DNA of 64,000 bases from Candidatus Poribacteria bacterium (GCA_965205065.1 CBDBFT010000001.1:5102569-5166568); one strand, 5' to 3'. Shown: positions 1 to 64,000, counted from the first letter of the stretch. The notes: generated by a model from the sequence alone, not told the origin. Program-made: numbers and translations.

Positions 1-137
1 TATTTTTAGTAGATTGTCAATCTGTTTTAGGTCTTATTTATCCCCAGTTCTTAAGACTCCATATTTGTATGCCTTATCATAGTAGTTGTGCAAGAGTGTA
101 TTGTTGATATGACCTTCTTACAAAGTGTGGTAATGCT

Positions 138-1214
138 TTGTCAAATCAATTTCTTGACCATCGTCAAAAAGGAAATGCTATGAATCGACACGTGCAGTCT
201 AAAGCCTATCGTCAGAAATATCACAAATTTGCGTTTTATATTTCAATGGTTGTTCACCTGATATTTGTCATGGTGGTGATGCTTTTGTTGAAAAACTCTG
301 AAATTCAAGAGCTGGAAGATGAAATCCAAGTAAAACATTTTACTGAACTTCCGCTACAGCGAATCGTCAATGAAAGACCTAAACAGGTCGTAAAAAAAGA
401 AACACCTTCGGCTGAGACACCAGAATCCCGAATAGGAATGGTGAAAATGCCTTCAGGTTGGACAACAGTCGTTGATATTCATCCAACATCGTTAAAGCTA
501 GCTGATGTTGATGTCTCCACGTTAGCGGACGCGCCAGATTTATCAACATATGCGGATTTACCTACGACACCTAAACCTATATTGTCTCCACCCCGCAAAG
601 ACATAGGGAGGGGCACAGGGAGCAGTGACGTGGGGAACCCTACTTTTGGCAGCACGATTGGGGACTTAACAGACACTATTATCGCGAGCAGTGGCGGTTT
701 GCCCATTGATGTTGTCTTTATCGTGGATGCCTCTGGGAGTATGAGGGATAACATCAACTCTGTTGCGGAACACCTTGGACAAATGGTGGACGCATACAAA
801 GCCTCTGAAATAGACTATCAACTCGGTCTCACACGTTTCCGAGCAAATTTATCTTTTATCACAAATATAAAAACGTTTCAAAATGATATACTGGTATGGC
901 AGCTCACGAAGGACTTAGCAGCATATAAAGCACGCGTCTACGCAATTATAGCAAGGTCCAGTGCAGATGAAAACGCTTTAGATGCGATCCATCAGACATT
1001 GAAACGACTCAAATTCCGAACAAATACGATCAAACACCTAATCGTTGTCACAGATGAACCTTTCACAACCCTTGAAGGACATAGTGTAGAGCATACCATA
1101 CAAGCATGTCAACGTGCCGAACTCATCGTGCATGTGCTCGGTAGGAATTTCCCCGATCATAGACGACTGGCAGCAGCAACAGGTGGAAGTTGGCATGTTG
1201 TCCCACACGATTAG
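138..1214 (+). CDS. von Willebrand factor type A (vWA) domain membrane protein
   Basis: N-terminal hydrophobic helix (FAFYISMVVHLIFVMVVMLLL). MIDAS-like motif VVFIVDASGSMRDN followed by a typical vWA fold pattern. The track start is TTG; an in-frame ATG at 180 is an alternative start. Confidence 0.6.
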   Translation: MSNQFLDHRQKGNAMNRHVQSKAYRQKYHKFAFYISMVVHLIFVMVVMLLLKNSEIQELEDEIQVKHFTELPLQRIVNERPKQVVKKETPSAETPESRIGMVKMPSGWTTVVDIHPTSLKLADVDVSTLADAPDLSTYADLPTTPKPILSPPRKDIGRGTGSSDVGNPTFGSTIGDLTDTIIASSGGLPIDVVFIVDASGSMRDNINSVAEHLGQMVDAYKASEIDYQLGLTRFRANLSFITNIKTFQNDILVWQLTKDLAAYKARVYAIIARSSADENALDAIHQTLKRLKFRTNTIKHLIVVTDEPFTTLEGHSVEHTIQACQRAELIVHVLGRNFPDHRRLAAATGGSWHVVPHD

Positions 1215-1256
1215 TATGCTGTTCCACACGATCCATGAGAGAAAGTGTGAATGTAA

Positions 1257-1490
1257 TCATAATGAAATAGTATAACACGATTTTATATATAATGCGTAAG
1301 TCCTGCCAAGGACATGTCCAACAACTCTTTCACCAACAAATGCCAAACGAATGCCTTCTGGTTCAAGGGACGGGGTGTTAAACTTTTTTAGGTAATGGTT
1401 TTCACTGCATTGCTCAGCTGGGATTAACAATTTTAGAACAGCATCATCATCACCAGGCTGCCAATACCTATATGTAATTGTGCTATGCAT
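1257..1490 (-). CDS. hypothetical 77-aa ORF, possibly a truncated GNAT acetyltransferase N-terminal remnant
   Basis: A weak GNAT-like pattern (YRYWQPGDDDAVLKLL ... RLAFVGERVVGHVLG). The ORF stops at a TGA just before the convergent vWA gene, and the downstream frame is meaningless. Confidence 0.2.
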   Translation of the reverse strand: MHSTITYRYWQPGDDDAVLKLLIPAEQCSENHYLKKFNTPSLEPEGIRLAFVGERVVGHVLGRTYALYIKSCYTISL

Positions 1491-1710
1491 AAGTCTCCTT
1501 TAGTGGAACGTAGTTTTCACATCTATTACACAGTTACGGATGCACTTTCTAAGACTACTCAATGGATAGTTTTTGGGTGTGTAAAGTTATTGCACGCTAC
1601 ATCTATGAGAGTAATGTTTTGGAAAATGAAGTTCATATACCTATTATCAAACTCACGTTATGTAAATTTGGCTTTACAAAAAACTGAGGATAAATCAGAT
1701 TGCTAATTAC

Positions 1711-1740
1711 TTGAATTTCCCGATGGTTCTGTGCTATAAT
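1711..1740 (+). promoter_or_regulatory. sigma70-like promoter (TTGAAT-18-TATAAT) upstream of the cyclase gene
   Basis: ttgaat at 1711-1716 and tataat at 1735-1740. It shares the 15-bp string taattacttgaattt with the xylA promoter at 7521. Confidence 0.4.
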
Positions 1741-1775
1741 TGCACAGATGTTAGACAATAGAGTGAGAAGAATTA

Positions 1776-2456
1776 ATGAAACTTGAATTTCAAAATGTGG
1801 TTGATCTGTCTTATGTTGTAGATGAAAAGAGTCCTCGTGAGTTGCCGATTGATCCAGTTAGAATCTATGATCAGGCTACGTTAGAAAAAGATGGTTATTT
1901 TGAAAGTCGGGTTGATATGTCTGGACATTGCTCCACACATATTGACACGCCGTGTTTGATGTACCCCGATGGTTATACTGTTGCAGAAATACCTAAGGAA
2001 AAACTGACAGGACATGCAGTTCTCATGGATTTCTCTGCTATAAAAAAACCGAAAGAGGCGGTTACGGCAAAAGATGTTGAAGACTGGGTCAATGTAAACG
2101 GTGAAATCCCAAGTGCCAGTATTGTGTTTATGCGTACCGGTATGGATAGGTACGTTTATCAAGAGAACTTCAATCAGGAATGGATCGGCTTTAGTGAAGA
2201 TGCGGCTGAATTACTTGTTCAGAAGGGTATCAAAGTCATCGGTACAGATGCTTGCAGTATAGATTCTGTTGCGGGACATCCACCGTTGCATGATGGACTG
2301 CCTCCAGCACATCTGGTATTTCTCGGTGCTGGTATCCCTCATGTTGAGGATTTGTGCAATTTAAGCAAATTACCGACGCATTTCTATGCAGTCATTGCAC
2401 CTCTTAAGTTGGCACGTAGTTCCGGAGCACCGACTCGGGTTTTTGCATTCGTGTAG
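1776..2456 (+). CDS. cyclase family protein (arylformamidase / kynurenine formamidase-like)
   Basis: Carries the HxGTHxDxPxH metal motif (SGHCSTHIDTPCLM) and the overall cyclase-family pattern. An AAGAATTAATG ribosome-binding context precedes the start. Confidence 0.7.
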   Translation: MKLEFQNVVDLSYVVDEKSPRELPIDPVRIYDQATLEKDGYFESRVDMSGHCSTHIDTPCLMYPDGYTVAEIPKEKLTGHAVLMDFSAIKKPKEAVTAKDVEDWVNVNGEIPSASIVFMRTGMDRYVYQENFNQEWIGFSEDAAELLVQKGIKVIGTDACSIDSVAGHPPLHDGLPPAHLVFLGAGIPHVEDLCNLSKLPTHFYAVIAPLKLARSSGAPTRVFAFV

Positions 2457-2501
2457 ATCCTTGTTAGCACTTCCAGACGAAGACTGCACCCTAATAGAAA
2501 A

Positions 2502-3971
2502 ATGGAAATGTTTATTCCAGACTCACTCTTAAAGACGTTACAGGAGATAGGTGAAATCGGAGGAGCAGATGCATATCTTGTAGGGGGGTCTGTCAGGGAC
2601 CTAATACTGAGGCGAGAAACTTACGATATTGACATTGTGGTTGAAGGAGATGCAATCAGCGTTGCAGAAAGGGTGAAGACAAAATGGAATGGTGAAATAC
2701 AGATCCATCATCAATTTGGCACAGCAACAGTAATAACTGGAAACCTAAACTATCCAAAGATAGATTTTGTCACTGCCCGTCGTGAAACATATCAACAACC
2801 TGCAACGTTACCTAAAGTAGAACCGGGGACACTGTCGGATGACCTGCTGCGAAGAGATTTTTCAATTAATGCATTAGCGATGTGTATAAATTCAGGTGAT
2901 TTCGGTCATGTAATTGATATTACTGGAGGAATTGAAGATTTAAAGACGGGTACGATTAGAGTCTTACATAGAGGTAGTTATATTGATGATCCAACCCGGA
3001 TTTTTCGTGCTTTTAGGTATGCGGGACGTTACAACTTTGGTATCAGCGAAACTGACTCTGACTTGATTAAGGAAGCATTACCTTTAATATCAGAACTCAG
3101 CGGTGAGAGAATACGGAATGAATTGGATAGGATATTACTTGAAGATAAAGCAACGGAGATTGTCCGATTGCTATCTAAATTTGGCATTTATGAGGTGATC
3201 TTCAAAGATTGGAGAATCTCTCCGAGCCACATAAATGGTCTGAAAACTGCTGAAAATGCACTTAAGTGGTCATCTATACATCTTAAAGACGAAACTTTAC
3301 TGAAGAAAAATATAAGATGGATGGCATTTTTCGGTTTGGACGATTCTGACTGCTTGAAAACGTATCACATTGAAGCTTTATGTTACAGGCTCGTATTGGA
3401 TCATCAACTTCACCGTATCGCTGGTAATCTGAAAGAAACTGTATGTGAAGAAGTATCTCTAACTGTGCTTAGAGGTGTGTTTGAGAAAGTTGGACACGGT
3501 TTGGCAGATAATACAACTTTTGATTTTATCAACGGAAAATGGTTTTTAGTTGACTCTGACAATAAGAACACTTATATATATGATGAAGGTGATATATTTA
3601 AAGTACAGACACCATTAGCAACATATTCTGGACTTAAGAGTGCGCTGCGTAAGATAGTTGAAGATACGCGTGATAGCGACATATATTATCTGCTTCATGA
3701 ATTTCCTTTAGAGACTCTTGTGTTAGGATTTAATGATCGGAATTTATCTGAGTTTCATCGTGATTGTATCGGTTTATTTCTCATGAAGCAACGTGATGTG
3801 CGACCGATAATAACAGGTGATGATTTGATTCAATGGGGAGAAACACCTGGTAAGGATTTTCAGAAACTGCTGCGTTATCTTTTTGCTGCGCAATTAGACG
3901 GTAGGTTCTCTTCCAAAGAGGATGGTTTCAGAGTGTTTCAACAGTATGGGTTTCAACAATATGGACAATAA
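2502..3971 (+). CDS. tRNA nucleotidyltransferase / poly(A) polymerase family protein (CCA-adding enzyme-like)
   Basis: Pol-beta head-domain motifs GGSVRDLIL, DIDIVV and RRDFSINALAM. Confidence 0.7.
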   Translation: MEMFIPDSLLKTLQEIGEIGGADAYLVGGSVRDLILRRETYDIDIVVEGDAISVAERVKTKWNGEIQIHHQFGTATVITGNLNYPKIDFVTARRETYQQPATLPKVEPGTLSDDLLRRDFSINALAMCINSGDFGHVIDITGGIEDLKTGTIRVLHRGSYIDDPTRIFRAFRYAGRYNFGISETDSDLIKEALPLISELSGERIRNELDRILLEDKATEIVRLLSKFGIYEVIFKDWRISPSHINGLKTAENALKWSSIHLKDETLLKKNIRWMAFFGLDDSDCLKTYHIEALCYRLVLDHQLHRIAGNLKETVCEEVSLTVLRGVFEKVGHGLADNTTFDFINGKWFLVDSDNKNTYIYDEGDIFKVQTPLATYSGLKSALRKIVEDTRDSDIYYLLHEFPLETLVLGFNDRNLSEFHRDCIGLFLMKQRDVRPIITGDDLIQWGETPGKDFQKLLRYLFAAQLDGRFSSKEDGFRVFQQYGFQQYGQ

Positions 3972-4020
3972 ATGAACAAAATTTATAAAACACTAATTTA
4001 TGATGGAACAGAGATAAAAC

Positions 4021-4728
4021 ATGCCCTTTAATCCAGATCAGATATGGTATGCAATACTTATCGTAACGCAATTCATCATTTTGCTAACCTTCCACGAGTG
4101 GGCGCATGCGAAATCGGCAAATATGTTAGGGGATCCTACAGCGAGAGACTTAGGTCGAATGTCGCTTAATCCCGCTGTTCATATAGATCCCATTGGTACA
4201 CTCATCTTACCGCTTATAGGAGCACTTATGCAAGGAGGATTTTTTGGTTGGGCAAAACCTGTGCCCGTTGATCCCTATAACCTGAGAAACCCCAGACGGG
4301 ATCTTATGCTGATTGCAGGAGCGGGTCCGTTGATGAATATCGTCTTGACTTTTGCTATATTTTTTCTCATTGCAGGGGTAAGACTTGTCTTTGACATCTT
4401 TGGCTTAATAACAGATCATCGTGACATATATGAACAAGTTGAAAAATTCTTAGAGACATCAGCGCATATTAGTGTCTTCCTTGCAGTGTTTAACATGTTA
4501 CCACTTTTTCCGTTGGATGGTTTCAGTGTTCTCAACGGATTATTACCAGAGAGAGCATCAAGAGATTTCTATAAACTTGCTCCTTATGGAATGCCAATTT
4601 TAATGGCATTGATTTTTCTACCTTACGTTCTACCAATTGGAATAGGTCCTTTATCTTTCTTAAGTAATGTTTCGTATTATATATTTTTCCATATTAGGAA
4701 AATCGTAGAGGTAATAGGTGTACTTTAA
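4021..4728 (+). CDS. site-2 protease family (peptidase M50) membrane metalloprotease
   Basis: HExxH motif (HEWAH), the conserved NMLPLFPLDG motif, and multiple TM helices. Confidence 0.65.
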   Translation: MPFNPDQIWYAILIVTQFIILLTFHEWAHAKSANMLGDPTARDLGRMSLNPAVHIDPIGTLILPLIGALMQGGFFGWAKPVPVDPYNLRNPRRDLMLIAGAGPLMNIVLTFAIFFLIAGVRLVFDIFGLITDHRDIYEQVEKFLETSAHISVFLAVFNMLPLFPLDGFSVLNGLLPERASRDFYKLAPYGMPILMALIFLPYVLPIGIGPLSFLSNVSYYIFFHIRKIVEVIGVL

Positions 4729-4756
4729 CTGTTGAAAAAACCTACACGATTATTAA

Positions 4757-5560
4757 ATGAAAATGCTATCCGACATTAAACTTACCAACTCAGAAACCCA
4801 ACGATTCTATGATGTCAAATTAGAGGGTTTTGAGGGACCTCTTGACCTGCTACTTCATCTCATACAGAATGAGGAGATGAATATAAATGATATTCAGATT
4901 GCTAAGATTACTGACCAATATCTGGATTATGTGAATCTTATGGATCAATTGGATTTGGATGTTGCATCTGAATTTTTGGTCATGGCTGCAACACTTTTAC
5001 ATATCAAGTCTCAAAGTATCCTTCCACAGATAGTTCCAAGTATAGCACATCCGATCAGTAATCAACAACAGCTCGTTCAACAGTTATTAGAATATAAACG
5101 CTTTAAAGGAGCAGCACAGGTTTTAGATGTATTTGCTGAAAGGCGAACTGCAATATACAACAGGAGTCCTGAGCTACACGCGGAATTAGATGGGTCGCGT
5201 TCTTATGAGATTAGAGCGACGCTTTTCGATCTGTTAACAGCGTTCAAGAACATCAATGACAAGATTTCGCAACTTGATCCGGAGGAACAATTTCACACCG
5301 TAGAAGAAGAGAGCATTACGGTCGAGGAAAAGATTGCGTTTATACAGAGACGTTTAGATGTAGAAGAGCAGCTGCATTTTGATAGTCTCTTTCCGTTATC
5401 TTCAAGTAAAATTGATTTAATCGTCACATTTCTTGCGATTTTAGAATTAATTCGTATTGGAACGGTTGTTACTGTACAGACGGGTCTATTTGAGAGCATC
5501 TATATTGTCAAAGCCAAGGTTGAAAGGGATACTGTGCCTAACATATCACTGAAGGAATAG
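4757..5560 (+). CDS. scpA: segregation and condensation protein A
   Basis: N-terminal FEGPLDLLLHLIQ signature of ScpA. It sits immediately upstream of scpB. Confidence 0.8.
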   Translation: MKMLSDIKLTNSETQRFYDVKLEGFEGPLDLLLHLIQNEEMNINDIQIAKITDQYLDYVNLMDQLDLDVASEFLVMAATLLHIKSQSILPQIVPSIAHPISNQQQLVQQLLEYKRFKGAAQVLDVFAERRTAIYNRSPELHAELDGSRSYEIRATLFDLLTAFKNINDKISQLDPEEQFHTVEEESITVEEKIAFIQRRLDVEEQLHFDSLFPLSSSKIDLIVTFLAILELIRIGTVVTVQTGLFESIYIVKAKVERDTVPNISLKE

Positions 5561-5571
5561 GATTAAAGCCG

Positions 5572-6201
5572 ATGGAAGCAGATAATGGAAATGGTGATGG
5601 CAAGTTGAGTTTGACCGAAATACCTTTAGAAGAGAATGTGAAGTCTATCTTGGAGGCAATTCTATTCGCCGCCAGTGAACCGATAACGATAAGACAGTTT
5701 CAGCATGCGCTGCCAGGACTGAATGCTCGTGTTATTCGTAGGTCTCTTGCGGAGCTTGGCGATGCGTATCGAGAGACAGGACGAAGTTTTGCCCTTGTAG
5801 AAATTGCGAATGGATTTCAGATATCTACGCGTCCAGAGTATTCTGAGTGGATTCGTAAGTTCTATATTCAACAGGTCCGTGTCACGTTGTCACCTTCTGC
5901 GTTAGAAACGCTTGCAATTATTGCGTATAAACAACCTGTAACACGAGCAGATGTTGCCAGTATACGTGGTGTCAATAGTGATAGTGTTATAAACGCGCTT
6001 GTTGAAAAGGATCTTGTCTGTGTTTCTGGCAGGAAAGAGGGGGCAGGACGTTCCCTACTTTTTTCAACGACTGATACATTTCTTCAACAGTTTGGCTTAA
6101 AAGATTCATCAGAATTACCCTCACTTGATGAGATTGAGCAGTTCTTATCTACATCAAATAACCTGGACCATCTCAATTCAGTTCAGGAGGAGGTAGAATA
6201 G
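5572..6201 (+). CDS. scpB: segregation and condensation protein B
   Basis: ScpB N-terminal pattern LEAILFAASEPITIRQF, with tandem winged-helix spacing. It follows scpA after an 11-bp gap. Confidence 0.8.
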   Translation: MEADNGNGDGKLSLTEIPLEENVKSILEAILFAASEPITIRQFQHALPGLNARVIRRSLAELGDAYRETGRSFALVEIANGFQISTRPEYSEWIRKFYIQQVRVTLSPSALETLAIIAYKQPVTRADVASIRGVNSDSVINALVEKDLVCVSGRKEGAGRSLLFSTTDTFLQQFGLKDSSELPSLDEIEQFLSTSNNLDHLNSVQEEVE

Positions 6202-7523
6202 TGACTTTCAATGCATGGTTTGAATGTGATTTAGGATGTAAGTTTCCGCTTACAGACATCATCTATCGTTGTAAGAGTTGTGATGGGTTGTTGCAAGTTC
6301 AGCACGACATGGAAGCACTAAAGAAACGCAGTGCGGATGACTGGAAGTCTCTTTTTGAAGAACGGTATATGCGCACTGAATATCCTTATGGCAGTGGTGT
6401 TTGGGGAAAGAAGGAACTTGTTTGTCCGATTATTGATGATGAGAATATTATCTCAATGTATGAAGGTGGAACGAATCTTTTCTGGGCTGAACGTTTCGGG
6501 AAACAACTTGGTGTATCAGACTTGTGGATTAAGCAGTGTGGCAATAGTCATACGGGTTCATTCAAGGACCTCGGTATGACTGTTCTCGTTTCTATGGTTA
6601 AACAGATCATGGCTGAATCGGGTAATATACGTGCTGTTATGTGTGCTTCAACGGGTGATACTTCGGCTTCGTTAGCTGCGTATGCTTCTGCTGCAGGCAT
6701 TCCAGCTATTATTCTGTTACCTAAAGAGAAAGTTACTCGTGAACAACTCATCCAACCCATTGCAAATGGTGCTTTAACACTTTCACTTGAAACGGATTTT
6801 GATGGGTGCATGTCGATTGTCCAGAGACTTGCAGATAGAGAAGAATTCTATCTTGCGAACTCTATCAATTCTCTACGGATTGAGGGACAGAAAACAATAA
6901 GTATAGAAATCGTGCAACAGTTCGATTGGGAGGTACCTGATTGGATCATTATTCCGGGAGGTAATCTTGGCAATGTTTCAGCACTCGGTTTAGGTTTCCT
7001 TATGATGTTAGAATTAGGTATGATTGACAAGCTTCCGCGTATCGCTTGTGCCCAGGCGGAGCGTGCAAATCCCCTCTATAGAAGTTATCAGACTGGATTT
7101 ACTGAGTTCAAAGCGATTACTGCCCAATCTACGCAGGCAACAGCGATCCAGATAGGTAATCCTGTTTCTATTCATCGTGCTATTCGTGTCTTACAGAAAT
7201 TTGATGGGATCGTTGATCAGGCATCTGAGGATGAATTGGCAGATGCAGCAGCGAGAGCTGATAGAACAGGTCTATTTAATTGTCCTCACACGGGAGTTGC
7301 ATTGGCAGTATTGATAAAAATGATTGAACGGAAACAGATAGCAACGAGTGATAGAGTTATCGTTATTTCGACAGCGAACGGCTTAAAATTTCCTGATTTC
7401 AAAGTGGATTATCATAATGTCACTCCTAATTCGCCTCCTCCACAATACTTAAACTCTCCGATTGAACTTGAAGCTAACTTTGACAATGTTCTTAGACATA
7501 TAGACGAACATCTTGATGTTTAA
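6201..7523 (+). CDS. thrC: threonine synthase
   Basis: PLP-lysine motif [11 protein letters not shown], an N-terminal Cys-rich ribbon and the overall ThrC pattern. The start overlaps the scpB stop. Confidence 0.8.
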
Positions 7524-7527
7524 TTAC

Positions 7528-7556
7528 TTGAATTTGATCGTATTTTATGTTATAAT
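7528..7556 (+). promoter_or_regulatory. sigma70-like promoter TTGAAT-17-TATAAT for xylA
   Basis: -35 at 7528-7533 and -10 at 7551-7556, directly after the thrC stop. Confidence 0.45.
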
Positions 7557-7590
7557 CCTAAAAAAATCAGAAAATGATAGGAGAATATGC

Positions 7591-8760
7591 ATGTCAGATC
7601 AGTATCAGTCTAAACCGGAGCACAAGTTTACTTTTGGGTTGTGGACAGTGGGAAATCCGGGACGTGATCCATTTGGAGATATTGTAAGACCCCCCTTAAA
7701 ACCTACGTATAGTGTACAGAAGCTTAGCGAATTAGGTGCGTACGGCGTCAATTTACACGACAACGATCTCGTTCCGTTTGAGGCTTCTGTAAGTGAACGT
7801 GACGCAATTGTCAGTGAATTCAAGAAGGCTCTTTCAGATTACAATATGAGAGTGCCGATGGCGACTACCAACCTATTCTATCACCCAATATTCAAAGACG
7901 GTGCATTTACCTCTAACGATCCAAAAGTTAGAGCGTTTGCTATGCAGAAAACCTTAAACGCGATAGATCTCGGTGTGGAACTCGGCGCAAAGGTATATGT
8001 ATTCTGGGGTGGACGTGAAGGCGCGGAAGTTGATGCTGCGAAAGATGGTCCGGATACAGTGAAATGGAATCGTGAGGCGATGAATTTCTTCACACACTAT
8101 GTCAAAGATCAAGGTTACGATCTTAAATTTGCGTTAGAAGCAAAACCGAACGAACCTCGCGGTGACATCTATTTACCCACGACAGGCCACATGCTGCATT
8201 TTATTGAGACGCTTGATCATCCTGAAATGGTTGGCGTTAACCCAGAATTCGCGCATGAAACGATGGCTGGATTGAGTTTCTTGCACGGTGTTGCACAAGC
8301 TTATGAAGCAGGGAAACTTTTCCACATTGATCTCAACGACCAGAAAATGAGTAGATTTGATCAGGACTTACGATTCGGTTCTGAGAACATAAAAAGTGCC
8401 TTTTTCCTTGTGAAATTTCTTGAAGATGTGAGTTGGGAAGGCAACAGACATTTTGATGCACATGCATACCGGACAGAAGACGAACAAGGCGTTTGGGACT
8501 TCGCAGCGGGATGTATGCGTAGTTATCTGATACTAAAGGAAAAAGCAGATAGGTTCAATGAAGATGCGGAAATCCAAGGTATTATTTCTGAGCTGCGTGC
8601 TCGCGATCCTGAACTTGAAACTATCATGGCGAAGTATAGCACTGATAGCTTAGAAAAATTAAGAAAGATAGATTTTCAACCGGACATCATTGCCAAGAAA
8701 GGTCTTGGATACGAGAAGTTAGATCAGCTCACATTTGAAATTCTTACGGGTGTTAGATAG
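7591..8760 (+). CDS. xylA: xylose isomerase (class I, short form)
   Basis: N-terminal [17 protein letters not shown] signature of actinobacterial-type XylA. Start trimmed to the ATG at 7591, preceded by the AGGAG ribosome-binding site at 7578. Confidence 0.85.
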
Positions 8761-8806
8761 GGCATGCATCTTGCTTTCATATCATTAGACTGTTGGAGCA
8801 TCCCAG

Positions 8807-10711
8807 ATGAGTACTCTGATTATTGCTGTTCTAAGTTTCATCGGTTTTATCGTTGCTTACAATACTTATGGTAAGTGGTTAGCACGGAAGATTTTCGGTT
8901 TAGATCCTGAAGCGAAAGTACCGAGTCAAGAACTAAAAGATGACGTTGATTATGTTCCTACCAAAAAAGAGATCATCTTTGGTCACCATTTCACGAGCAT
9001 TGCAGGTACAGGTCCGATTGTAGGTCCTGCTATTGCTGTTTTTTGGGGTTGGTTACCAGCACTTCTGTGGGTTGTGCTCGGTTCTGTTTTTATCGGTGCT
9101 GTTCATGACTTCGGTGCTCTTGTCGTTTCGCTTCGCAATCGTGGACAAAGTGTAGGTGAAGTCGCTGGTAGGATGATTGGTCCACGTGCGAAATTTCTAT
9201 TTCTGATCGTCCTCTTTATGGGTTTGACGATTGTCCTCGCTGTTTTTGGCTTAGTCATAGCCTTTATTTTTTCTCTATATCCTGAATCTGTCCTATCTGT
9301 CTGGGTTGAAATCCCGCTTGCTGTTGCTATCGGTATTTGGATTTACCGAAAGGGTGGCAATATCCTTATCCCTTCCATTGTTGCTCTGGGTATTATGTAT
9401 ATTGGCATGGCTGTCGGTGCGTATGTTCTTCCGATAGACTTAAGCAAATGGTTGGGAATTGACCTAATCGGTTCTTCCTTCCTGAACGTAGTGGTAATAT
9501 GGACGTTAGTGCTGTTCGTTTACTGTTTTATTGCATCCGTGCTTCCAGTATGGACACTTCTACAACCGCGTGATTTTATCAATAGTCATGAGCTGGTATT
9601 AGCACTTGCCTTATTAGTGCTTGGACTTGCAGTTGCGGGATTTACAGGAGAAGCTGACCTGTTTTCATCGGCACCAGCTATTGCGAAAGACATTCCACCT
9701 GATGCCCCACCGATTTGGCCTTTCCTATTCATTACCATTGCTTGTGGTGCTGTCAGCGGGTTTCACTGCATGGTGAGTTCGGGAACTTCAAGCAAACAGG
9801 TTGCTTCAGAAGAAGATGCACAATATGTTGGATACGGTGCAATGCTTCTTGAAGGTGGACTTGCTGTTGTTGTCATCATAGCATGTTGTGCGGGGATAGG
9901 TATGGGTATTTTCACTCGCACACCAGACCCTGTAAGTGCTGGGGGTTATAGGTTCCAACCTGTACTGATAGATGGTAGTTCAGAAGCAGTTACAAAACAC
10001 GATGCTTGGCGAGACAGATATGCTTTAGAAACAAAGCAGTATAAAGAAGATGGAACTCCAGATGTTAAGGGTGGGTGGGGGAGCCTTAGTTTGGGTAAGA
10101 AGGTCGGTGCATTTGTTGAGGGGGGTGGTAATTTCCTTGCTGCACTCGGTATTCCGCTGAAAATGGGAATAGCAATTATGGCAGTGCTTGTTGCAAGTTT
10201 TGCTGCGACAACATTGGATACTGCCACAAGACTGCAACGTTATGTGGTACACGAACTCGCGCAGACTGTTAACTTTCGCCCTTTGATGAACCGATACATA
10301 GCGACAGCGTTTGCTCTAATTCTTGCTGCTGCTGTAGCACTTCTGCAGGGACCAAGGGGACCGGGTAGCGGTGGACTAACACTTTGGCCCCTATTCGGTG
10401 CTACGAACCAACTGCTTGCGGGTTTAGCATTTATGGTCATTGTTTTCTATCTCATTCGTCGAAATAAACCTATATGGTTTGCTTTCATTCCTATGGTTGT
10501 TATGCTAATTATGCCTGCGTGGGCAATGTTACACCAGATGTTTAATCCTACAACAGGATGGCTTTTTGAAGGTAAATATCTGCTTTTTGTTTTCGGTTTA
10601 ATTGTTGAAGGTTTGCAATTTTGGATGATTGTTGAAGGTGTTATCGCATGGCGAAATGCTCGGGGTAATTATCCCGAACTTCCACCTTTAGAGACAATAC
10701 CTGCTGATTGA
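8807..10711 (+). CDS. cstA: carbon starvation protein A (CstA family peptide/pyruvate transporter)
   Basis: Conserved GHHFTSIAGTGPIVGP...GWLPALLWVVLGSVFIGAVHDF block. About 16 TM helices. Confidence 0.85.
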   Translation: MSTLIIAVLSFIGFIVAYNTYGKWLARKIFGLDPEAKVPSQELKDDVDYVPTKKEIIFGHHFTSIAGTGPIVGPAIAVFWGWLPALLWVVLGSVFIGAVHDFGALVVSLRNRGQSVGEVAGRMIGPRAKFLFLIVLFMGLTIVLAVFGLVIAFIFSLYPESVLSVWVEIPLAVAIGIWIYRKGGNILIPSIVALGIMYIGMAVGAYVLPIDLSKWLGIDLIGSSFLNVVVIWTLVLFVYCFIASVLPVWTLLQPRDFINSHELVLALALLVLGLAVAGFTGEADLFSSAPAIAKDIPPDAPPIWPFLFITIACGAVSGFHCMVSSGTSSKQVASEEDAQYVGYGAMLLEGGLAVVVIIACCAGIGMGIFTRTPDPVSAGGYRFQPVLIDGSSEAVTKHDAWRDRYALETKQYKEDGTPDVKGGWGSLSLGKKVGAFVEGGGNFLAALGIPLKMGIAIMAVLVASFAATTLDTATRLQRYVVHELAQTVNFRPLMNRYIATAFALILAAAVALLQGPRGPGSGGLTLWPLFGATNQLLAGLAFMVIVFYLIRRNKPIWFAFIPMVVMLIMPAWAMLHQMFNPTTGWLFEGKYLLFVFGLIVEGLQFWMIVEGVIAWRNARGNYPELPPLETIPAD

Positions 10712-10778
10712 AAAGGGGTAAATTGAAGACATTGAAAACTAACTCAGTACTAAATTTCGCCCTTAGGAGAACACACAA

Positions 10779-11066
10779 ATGAACCGTACAAATAGACAGC
10801 ATAGGTTAGATCATCTGCGGCTCCGTGAAGCTGAAGGAATTCTAACAAAGCAAGAGCAAGTAGAACTTTCTGCCATCTTCGCTGATTTAGATGCTGAGGA
10901 AGCAGAGGCATTGAAACCAACGAAGGAAAAAAGCAGAAAATTACACGAAGAGAAAGCGGAGCTGGAAGAAACTGCCTTGCAATTACAAGAAATCGTTTCT
11001 GAACATAAGCAACTGTTGACTGATGCTCAGTCATACCTGACAGAACTCCGAATCAGAAACATTTGA
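10779..11066 (+). CDS. hypothetical charged coiled-coil protein
   Basis: ORF with a GGAGAACACACAAATG ribosome-binding context downstream of cstA. No recognisable domain, and it is not YbdD-like. Confidence 0.35.
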   Translation: MNRTNRQHRLDHLRLREAEGILTKQEQVELSAIFADLDAEEAEALKPTKEKSRKLHEEKAELEETALQLQEIVSEHKQLLTDAQSYLTELRIRNI

Positions 11067-11154
11067 AAAGCATAAAATTACAATGTAAAATATATCATAA
11101 AGTCCTGATTCAAACTATAACTTGTTCAAAAATATTTGTAAAGTACAAAAATGC

Positions 11155-11172
11155 AATGTATAATATAACAAT
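11155..11172. promoter_or_regulatory. candidate Zur/Fur-family operator (imperfect TGTaTAATATAACA palindrome) overlapping a -10 element
   Basis: aatgtataatataacaat resembles the gammaproteobacterial Zur box AATGTTATAATATAACATT with one base missing. It sits 60 bp upstream of the Cys/His-rich gene that heads the metal island. Confidence 0.2.
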
Positions 11173-11235
11173 AGTTGGAAGTCAAAATGTTGAAAGAAAA
11201 GAAACTACTCAATCAAGAAACATTGTTAACACAAC

Positions 11236-11637
11236 ATGTTTAGATTTATGAGATTTGATAAACTGGGCGCAAAACTCTTAATCCTATCTGGATTACTCTG
11301 TTATATAACTCTGTTTTGTTTTTCGCAGTTAGTGCATGAGCATACTTGTTATCAACATGGACAGGAGAATTGTAGCCTTGGGCATCAAAATTGTAGCCTT
11401 GGGCATGAACATTGTAACCATAAAAATGAAGAAGAACATAGTTCTGATTGTAATAAAAGTTGTGCAGCTTGTGCTTTTGTCAACACCCAGTTCATATTTG
11501 AGTATCAACACAACACCTTCTCATACAATAGACCTTGCGATGGTAAAGTTATAGTTTCTGAGATATGTTTCATTGATTCAATCCCCATCCGTAATCTTCA
11601 CAGCCGTGCTCCACCTTCCCCCAAATACGCAAATTAG
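11236..11637 (+). CDS. secreted Cys/His-rich repeat protein (putative metal-binding)
   Basis: Signal-like N-terminus, then the tandem peptide ENCSLGHQNCSLGHEHCNH encoded by a nucleotide tandem repeat at 11372-11419, plus additional Cys pairs. Confidence 0.5.
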   Translation: MFRFMRFDKLGAKLLILSGLLCYITLFCFSQLVHEHTCYQHGQENCSLGHQNCSLGHEHCNHKNEEEHSSDCNKSCAACAFVNTQFIFEYQHNTFSYNRPCDGKVIVSEICFIDSIPIRNLHSRAPPSPKYAN

Positions 11638-12031
11638 ATTATAAATCGTAAAGTATATAGTTACTTGAACCTTTCTGTAACAAAACTTGTCAGTTTGTAA
11701 AGAAACGGAACACTACCTAACAGGTTGTGCGACAACATAAGTAGTCTGTTCGGTTTGCTAAACGCAGAGATCAGCGTGTGCAGGTAAATCTATAATCCAC
11801 ATATATTTGAGATAGAAAGTATTAGAAACAGAAGTCTGACATAATTTCTTTAGGATTCTGTCAACACGTACTGTTTTCGTAATTCTGTATCTGTTTCTAA
11901 GGTTATTAGTATTCGTTTTAATTTCAATTCGTTTTATTTTTATGCGTCTTGCCAATACTGTAATGAAGTTGGTATAAGACTGTACTGCTGTGTGTTTTCA
12001 TATCCACAGCGACTTTATATAGGAGAATATA

Positions 12032-12646
12032 ATGTCAAATTATTTTTATTCGCGCGACAATTCATTTAATTTTTCTCAGATTATTTTAGTTGTCTTAGTA
12101 GCTATACTCCCATTATTCGGTGGGTGTGGTGAAGATGACAACCCAATAGTTGATGGTGACGACCATGACCACGACAATGGGGATGCCCCCATTCACGCCG
12201 ATGTTGACGGTTTCATTTTAGAAGTCAATGAGACAGAGGTTTATCGTCAGTTTAAAGAATCCCAAACAGGTGACGGACTCACGGTTAAAGCTGGTGAAGA
12301 GATTGAGGTCCATGCAGTATTTCTTGATGCAAACGGCAAAGAGGCACACCTCCATGAAGTAAAATCCACTGATGAACATGGTCATGAGGAAGAATTCGCC
12401 TTGGGCATAACGGGATACGATGAGACTATTATCACGATCCATCTGGACCACGATGAACACGACCACGGTGATGAAGACAACGGTGATGAAGACCACGATG
12501 ACAACGGTGATGAAGACCATGGTGACGAGTTACCGTTTGGTCTTGAGGGATTGAAAGCAGGTAAAACGGAAATCAAACTCCAACTGCTTCACGGGGATCA
12601 TCCCGATTTCACGGGGGCATTTCCGATACCGGTAACTGTTGAGTAA
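12032..12646 (+). CDS. His/Asp-rich periplasmic lipoprotein (putative zinc-binding)
   Basis: Lipobox LFGGCG. Repeated DHDHDNGD and HDEHDHGDEDNGDEDHDDNGDEDHGDE tracts. An AGGAGAATATAATG ribosome-binding site precedes the start. Confidence 0.6.
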   Translation: MSNYFYSRDNSFNFSQIILVVLVAILPLFGGCGEDDNPIVDGDDHDHDNGDAPIHADVDGFILEVNETEVYRQFKESQTGDGLTVKAGEEIEVHAVFLDANGKEAHLHEVKSTDEHGHEEEFALGITGYDETIITIHLDHDEHDHGDEDNGDEDHDDNGDEDHGDELPFGLEGLKAGKTEIKLQLLHGDHPDFTGAFPIPVTVE

Positions 12647-12656
12647 GGGGGACCCC

Positions 12657-14924
12657 ATGTTAAGCACTTGTGCTTGTTCGGATAGGTCTCTCACGGTAGG
12701 GATGCTTAAAAAGCGTCCCTGCCTATTCGTGCTGGTGTCTGGGATAATAGTCTGTCTATTTTGCTATTTAAAGGATTCCCAAAGTGCTTCAAACACAACG
12801 TGCCCTCTGGAGGGAGAGGTTGTTGAAACACGGAGCAATACCCGACTTGAGGGGGTTACGGTCCGTATTAAGGGACTTGATAAGCACGTCCGAACCGATG
12901 CAAACGGTCGGTTTAAGTTTGATACCGTGCCGGAAGGACATCAGACGCTGGAGTGTATGAAAGTCGGTTATCAACGGTTTGAACAGGTAATTGATGTGAA
13001 TACCTCTTCCCCTTATCTCCAGATTGAACTGGAGACGTTGTCGTTTCAACTGCAGACGATCAGGGTATACGGTTCAAAACGCACGGTTTCAAAGTTTGAG
13101 GCAACAACCGACTTAGCATTGAGTGAAGCAGAACTCCAAAGACGGTTAGGTATGACCTTGGCGAACACGTTGGCGGATGAGACAGGAGTTTCCCAACGGA
13201 TGATGGGACGGGCTATTTCACGTCCTGTTATTCGGGGATTGGGCGGTGATAGGCTGCTAATTCTTGAAAACGGCGAACGCACAGGGGATAAATCCGGCTC
13301 CAGTGCCGACCATGCCGTATCTATTGACCCGACGACTGCTGAGGGGGTTGAAATTACGCGCGGTCCCGCATCGTTAATTTACGGATCAAGTACGTTGGGT
13401 GGCGTTATTAATGTCAAAAGTAATCATATACCGCAAATTCTACCGAGACAGCTTAATATGCATCTAACGTTCCAAGGTGAATCTGTAAACTCAGGTTTGG
13501 CTGGAACAACAGGATTTACGATCCCGATTGGTGATTTTGCAGGCAATGTAGAATGGAATCGACGTCTTGCATCTGACATACAAACGCCGATAGGTGTACT
13601 CAAAAACACCTCCCTTTCAAATGTAAATTTTTCAGGTGGTGCTTCGCTGATTAAGCCGTGGGGTTTCATCGGTGCCTCTGGTAGTCGTTATAGATCAGAT
13701 TACGGCGTTCCCGGCTCACCCGAAGGACATATTAGCGGGGTTAACATAGAACTTGACAAGCAACGTTATGAAGGACAGATGGAGTACCGCTTCAATTCAA
13801 CAATACTTGAAAAGGTAAAACTCCAGACTGCCTATACGCGTTATCAGCATCAAGAGTATGAGTCCAACGGGAGACTTGGTGTTGAATTCGGTCTGTTAAC
13901 CTACAACGTATCAATGATGGCTCATCTATATGACAACGCGATTGCAGGCGTTTGGTGGGAATACCGAGATCATGCTACAGACGGATTCTACTGGACACCG
14001 CACACCCGTGAATTTGCGTTGGCAGGATTCTATCTAAACCAGCGTAACTTTGACAAACTCACCTTACAGGGGGCTATCCGTTACGACATTAGACGTTCGG
14101 AACCGTTCAGGCCTGGGGCAGTTGTCCGAGCAGGAAAAGTCCAACGTCGCGATTTCAACGGTCTGTCGGCTGCTACCTCTGGAATTTACCATTGGACAGA
14201 TAATCTGAGTACTGGGGCAACCCTGATGAAGACGTTTCGCGCCCCGGGAATTGAGGAACTTTTCAGCGATGGACCTCACTTGGCTGTCTATTCCTACGAA
14301 ATCGGCAATGTTGAACTGGGTCCCGAAGACGGATACGGTACTGAACTCTTCGTCAAATATGCAGACGACAGGTTCAGACTCAATCTTGCCATTTTCAGGA
14401 ATCAGATACAGAACTATCTCGTTCCGACGAACAGCGGAGAAAAAGAGTGGGGCAGCGGCGCAGCAGGATGGTTATGGATTTATCAATACATGGGAAACGA
14501 CGTAGTGATGGATGGTGCTGAAGTCCAGATAGGTGGTGAAGTACTACCGCAGATACATCTTCAGCTCAATATGAGTTACGTCAACGGAACGATTAAGAAC
14601 AATGGACGACCGTTGGAGCGTGTCCCACCCCTCAACGGTAAATTCGTCATAAGTTACACACCTGCACCGTTGCATTTGTATGTCGCGTCCCGTTTCTCAG
14701 GCAGCCAGAACCGGCTTGGTGAATTTGAGGAACCGACAGATGGCTATCTCGTCTATGATATCGGAACTTATCTCAATTTTTCGCGCTTGAAACTTGATAA
14801 CATGATCGTTTTCGAGATTGAAAATCTCTTTGATACAACGTATCGTGAACATCTGTCCCGCATCAAAGCCGCAATGCCGGAACCAGGACGGAATGTAAAA
14901 CTCTTGTATAAACTTAATTTTTAG
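12657..14924 (+). CDS. TonB-dependent outer-membrane receptor with N-terminal carboxypeptidase-regulatory-like domain (putative ZnuD-like metal receptor)
   Basis: CarbopepD_reg-like segment (TDANGRFKFDTVPEG). Plug-domain motifs (RGLGGDRLLILENG). C-terminal aromatic residue (LNF). The AAGGGGG ribosome-binding site before the ATG at 12657 fixes the start; an ATG at 12702 is the alternative. Confidence 0.8.
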   Translation: MLSTCACSDRSLTVGMLKKRPCLFVLVSGIIVCLFCYLKDSQSASNTTCPLEGEVVETRSNTRLEGVTVRIKGLDKHVRTDANGRFKFDTVPEGHQTLECMKVGYQRFEQVIDVNTSSPYLQIELETLSFQLQTIRVYGSKRTVSKFEATTDLALSEAELQRRLGMTLANTLADETGVSQRMMGRAISRPVIRGLGGDRLLILENGERTGDKSGSSADHAVSIDPTTAEGVEITRGPASLIYGSSTLGGVINVKSNHIPQILPRQLNMHLTFQGESVNSGLAGTTGFTIPIGDFAGNVEWNRRLASDIQTPIGVLKNTSLSNVNFSGGASLIKPWGFIGASGSRYRSDYGVPGSPEGHISGVNIELDKQRYEGQMEYRFNSTILEKVKLQTAYTRYQHQEYESNGRLGVEFGLLTYNVSMMAHLYDNAIAGVWWEYRDHATDGFYWTPHTREFALAGFYLNQRNFDKLTLQGAIRYDIRRSEPFRPGAVVRAGKVQRRDFNGLSAATSGIYHWTDNLSTGATLMKTFRAPGIEELFSDGPHLAVYSYEIGNVELGPEDGYGTELFVKYADDRFRLNLAIFRNQIQNYLVPTNSGEKEWGSGAAGWLWIYQYMGNDVVMDGAEVQIGGEVLPQIHLQLNMSYVNGTIKNNGRPLERVPPLNGKFVISYTPAPLHLYVASRFSGSQNRLGEFEEPTDGYLVYDIGTYLNFSRLKLDNMIVFEIENLFDTTYREHLSRIKAAMPEPGRNVKLLYKLNF

Positions 14925-14932
14925 AACTGTAG

Positions 14933-14964
14933 GATGGAGAATGTATTTTATCATTCCCTATCCT
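14933..14964. promoter_or_regulatory. 32-bp near-palindrome ggatggagaatgTATTTTATcattccctatcc (candidate metalloregulator operator) upstream of znuA-like gene
   Basis: GAATG/CATTC arms around an AT-rich core, directly between the TonB receptor stop and the lipoprotein start of the binding protein. It falls inside the over-extended track ORF starting at 14941. Confidence 0.2.
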
Positions 14965-15063
14965 CTATTTTCTAAGGAGAAAAAATTGAAAAGACATATT
15001 AACCACGAATTAGCAGATTCGACTGGTGTGTATCTGTGTCGCGTGCGCGATCCACGAAACATT

Positions 15064-16005
15064 ATGTGGAGAATATACATTTCAGTGTGTTTAATAGGTA
15101 TATTGGTATGGTCTGGCTGTGATCCGAAGGGACAACAGGAAACTGCAACTGACGATAATCTGCGCGTTGTTACCACGATCGGCATGATCACTGATATTGT
15201 TAAAAATGTCGGAGGTAAGCGCGTTGATGTGATCGAGATAGTGAAACCTGGCGTAGACCCACACTTTTACAACCCGACACCTAAAGACGTTCAAAAGTTC
15301 GGTTCAGCAGACATAATCTTCTATAACGGGCTACACCTTGAAGCAAAAATGGCGGACGTCCTTGAGAAGATGTCGGAGGATAGGTTGACAGTCGCAGTAA
15401 CAGACGGTGTAGATCGGAGTCAACTGCTAACACCTTCAGAATACGAGGGACTCTACGATCCGCACTTATGGTTTGACGTGAAGCTTTGGATGCAAGCAGT
15501 AGGAAAGGTTCGCGATACACTCAGTGAATTCGATGCCGATAATGCTCCGCTGTACCGAAACAATGCTGAACACTACCTAACGAAGCTCAAGGAACTTGAT
15601 GAATACGTAAAGTCGCAAGTGGAAGGTGTGCCATATCAGCAACGCGTACTTGTGACGGCGCACGACTGTTTTAACTACTTCGAAAAGGCGTACGGGTTTG
15701 AGGTGCGCGGATTACAAGGTATTAGTACTGCGACAGAAACCGGTATCGCTGATGTCCAGGATTTGGCTACGTTTATTGTGGAGCGACGTATCCCTGCTAT
15801 TTTTGTAGAGTCATCCATCTCTTCACGAAGTCTTGAAGCGGTGAAAGCTACTGTGAAATCAAAAGGATTTGATGTTACGATCGGTGGTGTACTGTTCACA
15901 GATGCTATGGGAGACGAGGGGACACCTGAAGGTACATACATCGGTATGATCCGACATAATATTGATACGATTGTCCACGCTTTGATTGGGCAATCGGAGT
16001 TATAA
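15064..16005 (+). CDS. metal ABC transporter substrate-binding lipoprotein (ZnuA/TroA/MntC family)
   Basis: Lipoprotein signal MWRIYISVCLIGILVWSGC. DPHFY and DPHLWFD metal-site motifs. Start moved to the ATG at 15064. Confidence 0.8.
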   Translation: MWRIYISVCLIGILVWSGCDPKGQQETATDDNLRVVTTIGMITDIVKNVGGKRVDVIEIVKPGVDPHFYNPTPKDVQKFGSADIIFYNGLHLEAKMADVLEKMSEDRLTVAVTDGVDRSQLLTPSEYEGLYDPHLWFDVKLWMQAVGKVRDTLSEFDADNAPLYRNNAEHYLTKLKELDEYVKSQVEGVPYQQRVLVTAHDCFNYFEKAYGFEVRGLQGISTATETGIADVQDLATFIVERRIPAIFVESSISSRSLEAVKATVKSKGFDVTIGGVLFTDAMGDEGTPEGTYIGMIRHNIDTIVHALIGQSEL

Positions 16006-16221
16006 ATCTTTTCGTGACCTTGATAAAAAAGAAGCAGCTTTTATGAGAGAATAAGGCATGTCTGGCAGAACTGAAGACGAATCTACGTGATCGCTAAAGG
16101 TGTACTGACGCATGGAAGAAGAAATGTATTCCTGCACACGAGATGGCTGCAAAGTGGCATGAACTTGTTGAATACCTGCTTTCACAGTTTGAAAGCAATT
16201 GATAAAGGAGGCTATATAACA

Positions 16222-16482
16222 GTGCAGAATATTTTCAATTCACAACAAAAGAGTGACCCACGGCAACTTGCTGAAGTCAAATCGTGGGTCTCACAAGCAT
16301 TTGATCTATCAGAGGATGTCTCCATAATGATTACTCAGTTGGAATGCACCGAAGAAGGATGTCCGCCTATTGAAACGGTCATTGCAATCCTGGAGACACT
16401 GGGAAAGCCCCGACAATACAAGATTCACAAACCACTGTCGGAGGTTAAGCAGACAGACATCGTTAGCTTGACCGCTGACTAA
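16222..16482 (+). CDS. small hypothetical protein with CxEEGC pair, embedded in metal island
   Basis: An AAAGGAGG ribosome-binding site 9 nt before the GTG at 16222. Sequence ...LECTEEGCPPIETVIAIL... The longer track ORF (from 16087) has no ribosome-binding site. Confidence 0.3.
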   Translation: MQNIFNSQQKSDPRQLAEVKSWVSQAFDLSEDVSIMITQLECTEEGCPPIETVIAILETLGKPRQYKIHKPLSEVKQTDIVSLTAD

Positions 16483-16500
16483 ATTCAATAAGGAGAGAAA

Positions 16501-17853
16501 ATGAACACAGGAATGCTACACAATCAAGTACCCGTCACTGTGTTGACGGGCTTTTTGGGGTCTGGTAAGACCACACTTCTCAACCGTATTCTCACAGAAA
16601 ACCATGGCAAACGTATCGCTGTCATTGAAAACGAGTTTGGTGAGATTGGCGTTGATAATGATTTAGTTATCGGTGCTGAAGAAGAGATCTTTGAGATGAA
16701 CAACGGTTGTATCTGTTGCACGGTGCGCGGTGATCTCATCCGTATTTTGGGGAATCTGATGAAACGTCGCGATAAGTTCGACTACATCATGGTTGAAACC
16801 ACAGGACTTGCTGACCCTGGACCGGTTGCTCAGACGTTCTTCATGGATGTCGAAATGCAGGAGAAACTGCAACTGGATTCCGTCACAACGTTGGTTGATG
16901 CCAAACACATCTGGCAGCACATTGATGACAGCGACGAGGCACGTGAACAGATCGCCTTCGCCGATGTCATTTTGTTGAACAAGATTGACCTTGTGACCGA
17001 GGATGAGTTAGAACAACTGGAAGCCAGAATACGCAATATGAACGCTGCAGCGAAGATTTATCGCACAGAAAACGCTGTGGTTGAAATGGACAAGATCCTC
17101 AATGTCGGCGGATTCGATCTGGACCGGGCGTTGGAGGTTGACCCCCAGTTTATGGAACCGGAGTATCCGTTTGAATGGGGTGGTGTTTATGATCTTTCGG
17201 TAGGTACGCATGAGTTGGTTCTACAAGAAGGTCCTGACCCATCAATGAACATCGCGTTGGTGCCTGTCAATGATTCAACTGATGAAGCTTTGGAGGAGGC
17301 TGTTGAACCAGTCGTTATAGTATTCTCCGATGATGAGCATGAGCTTTCATCGGGTGGTACCCTTCAACCGAGTGGACAACTCATCGAGTTGGAACTCACA
17401 GCGGACGAATTACGTTTTGACGTGCAGATTGACCGCGCTGGTGCTTACGCTCTGTTTACCGAACATCATCCTGACGAATTTGAAGCGCAACTCATGAGCA
17501 GCGGTGCCGTTGTCAAGCCAGCTATTGAACGCGAGTTTAAGCCAGACCACGAACATGATGAAGAGGTCACATCGGTCGGTATCACAACCCCCGGAGACCT
17601 TGATCCTGACCGTCTGAACGATTGGATTGGTGATCTGCTTCGGACAAAGGGTGTTGACATTTTCCGCATGAAAGGTATTCTGAGCATCAAGGGGCAGCCA
17701 GAACGATTTGTCTTTCAAGGTGTGCATATGCTTTTTGATGGTCGTCCAGATCGTCCATGGGGTAGTGAACCACGCTACAATAGTCTCATCTTCATCGGAC
17801 GCAACCTTGACCGGACAGAACTGACGGAAGGGTTTGAATCATGTCTCGCTTGA
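16501..17853 (+). CDS. COG0523 G3E-family GTPase (ZigA/YeiR/CobW-like zinc metallochaperone)
   Basis: P-loop GFLGSGKTT. GCICCTVRGDL CxCC metal motif. His/acidic tail (KPDHEHDEE). A GGAGAGAAAATG ribosome-binding site precedes the start. Confidence 0.8.
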   Translation: MNTGMLHNQVPVTVLTGFLGSGKTTLLNRILTENHGKRIAVIENEFGEIGVDNDLVIGAEEEIFEMNNGCICCTVRGDLIRILGNLMKRRDKFDYIMVETTGLADPGPVAQTFFMDVEMQEKLQLDSVTTLVDAKHIWQHIDDSDEAREQIAFADVILLNKIDLVTEDELEQLEARIRNMNAAAKIYRTENAVVEMDKILNVGGFDLDRALEVDPQFMEPEYPFEWGGVYDLSVGTHELVLQEGPDPSMNIALVPVNDSTDEALEEAVEPVVIVFSDDEHELSSGGTLQPSGQLIELELTADELRFDVQIDRAGAYALFTEHHPDEFEAQLMSSGAVVKPAIEREFKPDHEHDEEVTSVGITTPGDLDPDRLNDWIGDLLRTKGVDIFRMKGILSIKGQPERFVFQGVHMLFDGRPDRPWGSEPRYNSLIFIGRNLDRTELTEGFESCLA

Positions 17854-18896
17854 ACAACTTGAACAAACGCTTTTTTCAGCCTTCTCAACTGCACGAGAAT
17901 TGGACTTCGAGCATCAGCGACCACGTCATTGATCTGGCGTGGTCACCTGATGGCAGATACGTTGCTGCCGCGTCGGTTCTCGGTCCGGTGACAATTTTTG
18001 AGGGTCATCGGCGATCAGTTATTCATACCTTTGAAGGGCATGAATTCGGTACAATGTCAATCGCTTGGCGTCCAGACAGCAAAGTGCTGGCAAGTGCAGG
18101 ACAGGACGGGAAAATCCGGTTGTGGGATATGACAAGCGGGGAAACGACGCATTCGCTTGACGGAGGTGCAGCATGGGTTGAGCATCTGGCTTGGAGCAGC
18201 GGGGATGAACCGCTACTCGCCTCTGCCGCTGGTCGTAAGTTGAAACTCTGGAACGCTGTTGGTGATCTTATTTGTGAGTATCCTGATCATCAGAGTACCG
18301 TTGCTGGCATCCAGTGGAAACCGGATGCAATGCAACTTGCCTCAATTGCCTACGGCGGTGTTAGTCTATGGGAACCAGAACATTCGGATGCTGTCCGACA
18401 ATTGGAATGGAAAGGTTCCTCACTATTGATTGAATGGAGTCCAGACGGTAAGCACATCGCCACCGGAGACCAAGATTCGACTGTACATTTCTGGATTATG
18501 TCTACAGGTGAAGACTTGCAAATGTACGGTTATCAGGCGAAAGTGCGAGAACTCTCGTGGGATCCCACGAGTAGATATTTGGCTACCGGAGGGGGTGAGG
18601 AAGTTACGGTGTGGGATTGTTCTGGTCGCGGACCTGCTGGTACCAGACCCATTTCACTATCCGGTCATCAGGATTTACTCAGCGTTGTGCGTTTTCAACA
18701 TCGCGGAGAGTTACTTGCCTCAGGCGGTGGCGACGGTCGTGTTTACGTTTGGAAATTGCGAGGCAACATTCGTTCTATGGCAGTGCATGAAGCCACTCTT
18801 TCAGCAGGTGTTACAAATCTTGTTTGGTCACCGAATGACCAATATATTGCTGTTGGTGACGAATCGGGTGGCGTGAGCGTTTTTTCGATCTCTTGA
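17841..18896 (+). CDS. WD40 repeat protein, translationally coupled to COG0523 GTPase
   Basis: Seven WD40-like blades (LAWSPDG..., WRPDSKVLASAGQDGKIRLWD, ...). Its ATG overlaps the GTPase stop by 13 nt. Confidence 0.7.
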   Translation: MSRLNNLNKRFFQPSQLHENWTSSISDHVIDLAWSPDGRYVAAASVLGPVTIFEGHRRSVIHTFEGHEFGTMSIAWRPDSKVLASAGQDGKIRLWDMTSGETTHSLDGGAAWVEHLAWSSGDEPLLASAAGRKLKLWNAVGDLICEYPDHQSTVAGIQWKPDAMQLASIAYGGVSLWEPEHSDAVRQLEWKGSSLLIEWSPDGKHIATGDQDSTVHFWIMSTGEDLQMYGYQAKVRELSWDPTSRYLATGGGEEVTVWDCSGRGPAGTRPISLSGHQDLLSVVRFQHRGELLASGGGDGRVYVWKLRGNIRSMAVHEATLSAGVTNLVWSPNDQYIAVGDESGGVSVFSIS

Positions 18897-19183
18897 TTAT
18901 TACTGCCTTCATGAAGACTTTGATAAACAACGATTTCTTGACATTGGCGGGTATCCCTGCCGAGGCGTTACAGTATCGGTTAGGAAATCGTTCGGCGTTA
19001 GAGTGGGTGGTGGATCAGTATCGTGTCAAAACAGACAAACGGAGCGGCATTGTGAACGACCCGAATCGCGCGGATGATGAAACCTACATCGTAGATCTGA
19101 TTCGGAAAGTTATCAGTGTGAGTTTGGAAACGGTGGAGATTGTTGAGCGGTTGTCTGCGTTGGATATTGGCGCGGAGGTATAG
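18893..19183 (+). pseudogene. remnant of the C-terminal tail of a type ISP/IIG restriction-modification enzyme
   Basis: 96-aa ORF: YRLGNRSALEWVVDQYRVKTDKRSGIVNDPN...YIVDLIRKVISVSLETVEIV. This matches my memory of the conserved C-terminal tail of LlaGI-like helicase-methyltransferase fusions. It has no ATG start (TTG) and overlaps the WD40 stop. Confidence 0.35.
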
Positions 19184-19205
19184 TATTTTCCCACACGACT
19201 ATTTT

Positions 19206-19234
19206 TTGACAGTCGGTTTTTTGTATGGTATACT
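19206..19234 (+). promoter_or_regulatory. strong sigma70 promoter TTGACA-17-TATACT for higB operon
   Basis: ttgaca at 19206-19211 and tatact at 19229-19234, preceded by a short hairpin (cgact...agtcg) and a T-run. Confidence 0.45.
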
Positions 19235-19286
19235 AATTAGGCGAACAACCCGACATGACTGACTAAAAGGCGGATCTTGTTTACAA

Positions 19287-19613
19287 ATGGATATTATAGG
19301 TGCCGAAAAACTGGACGAATTTGCACAGAGACATCCAAATGCCAGATCCGCACTTAACCGGTGGTTTAGATTAATAGATGAAGGAACCTTCCAATCAATT
19401 GTAGAATTGCGCGAAACGTTTCCTCACGCCGATCCAGTGCCAACACGTTCAGGGAAGTTATCACAAACAGAAGGAAGAACAACCTTGACAGTTTTCAACA
19501 TTGGCGGTAATAAAGCACGCCTTACAGCATTTGTGCACTATAGAAAGCAAACTGTCTCTATCAGAAGGGTAGAAACGCACGCCGAATATGACAAAAGGAA
19601 CTTGAGGAGGTAA
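19287..19613 (+). CDS. higB: type II toxin HigB (E. coli YgjN-type mRNA interferase)
   Basis: Motifs ETFPHADPV and FNIGGNKARL plus HAEYDKRN, as in YgjN-type HigB. A GGAGG ribosome-binding site for the downstream partner lies in its 3' end. Confidence 0.7.
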   Translation: MDIIGAEKLDEFAQRHPNARSALNRWFRLIDEGTFQSIVELRETFPHADPVPTRSGKLSQTEGRTTLTVFNIGGNKARLTAFVHYRKQTVSIRRVETHAEYDKRNLRR

Positions 19614-28447: not shown

Positions 28448-29816
28448 GTGATGGACCGTAACGACTATTCATCGCCGCAGTCAATTCTTCAACAAGTTGC
28501 GTATTGTCATCCGCGATATTGTCTAATTCATCTGGATCATTTTGGAGATCATACAATTCAATGTATCCGTCTCTGTTTTCAATGAGTTTATGTGTCTGTG
28601 TCCGAATGCAAGTGAAACTTCCTAATCGGCTGACCGTTTCTGAACGATGGGTTTCAGCCTCTCCCCGTACTACTGGTCCAATTGATTGTCCGTCAATATT
28701 CTCTAAAACCGGTACTCCCGCCAAATCACAAATAGTTGGATTGATGTCAATGAGTTCTACCAACTCGTTTGAGACACGATTGCCTTCAATTCCCGGTCCT
28801 GCTACAATGAGCGGAACGCGCAGCGATGCCTCATAAGCCAGACTTTTTGTATATAATCCGTGGTCTCCGAGCATTTCTCCGTGGTCGCTTGAATAGATGA
28901 TATACGTATTCTCAAGCATACCGCGTTCTTCCAGCGCATGTAGCATATTACCAATCTGATTGTCAATCAGTTCAGTTGCTGCACAATACTGTTGGCGCGT
29001 CACCTTAACCTCTTCAGGACTGATATTAACGGTGCGTTTTTTCACCCATTCAGGTTTTCCGTCCATGTTATCTGTGATGGGAGCAGGCATTTCTGCATTG
29101 CGATACTTGTCTCCGTATTCTGTTGGCGGATCAAAAGGATCGTGGGGACCAACGAAGCTGACAAATAGGTGCCATGGGAAATCATCAGGGATATTTTCAA
29201 TAAACTCGGTTGAACGTCTCCCGATATAGGTATCCTCAAAGTCTTCTGTTTCAAGCACGGAGTCGTAAGACCCGTTTTTTATCCAACCTCCAGATGAACT
29301 TCTGTTTCTATAATCTTGATGAAACTTCTCTAACAATCCTTTTTCTTGAAGGTAATTTGTGTATGGACCGATGGGTGTTGCTGATCTACCTGCGTGCATT
29401 TTTCCTTCACACTCTTCAGGATGTGTGAACCCCCAACCGTAAGCTCGTGGACGATCACCGTAGCGACCGTTATAGCCGTCAGGTTTTGCCAGGTCAAGTT
29501 TACCAACACATCCAACGCGATAGCCGTGGTCTCGCAGTTGTTGATAGTATGTAGGTATTGCGGTAGGATAGAAACTCCCGTTCCCTAATGAACCTAAACG
29601 AGAGGGTTGTATACCGGACGCTAAACCTATCCGTGATGGTGCACAGACTGGTGCGTTCACAGTGCAGTTTGGAAGGTTCACTCCCATTTCTGTTAGTCTG
29701 CTTAAGTTTGGTGTCTTGAGTGCTTCTGGTGCTTTTTCATGTGTTTCTACATAGTCATACCGATGTTGGTCAGACATGATAAAAAGGACGTTTGGCTTAT
29801 CAGTTTTTCTGTTCAT
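28440..29816 (-). CDS. sulfatase (formylglycine-dependent arylsulfatase family)
   Basis: CAPSR (CxPxR) formylglycine motif. NVLFIMSDQHR and SSDHGEMLGDHGLYTKS blocks. Start trimmed to the ATG at 29816, which has a GGAG ribosome-binding site. Confidence 0.8.
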   Translation of the reverse strand: MNRKTDKPNVLFIMSDQHRYDYVETHEKAPEALKTPNLSRLTEMGVNLPNCTVNAPVCAPSRIGLASGIQPSRLGSLGNGSFYPTAIPTYYQQLRDHGYRVGCVGKLDLAKPDGYNGRYGDRPRAYGWGFTHPEECEGKMHAGRSATPIGPYTNYLQEKGLLEKFHQDYRNRSSSGGWIKNGSYDSVLETEDFEDTYIGRRSTEFIENIPDDFPWHLFVSFVGPHDPFDPPTEYGDKYRNAEMPAPITDNMDGKPEWVKKRTVNISPEEVKVTRQQYCAATELIDNQIGNMLHALEERGMLENTYIIYSSDHGEMLGDHGLYTKSLAYEASLRVPLIVAGPGIEGNRVSNELVELIDINPTICDLAGVPVLENIDGQSIGPVVRGEAETHRSETVSRLGSFTCIRTQTHKLIENRDGYIELYDLQNDPDELDNIADDNTQLVEELTAAMNSRYGPSLV

Positions 29817-29852
29817 ATAGGATGACTCCGATGTTATTCTATTTTTCAAAGG

Positions 29853-32800
29853 CTATTCAGATTTAGAGACGAGTTTAAGGACAACAATTGTCAAATCATC
29901 ATACTGTTCTGCATCTTTCACAAATTCTTTCACGTCATTGACGATGTGCTGTATGACCTCTTCAGAGCTGCTGCTGACAGGTATTTTTGCTGCGAGTTCA
30001 TTCAGTCGTTCTGATCCATACATTTCTTGTTCTTCATTAAGAGCTTCAATGAGTCCATCGGAATGGAATATGAGAAAATCTCCATATTGTAGGTCAAAAG
30101 TAACGGATTCGTATTGTACGTTTTTCATACTTCCGAGTGGCAGGTCGCTATTCTCTATTTCAATAATGACATCTCCTCTTTTGATGAGTGGATAGGGTTG
30201 TCCTCCGTTTGCATAATCGACTCTTTTTTCATCTTCATAGAGGATAGCTAAGTTAAGTGCGATGAAGCTGGGTCCATACATTCTTGGAGCTAAACCCGCG
30301 TTAAGGTCTGTCAGTATGACATCTGCGTCAGAATTAAATCGTGCGACTTCATGTAGCATTCCATTGGTCAACACTGCATTCATAGCACCTCGTATCCCTT
30401 TTCCAGCTGCGTCGGCGACTGCTATTGCGGTTTGTCCGTTTTGCACAGTCAGATAATCGAAGAAATCACCTCCGACTTGTGTTGCGGGTAAAGACATTCC
30501 GGCGATATCAAAGCTTGCTGCGTGTGGTGGTTCAGTTGGGAGGAGTCCCATTTGTATATTCTGAGCTTCATTTAGTTCTGCTCGGATGCGTTCCATTTCA
30601 GCTTCTTCTTTTTCTCGCATTTCTATTCTGAGTTGTGCGGTTTGTCTTCGATTAACTATCAATCTATATAACAGTGATCCAGCAGCGGCGAATAGAATTA
30701 GGGTTGGCAGATAATTACGCCATCGACTCCAAAGGGGTTGATCTATGGTAAAATTCAGGACTGCGGGTTGTTGCGTATAGGGCCATCCTTGTCTAAATGC
30801 TTTTATCAAGAACGTATATTTCCCCGATTTTAGTCCTTCATAACGGATCTGAGCAGGTGTTTTTGTTTCTCCTTCTGTCTGGGATGTCTGGGGTTGATAA
30901 GTTTGCACGACAGTGTCGCCGAAGGTCGTTTCATTATTCTGTTTAATGTCTGAAGAGACTGTCGTCCATGCGTTATTGTTAATACCTATCAATCTGAATT
31001 TATATTCGACGTCATCTCGCAACGGACTGATGCCTTGGAACTTTATGGTGAGACTTTTTTGTCGTGCAGGTAAAAGTTCGTCTATCTGGCTGAAAGTTCG
31101 TTTTCCAGTTTCTGTTGCAAATTGTTCTTCATAAGTTTTACCAGCATCAACAGAGATTATGCGACAGAAGGGTAGTGCGCCGAGGCTTGCGCGATATTGT
31201 GTTGCACCCCCTTCAGTGCCAAACCAGATATCCTTGTTATCATTCACATGAATATCGGAGACGTTATTATGGATTAGACCGTCTTTTGTTGTTATGGACT
31301 GGAAAGATTCACCATCGTATCTGACGACCCCACCGCCCCATGTGGCGAACCATATATTTCCCCAATTGTCTTCATGCACATCTCTCAGATCGTCAACAAG
31401 GAATTCATCCTCCGCCGTATAAGTCGTAGCATTTTCGCCATCATACATGATTGCACCTTGTGAAGTTGCTAACCACAAGTTCCCACTTTCTGTTAACAGT
31501 ACACCTTTGACATGTTGAAGTTCAATAGAGACAGTATTCATTAATTCTATTCCGTGAAAGGTCTTGATTCCATCCTGAAATACAAACGTTATGGTCTCTA
31601 TCTGATCATTTTCTTGATCAGTAACATCGGTCTGTTGGTTATCTTGACTTGACGTTGTTGAGCGAATTGCGTAGAGGGGTATTCCGCTTGCTGCACCTGG
31701 AAGTTCATTTATTGTACTTGCGTCGTCAAGGTTCTCCCAGTACATCAACTGTCCACTTATGATGTTATAAAACCATTTCACGAATTTGTTTTCATTTATA
31801 GTGAGTATAGGTATTACGGAACTAATTTGCATGAGTTCCGTATGTAATTGCCTATTTGCATTTCCAAGATTCGTAAAACGTCGGACTTCACCTGTATCGT
31901 AATAGCACCATAGTCGGTTTTGTGTATCCAGATGGAGGTGTGTAATTGCCGTTGTAGGTGGACTGAGTATATCGATATTTTCAAAATTGAGACTCATTGT
32001 ACTACCATCAGGCGTAATTAGGGTCAATCCTGCATCTGTAGGTTTACACAAGAATCCACCTATTGTGATCCATGGAGTACGATTTGAGGTTACTTTTGGT
32101 GTCAATTGACTGTTAACAATCGGATCTCCACCTGGTCCGTAGTTTGGTTGAATTTGTATCGACATGCCCTCAAAAGTACCGTTCTTATGTCGATAAAGCG
32201 TGTAAAGTGTGTTTCCAAACTGGTCAAGAAAAGGTTTATCTAAAAACCAAATGTCGTTGTCTACTTCAATTATTTGGATTATCTCAGTTCGCTTTTTTGA
32301 ATATCTACTTAATTCGTTGCTGCCATTTTCCGGTATGATGTTTGTTGATAGTGGAAACTGATTGAATTTTTCCTGTTCGGGTATAAACTGTGCAACGCCG
32401 CCAGGTATGTTAAGCCATAGATTTCCGGAGCGATCCGTATACATGCCTCTAACACTATTGCTTCCTAAGATAGTGCGTGAAGTATGATTTACGATAGCGG
32501 GTTGCGGTTCAAATACAGTCACCCCGTTGTCATGTCCAAACCATATTTTTCCATCAATCGCCTCAAAAATTGTTTGGATTTTATCGCTTCCGAGTCCATC
32601 ATCAACGCCGTAGATTTTGTGTAGTGCGCCAGTTTCATCATTGAGAGATGTATCTAAATCGAAGAATTCTACTCTATTTTCAAAATACCTGTTCTCATAA
32701 AGGTGTGCACCTGTTTCGCTTGCAAACCAAAGGTTATTCCATGCATCCTCAACTTCAAAAACAGCCTTAAGGTATCTACTTTGGTTTGTATCGGCATTTA

Positions 32801-33728
32801 AGTGTCTCAAAAGATTGAGTTTGTCTCCGTCCCACCAACTTAATTGTGAATTATCACTAAACCAAATCCTTCCATGTGTATCATTTTTGACCGATAAATC
32901 ACCTTTTTCCAAGAAATTAATCTGTTCTGATGTTCCGGGTTGTGTTCTTGTTCTATCAGGTGTATTAAAGATAGTCTCAAAGTAGTTTCCATTGTAACGC
33001 ATGAGTAAAGCCTGTCCACCAAACCAGACGTGATCATCAGGATCCTGTGCGATTGCATGGATTGATCGGTCAGTTGGTATATTAGGTAAGTTCTCTATTC
33101 GTTTTAATGATGCTGATTGCCAAACATTCAAGTCACCTTTCAATTGTATAATTAGGACACCTTGTGCATCATTTCCAGCGATCCAGATTGTTCCATTTCT
33201 GCTCTGAAAAATGACATTTATCTTTGCCACTGAAGTATCACCGATAGCGATCTTATATTCCTGCAAAGGTTCTTGACTACTTGTTGATGTATACCGTGTG
33301 ATAGAATTGTTACTTCCGACCCAAATATCCCCTTCGTTGTCAACGGTCATACAGTTCCCATTATCAAAGAATTCAAATGATTCTCCATTATATTTACTAA
33401 TGACTCCAATTCCTTCTGAAGGGTGTTTGGTTAGAATCAGGATATGTCCCCATTTGTCCTCCATGATTGCAATTGTTCTACCGCGCAGTACATTTTCATC
33501 TTGCGCGAAAGTTTCAAAATTACTGCCGTCATAGCGAGAAACGCCACCTCTATCAGATCCAAACCATAGTACTCCTTTACTATCTTGATAGATAACAGGT
33601 ACTATAGGTCCAACAAGACCGTCAGCGACAGTATATGTTCTCATCTGTTCAAACGCTGCTGAAGGTGTTGCAATACTAACACTTAAACATACAGTGATGA
33701 TGTAAACAATTTTCTTTATCAGATTCAC
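29853..33728 (-). CDS. membrane-anchored PP2C/SpoIIE-family Ser/Thr phosphatase with periplasmic two-component-regulator propeller (Reg_prop) and Y_Y_Y sensor domains
   Basis: Signal peptide. Many Reg_prop blades (SKGVLWFGSDRGGVSRYDG...). A Y_Y_Y-like segment (LKSGKYTFLIKAF). A TM helix (LPTLILFAAAGSLLYRLIV) and a coiled coil. C-terminal PP2C motifs (ATQVGGDFFDY, AVADAAGKG, FHSDGL). Confidence 0.75.
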   Translation of the reverse strand: MNLIKKIVYIITVCLSVSIATPSAAFEQMRTYTVADGLVGPIVPVIYQDSKGVLWFGSDRGGVSRYDGSNFETFAQDENVLRGRTIAIMEDKWGHILILTKHPSEGIGVISKYNGESFEFFDNGNCMTVDNEGDIWVGSNNSITRYTSTSSQEPLQEYKIAIGDTSVAKINVIFQSRNGTIWIAGNDAQGVLIIQLKGDLNVWQSASLKRIENLPNIPTDRSIHAIAQDPDDHVWFGGQALLMRYNGNYFETIFNTPDRTRTQPGTSEQINFLEKGDLSVKNDTHGRIWFSDNSQLSWWDGDKLNLLRHLNADTNQSRYLKAVFEVEDAWNNLWFASETGAHLYENRYFENRVEFFDLDTSLNDETGALHKIYGVDDGLGSDKIQTIFEAIDGKIWFGHDNGVTVFEPQPAIVNHTSRTILGSNSVRGMYTDRSGNLWLNIPGGVAQFIPEQEKFNQFPLSTNIIPENGSNELSRYSKKRTEIIQIIEVDNDIWFLDKPFLDQFGNTLYTLYRHKNGTFEGMSIQIQPNYGPGGDPIVNSQLTPKVTSNRTPWITIGGFLCKPTDAGLTLITPDGSTMSLNFENIDILSPPTTAITHLHLDTQNRLWCYYDTGEVRRFTNLGNANRQLHTELMQISSVIPILTINENKFVKWFYNIISGQLMYWENLDDASTINELPGAASGIPLYAIRSTTSSQDNQQTDVTDQENDQIETITFVFQDGIKTFHGIELMNTVSIELQHVKGVLLTESGNLWLATSQGAIMYDGENATTYTAEDEFLVDDLRDVHEDNWGNIWFATWGGGVVRYDGESFQSITTKDGLIHNNVSDIHVNDNKDIWFGTEGGATQYRASLGALPFCRIISVDAGKTYEEQFATETGKRTFSQIDELLPARQKSLTIKFQGISPLRDDVEYKFRLIGINNNAWTTVSSDIKQNNETTFGDTVVQTYQPQTSQTEGETKTPAQIRYEGLKSGKYTFLIKAFRQGWPYTQQPAVLNFTIDQPLWSRWRNYLPTLILFAAAGSLLYRLIVNRRQTAQLRIEMREKEEAEMERIRAELNEAQNIQMGLLPTEPPHAASFDIAGMSLPATQVGGDFFDYLTVQNGQTAIAVADAAGKGIRGAMNAVLTNGMLHEVARFNSDADVILTDLNAGLAPRMYGPSFIALNLAILYEDEKRVDYANGGQPYPLIKRGDVIIEIENSDLPLGSMKNVQYESVTFDLQYGDFLIFHSDGLIEALNEEQEMYGSERLNELAAKIPVSSSSEEVIQHIVNDVKEFVKDAEQYDDLTIVVLKLVSKSE

Positions 33729-33859
33729 AGTATCCTACCTTCATATATAAATTCTATAAACATATCGTCCCTGCCAAATCAACGCCAAATGCGTGTATGG
33801 CATTTGTCGGGACTAAAGATGGCAAACATAAGTGACATTCTGCTATTACGTTCCGCGGG

Positions 33860-35071
33860 CTATGCGGAGAAATCTCTTATACGTTCAATTGCCTTTTCAA
33901 TTACATCGTTGGGATAGGTTAGGGATATTCTGAAGTATCCTTCGCTCCATTGTCCGTACCCAAGTCCGGGTGTAATGACAACACCGACTTCATCAAGCAG
34001 AGCAGCTGCGAAGTCACGGCTTGACCCATTGAATCTCTCTGGGACGGGTGCCCAAACATACATGGTTGCTTTTGGTTTCTCAATATTCCATCCACTTTCT
34101 GTCAATGCATCTACGACCATATCTCTACGTTCTTGATATATGTTGTTTAATTTGGCAGTGATTTCGGGTGCTAATGAAAGTGCCTTTGCCCCGGAAAATT
34201 GTAATGCCCGAAGTGAACCGTTGTCAATATTGTCTTTTACTTTCTTGACAGCATTTACTACATTTTCATTGCCAACAACAAAACCCAATCTCCACCCCGT
34301 CATGTTAAAAGCTTTGCTTAGCGAGAAGAACTCTACTGCTACTTCAGCTGCACCATCTACCTGTAAGATACTGGGTGAAATATAACCATCATAAGTGTTT
34401 TCACTATATGCGTTGTCGTGTGCGATAAGTATGTTGTTTTCCTGTCCGAAGTCAATTGCGCGTTTAAAAAAGTCAAGGTCAGCGACCGCGGTAGTTGGAT
34501 TATTAGGGTAGTTTATCCACAGGACTTTTGCCAGTCTTTTTACATCATCAGGGATGGCATCAAAGTCAACAAAGAAATTGTTCTCCCTTAGTAACGGAGC
34601 ATAATATGTCGTTGCACTTGCAAAAACATGACCGATATTATAGGTTGGATAACCTGGACTTGCTGCAATTCCCACATCACCTGGATTTAGTATACCTAAC
34701 GCCATTTTTACGATAGCATCTTTGCTGCCGAGTGTCGTAACAATTTGATCATCAGATAGTGGAACGCCGAACCGGGACAGATAGAATTCTTTAACGGCTT
34801 GTGGAAAATCTGTGACGGGATTATCACAACCGTAACGATGTCTATCGGGATCTTCAGTGTTTTGTATTGCATCGCACAATGTACTAACGATAGCGTCAGG
34901 TGTTGGATAGTCCGGGTCACCGATACCGAGACTAATCACATCAACGCCTTTTTCTTTTGCTGCTGCCATTTTCTGTCGCAAATCTACGAATAGATAGGGA
35001 GGAAGTTTCTGTAAACGTTCTGCTAAAGTTATCAAAATAGTGTATTCTCCTTTATTTGATCTACGGTTCAA
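33860..35071 (-). CDS. LL-diaminopimelate aminotransferase (DapL-type class I aminotransferase)
   Basis: N-terminal LPPYLF motif. PLP-lysine SKAFNMTGWRLG. The length suits the DapL family. Confidence 0.7.
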   Translation of the reverse strand: MNRRSNKGEYTILITLAERLQKLPPYLFVDLRQKMAAAKEKGVDVISLGIGDPDYPTPDAIVSTLCDAIQNTEDPDRHRYGCDNPVTDFPQAVKEFYLSRFGVPLSDDQIVTTLGSKDAIVKMALGILNPGDVGIAASPGYPTYNIGHVFASATTYYAPLLRENNFFVDFDAIPDDVKRLAKVLWINYPNNPTTAVADLDFFKRAIDFGQENNILIAHDNAYSENTYDGYISPSILQVDGAAEVAVEFFSLSKAFNMTGWRLGFVVGNENVVNAVKKVKDNIDNGSLRALQFSGAKALSLAPEITAKLNNIYQERRDMVVDALTESGWNIEKPKATMYVWAPVPERFNGSSRDFAAALLDEVGVVITPGLGYGQWSEGYFRISLTYPNDVIEKAIERIRDFSA

Positions 35072-35095
35072 AAGATATTTCTGCTCCTGATTGCA

Positions 35096-37168
35096 TTATT
35101 GCGATTCAACGACTTCATACTTTAATACGGTTCCGGACTGTCCAGATATCAGACCTATATTAGCATTGGTCATCTGTATTGATGTCAAATCTACTGTTGT
35201 ATCGGTTCGTTGCGGTCTCCAGTTTTGCCCACCATCACTGGTATGAAGGACAAGACCGTTCTTTCCTACGACCCACCCCTTATACTTATCGGTAAAGAAC
35301 ACATCGTATAAAAACAGCTGTGTATGACTTTTCTGTTGGGACCAGGATTTGCCACCATCTACAGTATTGAAGATATGACCATCCCCTCCAACGACCCACC
35401 CGATTCTGGCAGAAACAAAATGGACTGCATTTAGCCAGATATTTGTGCCTATATCCATTTTTGATAACTGTTTACTTAATGATGATTTATACCAGTTGTC
35501 CCCGCCATCAATTGTGAACAGGAGTGTGCCAAATAGACCGACCACCCATCCTTGACTTTTAGACGTAAAATGTATATCAAAGAGATTAACAGAAACACCA
35601 CTTTTTTGAGGTGTCCACGTTATTCCACCATTATGCGTATGGACTATTTCCCCTGCACTGCCAGCTGCCCATCCGTATTCTTTATCTATAAAGAACAACG
35701 TGAGTAAGTCCTGTTTTGTGTTGGATTCTTGGGGTAGCCAGATTTCTCCACCGTGAATGGTGTGTAGAATAACGCCAGCTTCAGCCGCTGCCCAACCTTC
35801 TTCGTGGGACACAAAATGTGTAGCACTAAAACACTCCGCAGTGCGACTATCTTGTGCTTTCCAGTTTGCTCCTGCATCATCAGACTTCATGATCGCGCCT
35901 CTATCCCCGACAACATAAGCGTGATTCTGTGTTGTTAGACAGACATCGTAGAGAAGGTGTGTAGGATTAGATTGTGCGTTCCATGTCACTCCGCCGTTTC
36001 GTGTATGTAGGATAGTCCCGTTCTCTCCGACTGCCCAACCGAGTGTTTTTGATACGAAGTCTACTCCCAACAACAGTCCATCTGCACTGTTATGAAAACG
36101 TGGACCGCCACGTTGATGTTTCAGGACGATTTTCTCCTTCTTGTCTGTGCTTTGGGTTGTATGTAAGATGACACCTAAGTCGCCAACAATCCACGCATGT
36201 TTTGTATCAGCGAAATCAATATCGTATAAAGTGAATGTGTGTAAGGGTTCATTACCAAGATATTCGGGTTGTCCATATTCTTGCTTATGACGTTCGTTGC
36301 TTCCCTGAGTGAGTGACTCCCAGTTTTTTCCGCCATTCGTTGTATAATAGATACTACGTTGATCTCCTACGACCCATCCAGTTTTTTCGTCAATAAATTT
36401 GATGCTGAAAAGTGCTGATTTTGTAGAGAATTGTGGTTGCCAAGACATTCCACCATCTGTTGTATTGTAGATATATCCTGCGTTTTCACTATCATTAGGG
36501 TTGTTGTAGGTAACAACCCAACCCGTCTGTTTGTTAATAAAATAGACGTCTTTTAGTGATTGTCTATTGAAGACTTTTCCATTCTCTAATGCGAATGTCT
36601 TGCCGCCATCAATTGACTTTAGGATTGTTCCCCAATCGCCTACTATCCAACCGATCTCATCTATAAAATGCAGGCTATGTAGATTGTTTTTTGTAGGTGT
36701 ATCTAATTTCTTCCAAGTTTTGCCGCCATCATCTGTGTGAATTAAGGTACCTTCTTCACCAACACTCCAACCCTTATAATTATCTTTAAAATAGACCTTA
36801 TTCAGCGGTTTTCCAAATACGCCACTGTTCTGTTTTTTCCAGTTCTTACCACCATCGGTGGTATGCAAAATGATACTTTCAGATCCTTGCGCATAAGTTT
36901 GCTTATTATCGTCAACGCTGTCTGAATTTACTACACCTGTAGAATTTCCCACTGTCCATCCGTGTGTTTCCGAGATAAAATGTACATCGTTGAGATGTGC
37001 ACTCCAGTCACCTTTCAGTACAGTTTTCCATTCGCCTCTTGTTTTTTTTGCTGTATCTGAACAACCGAGGGTAATAAGTAAGGGAATTAATAAAAGCGAG
37101 CATATTGATAGAAGACATAAGAGATTGTCTCTATTGTGAGTTCTCAAAAAGCACTTCGCTAACATCAT
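35096..37168 (-). CDS. BNR/Asp-box repeat lipoprotein (Ycf48-like double beta-propeller)
   Basis: Lipobox LLITLGC. About 11 SxDGGKxW motifs (TTDGGKNWKK, HTDDGGKTWKK, ...). Its start overlaps the dapB 3' end. Confidence 0.65.
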   Translation of the reverse strand: MMLAKCFLRTHNRDNLLCLLSICSLLLIPLLITLGCSDTAKKTRGEWKTVLKGDWSAHLNDVHFISETHGWTVGNSTGVVNSDSVDDNKQTYAQGSESIILHTTDGGKNWKKQNSGVFGKPLNKVYFKDNYKGWSVGEEGTLIHTDDGGKTWKKLDTPTKNNLHSLHFIDEIGWIVGDWGTILKSIDGGKTFALENGKVFNRQSLKDVYFINKQTGWVVTYNNPNDSENAGYIYNTTDGGMSWQPQFSTKSALFSIKFIDEKTGWVVGDQRSIYYTTNGGKNWESLTQGSNERHKQEYGQPEYLGNEPLHTFTLYDIDFADTKHAWIVGDLGVILHTTQSTDKKEKIVLKHQRGGPRFHNSADGLLLGVDFVSKTLGWAVGENGTILHTRNGGVTWNAQSNPTHLLYDVCLTTQNHAYVVGDRGAIMKSDDAGANWKAQDSRTAECFSATHFVSHEEGWAAAEAGVILHTIHGGEIWLPQESNTKQDLLTLFFIDKEYGWAAGSAGEIVHTHNGGITWTPQKSGVSVNLFDIHFTSKSQGWVVGLFGTLLFTIDGGDNWYKSSLSKQLSKMDIGTNIWLNAVHFVSARIGWVVGGDGHIFNTVDGGKSWSQQKSHTQLFLYDVFFTDKYKGWVVGKNGLVLHTSDGGQNWRPQRTDTTVDLTSIQMTNANIGLISGQSGTVLKYEVVESQ

Positions 37169-37940
37169 GTAATCCTCTGGGTGCATTGACTACCCATTTT
37201 GCTGCTCTGATTGCACCTTTTGCAAATGCCTCTGGACTATGTGCGCGATGAACGACACTGAGTTGTTCTCCTTGTGTTGCGAACATCACAGTGTGGTCCC
37301 CGGCTATATCTCCACCACGAATTGCATGAATTCCGATCTGTTTATCTGGTCGTGGTCCTATGATTCCGTGCCGACCATATACACCTACTTCATCCAGATC
37401 CCGTTCGAGTGCATTTGCGACTGTTTCAGCTAATCTGAGTGCTGTTCCGCTGGGTGAATCCGCTTTATGGTTATGGTGTGCTTCTATAATTTCAATATCG
37501 TAATCATCACCGAGCGATTTAGCGATTAATTCAAGTGCACGTATCATGACGTTTACACCCAGACTCATATTTGGTGCCATAACGCAACGGATTTTTGATG
37601 ATAATTCTTTTACTTCATCTAATTCGTCATTGCTAAATCCTGTCGTGGCGATTACCATTGCTTTATCAGCTTCTACTACCTGTCTGAGATGTTGTAATGT
37701 TGCTTCAGGTTTTGAAAATTCTATAATGACATCTGATTCTATTATGACGTCTGATAGTTTTGCTGAAATCGGGACTCCGATCTCACCTATCCCTGCTACA
37801 ACACCTGCATCGCTGCCTATCTCAGGATGTTGTGGGAATTCTATTGCGCCAACAAGTTTGACACCATCCTGTTGTGTACCACCTTGGATGATAAGACGTC
37901 CCATTCTACCACATGCACCGTTTATTGTGACTTTTACCAT
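37131..37940 (-). CDS. dapB: 4-hydroxy-tetrahydrodipicolinate reductase
   Basis: N-terminal VKVTINGACGRMGR NAD(P)-binding motif, with DapB length and fold pattern. Confidence 0.85.
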   Translation of the reverse strand: MVKVTINGACGRMGRLIIQGGTQQDGVKLVGAIEFPQHPEIGSDAGVVAGIGEIGVPISAKLSDVIIESDVIIEFSKPEATLQHLRQVVEADKAMVIATTGFSNDELDEVKELSSKIRCVMAPNMSLGVNVMIRALELIAKSLGDDYDIEIIEAHHNHKADSPSGTALRLAETVANALERDLDEVGVYGRHGIIGPRPDKQIGIHAIRGGDIAGDHTVMFATQGEQLSVVHRAHSPEAFAKGAIRAAKWVVNAPRGLHDVSEVLFENSQ

Positions 37941-38101
37941 TGTTCTTCCTTATTTTATTCCGATGAATGTTTATTGTCTACATTAATACCTTACTATAGT
38001 AGTATTATACATCTTCTGACTTTTCTCTGCCAACACATTTTTTCTATATGGTAACCTTGCGTATCAAACGGTTATGGTAGAATTCATTCTACGCGAAAAA
38101 A

Positions 38102-38126
38102 GGCAGGTATAAGCAATATACCTGCC
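38102..38126 (-). terminator. rho-independent terminator (10-bp stem ggcaggtata/tatacctgcc, loop agcaa) followed on the minus strand by UUUUUU
   Basis: The hairpin lies 32 bp downstream of the 38158 gene stop. The A6 run at 38096-38101 on the plus strand is the U-tract on the minus strand. Confidence 0.6.
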
Positions 38127-38157
38127 TGTGATGTGAATGAATAGATAGGTTTACGTG

Positions 38158-48137: not shown

Positions 48138-48476
48138 CTATATTTTTCTGTTAAGATTTAATCTATATTTACCGAGTAATTCAGATTCTATATATGCGCG
48201 ATTTTTACTATTGTTTTCCTGTCTTACACATATACAGTTAAATCCGTAACTTAAAGCATCTTCCCATCTATCATGACGATTATTGATCCTGTCCTTAAAC
48301 GATGTAGTCATTCCAGTATAAAGTAGTGTGTGGACGATTAAATCATTATCAACATTCCTGACAGAAAATATATAGTTACCAGCAACATCATTGAATGATG
48401 TATCTAATGAATAAACTTCAAATTGGTATGCTGTTGCTGATTCCCCGTAGAAGGTAAAATTCTCTATAAAAGACAT
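48138..48476 (-). CDS. small GIY-YIG nuclease-domain protein
   Basis: GNYIF ... LYTGMTTSFKDRINNRH ... E/N spacing resembles the GIY-YIG core. A 21-bp x2 tandem (gttaagatttaatctatattt) overlaps its 3' end at 48125-48169. Confidence 0.4.
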   Translation of the reverse strand: MSFIENFTFYGESATAYQFEVYSLDTSFNDVAGNYIFSVRNVDNDLIVHTLLYTGMTTSFKDRINNRHDRWEDALSYGFNCICVRQENNSKNRAYIESELLGKYRLNLNRKI

Positions 48477-48615
48477 ATACCACCTTTGTCTTTATACTGC
48501 AGAAAAATGAAAATCTTCATTGACAATCTATAAATTGAGTAGCAGTCCTGCCATTCCTTCTCATTTTTATAATACCATATTACGAACTAATAGTCAAGAA
48601 TCATTTTAGGTCAGG

Positions 48616-48654
48616 GGTGTGTAAAGTTTTGAACAGAAGCACAAACTTTACACA
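48616..48654. other. perfect 13-bp-stem hairpin (gtgtgtaaagttt / aaactttacacac, 13-nt loop)
   Basis: Exact inverted repeat 20 bp upstream of the TPR-gene promoter. There is no immediate U-tract. Confidence 0.5.
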
Positions 48655-48672
48655 CTCTTCTCATGATCTTTT

Positions 48673-48701
48673 TTGACAAACCACGGTTTTTCTGATATAC
48701 T
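48673..48701 (+). promoter_or_regulatory. sigma70 promoter TTGACA-17-TATACT for the TPR gene at 48763
   Basis: ttgaca at 48673-48678 and tatact at 48696-48701. An AAGGAGG ribosome-binding site precedes the ATG at 48763. Confidence 0.45.
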
Positions 48702-48762
48702 GGTAAACTATGTAAATCCTTTCAGAACAGGAAAACACTAACAAGGTATAAGGAGGTATCCA

Positions 48763-49893
48763 ATGAAGTATGATGTTCCATATTTTGACAAAGTTATTCA
48801 GCTCAATCCTAATCATGCCGAAGCATACTACAATCGAGGGGTTTTGAAGGGTAGGTTAGGACAATATGCTGAAGCGATGGCTGACTATGACGAGGCTATT
48901 CGGCTCAATCCTGATTTTCCCGAACCATACAACAATCGGGGGCTTTTGAAAAGTGAGTTAGGACAACACGCTGATGCAATTGCGGACTATGACAAAGCTA
49001 TTCGGCTCAATCCTGATTTTGCTGGTGCCTACCTCAATCGGGGGATTGTGAAGCATCAGTTAGGACAACACGCTGAAGCGATTTCGGACTATGACAAAGC
49101 TATTCCGCTCAAACCTAATTTTGCTGGTGCCTACCTCAGTCGGGGGCTTGCGAAGCATCAGTTAGGACAATACGCTGAAGCGATTGCGGACTATGACAAA
49201 GCTATTCCGCTCAAACCTGATGATGTTGAAGCATACCTCAATCGGGGAAATGCGAAGAACAGTTTAGGACAACACGCTGCTGCGATTAAGGATTATAACA
49301 GAGCTATTCGTCTCAATCCGGATTATGCAGAAGCATACTACAATCGGGGAATTGCGAAGTTCAGCTTAGATCAACCCACTGCTGCGATTGCGGATTTTGA
49401 CGAAGCTATTCGGCTTAAACCTGATTTTGCCGATGGATACTACAATCGGGGAGTTGCAAAGAGTGATTTAGGACAAAAGGCTGCTGCGATTGCGGATTAT
49501 GACGAAGCTATTCGCCTCAATCCTGATGATGTCAAAACATACCTCCATCGTGGAACTATAAAGATGAATTTAGGACAATACGCTGCTGGGATTGCGGATT
49601 ATGACGAAGTTATCCGACTCAAACCTGATTTTGCTGAAGCATACTACAATCGGGGATATGCGAAGTATAGCTTAGGACAATACGCTGCTGGGATTGCGGA
49701 TTTTGACGAAGTTATTCGGCTTAAACCTGATTTTGCCCCAGCATACTTAAATCGGGGTCATGCGAAAAAGAAGTTAGGTCGGTTATTTGCTGCGGTGCAA
49801 GACGCCAACACTGCTTTACGGCTTTCGAAAGAAGCAGGGGGTATGAATTTGCAAACTATGGCTGAGAACGCATTACGTAGTCTCGATGAGTGA
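48763..49893 (+). CDS. TPR repeat protein (about 10 near-identical 34-aa repeats), paralog of the C-terminal region of 19614..21521
   Basis: Repeated unit AEAYYNRGxAKxxLGQYAAAIADYDEAIRLxPDF. The nucleotide-level periodicity is visible. Confidence 0.7.
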   Translation: MKYDVPYFDKVIQLNPNHAEAYYNRGVLKGRLGQYAEAMADYDEAIRLNPDFPEPYNNRGLLKSELGQHADAIADYDKAIRLNPDFAGAYLNRGIVKHQLGQHAEAISDYDKAIPLKPNFAGAYLSRGLAKHQLGQYAEAIADYDKAIPLKPDDVEAYLNRGNAKNSLGQHAAAIKDYNRAIRLNPDYAEAYYNRGIAKFSLDQPTAAIADFDEAIRLKPDFADGYYNRGVAKSDLGQKAAAIADYDEAIRLNPDDVKTYLHRGTIKMNLGQYAAGIADYDEVIRLKPDFAEAYYNRGYAKYSLGQYAAGIADFDEVIRLKPDFAPAYLNRGHAKKKLGRLFAAVQDANTALRLSKEAGGMNLQTMAENALRSLDE

Positions 49894-50045
49894 GTAGGAA
49901 TAGTGAAAATTGTAGAAAGTAGCACAATCAAGGATGAATGTGCTACGATAAAGCGACATCTTCAATTACAAATTGTATAATATGCATCTAAGATTAAGAA
50001 TACGTATCTTTGAGTTAGAATGTTGAAGGGATCTGAACATATCCT

Positions 50046-50648
50046 TTACAGTGTTCGTATTTTTATATTTCGAAACCAGAGTTTTCCACCGTGGTCTTGG
50101 AGTCCGATATGTCCTTTCCGTGGAAAATCTTTGAGTGCAATACCGAATTTGTTTCTGCTGCCATCAGGATTCTTGTGAGGTGTGTCCCACTCATCTAAAT
50201 CTGCACGGACAATTTCTTCACCGTTCATCTCAACTGCAACGATACTACCGTCACAAGTGATTATCATCTCATTCCACTCACCTGCAGGTTTACAGACGTT
50301 TCGGGTTGGTTCAAGTGCATCGTAGAGTGATCCACAACAGTGCTTAGTTGCTGGGTCTTTTCCGTGTGTATCTAAAATCTGTATTTCAAGTCCGGTCTGT
50401 ACAGGTCGTTTTAGATCTTCCCACCTGATGAATACACCGCTGTTGACTTTCGGTTCACTCTTATATTCAAGAGATAGCACGAAGTTGTCATATTGATCTT
50501 CAGTATATAAGTATTGTCCACCTTTAACGGTGCAGAGTATATTGCCGTCATCAACGGTCCAACCTTCGTCATTTCCGGTTGCTCCCCATCCGTTCAATGT
50601 CTCACCATCAAAGAGTGAAACCCAACTGTTGTTTTGTTCATTTGCCAT
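50046..50648 (-). CDS. DUF1080 / 3-keto-disaccharide hydrolase family protein
   Basis: LFDGETLNGW...NSGVFIRWEDLK...EIQILD...GEWNEMII...GLQDHGGKLWFRNIKI. Confidence 0.75.
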   Translation of the reverse strand: MANEQNNSWVSLFDGETLNGWGATGNDEGWTVDDGNILCTVKGGQYLYTEDQYDNFVLSLEYKSEPKVNSGVFIRWEDLKRPVQTGLEIQILDTHGKDPATKHCCGSLYDALEPTRNVCKPAGEWNEMIITCDGSIVAVEMNGEEIVRADLDEWDTPHKNPDGSRNKFGIALKDFPRKGHIGLQDHGGKLWFRNIKIRTL

Positions 50649-50663
50649 CGTAATCTCCTCTGT

Positions 50664-51794
50664 TTATTTGTATAGACTTTCTATAATCAGTCTACCAATA
50701 TCAAGATTATAAGTAAAATCGGAAACCGAAAATGGACTGTTATAGCCAATAATCGGCACATAACTCTCATGTCGAGAACCGTGGGACCTCAGGGATACTT
50801 TCTGATTTGGAACATCTAATGCACCAAAAACTGTTTCTTTATCTGCTAACACGAAGATATCACCGATTCTATCTGGATGAAGTGAGAATACCTTAGCAGC
50901 GTCTGGAGCTGAATATACTTCCTCAATCCCTTGTGTATTTTTGAGGGTTTGTATTGCAGTTTCTAAATCTCGATGATGCTCCAGAAAAACATAAGCAGCA
51001 CCGCCTAAGTTGCTATGGTGTGCTTCATATCTGTCTTTGATTATCGGTATTGAGGTGGCTGAGATTCTACACTTTTTAAGAATTTGACTTGGATCAATTG
51101 CAGATTTTTTATCCTCCATACCGTGGTCAGCAGTTATGTAAATCTCGCGATTAGGATTGTCATCTACGATTTCGCCAATTATCTTATCCAGTTCGGACAT
51201 GTGGATTCGTGACAACTCTTCATGGGGTGCATACTTATGCTGAACCCAGTCGGTTGTTGAGCAATACACTAAATCTGGATCGTGCTTTAAGAGAGTATAT
51301 TGAACAGCCCGTAGTAACCAGTAGTTTATCTCACATGAATATATTGGCTCAACAGGACCGATAGCTTTGATGTATTCATCTGAGGGTGCTTCTGCGGCGA
51401 CTGCAATATCAGTTCCAGCTTGTAAAATCCTTAATAACTTCTGTTTCGTAACAAAGAGTGCAGTTTTGTAAGCCGCGCTTTTCTTTTTAGAGATTTCAAA
51501 AATCGTTTGTGCTAATAGAAAAGTGTTATCTTCAATGTATTTCCCTTCTCCTGTGTCTCTATCAAGATAATAGTTTGATGTAATCCCGTGTGTTTTTGGA
51601 AACGCTCCTGTTACTATACTGACATTGTTGACATTTGTTACGGATGGTATTACGGAATTTGCCTGTTTATAGAAACCTGTCTCTGCCATGTTACGAACAT
51701 TCGGCATGTCACTTGCTTCTAAGTAATCGTGGCATCCAGCATCAATGCAGATAATCAGTATTTTTCTTTTTTTCACTCTGAGTTTTGCGCTCAT
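50664..51794 (-). CDS. alkaline-phosphatase superfamily type I phosphodiesterase / nucleotide pyrophosphatase-like protein
   Basis: ILIICIDAG...PSVTNVNNVSIVTGAFPKTHGITSN metal-site pattern. Confidence 0.65.
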   Translation of the reverse strand: MSAKLRVKKRKILIICIDAGCHDYLEASDMPNVRNMAETGFYKQANSVIPSVTNVNNVSIVTGAFPKTHGITSNYYLDRDTGEGKYIEDNTFLLAQTIFEISKKKSAAYKTALFVTKQKLLRILQAGTDIAVAAEAPSDEYIKAIGPVEPIYSCEINYWLLRAVQYTLLKHDPDLVYCSTTDWVQHKYAPHEELSRIHMSELDKIIGEIVDDNPNREIYITADHGMEDKKSAIDPSQILKKCRISATSIPIIKDRYEAHHSNLGGAAYVFLEHHRDLETAIQTLKNTQGIEEVYSAPDAAKVFSLHPDRIGDIFVLADKETVFGALDVPNQKVSLRSHGSRHESYVPIIGYNSPFSVSDFTYNLDIGRLIIESLYK

Positions 51795-51806
51795 AAGTCA
51801 CGAACG

Positions 51807-52058
51807 TCACTCTTCATCACTCTTTGGCAAAGACTTCGGTTCAGTTTCTTTTGTTGATGCTTCTATAGACGCACGCAGCTCTAACATAACTTGTCTCAAT
51901 TCACGCATGTTTTCTGAAACAAAAAGTTCTGCTTCATTCAACGACTTACCAGAACAGTTCTCAATATTCTCAAACATATCGTTAAGTTTATCTACGAAAG
52001 CCTTTATAACTTCTTCATTTTCTTTGTCATCACAATAATCAAGTTTTACTCTCAACAT
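51807..52058 (-). CDS. hypothetical small acidic protein
   Basis: Trimmed to MLRVKLDY...; the upstream part of the track ORF is antisense overlap with no support. Confidence 0.3.
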   Translation of the reverse strand: MLRVKLDYCDDKENEEVIKAFVDKLNDMFENIENCSGKSLNEAELFVSENMRELRQVMLELRASIEASTKETEPKSLPKSDEE

Positions 52059-52233
52059 TAGTATCTTTCCTTTATTTATGAATTGTATATTTGAATAGGA
52101 TACTACATTTGCATAGATTTTACAAGTATTAAAATCTGCTCTAATTGTGAAAAAACATGACAATCAGCTGAAGATATGATATAATTCAAAAATCAATTTC
52201 TCAAGTAATTTACAAGTCATAAAAGGAAATAAA

Positions 52234-53061
52234 ATGAAATTCAAACGTGAAGATATTTTAAATACTTTAAGGTCCAACATTGATTCTGGTAAACCCATCA
52301 TCGGAGCAGGCGCAGGAACAGGTATCTCGGCTAAATGTGAAGAAGCAGGTGGGATTGATCTTATTATCATCTACAATTCGGGAAGATTTCGAATGGCAGG
52401 AAGAGGATCGCTCGCTGGGATGATGCCTTATGGAGACGCTAATGAGATTGTTGTAGAGATGGCAAGTGAAGTGCTGCCTGTAGTGAAGAAGACACCCGTA
52501 TTAGCAGGTGTCTGTGGCACCGATCCTTTTCGTCTGATGGATATCTTTCTCAGTCAGATTGATGCTGTCGGGTTTTCTGGTGTGCAAAACTTCCCAACAG
52601 TTGGATTGATTGATGGTACTTTCAGACAACTCCTTGAAGAGACCGATATGGGGTACGGTCCAGAGGTGGAGATGATACGGAAAGCACATGAAATGAATCT
52701 TTTAACGACCCCTTATGCCTTCAATGAAACTGAAGCTGAACAGATGGCAGATGCTGGTGCAGATATACTTGTTGCACACATGGGATTGACGACAAAAGGT
52801 TCTATCGGTGCCAAAACTGCATTCACTCTTGAAGATGCGGCAAAACGGGTGCAAGCTATTAACGATGCTGCGAAGGGTGTAAATCCTGAAATTCTTGTTA
52901 TCTGCCACGGTGGTCCTATTGCTGAACCTGAAGATGCAAAGTATGTCCTGGATAATACGAACGGGGTCGTTGGTTTCTATGGCGCATCAAGTGCTGAACG
53001 TCTGCCAACCGAACGCGCTATCACAGCGCAGATTGAGGAATTCAAGAAAATACGTCTATAG
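52234..53061 (+). CDS. phosphoenolpyruvate hydrolase-like TIM-barrel protein (COG5564 family)
   Basis: [41 protein letters not shown] pattern. A GGAAATAAAATG ribosome-binding context precedes the start. Confidence 0.6.
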
Positions 53062-53070
53062 ATTTAACTT

Positions 53071-53224
53071 ATGAAGATTAAATAAATAATCAGGTAATTC
53101 TACTGATATGACTCATCGTAGGCGTAAGGTTTCGTAGGGGCGGGGTTATGAAGATTAAATAAATAATCAGGTAATTCTACTGATATGACTCATCGTAGGC
53201 GTAAGGTTTCGTAGGGGCGGGGTT
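53071..53224. repeat. perfect 77-bp x2 tandem repeat followed by GC hairpin and an inverted copy of the repeat start (foldback/MITE-like)
   Basis: Copy 1 at 53071-53147 equals copy 2 at 53148-53224. A ggggcgggg-ttt-ccccgcccg hairpin at 53213-53233. aataacttaatcttcat at 53248-53264 is the reverse complement of the unit start. Confidence 0.85.
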
Positions 53225-53322
53225 TCCCCGCCCGCGTATTACCCAATTAATAACTTAATCTTCATTTGTTAAATAATGTGAAGAATTGACACTTTTAGGC
53301 TTAATGAACAGGAGACGATATT

Positions 53323-54123
53323 ATGACTGATGAAGAAAAATTTAGGTTTGACCTAACAGGTTTTTTAGTTCGTCCTGCGATTCTCAGCAAAGATGAAGTA
53401 GATGCCATTGTTGACCAACTTGATAGAATTCGTAATGATCGAGAATCACTTCCGCCAGAACATAGGGCAGTTCCGGGGGGTGCGTGCAGTGTCCTTATAG
53501 ATCATCCAAAAGTGATTGAGGTATTACACGAAATTATCGGTCCAGACATCCGTATGGAAAGCACATTTTCTGTTTGGCGTCAGAAGGGTCAAGAACACGG
53601 TGGATTACACGGTGGTGGTCCGCGTCAAGCCGACCCTATCTTCGGATACCGAGTGCACAATGGTAGGATTCATGCAGGAATGGTGCGCGTCGTTTTTGAG
53701 ATGACAGATATTTCCAAGAACGATGGGGCTACACACTTTATTGTAGGAAGCCACAAATCAAATTTTCCGATGCATTCTGACCACATGTCGTTAGAGGATG
53801 GGAAACGCAGTCCATACCTCATGACCTACGAATGTCCAGCTGGCAGCGCGATCTTTTTTACTGAAAACCTGTGTCATGCAGGACCTGTGTGGCAGCGTGA
53901 GACTCCACGTATTGCGGTGCTTAATGCATATTCACATCTTGCTACGCATTGGCATCGTCTACGTATTCCACCGGTAGTCCTTAAGGGTCTTCCAAAAGAA
54001 AAACAGGCATATTTCCGACAACCTTGGATTGCAGACTTCAGAACAAGTCCTGCAACGCGTAATACAATTGATCGCTTCTTAGAAAAGGACGAGACACCAA
54101 TAGATACAGATCATAGTCCGTGA
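53323..54123 (+). CDS. phytanoyl-CoA dioxygenase (PhyH) family Fe(II)/2-oxoglutarate oxygenase
   Basis: PhyH-like N-terminal FDLTGFLVRPA. HxD...H metal triad spacing (HGGLHGGG ... HAG). Confidence 0.7.
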   Translation: MTDEEKFRFDLTGFLVRPAILSKDEVDAIVDQLDRIRNDRESLPPEHRAVPGGACSVLIDHPKVIEVLHEIIGPDIRMESTFSVWRQKGQEHGGLHGGGPRQADPIFGYRVHNGRIHAGMVRVVFEMTDISKNDGATHFIVGSHKSNFPMHSDHMSLEDGKRSPYLMTYECPAGSAIFFTENLCHAGPVWQRETPRIAVLNAYSHLATHWHRLRIPPVVLKGLPKEKQAYFRQPWIADFRTSPATRNTIDRFLEKDETPIDTDHSP

Positions 54124-54141
54124 TTCTCCGATGACCCTCTT

Positions 54142-55260
54142 ATGGCAAATATTCAACTTAAGAACATCGTAAAACGTTTCGGTAATGTCTTTGCAGTCAG
54201 GGACTTTAACTTAGAGATACAGGATAAGGAGTTTGTCGTTTTTCTTGGACCGTCAGGTTGTGGAAAAACAACAACATTACGTCTTATTGCTGGATTAGAA
54301 CACCCAGAAATTGGGGATATTCTGATAGATGGACATCGCGTAAACGATATGTCTCCTGCTGACAGAGATATTGCATTTGTGTTTCAATTCTATGCGCTTT
54401 ATCCGCATCTGACTGTCTATGAGAACATTGCCTTTCCACTGAAAGCAGTCAAAGTTGCTAAAACTGAAATAGATGTAAGAGTCAGAAACGTAGCACAGAT
54501 ACTGCAGATCAGTGACATATTAGATAGGAAACCCAGTGTACTCAGTGGTGGTGAGATGCAACGTGTTGCACTTGGTCGGGCAATGGTTCGTCAACCTAAG
54601 GTCTATCTCCTTGATGAACCGATGGCGAATTTGGATGCAAAACTTCGTATTGATACGCGTGCAGAAATAAAACATCTTCACCATGAGATAGGTGCAACGA
54701 CCGTCTTTGTAACGCATGATCAGGTAGAAGCGATGTCCCTTGCAGATAGAATCGTAGTTATGCATCAAGGTGTATTACAACAAGTTGGAACACCTTATGA
54801 AGTGTACAACAGACCGAAAAGTCTTTTTGTTGCGGGTTTTATGGGGATGCCTTCTATGAATCTACTTGATGCTCAGATAACATCAAAAAAGGGACACACA
54901 GTGCTACAGATTGGTCATACTGATGCGGTTTTATATCTTTCCCATGAACAACTGTCGAAGTTAAACGCGAATAAACAGAAGAATGGGTATGTCGTAGGTG
55001 TTCGTCCTGAGCATATAACGGTGTCAAGAGAATCTGTCGGACGAAAAATTGCATCAGAAGTTCACTTAATAGAACCACTTGGTGCTGTAAACATTCTTGA
55101 TCTTAGTCTCGGAATACATCCTGAAACACAGGAACCGATAGTATTGCGAGTCAGAACACATCCAACTTTCAAAGTCGCTATTGGTGAGAAGGTATGGTTG
55201 GACTTTGATGATAAACAGATGCACCTATTTGACCGTGATACAGAAATATCTATCTGGTAA
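54142..55260 (+). CDS. ABC transporter ATP-binding protein (MalK/UgpC-type with C-terminal TOBE-like domain)
   Basis: Walker A GPSGCGKTT, signature LSGGEMQRVALGRA, Walker B VYLLDEP. Confidence 0.8.
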   Translation: MANIQLKNIVKRFGNVFAVRDFNLEIQDKEFVVFLGPSGCGKTTTLRLIAGLEHPEIGDILIDGHRVNDMSPADRDIAFVFQFYALYPHLTVYENIAFPLKAVKVAKTEIDVRVRNVAQILQISDILDRKPSVLSGGEMQRVALGRAMVRQPKVYLLDEPMANLDAKLRIDTRAEIKHLHHEIGATTVFVTHDQVEAMSLADRIVVMHQGVLQQVGTPYEVYNRPKSLFVAGFMGMPSMNLLDAQITSKKGHTVLQIGHTDAVLYLSHEQLSKLNANKQKNGYVVGVRPEHITVSRESVGRKIASEVHLIEPLGAVNILDLSLGIHPETQEPIVLRVRTHPTFKVAIGEKVWLDFDDKQMHLFDRDTEISIW

Positions 55261-55298
55261 ATGTAAATTAAAGTTCATTGAGATAGGGGTTAATATAT

Positions 55299-56099
55299 AT
55301 GAAAATACCGTGTCGTTTGGCAGCCTTTGATTTAGATGGAACGTTATTGAATAGCAATCACGAAGTTTCGTGTGAGAATCTTAAGGCGTTACATCAACTT
55401 ATTGCAAACGAAACACTTGTCGTCTTAGTATCAGGGAGGATGCACCAATCCATGAAGCCGATCAGCGATCACATCGGATTGGAAAACCCAATTATTTCGT
55501 ATAACGGTGGCATGGTGAAGCATGTTGTTACGGATAAAGTTTTATACCACACGCCTGTCCCCGCAGAGGACGCAACTGCGATTATCAAAGACTGTAAAGA
55601 GCAGAATTTGCACCTTAACTTTTGTCTGAATGATGCGCTTTATGTTGCCAAAAGAAATGAATGGAGTGAGTTGTATGAAGTTAGAACAGGTGTATCGGCT
55701 ACAGAGGTTGGTGATCTGCAGCAATTATCTGGTGAAACACCGACAAAGTTACTGATTATACATCCACCAGAGAAACTTCAGACACTTTTAAACCAGTTCA
55801 AATCTACATACACGGGAAGACTCTATGTTACGCAGACTCAACCTGAGTACATAGAATTCATGAATCCTGAAGTATCAAAAGGTAGAGCGTTGACAGCACT
55901 TGTAGAACGTTTAGGTATACCTATCAAAGAGACTGTAGCGTTTGGTGATAGTTTTAACGATGAGAGTTTACTTCGGACAGCAGGATTCGGTATTGCGATG
56001 AGAAATGCTGTGCAGCAGGTTAAAGACTGTGCAGATTACATTACATCCAGTAACGATAAGAATGGTGTTGCAAAAGCGATATTTGAATTAATACTCTAA
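55299..56099 (+). CDS. Cof-type HAD-IIB family hydrolase
   Basis: Motif I FDLDGTLL and C-terminal GDSFNDESL motif. Confidence 0.8.
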   Translation: MKIPCRLAAFDLDGTLLNSNHEVSCENLKALHQLIANETLVVLVSGRMHQSMKPISDHIGLENPIISYNGGMVKHVVTDKVLYHTPVPAEDATAIIKDCKEQNLHLNFCLNDALYVAKRNEWSELYEVRTGVSATEVGDLQQLSGETPTKLLIIHPPEKLQTLLNQFKSTYTGRLYVTQTQPEYIEFMNPEVSKGRALTALVERLGIPIKETVAFGDSFNDESLLRTAGFGIAMRNAVQQVKDCADYITSSNDKNGVAKAIFELIL

Positions 56100-56364
56100 C
56101 AGGACTTACGCATTTTTATGAAATGGTAAAGATAAAACTTGAAATATCTTTGAAAATCTTGTATAATATCCGTTGTATATAGAACTTATAGTGAGTAAAA
56201 GTTTACAATCCAATCTGAATCAGTATTTGAAGTATAAAGAATGCGACATAAAGTACTTCCTCTGATTGTATTCTTTGCCACATTCCTATGTTTTACTCAA
56301 TATGACTTCATAGAAAAAACGGCTTAATATTTTTATATCAACTCAGTTTTAGAAGGAGAATATC

Positions 56365-56682
56365 ATGGATTTCAAGGACGGATACCCATTGACATGTTTC
56401 GTGCACAGTGAGTCTTTTGATGAAACTTACACAGCCTACATCCAAAAGAACGGCACAGGTTTTTTGGGACATATTCCTGACTTCCCAAAAGTGGAATGTC
56501 CGGGAGAGACCATTGAGTCTGTCAAAGTTCAGCTGCACGATGCTCTTGACCAAGCCCTAAATGAGATTGAAGATGCTTGGGAAAAACAGTTTGAAGCAGA
56601 TGTCAAAGCGGGACGACTTGAACCGCTCGTGAAAGAAGCTAAGGAAAGTTACAAGGCGGGGAAATATACCCGGATTGTTTGA
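56365..56682 (+). CDS. HicB-like fold antitoxin (partner of RelE/ParE toxin)
   Basis: YTAYIQKNGTGFLGHIPDFPKVECPGETIESVKVQLHDAL matches the HicB_lk_antitox pattern. Its stop overlaps the toxin start (ATGA). Confidence 0.5.
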   Translation: MDFKDGYPLTCFVHSESFDETYTAYIQKNGTGFLGHIPDFPKVECPGETIESVKVQLHDALDQALNEIEDAWEKQFEADVKAGRLEPLVKEAKESYKAGKYTRIV

Positions 56683-56954
56683 AGTTCATGCAAAAGTTTC
56701 AACACATCATCAATGACGAATTTGCAGCACTCGCTGACAAACTGCCACCCGATATTCAAAGAGCTATTACCAAGCAATTTCAATTTCTACGTACAAATCC
56801 ACTTCACCCCTCACTCAGATTCAAAAAAGTGTCAGGACGATGGTCGCTACGTATCACTAAGGATTACCGAGCACTCGGTTATGAACAGGATGATGATACG
56901 ATTACATGGTATTGGGTCGGGACACATGATGAATATGAAAAGAAAATCAAGTAG
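56679..56954 (+). CDS. RelE/ParE-family type II toxin
   Basis: TNPLHPSLRFKKVSGRWSLRITKDYRALGYEQDDDTITWYWVGTHDEYEK, the typical RelE/ParE C-terminal pattern. Confidence 0.6.
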   Translation: MKFMQKFQHIINDEFAALADKLPPDIQRAITKQFQFLRTNPLHPSLRFKKVSGRWSLRITKDYRALGYEQDDDTITWYWVGTHDEYEKKIK

Positions 56955-56997
56955 GAGAAATACTTAAGTCTGTCCGACATCAAATAGGGAATAAGGA

Positions 56998-57071
56998 TGG
57001 GCTTACCTGGAATCGAACCAGGGACCTCGCGCTTATCAGGCGCGCGCTCTAACCTTCTGAGCTATAAGCCC
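56998..57071 (-). tRNA. tRNA-Ile (anticodon GAT), CCA not encoded
   Basis: Hand fold: acceptor GGGCUUA/UAAGCCC, anticodon loop CUGAUAA, T-loop UUCGAUU. It lies 111 bp downstream of the 16S 3' end. Confidence 0.85.
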
Positions 57072-57182
57072 CTGTTGAAGGGAAAAATAAGCATGTAATT
57101 TGAAAGCTAAATAGTTAGTCGTAAATGCCTTGTAAGAATACGAGCATTTGAACAAGGAGATTGTGTGAGAATACCCTTGTTA

Positions 57183-58745
<1,563 letters not shown>

Positions 58746-58865
58746 GTATTGAAGTACAACTTCAAATAATTGAAGCATACTCACAAGCTATAAAATAGGC
58801 ACGTCACGTTCACTATTTAACTTTCAAAGAACAACTTCACCTTCCAAATCTGAAAGGTAAATAGT

Positions 58866-58894
58866 ATTATACAATTTTAAAAAGTGTTTGTCAA
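58866..58894 (-). promoter_or_regulatory. rRNA promoter TTGACA-17-TATAAT (minus strand)
   Basis: Plus-strand attata at 58866-58871 and tgtcaa at 58889-58894. About 113 nt upstream of the mature 16S 5' end. Confidence 0.45.
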
Positions 58895-59010
58895 ATAAAA
58901 ATGTGAAAAAATACGATAATTTGTCAACTTTTAAGCATTTATATAAAAATTGCAGATTCTTTTAACGCTGTTTCTCTTCGTCTGTCCAATACTTATAACG
59001 TTTATATTAT

Positions 59011-59040
59011 TTGTCAGGTGCTGTAGAACAGTGCTATAAT
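59011..59040 (+). promoter_or_regulatory. sigma70 promoter TTGTCA-18-TATAAT for CPBP gene, divergent from rRNA promoter
   Basis: ttgtca at 59011-59016 and tataat at 59035-59040. Confidence 0.45.
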
Positions 59041-59080
59041 ACCCTCTACATATTACCTGAAAACCTGATGAGGCGTTAAT

Positions 59081-64000: not shown

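Follow-up and report, generated by a model that had tools for sequence, protein, structure and literature searches.

The 64-kb window, meaning the whole stretch of DNA analyzed here, is from the genome of a sponge symbiont, Candidatus Poribacteria, and carries seven co-oriented ORFs, all on the + strand, to which the coordinates of every feature below refer. They encode a His/Cys-rich protein, a His/Asp-rich probable lipoprotein, a TonB-dependent receptor, a TroA-type binding protein, a small cytoplasmic protein, a COG0523 GTPase, and a WD40 protein, as an earlier, sequence-only reading had listed. The cluster is real and comprises an outer-membrane metal import unit and a metal-chaperone GTPase with a WD40 partner. 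The arrangement is not due to chance, because comparison of genome loci shows the same gene order in dozens of related genomes. HMM searches, which the sequence-only reading had suggested as a check, gave Pfam matches for the receptor, the binding protein, the GTPase, and the WD40 protein, and these family assignments support its description of a metal-acquisition and metallochaperone unit. The receptor, the binding protein, and the GTPase each score below the NCBIfam equivalog cutoffs. Large TPR and BNR-repeat proteins are also encoded within the window.

The first ORF (11236..11637) encodes a 133-aa protein with a hydrophobic N terminus (anchor or signal) and a His/Cys-rich stretch made of three 21-nt tandem units (11358-11420), in agreement with the secreted Cys/His repeat protein expected here. 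It has no Pfam or NCBIfam match and is the positional counterpart of a 118-aa His/Cys protein in other Poribacteria. The second ORF (12032..12646) encodes the anticipated polyhistidine/aspartate lipoprotein, a 204-aa His/Asp-rich protein with no family match, in which a Cys follows the hydrophobic leader (LFGGC, a lipoprotein signal read by eye). The ZepA exoprotein has a signal peptide, a C-terminal PEP-CTERM sorting signal, and an H-X2-9-H-F/Y-H motif (PMC10957091). The His/Asp-rich protein departs from that description, and a ZepA-type assignment was rejected for it: its C terminus, ...AFPIPVTVE, lacks a PEP-CTERM tail, and its leader is followed by a Cys.

The receptor ORF (12639..14924; 761 aa) overlaps the lipoprotein ORF by 8 nt, and its CarboxypepD_reg, Plug, and barrel domains (Pfam) bear out its identification as a TonB-dependent outer-membrane receptor. 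In the PDB, it matched ZnuD, the zinc-piracy receptor of Neisseria (4rdr), with 117.5 bits versus 42.6 bits for the next best structure, and ZnuD was also the closest receptor modeled in NCBIfam, although the score against that model (NF038289) was 184.6 bits versus a cutoff of 950. By sequence, ZnuD is the closest characterized relative of this receptor, which is not a ZnuD equivalog. Unlike ZnuD, it has an N-terminal CarboxypepD_reg domain and the His/Asp-rich lipoprotein encoded upstream.

The ORF of the binding protein spans 14941-16005, and the likely true start is at 15064 (MWRIYISVCLIGILVWSGC), giving a probable lipoprotein at 15064..16005. Fused in frame to this ORF is the 5' stub of a deleted merC gene (14941..15036); the stub, MYFIIPYPLFSKEKKLKRHINHELADSTG, matches the MerC N terminus of the related locus L002 (56% over 32 aa, E = 3e-7), and receptor-MerC-binding protein is the order in most Poribacteria. 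The binding protein itself matches PF01297 (E = 2.8e-82), and its closest solved relative is TroA of Treponema pallidum (1toa; 300 bits over the full length), both of which uphold the ZnuA/TroA-like identification. As in TroA and the cluster A-I proteins AztC and ZnuA, the DPH, DPH, AHD, and DAMG motifs align, and in comparison with 1toa, DPH, DPH, TAHD, and TDAMG are identical or nearly so (FTDAMG versus FSDAMG). The metal ligands of TroA are His, His, His, and Asp. The PF01297 match together with these metal-ligand motifs marks the protein as a cluster A-I metal-binding protein. Unlike the case of TroA, no TroBCD/ZnuBC permease or ATPase adjoins the gene, and neither an ABC-3 permease nor a ZnuC homologue lies nearby as a cognate partner; in most Poribacteria, a MerC-family membrane protein adjoins the binding protein instead, which is deleted in the window. 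A tblastn search over the 64 kb with poribacterial Zur, ZnuB, ZnuC, and other queries agreed with the sequence-only reading that no adjacent ZnuB or ZnuC and no zur gene are present: it found no ZnuB, MerC, or Fur/Zur homologue, and the sole ZnuC match was a generic ABC ATPase at 54.1 kb (24 to 28% identity).

The small CxEEGC protein is present as the 86-aa product of 16222..16482, a gene with a GTG start and AAGGAGG 9 nt upstream; a 131-aa ORF was rejected as the small-protein gene in favor of this one. The protein is cytoplasmic and carries an invariant motif (L-x-C-x-E-x-G-C-P-P-I-E-T-V-I ... Q-Y-K-I-H-K) that includes two invariant Cys and one invariant His. It has no Pfam or NCBIfam match, and it belongs to a family of at least 1,275 clusters at 50% identity. 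Its AlphaFold2 model (pLDDT 84.9) has an alpha-beta-beta-beta-alpha topology, and a fold search with this model gave no significant match (none reached E = 0.001). Among the 35 metagenome loci found through the small protein, 32 have both the COG0523 and the WD40 genes within 3 kb of it. The 86-aa protein is a third conserved partner of COG0523 and WD40.

The 450-aa product of 16501..17853 is a COG0523 G3E GTPase with cobW (PF02492, E = 1.4e-61) and CobW_C (PF07683, E = 1.7e-24) domains and 209 bits against YjiA (1nij). Its Walker A sequence GFLGSGKT and its CxCC motif GCICCT (the latter already named in the sequence-only reading) are invariant in nine orthologues. The CobW_C domain is preceded by an HEH motif and by an insert of some 130 aa that is conserved, and orthologues are 69 to 73% identical across phyla. 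Scores were below the NCBIfam cutoffs for ZigA (192.7 versus 600), CobW (200.9 versus 332), and the YjiA-like model PRK11537 (248.2 versus 361). The gene neighborhood, with WD40 directly downstream and a receptor and a TroA-type binding protein upstream, is that of subfamily 5; on this gene context, rather than on a tree, the GTPase appears to belong to COG0523 subfamily 5, the eukaryotic ZNG1 clade. Human ZNG1 is among the eukaryotic COG0523 proteins of this subfamily.

The WD40 gene (17841..18896; 351 aa) starts at an ATG located 13 nt within COG0523 (ATGTCTCGCTTGA) and preceded by GGAAGGG, which confirms the overlap noted earlier and predicts that the WD40 gene is translationally coupled to COG0523. 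The protein matches PF00400 (E = 1.9e-43), and its AlphaFold2 model (pLDDT 90.4) has 32 strands forming an eight-bladed propeller, with TM scores of 0.85 to 0.87 against 8-bladed WD40 proteins. By eye, the N terminus (MSRLNNLNKRFFQPSQLHENW) has no hydrophobic leader and no signal peptide. AztD is a periplasmic beta-propeller zinc chaperone that hands zinc to AztC, and its gene likewise lies close to that of a zinc-uptake binding protein and in many cases to COG0523 genes (PMC6689063). Unlike AztD, the propeller in the window is a canonical WD40-repeat protein coupled to a cytoplasmic GTPase; an AztD-type periplasmic propeller was rejected, since the hydrophobic leader is absent and AztD was not among the top sequence or fold matches.

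WD40 orthologues are 51 to 55% identical over their full length across phyla, and COG0523 immediately precedes this WD40 family at 69 of the 70 genome loci and at 39 of the 42 metagenome loci, so that the two genes are co-conserved in related genomes and do not form an incidental neighborhood. The scanned pairing spans Poribacteria, Chloroflexi, Acidobacteria, Planctomycetes, and Proteobacteria, and Pantoea and Paraburkholderia also carry it. The sequence-only reading took COG0523 with a beta-propeller for an undescribed pairing, which is incorrect: prokaryotic COG0523 subfamily 5 genes, the subfamily to which most eukaryotic COG0523 proteins belong, were reported to cluster with WD40 genes, ZnuABC, and HoxN cobalt transporters, and Zur-boxed znuCBA-COG0523-5-WD40 operons were predicted in the alphaproteobacteria Bradyrhizobium, Nitrobacter, and Rhodopseudomonas (Haas et al. 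2009, BMC Genomics 10:470, PMC2770081). The cluster described here adds a member to a pairing on record since 2009, with WD40 again directly after COG0523 beside a metal transporter. Where those clusters have ZnuABC or HoxN, it has a TonB-dependent receptor accompanied by a His-rich lipoprotein and by a binding protein of the TroA type. It also adds a conserved partner absent from the 2009 list, the 86-aa Cys-Cys-His protein.

Upstream of the cluster, sequence comparison identified a 45-nt direct repeat in two copies (11053-11097 and 11126-11170; 80% identical), both also found in the nearest relative, L003, with each copy in the window holding a sigma-70-like promoter (TTGAAA-17-TAAAAT and TTGTAA-17-TATAAT). 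Farther downstream, an inverted repeat (GCTGTG-N12-CACAGC; 11987..12010) with no Rfam match lies some 20 nt ahead of the lipoprotein gene's ribosome-binding site; the corresponding position is occupied in most related loci by a hairpin whose sequence differs (e.g., GGCACA-N5-TGTGCC). The label "Zur-type" is not supported for the window: the 17-nt poribacterial box ATGTTATAATATAACAT, derived from sister Poribacteria loci, finds no match in the 64 kb when up to 3 mismatches but no gaps are allowed. Unlike the Zur-boxed operons of Haas et al. (2009), the window has neither a canonical Zur box nor a zur gene, and canonical boxes are absent from the poribacterial loci carrying the receptor module. 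Overlapping a -10 element is a degenerate candidate, ATGTATAATATAACAA (11156..11171), which is one base shorter than ATGTTATAATATAACAT with 1 mismatch; a weaker copy (11083-11098) is also one base short and has 2 mismatches. A search of the whole 64 kb for versions of the box with one base deleted gave just these two, and the simulated P value for such matches in the promoter region is about 0.001 to 0.002. At locus L048, a homologue of the His/Asp lipoprotein gene lies directly behind two canonical Zur boxes.

Zinc is most likely the metal handled by this cluster, judging from ZnuD and TroA as the closest solved relatives of the receptor and the binding protein and from the gene contexts of relatives. 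At twelve sister poribacterial loci, a Zur-like gene, for which Zur is the best NCBIfam match (124 bits), is oriented divergently from a group consisting of znuA2, a Zn-ribbon gene, and a His-rich paralogue of COG0523, with the three genes (small protein, COG0523, and WD40) downstream. Invariant ATGTTATAATATAACAT boxes at these loci lie a few kilobases upstream of the three genes, and ZnuB and ZnuC, absent from the window, are present in sister loci. Boxes in sister Poribacteria and in Pantoea, where a perfect TTATGTTATAACATAA palindrome precedes the COG0523-WD40 pair, parallel those predicted in alphaproteobacteria by Haas et al. (2009). In the 35 metagenome loci, the three genes adjoin ZnuABC in 9 and a Fur-family gene in 15. 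A Cys-rich 122-aa neighbor recurs in 10 of these loci.

Zinc, the metal proposed by the sequence-only reading, is the best supported but still only the probable one, because some lineages place CbiMNQO, a cobalt/nickel importer, beside the three genes. TroA-type proteins also bind manganese and iron and are not zinc specific. Manganese-specific binders, however, carry Glu at the third metal-site position, where the binding protein has the TAHD of TroA. We regard it as rather unlikely, though worth weighing, that the three genes serve cobalt or nickel (or manganese), in which case the GTPase would supply a client enzyme with cobalt or nickel brought in by the uptake module. CbiMNQO and a CDF transporter are found directly upstream of the three genes in Acidobacteria and one other lineage (CbiMNQO in 5/35 metagenome loci), NicO is near the genes in a planctomycete, an RcnR/FrmR-like repressor is near the pair in Pantoea, and HoxN cobalt transporters occur beside subfamily 5 genes (Haas et al. 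2009, PMC2770081); the recurring Cys-rich 122-aa neighbor would also fit. On the other hand, the Zur and ZnuABC context is commoner, the closest relative of the receptor is ZnuD, and the GTPase scores only 201 bits versus the 332 of the CobW equivalog model.

From the genes present, the families they belong to, their co-conservation, and the Zur context of relatives, all of which are shown, we favor, as the somewhat likelier reading, a two-module metal-supply cluster of envelope uptake and a cytoplasmic chaperone set, with zinc the most likely metal. In the first module (11236-16005), the membrane-anchored His/Cys protein and the His/Asp lipoprotein may capture metal at the cell surface, the latter as the metal-capturing partner of the receptor; the ZnuD-like receptor would carry the metal across the outer membrane, and the TroA-type protein would receive it in the periplasm. 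The inner-membrane step provided by MerC in most relatives is lost here and would therefore be supplied from elsewhere in the genome. The second module (16222-18896) is a conserved cytoplasmic set of three genes. The nickel maturation systems UreE/UreG/UreF-UreD and HypA/HypB encode a G3E GTPase alongside a small donor that binds metal and a protein for docking or scaffolding. By analogy, the small protein may pass metal to the GTPase at its CxCC site, the WD40 propeller may dock the GTPase on one or more client proteins, and GTP hydrolysis may power metal insertion under metal scarcity. Sequence kinship with those systems extends to the GTPase fold alone; the proposed parallel concerns mechanism, not membership. 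We put forward tentatively, as a possibility well short of even, that the three proteins form a single three-part metal-insertion machine, the zinc counterpart of UreEFG and HypAB, with the small protein as donor and the WD40 protein as client-selecting adaptor. If this is true and the GTPase belongs to the ZNG1 clade, the bacterial set could reveal how that clade recognizes its clients.

The folds of the small protein and the propeller could also be taken to suggest a ribosomal role for the three genes when metal is scarce, like that of the mycobacterial COG0523 protein Mrf, which recruits a hibernation factor, with the small protein binding RNA or the ribosome. The topology of the small protein is dsRBD-like, its best fold match is the hibernation factor HPF (E = 0.05, TM 0.52), and the structure that the WD40 model fits best is the 8-bladed Rsa4/NLE1, a ribosome-assembly factor (TM 0.87). 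However, neither match is significant or specific, as the propeller is matched by any 8-bladed WD40 protein; the Mrf NCBIfam model scored 31.9 bits versus a cutoff of 375, and no ribosomal genes lie nearby, making this a highly improbable explanation. Scarcely credible is a WD40 gene unrelated to the GTPase, whether an incidental neighbor or a eukaryote-like repeat protein for interaction with the sponge host: passages in sponge-symbiont papers treat WD40 proteins together with eukaryote-like repeat proteins, and the window holds large TPR and BNR-repeat proteins, but the co-conservation data contradict this reading. The propeller lacks a signal peptide, its coding sequence begins inside the GTPase gene, its orthologues are conserved over their full length across phyla, and the near-constant pairing extends to Ktedonobacteraceae, Acidobacteria, Planctomycetes, Pantoea, and Paraburkholderia, which are not known as sponge symbionts.

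The copy of the metal-supply cluster in the window shows decay, with merC lost and a conserved 197-aa gene broken. The pseudogene remnant of the latter (16058..16205), which reads MSGRTEDEST-stop, has cleanly lost about 449 nt from its interior; the gene is intact in L003 (L003:5751-6344), and its product has no family match. At the 3' end, a fragment encoding the C-terminal part of a Type ISP restriction enzyme (18893..19183; PF18135) abuts the WD40 stop codon and marks a deletion boundary, and a 1,032-aa ORF in L003 ends in the sequence of this fragment.

The seven open reading frames at 11236-18896, all on the + strand, are present as the sequence-only reading had named them and comprise two modules that are encoded together. 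The uptake module (11236-16005) encodes a His/Cys protein, a His/Asp lipoprotein, a TonB-dependent receptor, and a TroA-type binding protein, and it is followed by three strongly co-conserved cytoplasmic genes (16222-18896) for a small protein, a COG0523 GTPase, and a WD40 protein. Profile searches against Pfam and NCBIfam confirmed four of the seven families: the receptor (CarboxypepD_reg, Plug, and barrel domains), the ZnuA-family binding protein (PF01297, E = 3e-82; start most likely at 15064), the GTPase (cobW and CobW_C domains, Walker A motif GFLGSGKT, and CxCC motif GCICCT), and the WD40 protein encoded by the last gene, whose ATG falls within the GTPase gene by 13 nt, an overlap that had also been predicted. 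No Pfam or NCBIfam family was found at lax thresholds for the other three proteins or for the 197-aa and 122-aa proteins that neighbor the conserved genes in related loci. The features of the three agree with their first description: the 133-aa protein has a hydrophobic N terminus and a His/Cys-rich stretch made of three 21-nt repeats, the 204-aa protein is His/Asp-rich with a Cys after its leader, and the small protein carries CTEEGC. The boundary of the small gene was corrected to 16222-16482 (GTG start, AAGGAGG upstream, 86 aa). Close homologues carry the label Candidatus Poribacteria. As had been stated, there is no adjacent znuB or znuC and no zur; tblastn found no zur, znuB, znuC, or merC in the window.

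The cluster is a metal-supply unit, and its metal is most likely zinc. The best NCBIfam model for the receptor is ZnuD (184.6 bits against a cutoff of 950), and its best solved relative is also ZnuD (PDB 4rdr, 117.5 bits; next match, 42.6). The binding protein is closest to TroA of T. pallidum (300 bits), and its DPH, DPH, AHD, and DAMG motifs align with those of TroA. The zinc-acquisition proposal of the sequence-only reading stands as to metal supply, with cobalt or nickel a live alternative as the metal served by the three conserved genes. This alternative is kept live by gene neighbors, since a CDF transporter and CbiMNQO precede the three genes in Acidobacteria and one further lineage, and NicO and an RcnR/FrmR-like repressor occur near the GTPase-WD40 pair elsewhere. 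Zinc is nevertheless favored by the ZnuD-like receptor, the TroA-type binding protein, and the Zur context of sister loci.

The GTPase and the WD40 protein are paired almost without exception in at least six phyla or major lineages. Scanning one genome per species with a WD40-family profile gave 378 relatives, and the best 78 loci were from Poribacteria (74) and Chloroflexi (4). Enough upstream DNA was available for 70 loci, and in 69 of these COG0523 directly precedes WD40, so the co-conservation in relatives on which the initial proposal depended is present, and the two genes overlap mostly by 7 to 13 nt in the genome-scan loci. The pair was also found behind znuC-znuB-znuA in one more Chloroflexi genome, in Acidobacteria, in a planctomycete (where the pair is divergent from znuACB and is itself followed by a Fur-family gene), and on plasmids of isolates of Paraburkholderia sprentiae (WSM5005) and Pantoea agglomerans (BIM B-2003, plasmid pPA-MXU-125), where it is annotated only as a "GTP-binding protein" and a "WD40 repeat" or "hypothetical" protein. 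Between phyla, WD40 orthologues share 51 to 55% identity along their entire length; GTPase orthologues are 69 to 73% identical across phyla, are all ~450 aa long, and keep a ~130-aa insert and a PDHEHD motif. In its AlphaFold2 model (pLDDT 90.4), the WD40 protein forms a propeller of eight blades, and its fold matches were all generic. This co-conservation rules out both an incidental neighborhood and a role as a host-interaction "eukaryote-like protein." With regard to sponge symbionts, it identifies at least this one WD40 protein as a housekeeping component of metal homeostasis. The plasmid-borne pair in the Pantoea agglomerans and Paraburkholderia sprentiae isolates should allow experiments. 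In Paraburkholderia sprentiae, the gene after WD40 (L169:8343-8690) encodes a 115-aa protein consisting almost entirely of His-rich repeats (HHAHHNHEHGPNCGH ... HLHHPHGDH).

The sequence-only reading had regarded a GTPase with a propeller as an undescribed pairing. This claim to novelty fails because Haas et al. (2009; PMC2770081) had already reported that prokaryotic COG0523 subfamily 5 clusters with WD40, znuABC, and creatinase genes. Several subfamily 5 members lie downstream of predicted Zur sites, predicted Zur-boxed znuCBA-COG0523-5-WD40(-sapB) operons are listed for Bradyrhizobium japonicum (bll7771-7768), Nitrobacter, and Rhodopseudomonas palustris (RPA0858-0861), and the supplementary files add HoxN cobalt transporters and the SapB membrane family as further neighbors (PMC2770081). 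Full-text literature searches returned no later paper assigning a function to the WD40 partner. What is new here is the near-obligatory pairing across phyla, a frequent Cys-Cys-His third partner outside Pfam and NCBIfam families, and culturable carriers.

This third partner is the 86-aa small protein, which has the invariant motif L-x-C-x-E-x-G-C-P-P-I-E-T-V-I ... Q-Y-K-I-H-K. A profile search against 1.84 billion cluster representatives assigned 1275 clusters to its family at E values up to 1e-3 and 461 at E values up to 1e-10; the distant members that we looked up had no informative name, only "hypothetical protein." A metagenome scan seeded with the small protein gave 80 loci; 35 of them extend 3 kb or more to each side, and 32 of these 35 have both the GTPase orthologue and WD40 within 3 kb of it, in varying gene order. 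The small protein was not found in the planctomycete and proteobacterial examples of the pair and is therefore a frequent, not universal, partner. Its AlphaFold2 model (pLDDT 84.9) has an alpha-beta-beta-beta-alpha topology; its two Cys residues, C42 and C47, are placed in the loop of the first hairpin, and strand 3 ends at the His, H69. A fold search against the PDB gave nothing at E values up to 0.001, and the weak top match was the ribosome hibernation factor HPF (E = 0.05). Beside the three conserved genes, a Cys-rich protein of ~122 aa (VCxGCCCG ... GCLGPCDLxNVV) is encoded in 10 of the 35 metagenome loci and in Acidobacteria (e.g., L085:5541-5909, L081:5572-5982, and L054:5641-6192).

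Together, the two modules suggest a route for the metal. The surface His/Cys and His/Asp proteins may capture it, the ZnuD-like receptor would import it, the TroA-type protein would receive it in the periplasm, and an inner-membrane carrier encoded elsewhere would complete uptake. Most Poribacteria have a MerC-family gene between those for the receptor and the binding protein, an order that suggests the MerC family as the usual inner-membrane step. To our knowledge, COG0523 GTPases are the least understood metallochaperones, with only a few clients known; these include METAP1 for ZNG1 and FolE for ZagA. By analogy with the G3E precedents UreE/UreG/UreFD and HypA/HypB, the small Cys-Cys-His protein might donate metal to the CxCC site of the GTPase in the cytoplasm, the WD40 propeller might dock the GTPase on a client, and GTP hydrolysis would then drive metal insertion into that client.

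A Zur context is seen in an alternative arrangement found in 12 sister poribacterial loci (L022:2317-6015; also L033, L037, L047, L048, L049, L054, L057-L060, and L063). In these, a Fur-family gene that scores best against the Zur model (124 bits; L022:2317-2814, minus strand) is divergent from genes for a second ZnuA, a Zn-ribbon protein, and a His-rich COG0523 paralogue, followed by the 197-aa gene, the 122-aa gene, and small protein-COG0523-WD40; these genomes therefore have two COG0523 paralogues side by side. The 122-aa-type gene is Cys-rich in this arrangement, and znuA2 is Zur-boxed. An invariant ATGTTATAATATAACAT occurs in the intergenic regions of the sister loci, with a second box at the zur start; L047:1486-1502 is one canonical copy. 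This poribacterial box shares its core with the proteobacterial Zur box given by Haas et al. (PMC2770081). At L048, two such boxes lie 5' of a homologue of the His/Asp lipoprotein gene. In other phyla, Pantoea has a perfect TTATGTTATAACATAA palindrome in the interval from the ABC transporter to the GTPase-WD40 pair, and the divergent znuA/COG0523 intergenic regions contain clear Fur-type boxes in Pantoea and two metagenome loci; the same palindrome search in the planctomycete group gave promoter-like conservation only. A Chloroflexi locus has an uncalled Fur-family open reading frame (L001:2258-2700; MCHNTTEINRQLRKRGYRVTPQRQLILDAV...) between znuB and the gene for a 789-aa ZnuA, preceded by the palindrome TTGTTGCATCAATTTGCAACAA.

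Across all loci, canonical boxes were found only in those of the alternative type. Window-like loci have none ahead of either the receptor module or the three conserved genes, an ungapped search of the 64-kb window found none at up to 3 mismatches, and a looser TGTTATNNTATAACA pattern gave only chance-level matches elsewhere. The window has two tandem promoter copies, a 45-nt repeat (11053-11097 and 11126-11170) whose -10 regions, ATGTAAAATATATCAT and ATGTATAATATAACAA, equal the box minus one base at 2 and 1 mismatches, respectively. These are the sole one-base-deletion matches in 64 kb (P of ~0.001 to 0.002, post hoc, by Markov simulation of a 169-nt region); TATAAT is part of the canonical box itself, and the nearest relatives differ in the right half-site. 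Judged from these sites, Zur control of this window is unproven.

The window copy shows decay: relative to related loci, it has three deletions, affecting merC, the 197-aa gene, and a Type ISP restriction gene. The merC stub (14941-15036, + strand) retains 32 codons in frame with the binding-protein open reading frame. The 197-aa gene, which is conserved and is intact in the nearest relative (L003:5751-6344), separates the genes for the binding protein and the small protein; here it is a pseudogene (16058-16205, + strand) with a clean internal deletion of ~449 nt and reads MSGRTEDEST-stop. A 131-aa version of the small protein was rejected; its N-terminal part was a piece of the remnant of this gene. 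The third deletion has its end point exactly at the WD40 stop codon and leaves a 96-aa C-terminal fragment (18893-19183, + strand) of the 1032-aa Type ISP enzyme, whose gene is intact at L003:9668-12766. A HigB toxin gene (19287-19613) comes after the fragment.

G+C content is 0.46 to 0.47 across the cluster (12001-20000) and ~0.39 to 0.42 in most flanking sequence. The idea that the His/Asp lipoprotein is related to the 130-aa GTPase insert was rejected (BLASTP E = 0.56). Just 5' of the ribosome-binding site of the lipoprotein gene, a GCTGTG-N12-CACAGC hairpin or palindrome (11987-12010) may act either as an RNA stem or as an operator; an Rfam scan of 10700-19700 at E values up to 1 found no RNA family, and the hairpin had no Rfam match. 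Most Poribacteria have a hairpin or palindrome of variable sequence ~45 to 20 nt upstream of the lipoprotein start codon, for example GGCACA-N5-TGTGCC or AGCACG-N4-TGTGCT. Farther along the window, a 931-aa protein (24166-26961) combines sigma-70 regions 2 and 4 with BNR/Sortilin-type propeller repeats in one chain, and a related locus has a similar gene downstream of WD40 (L002:15879-18692).
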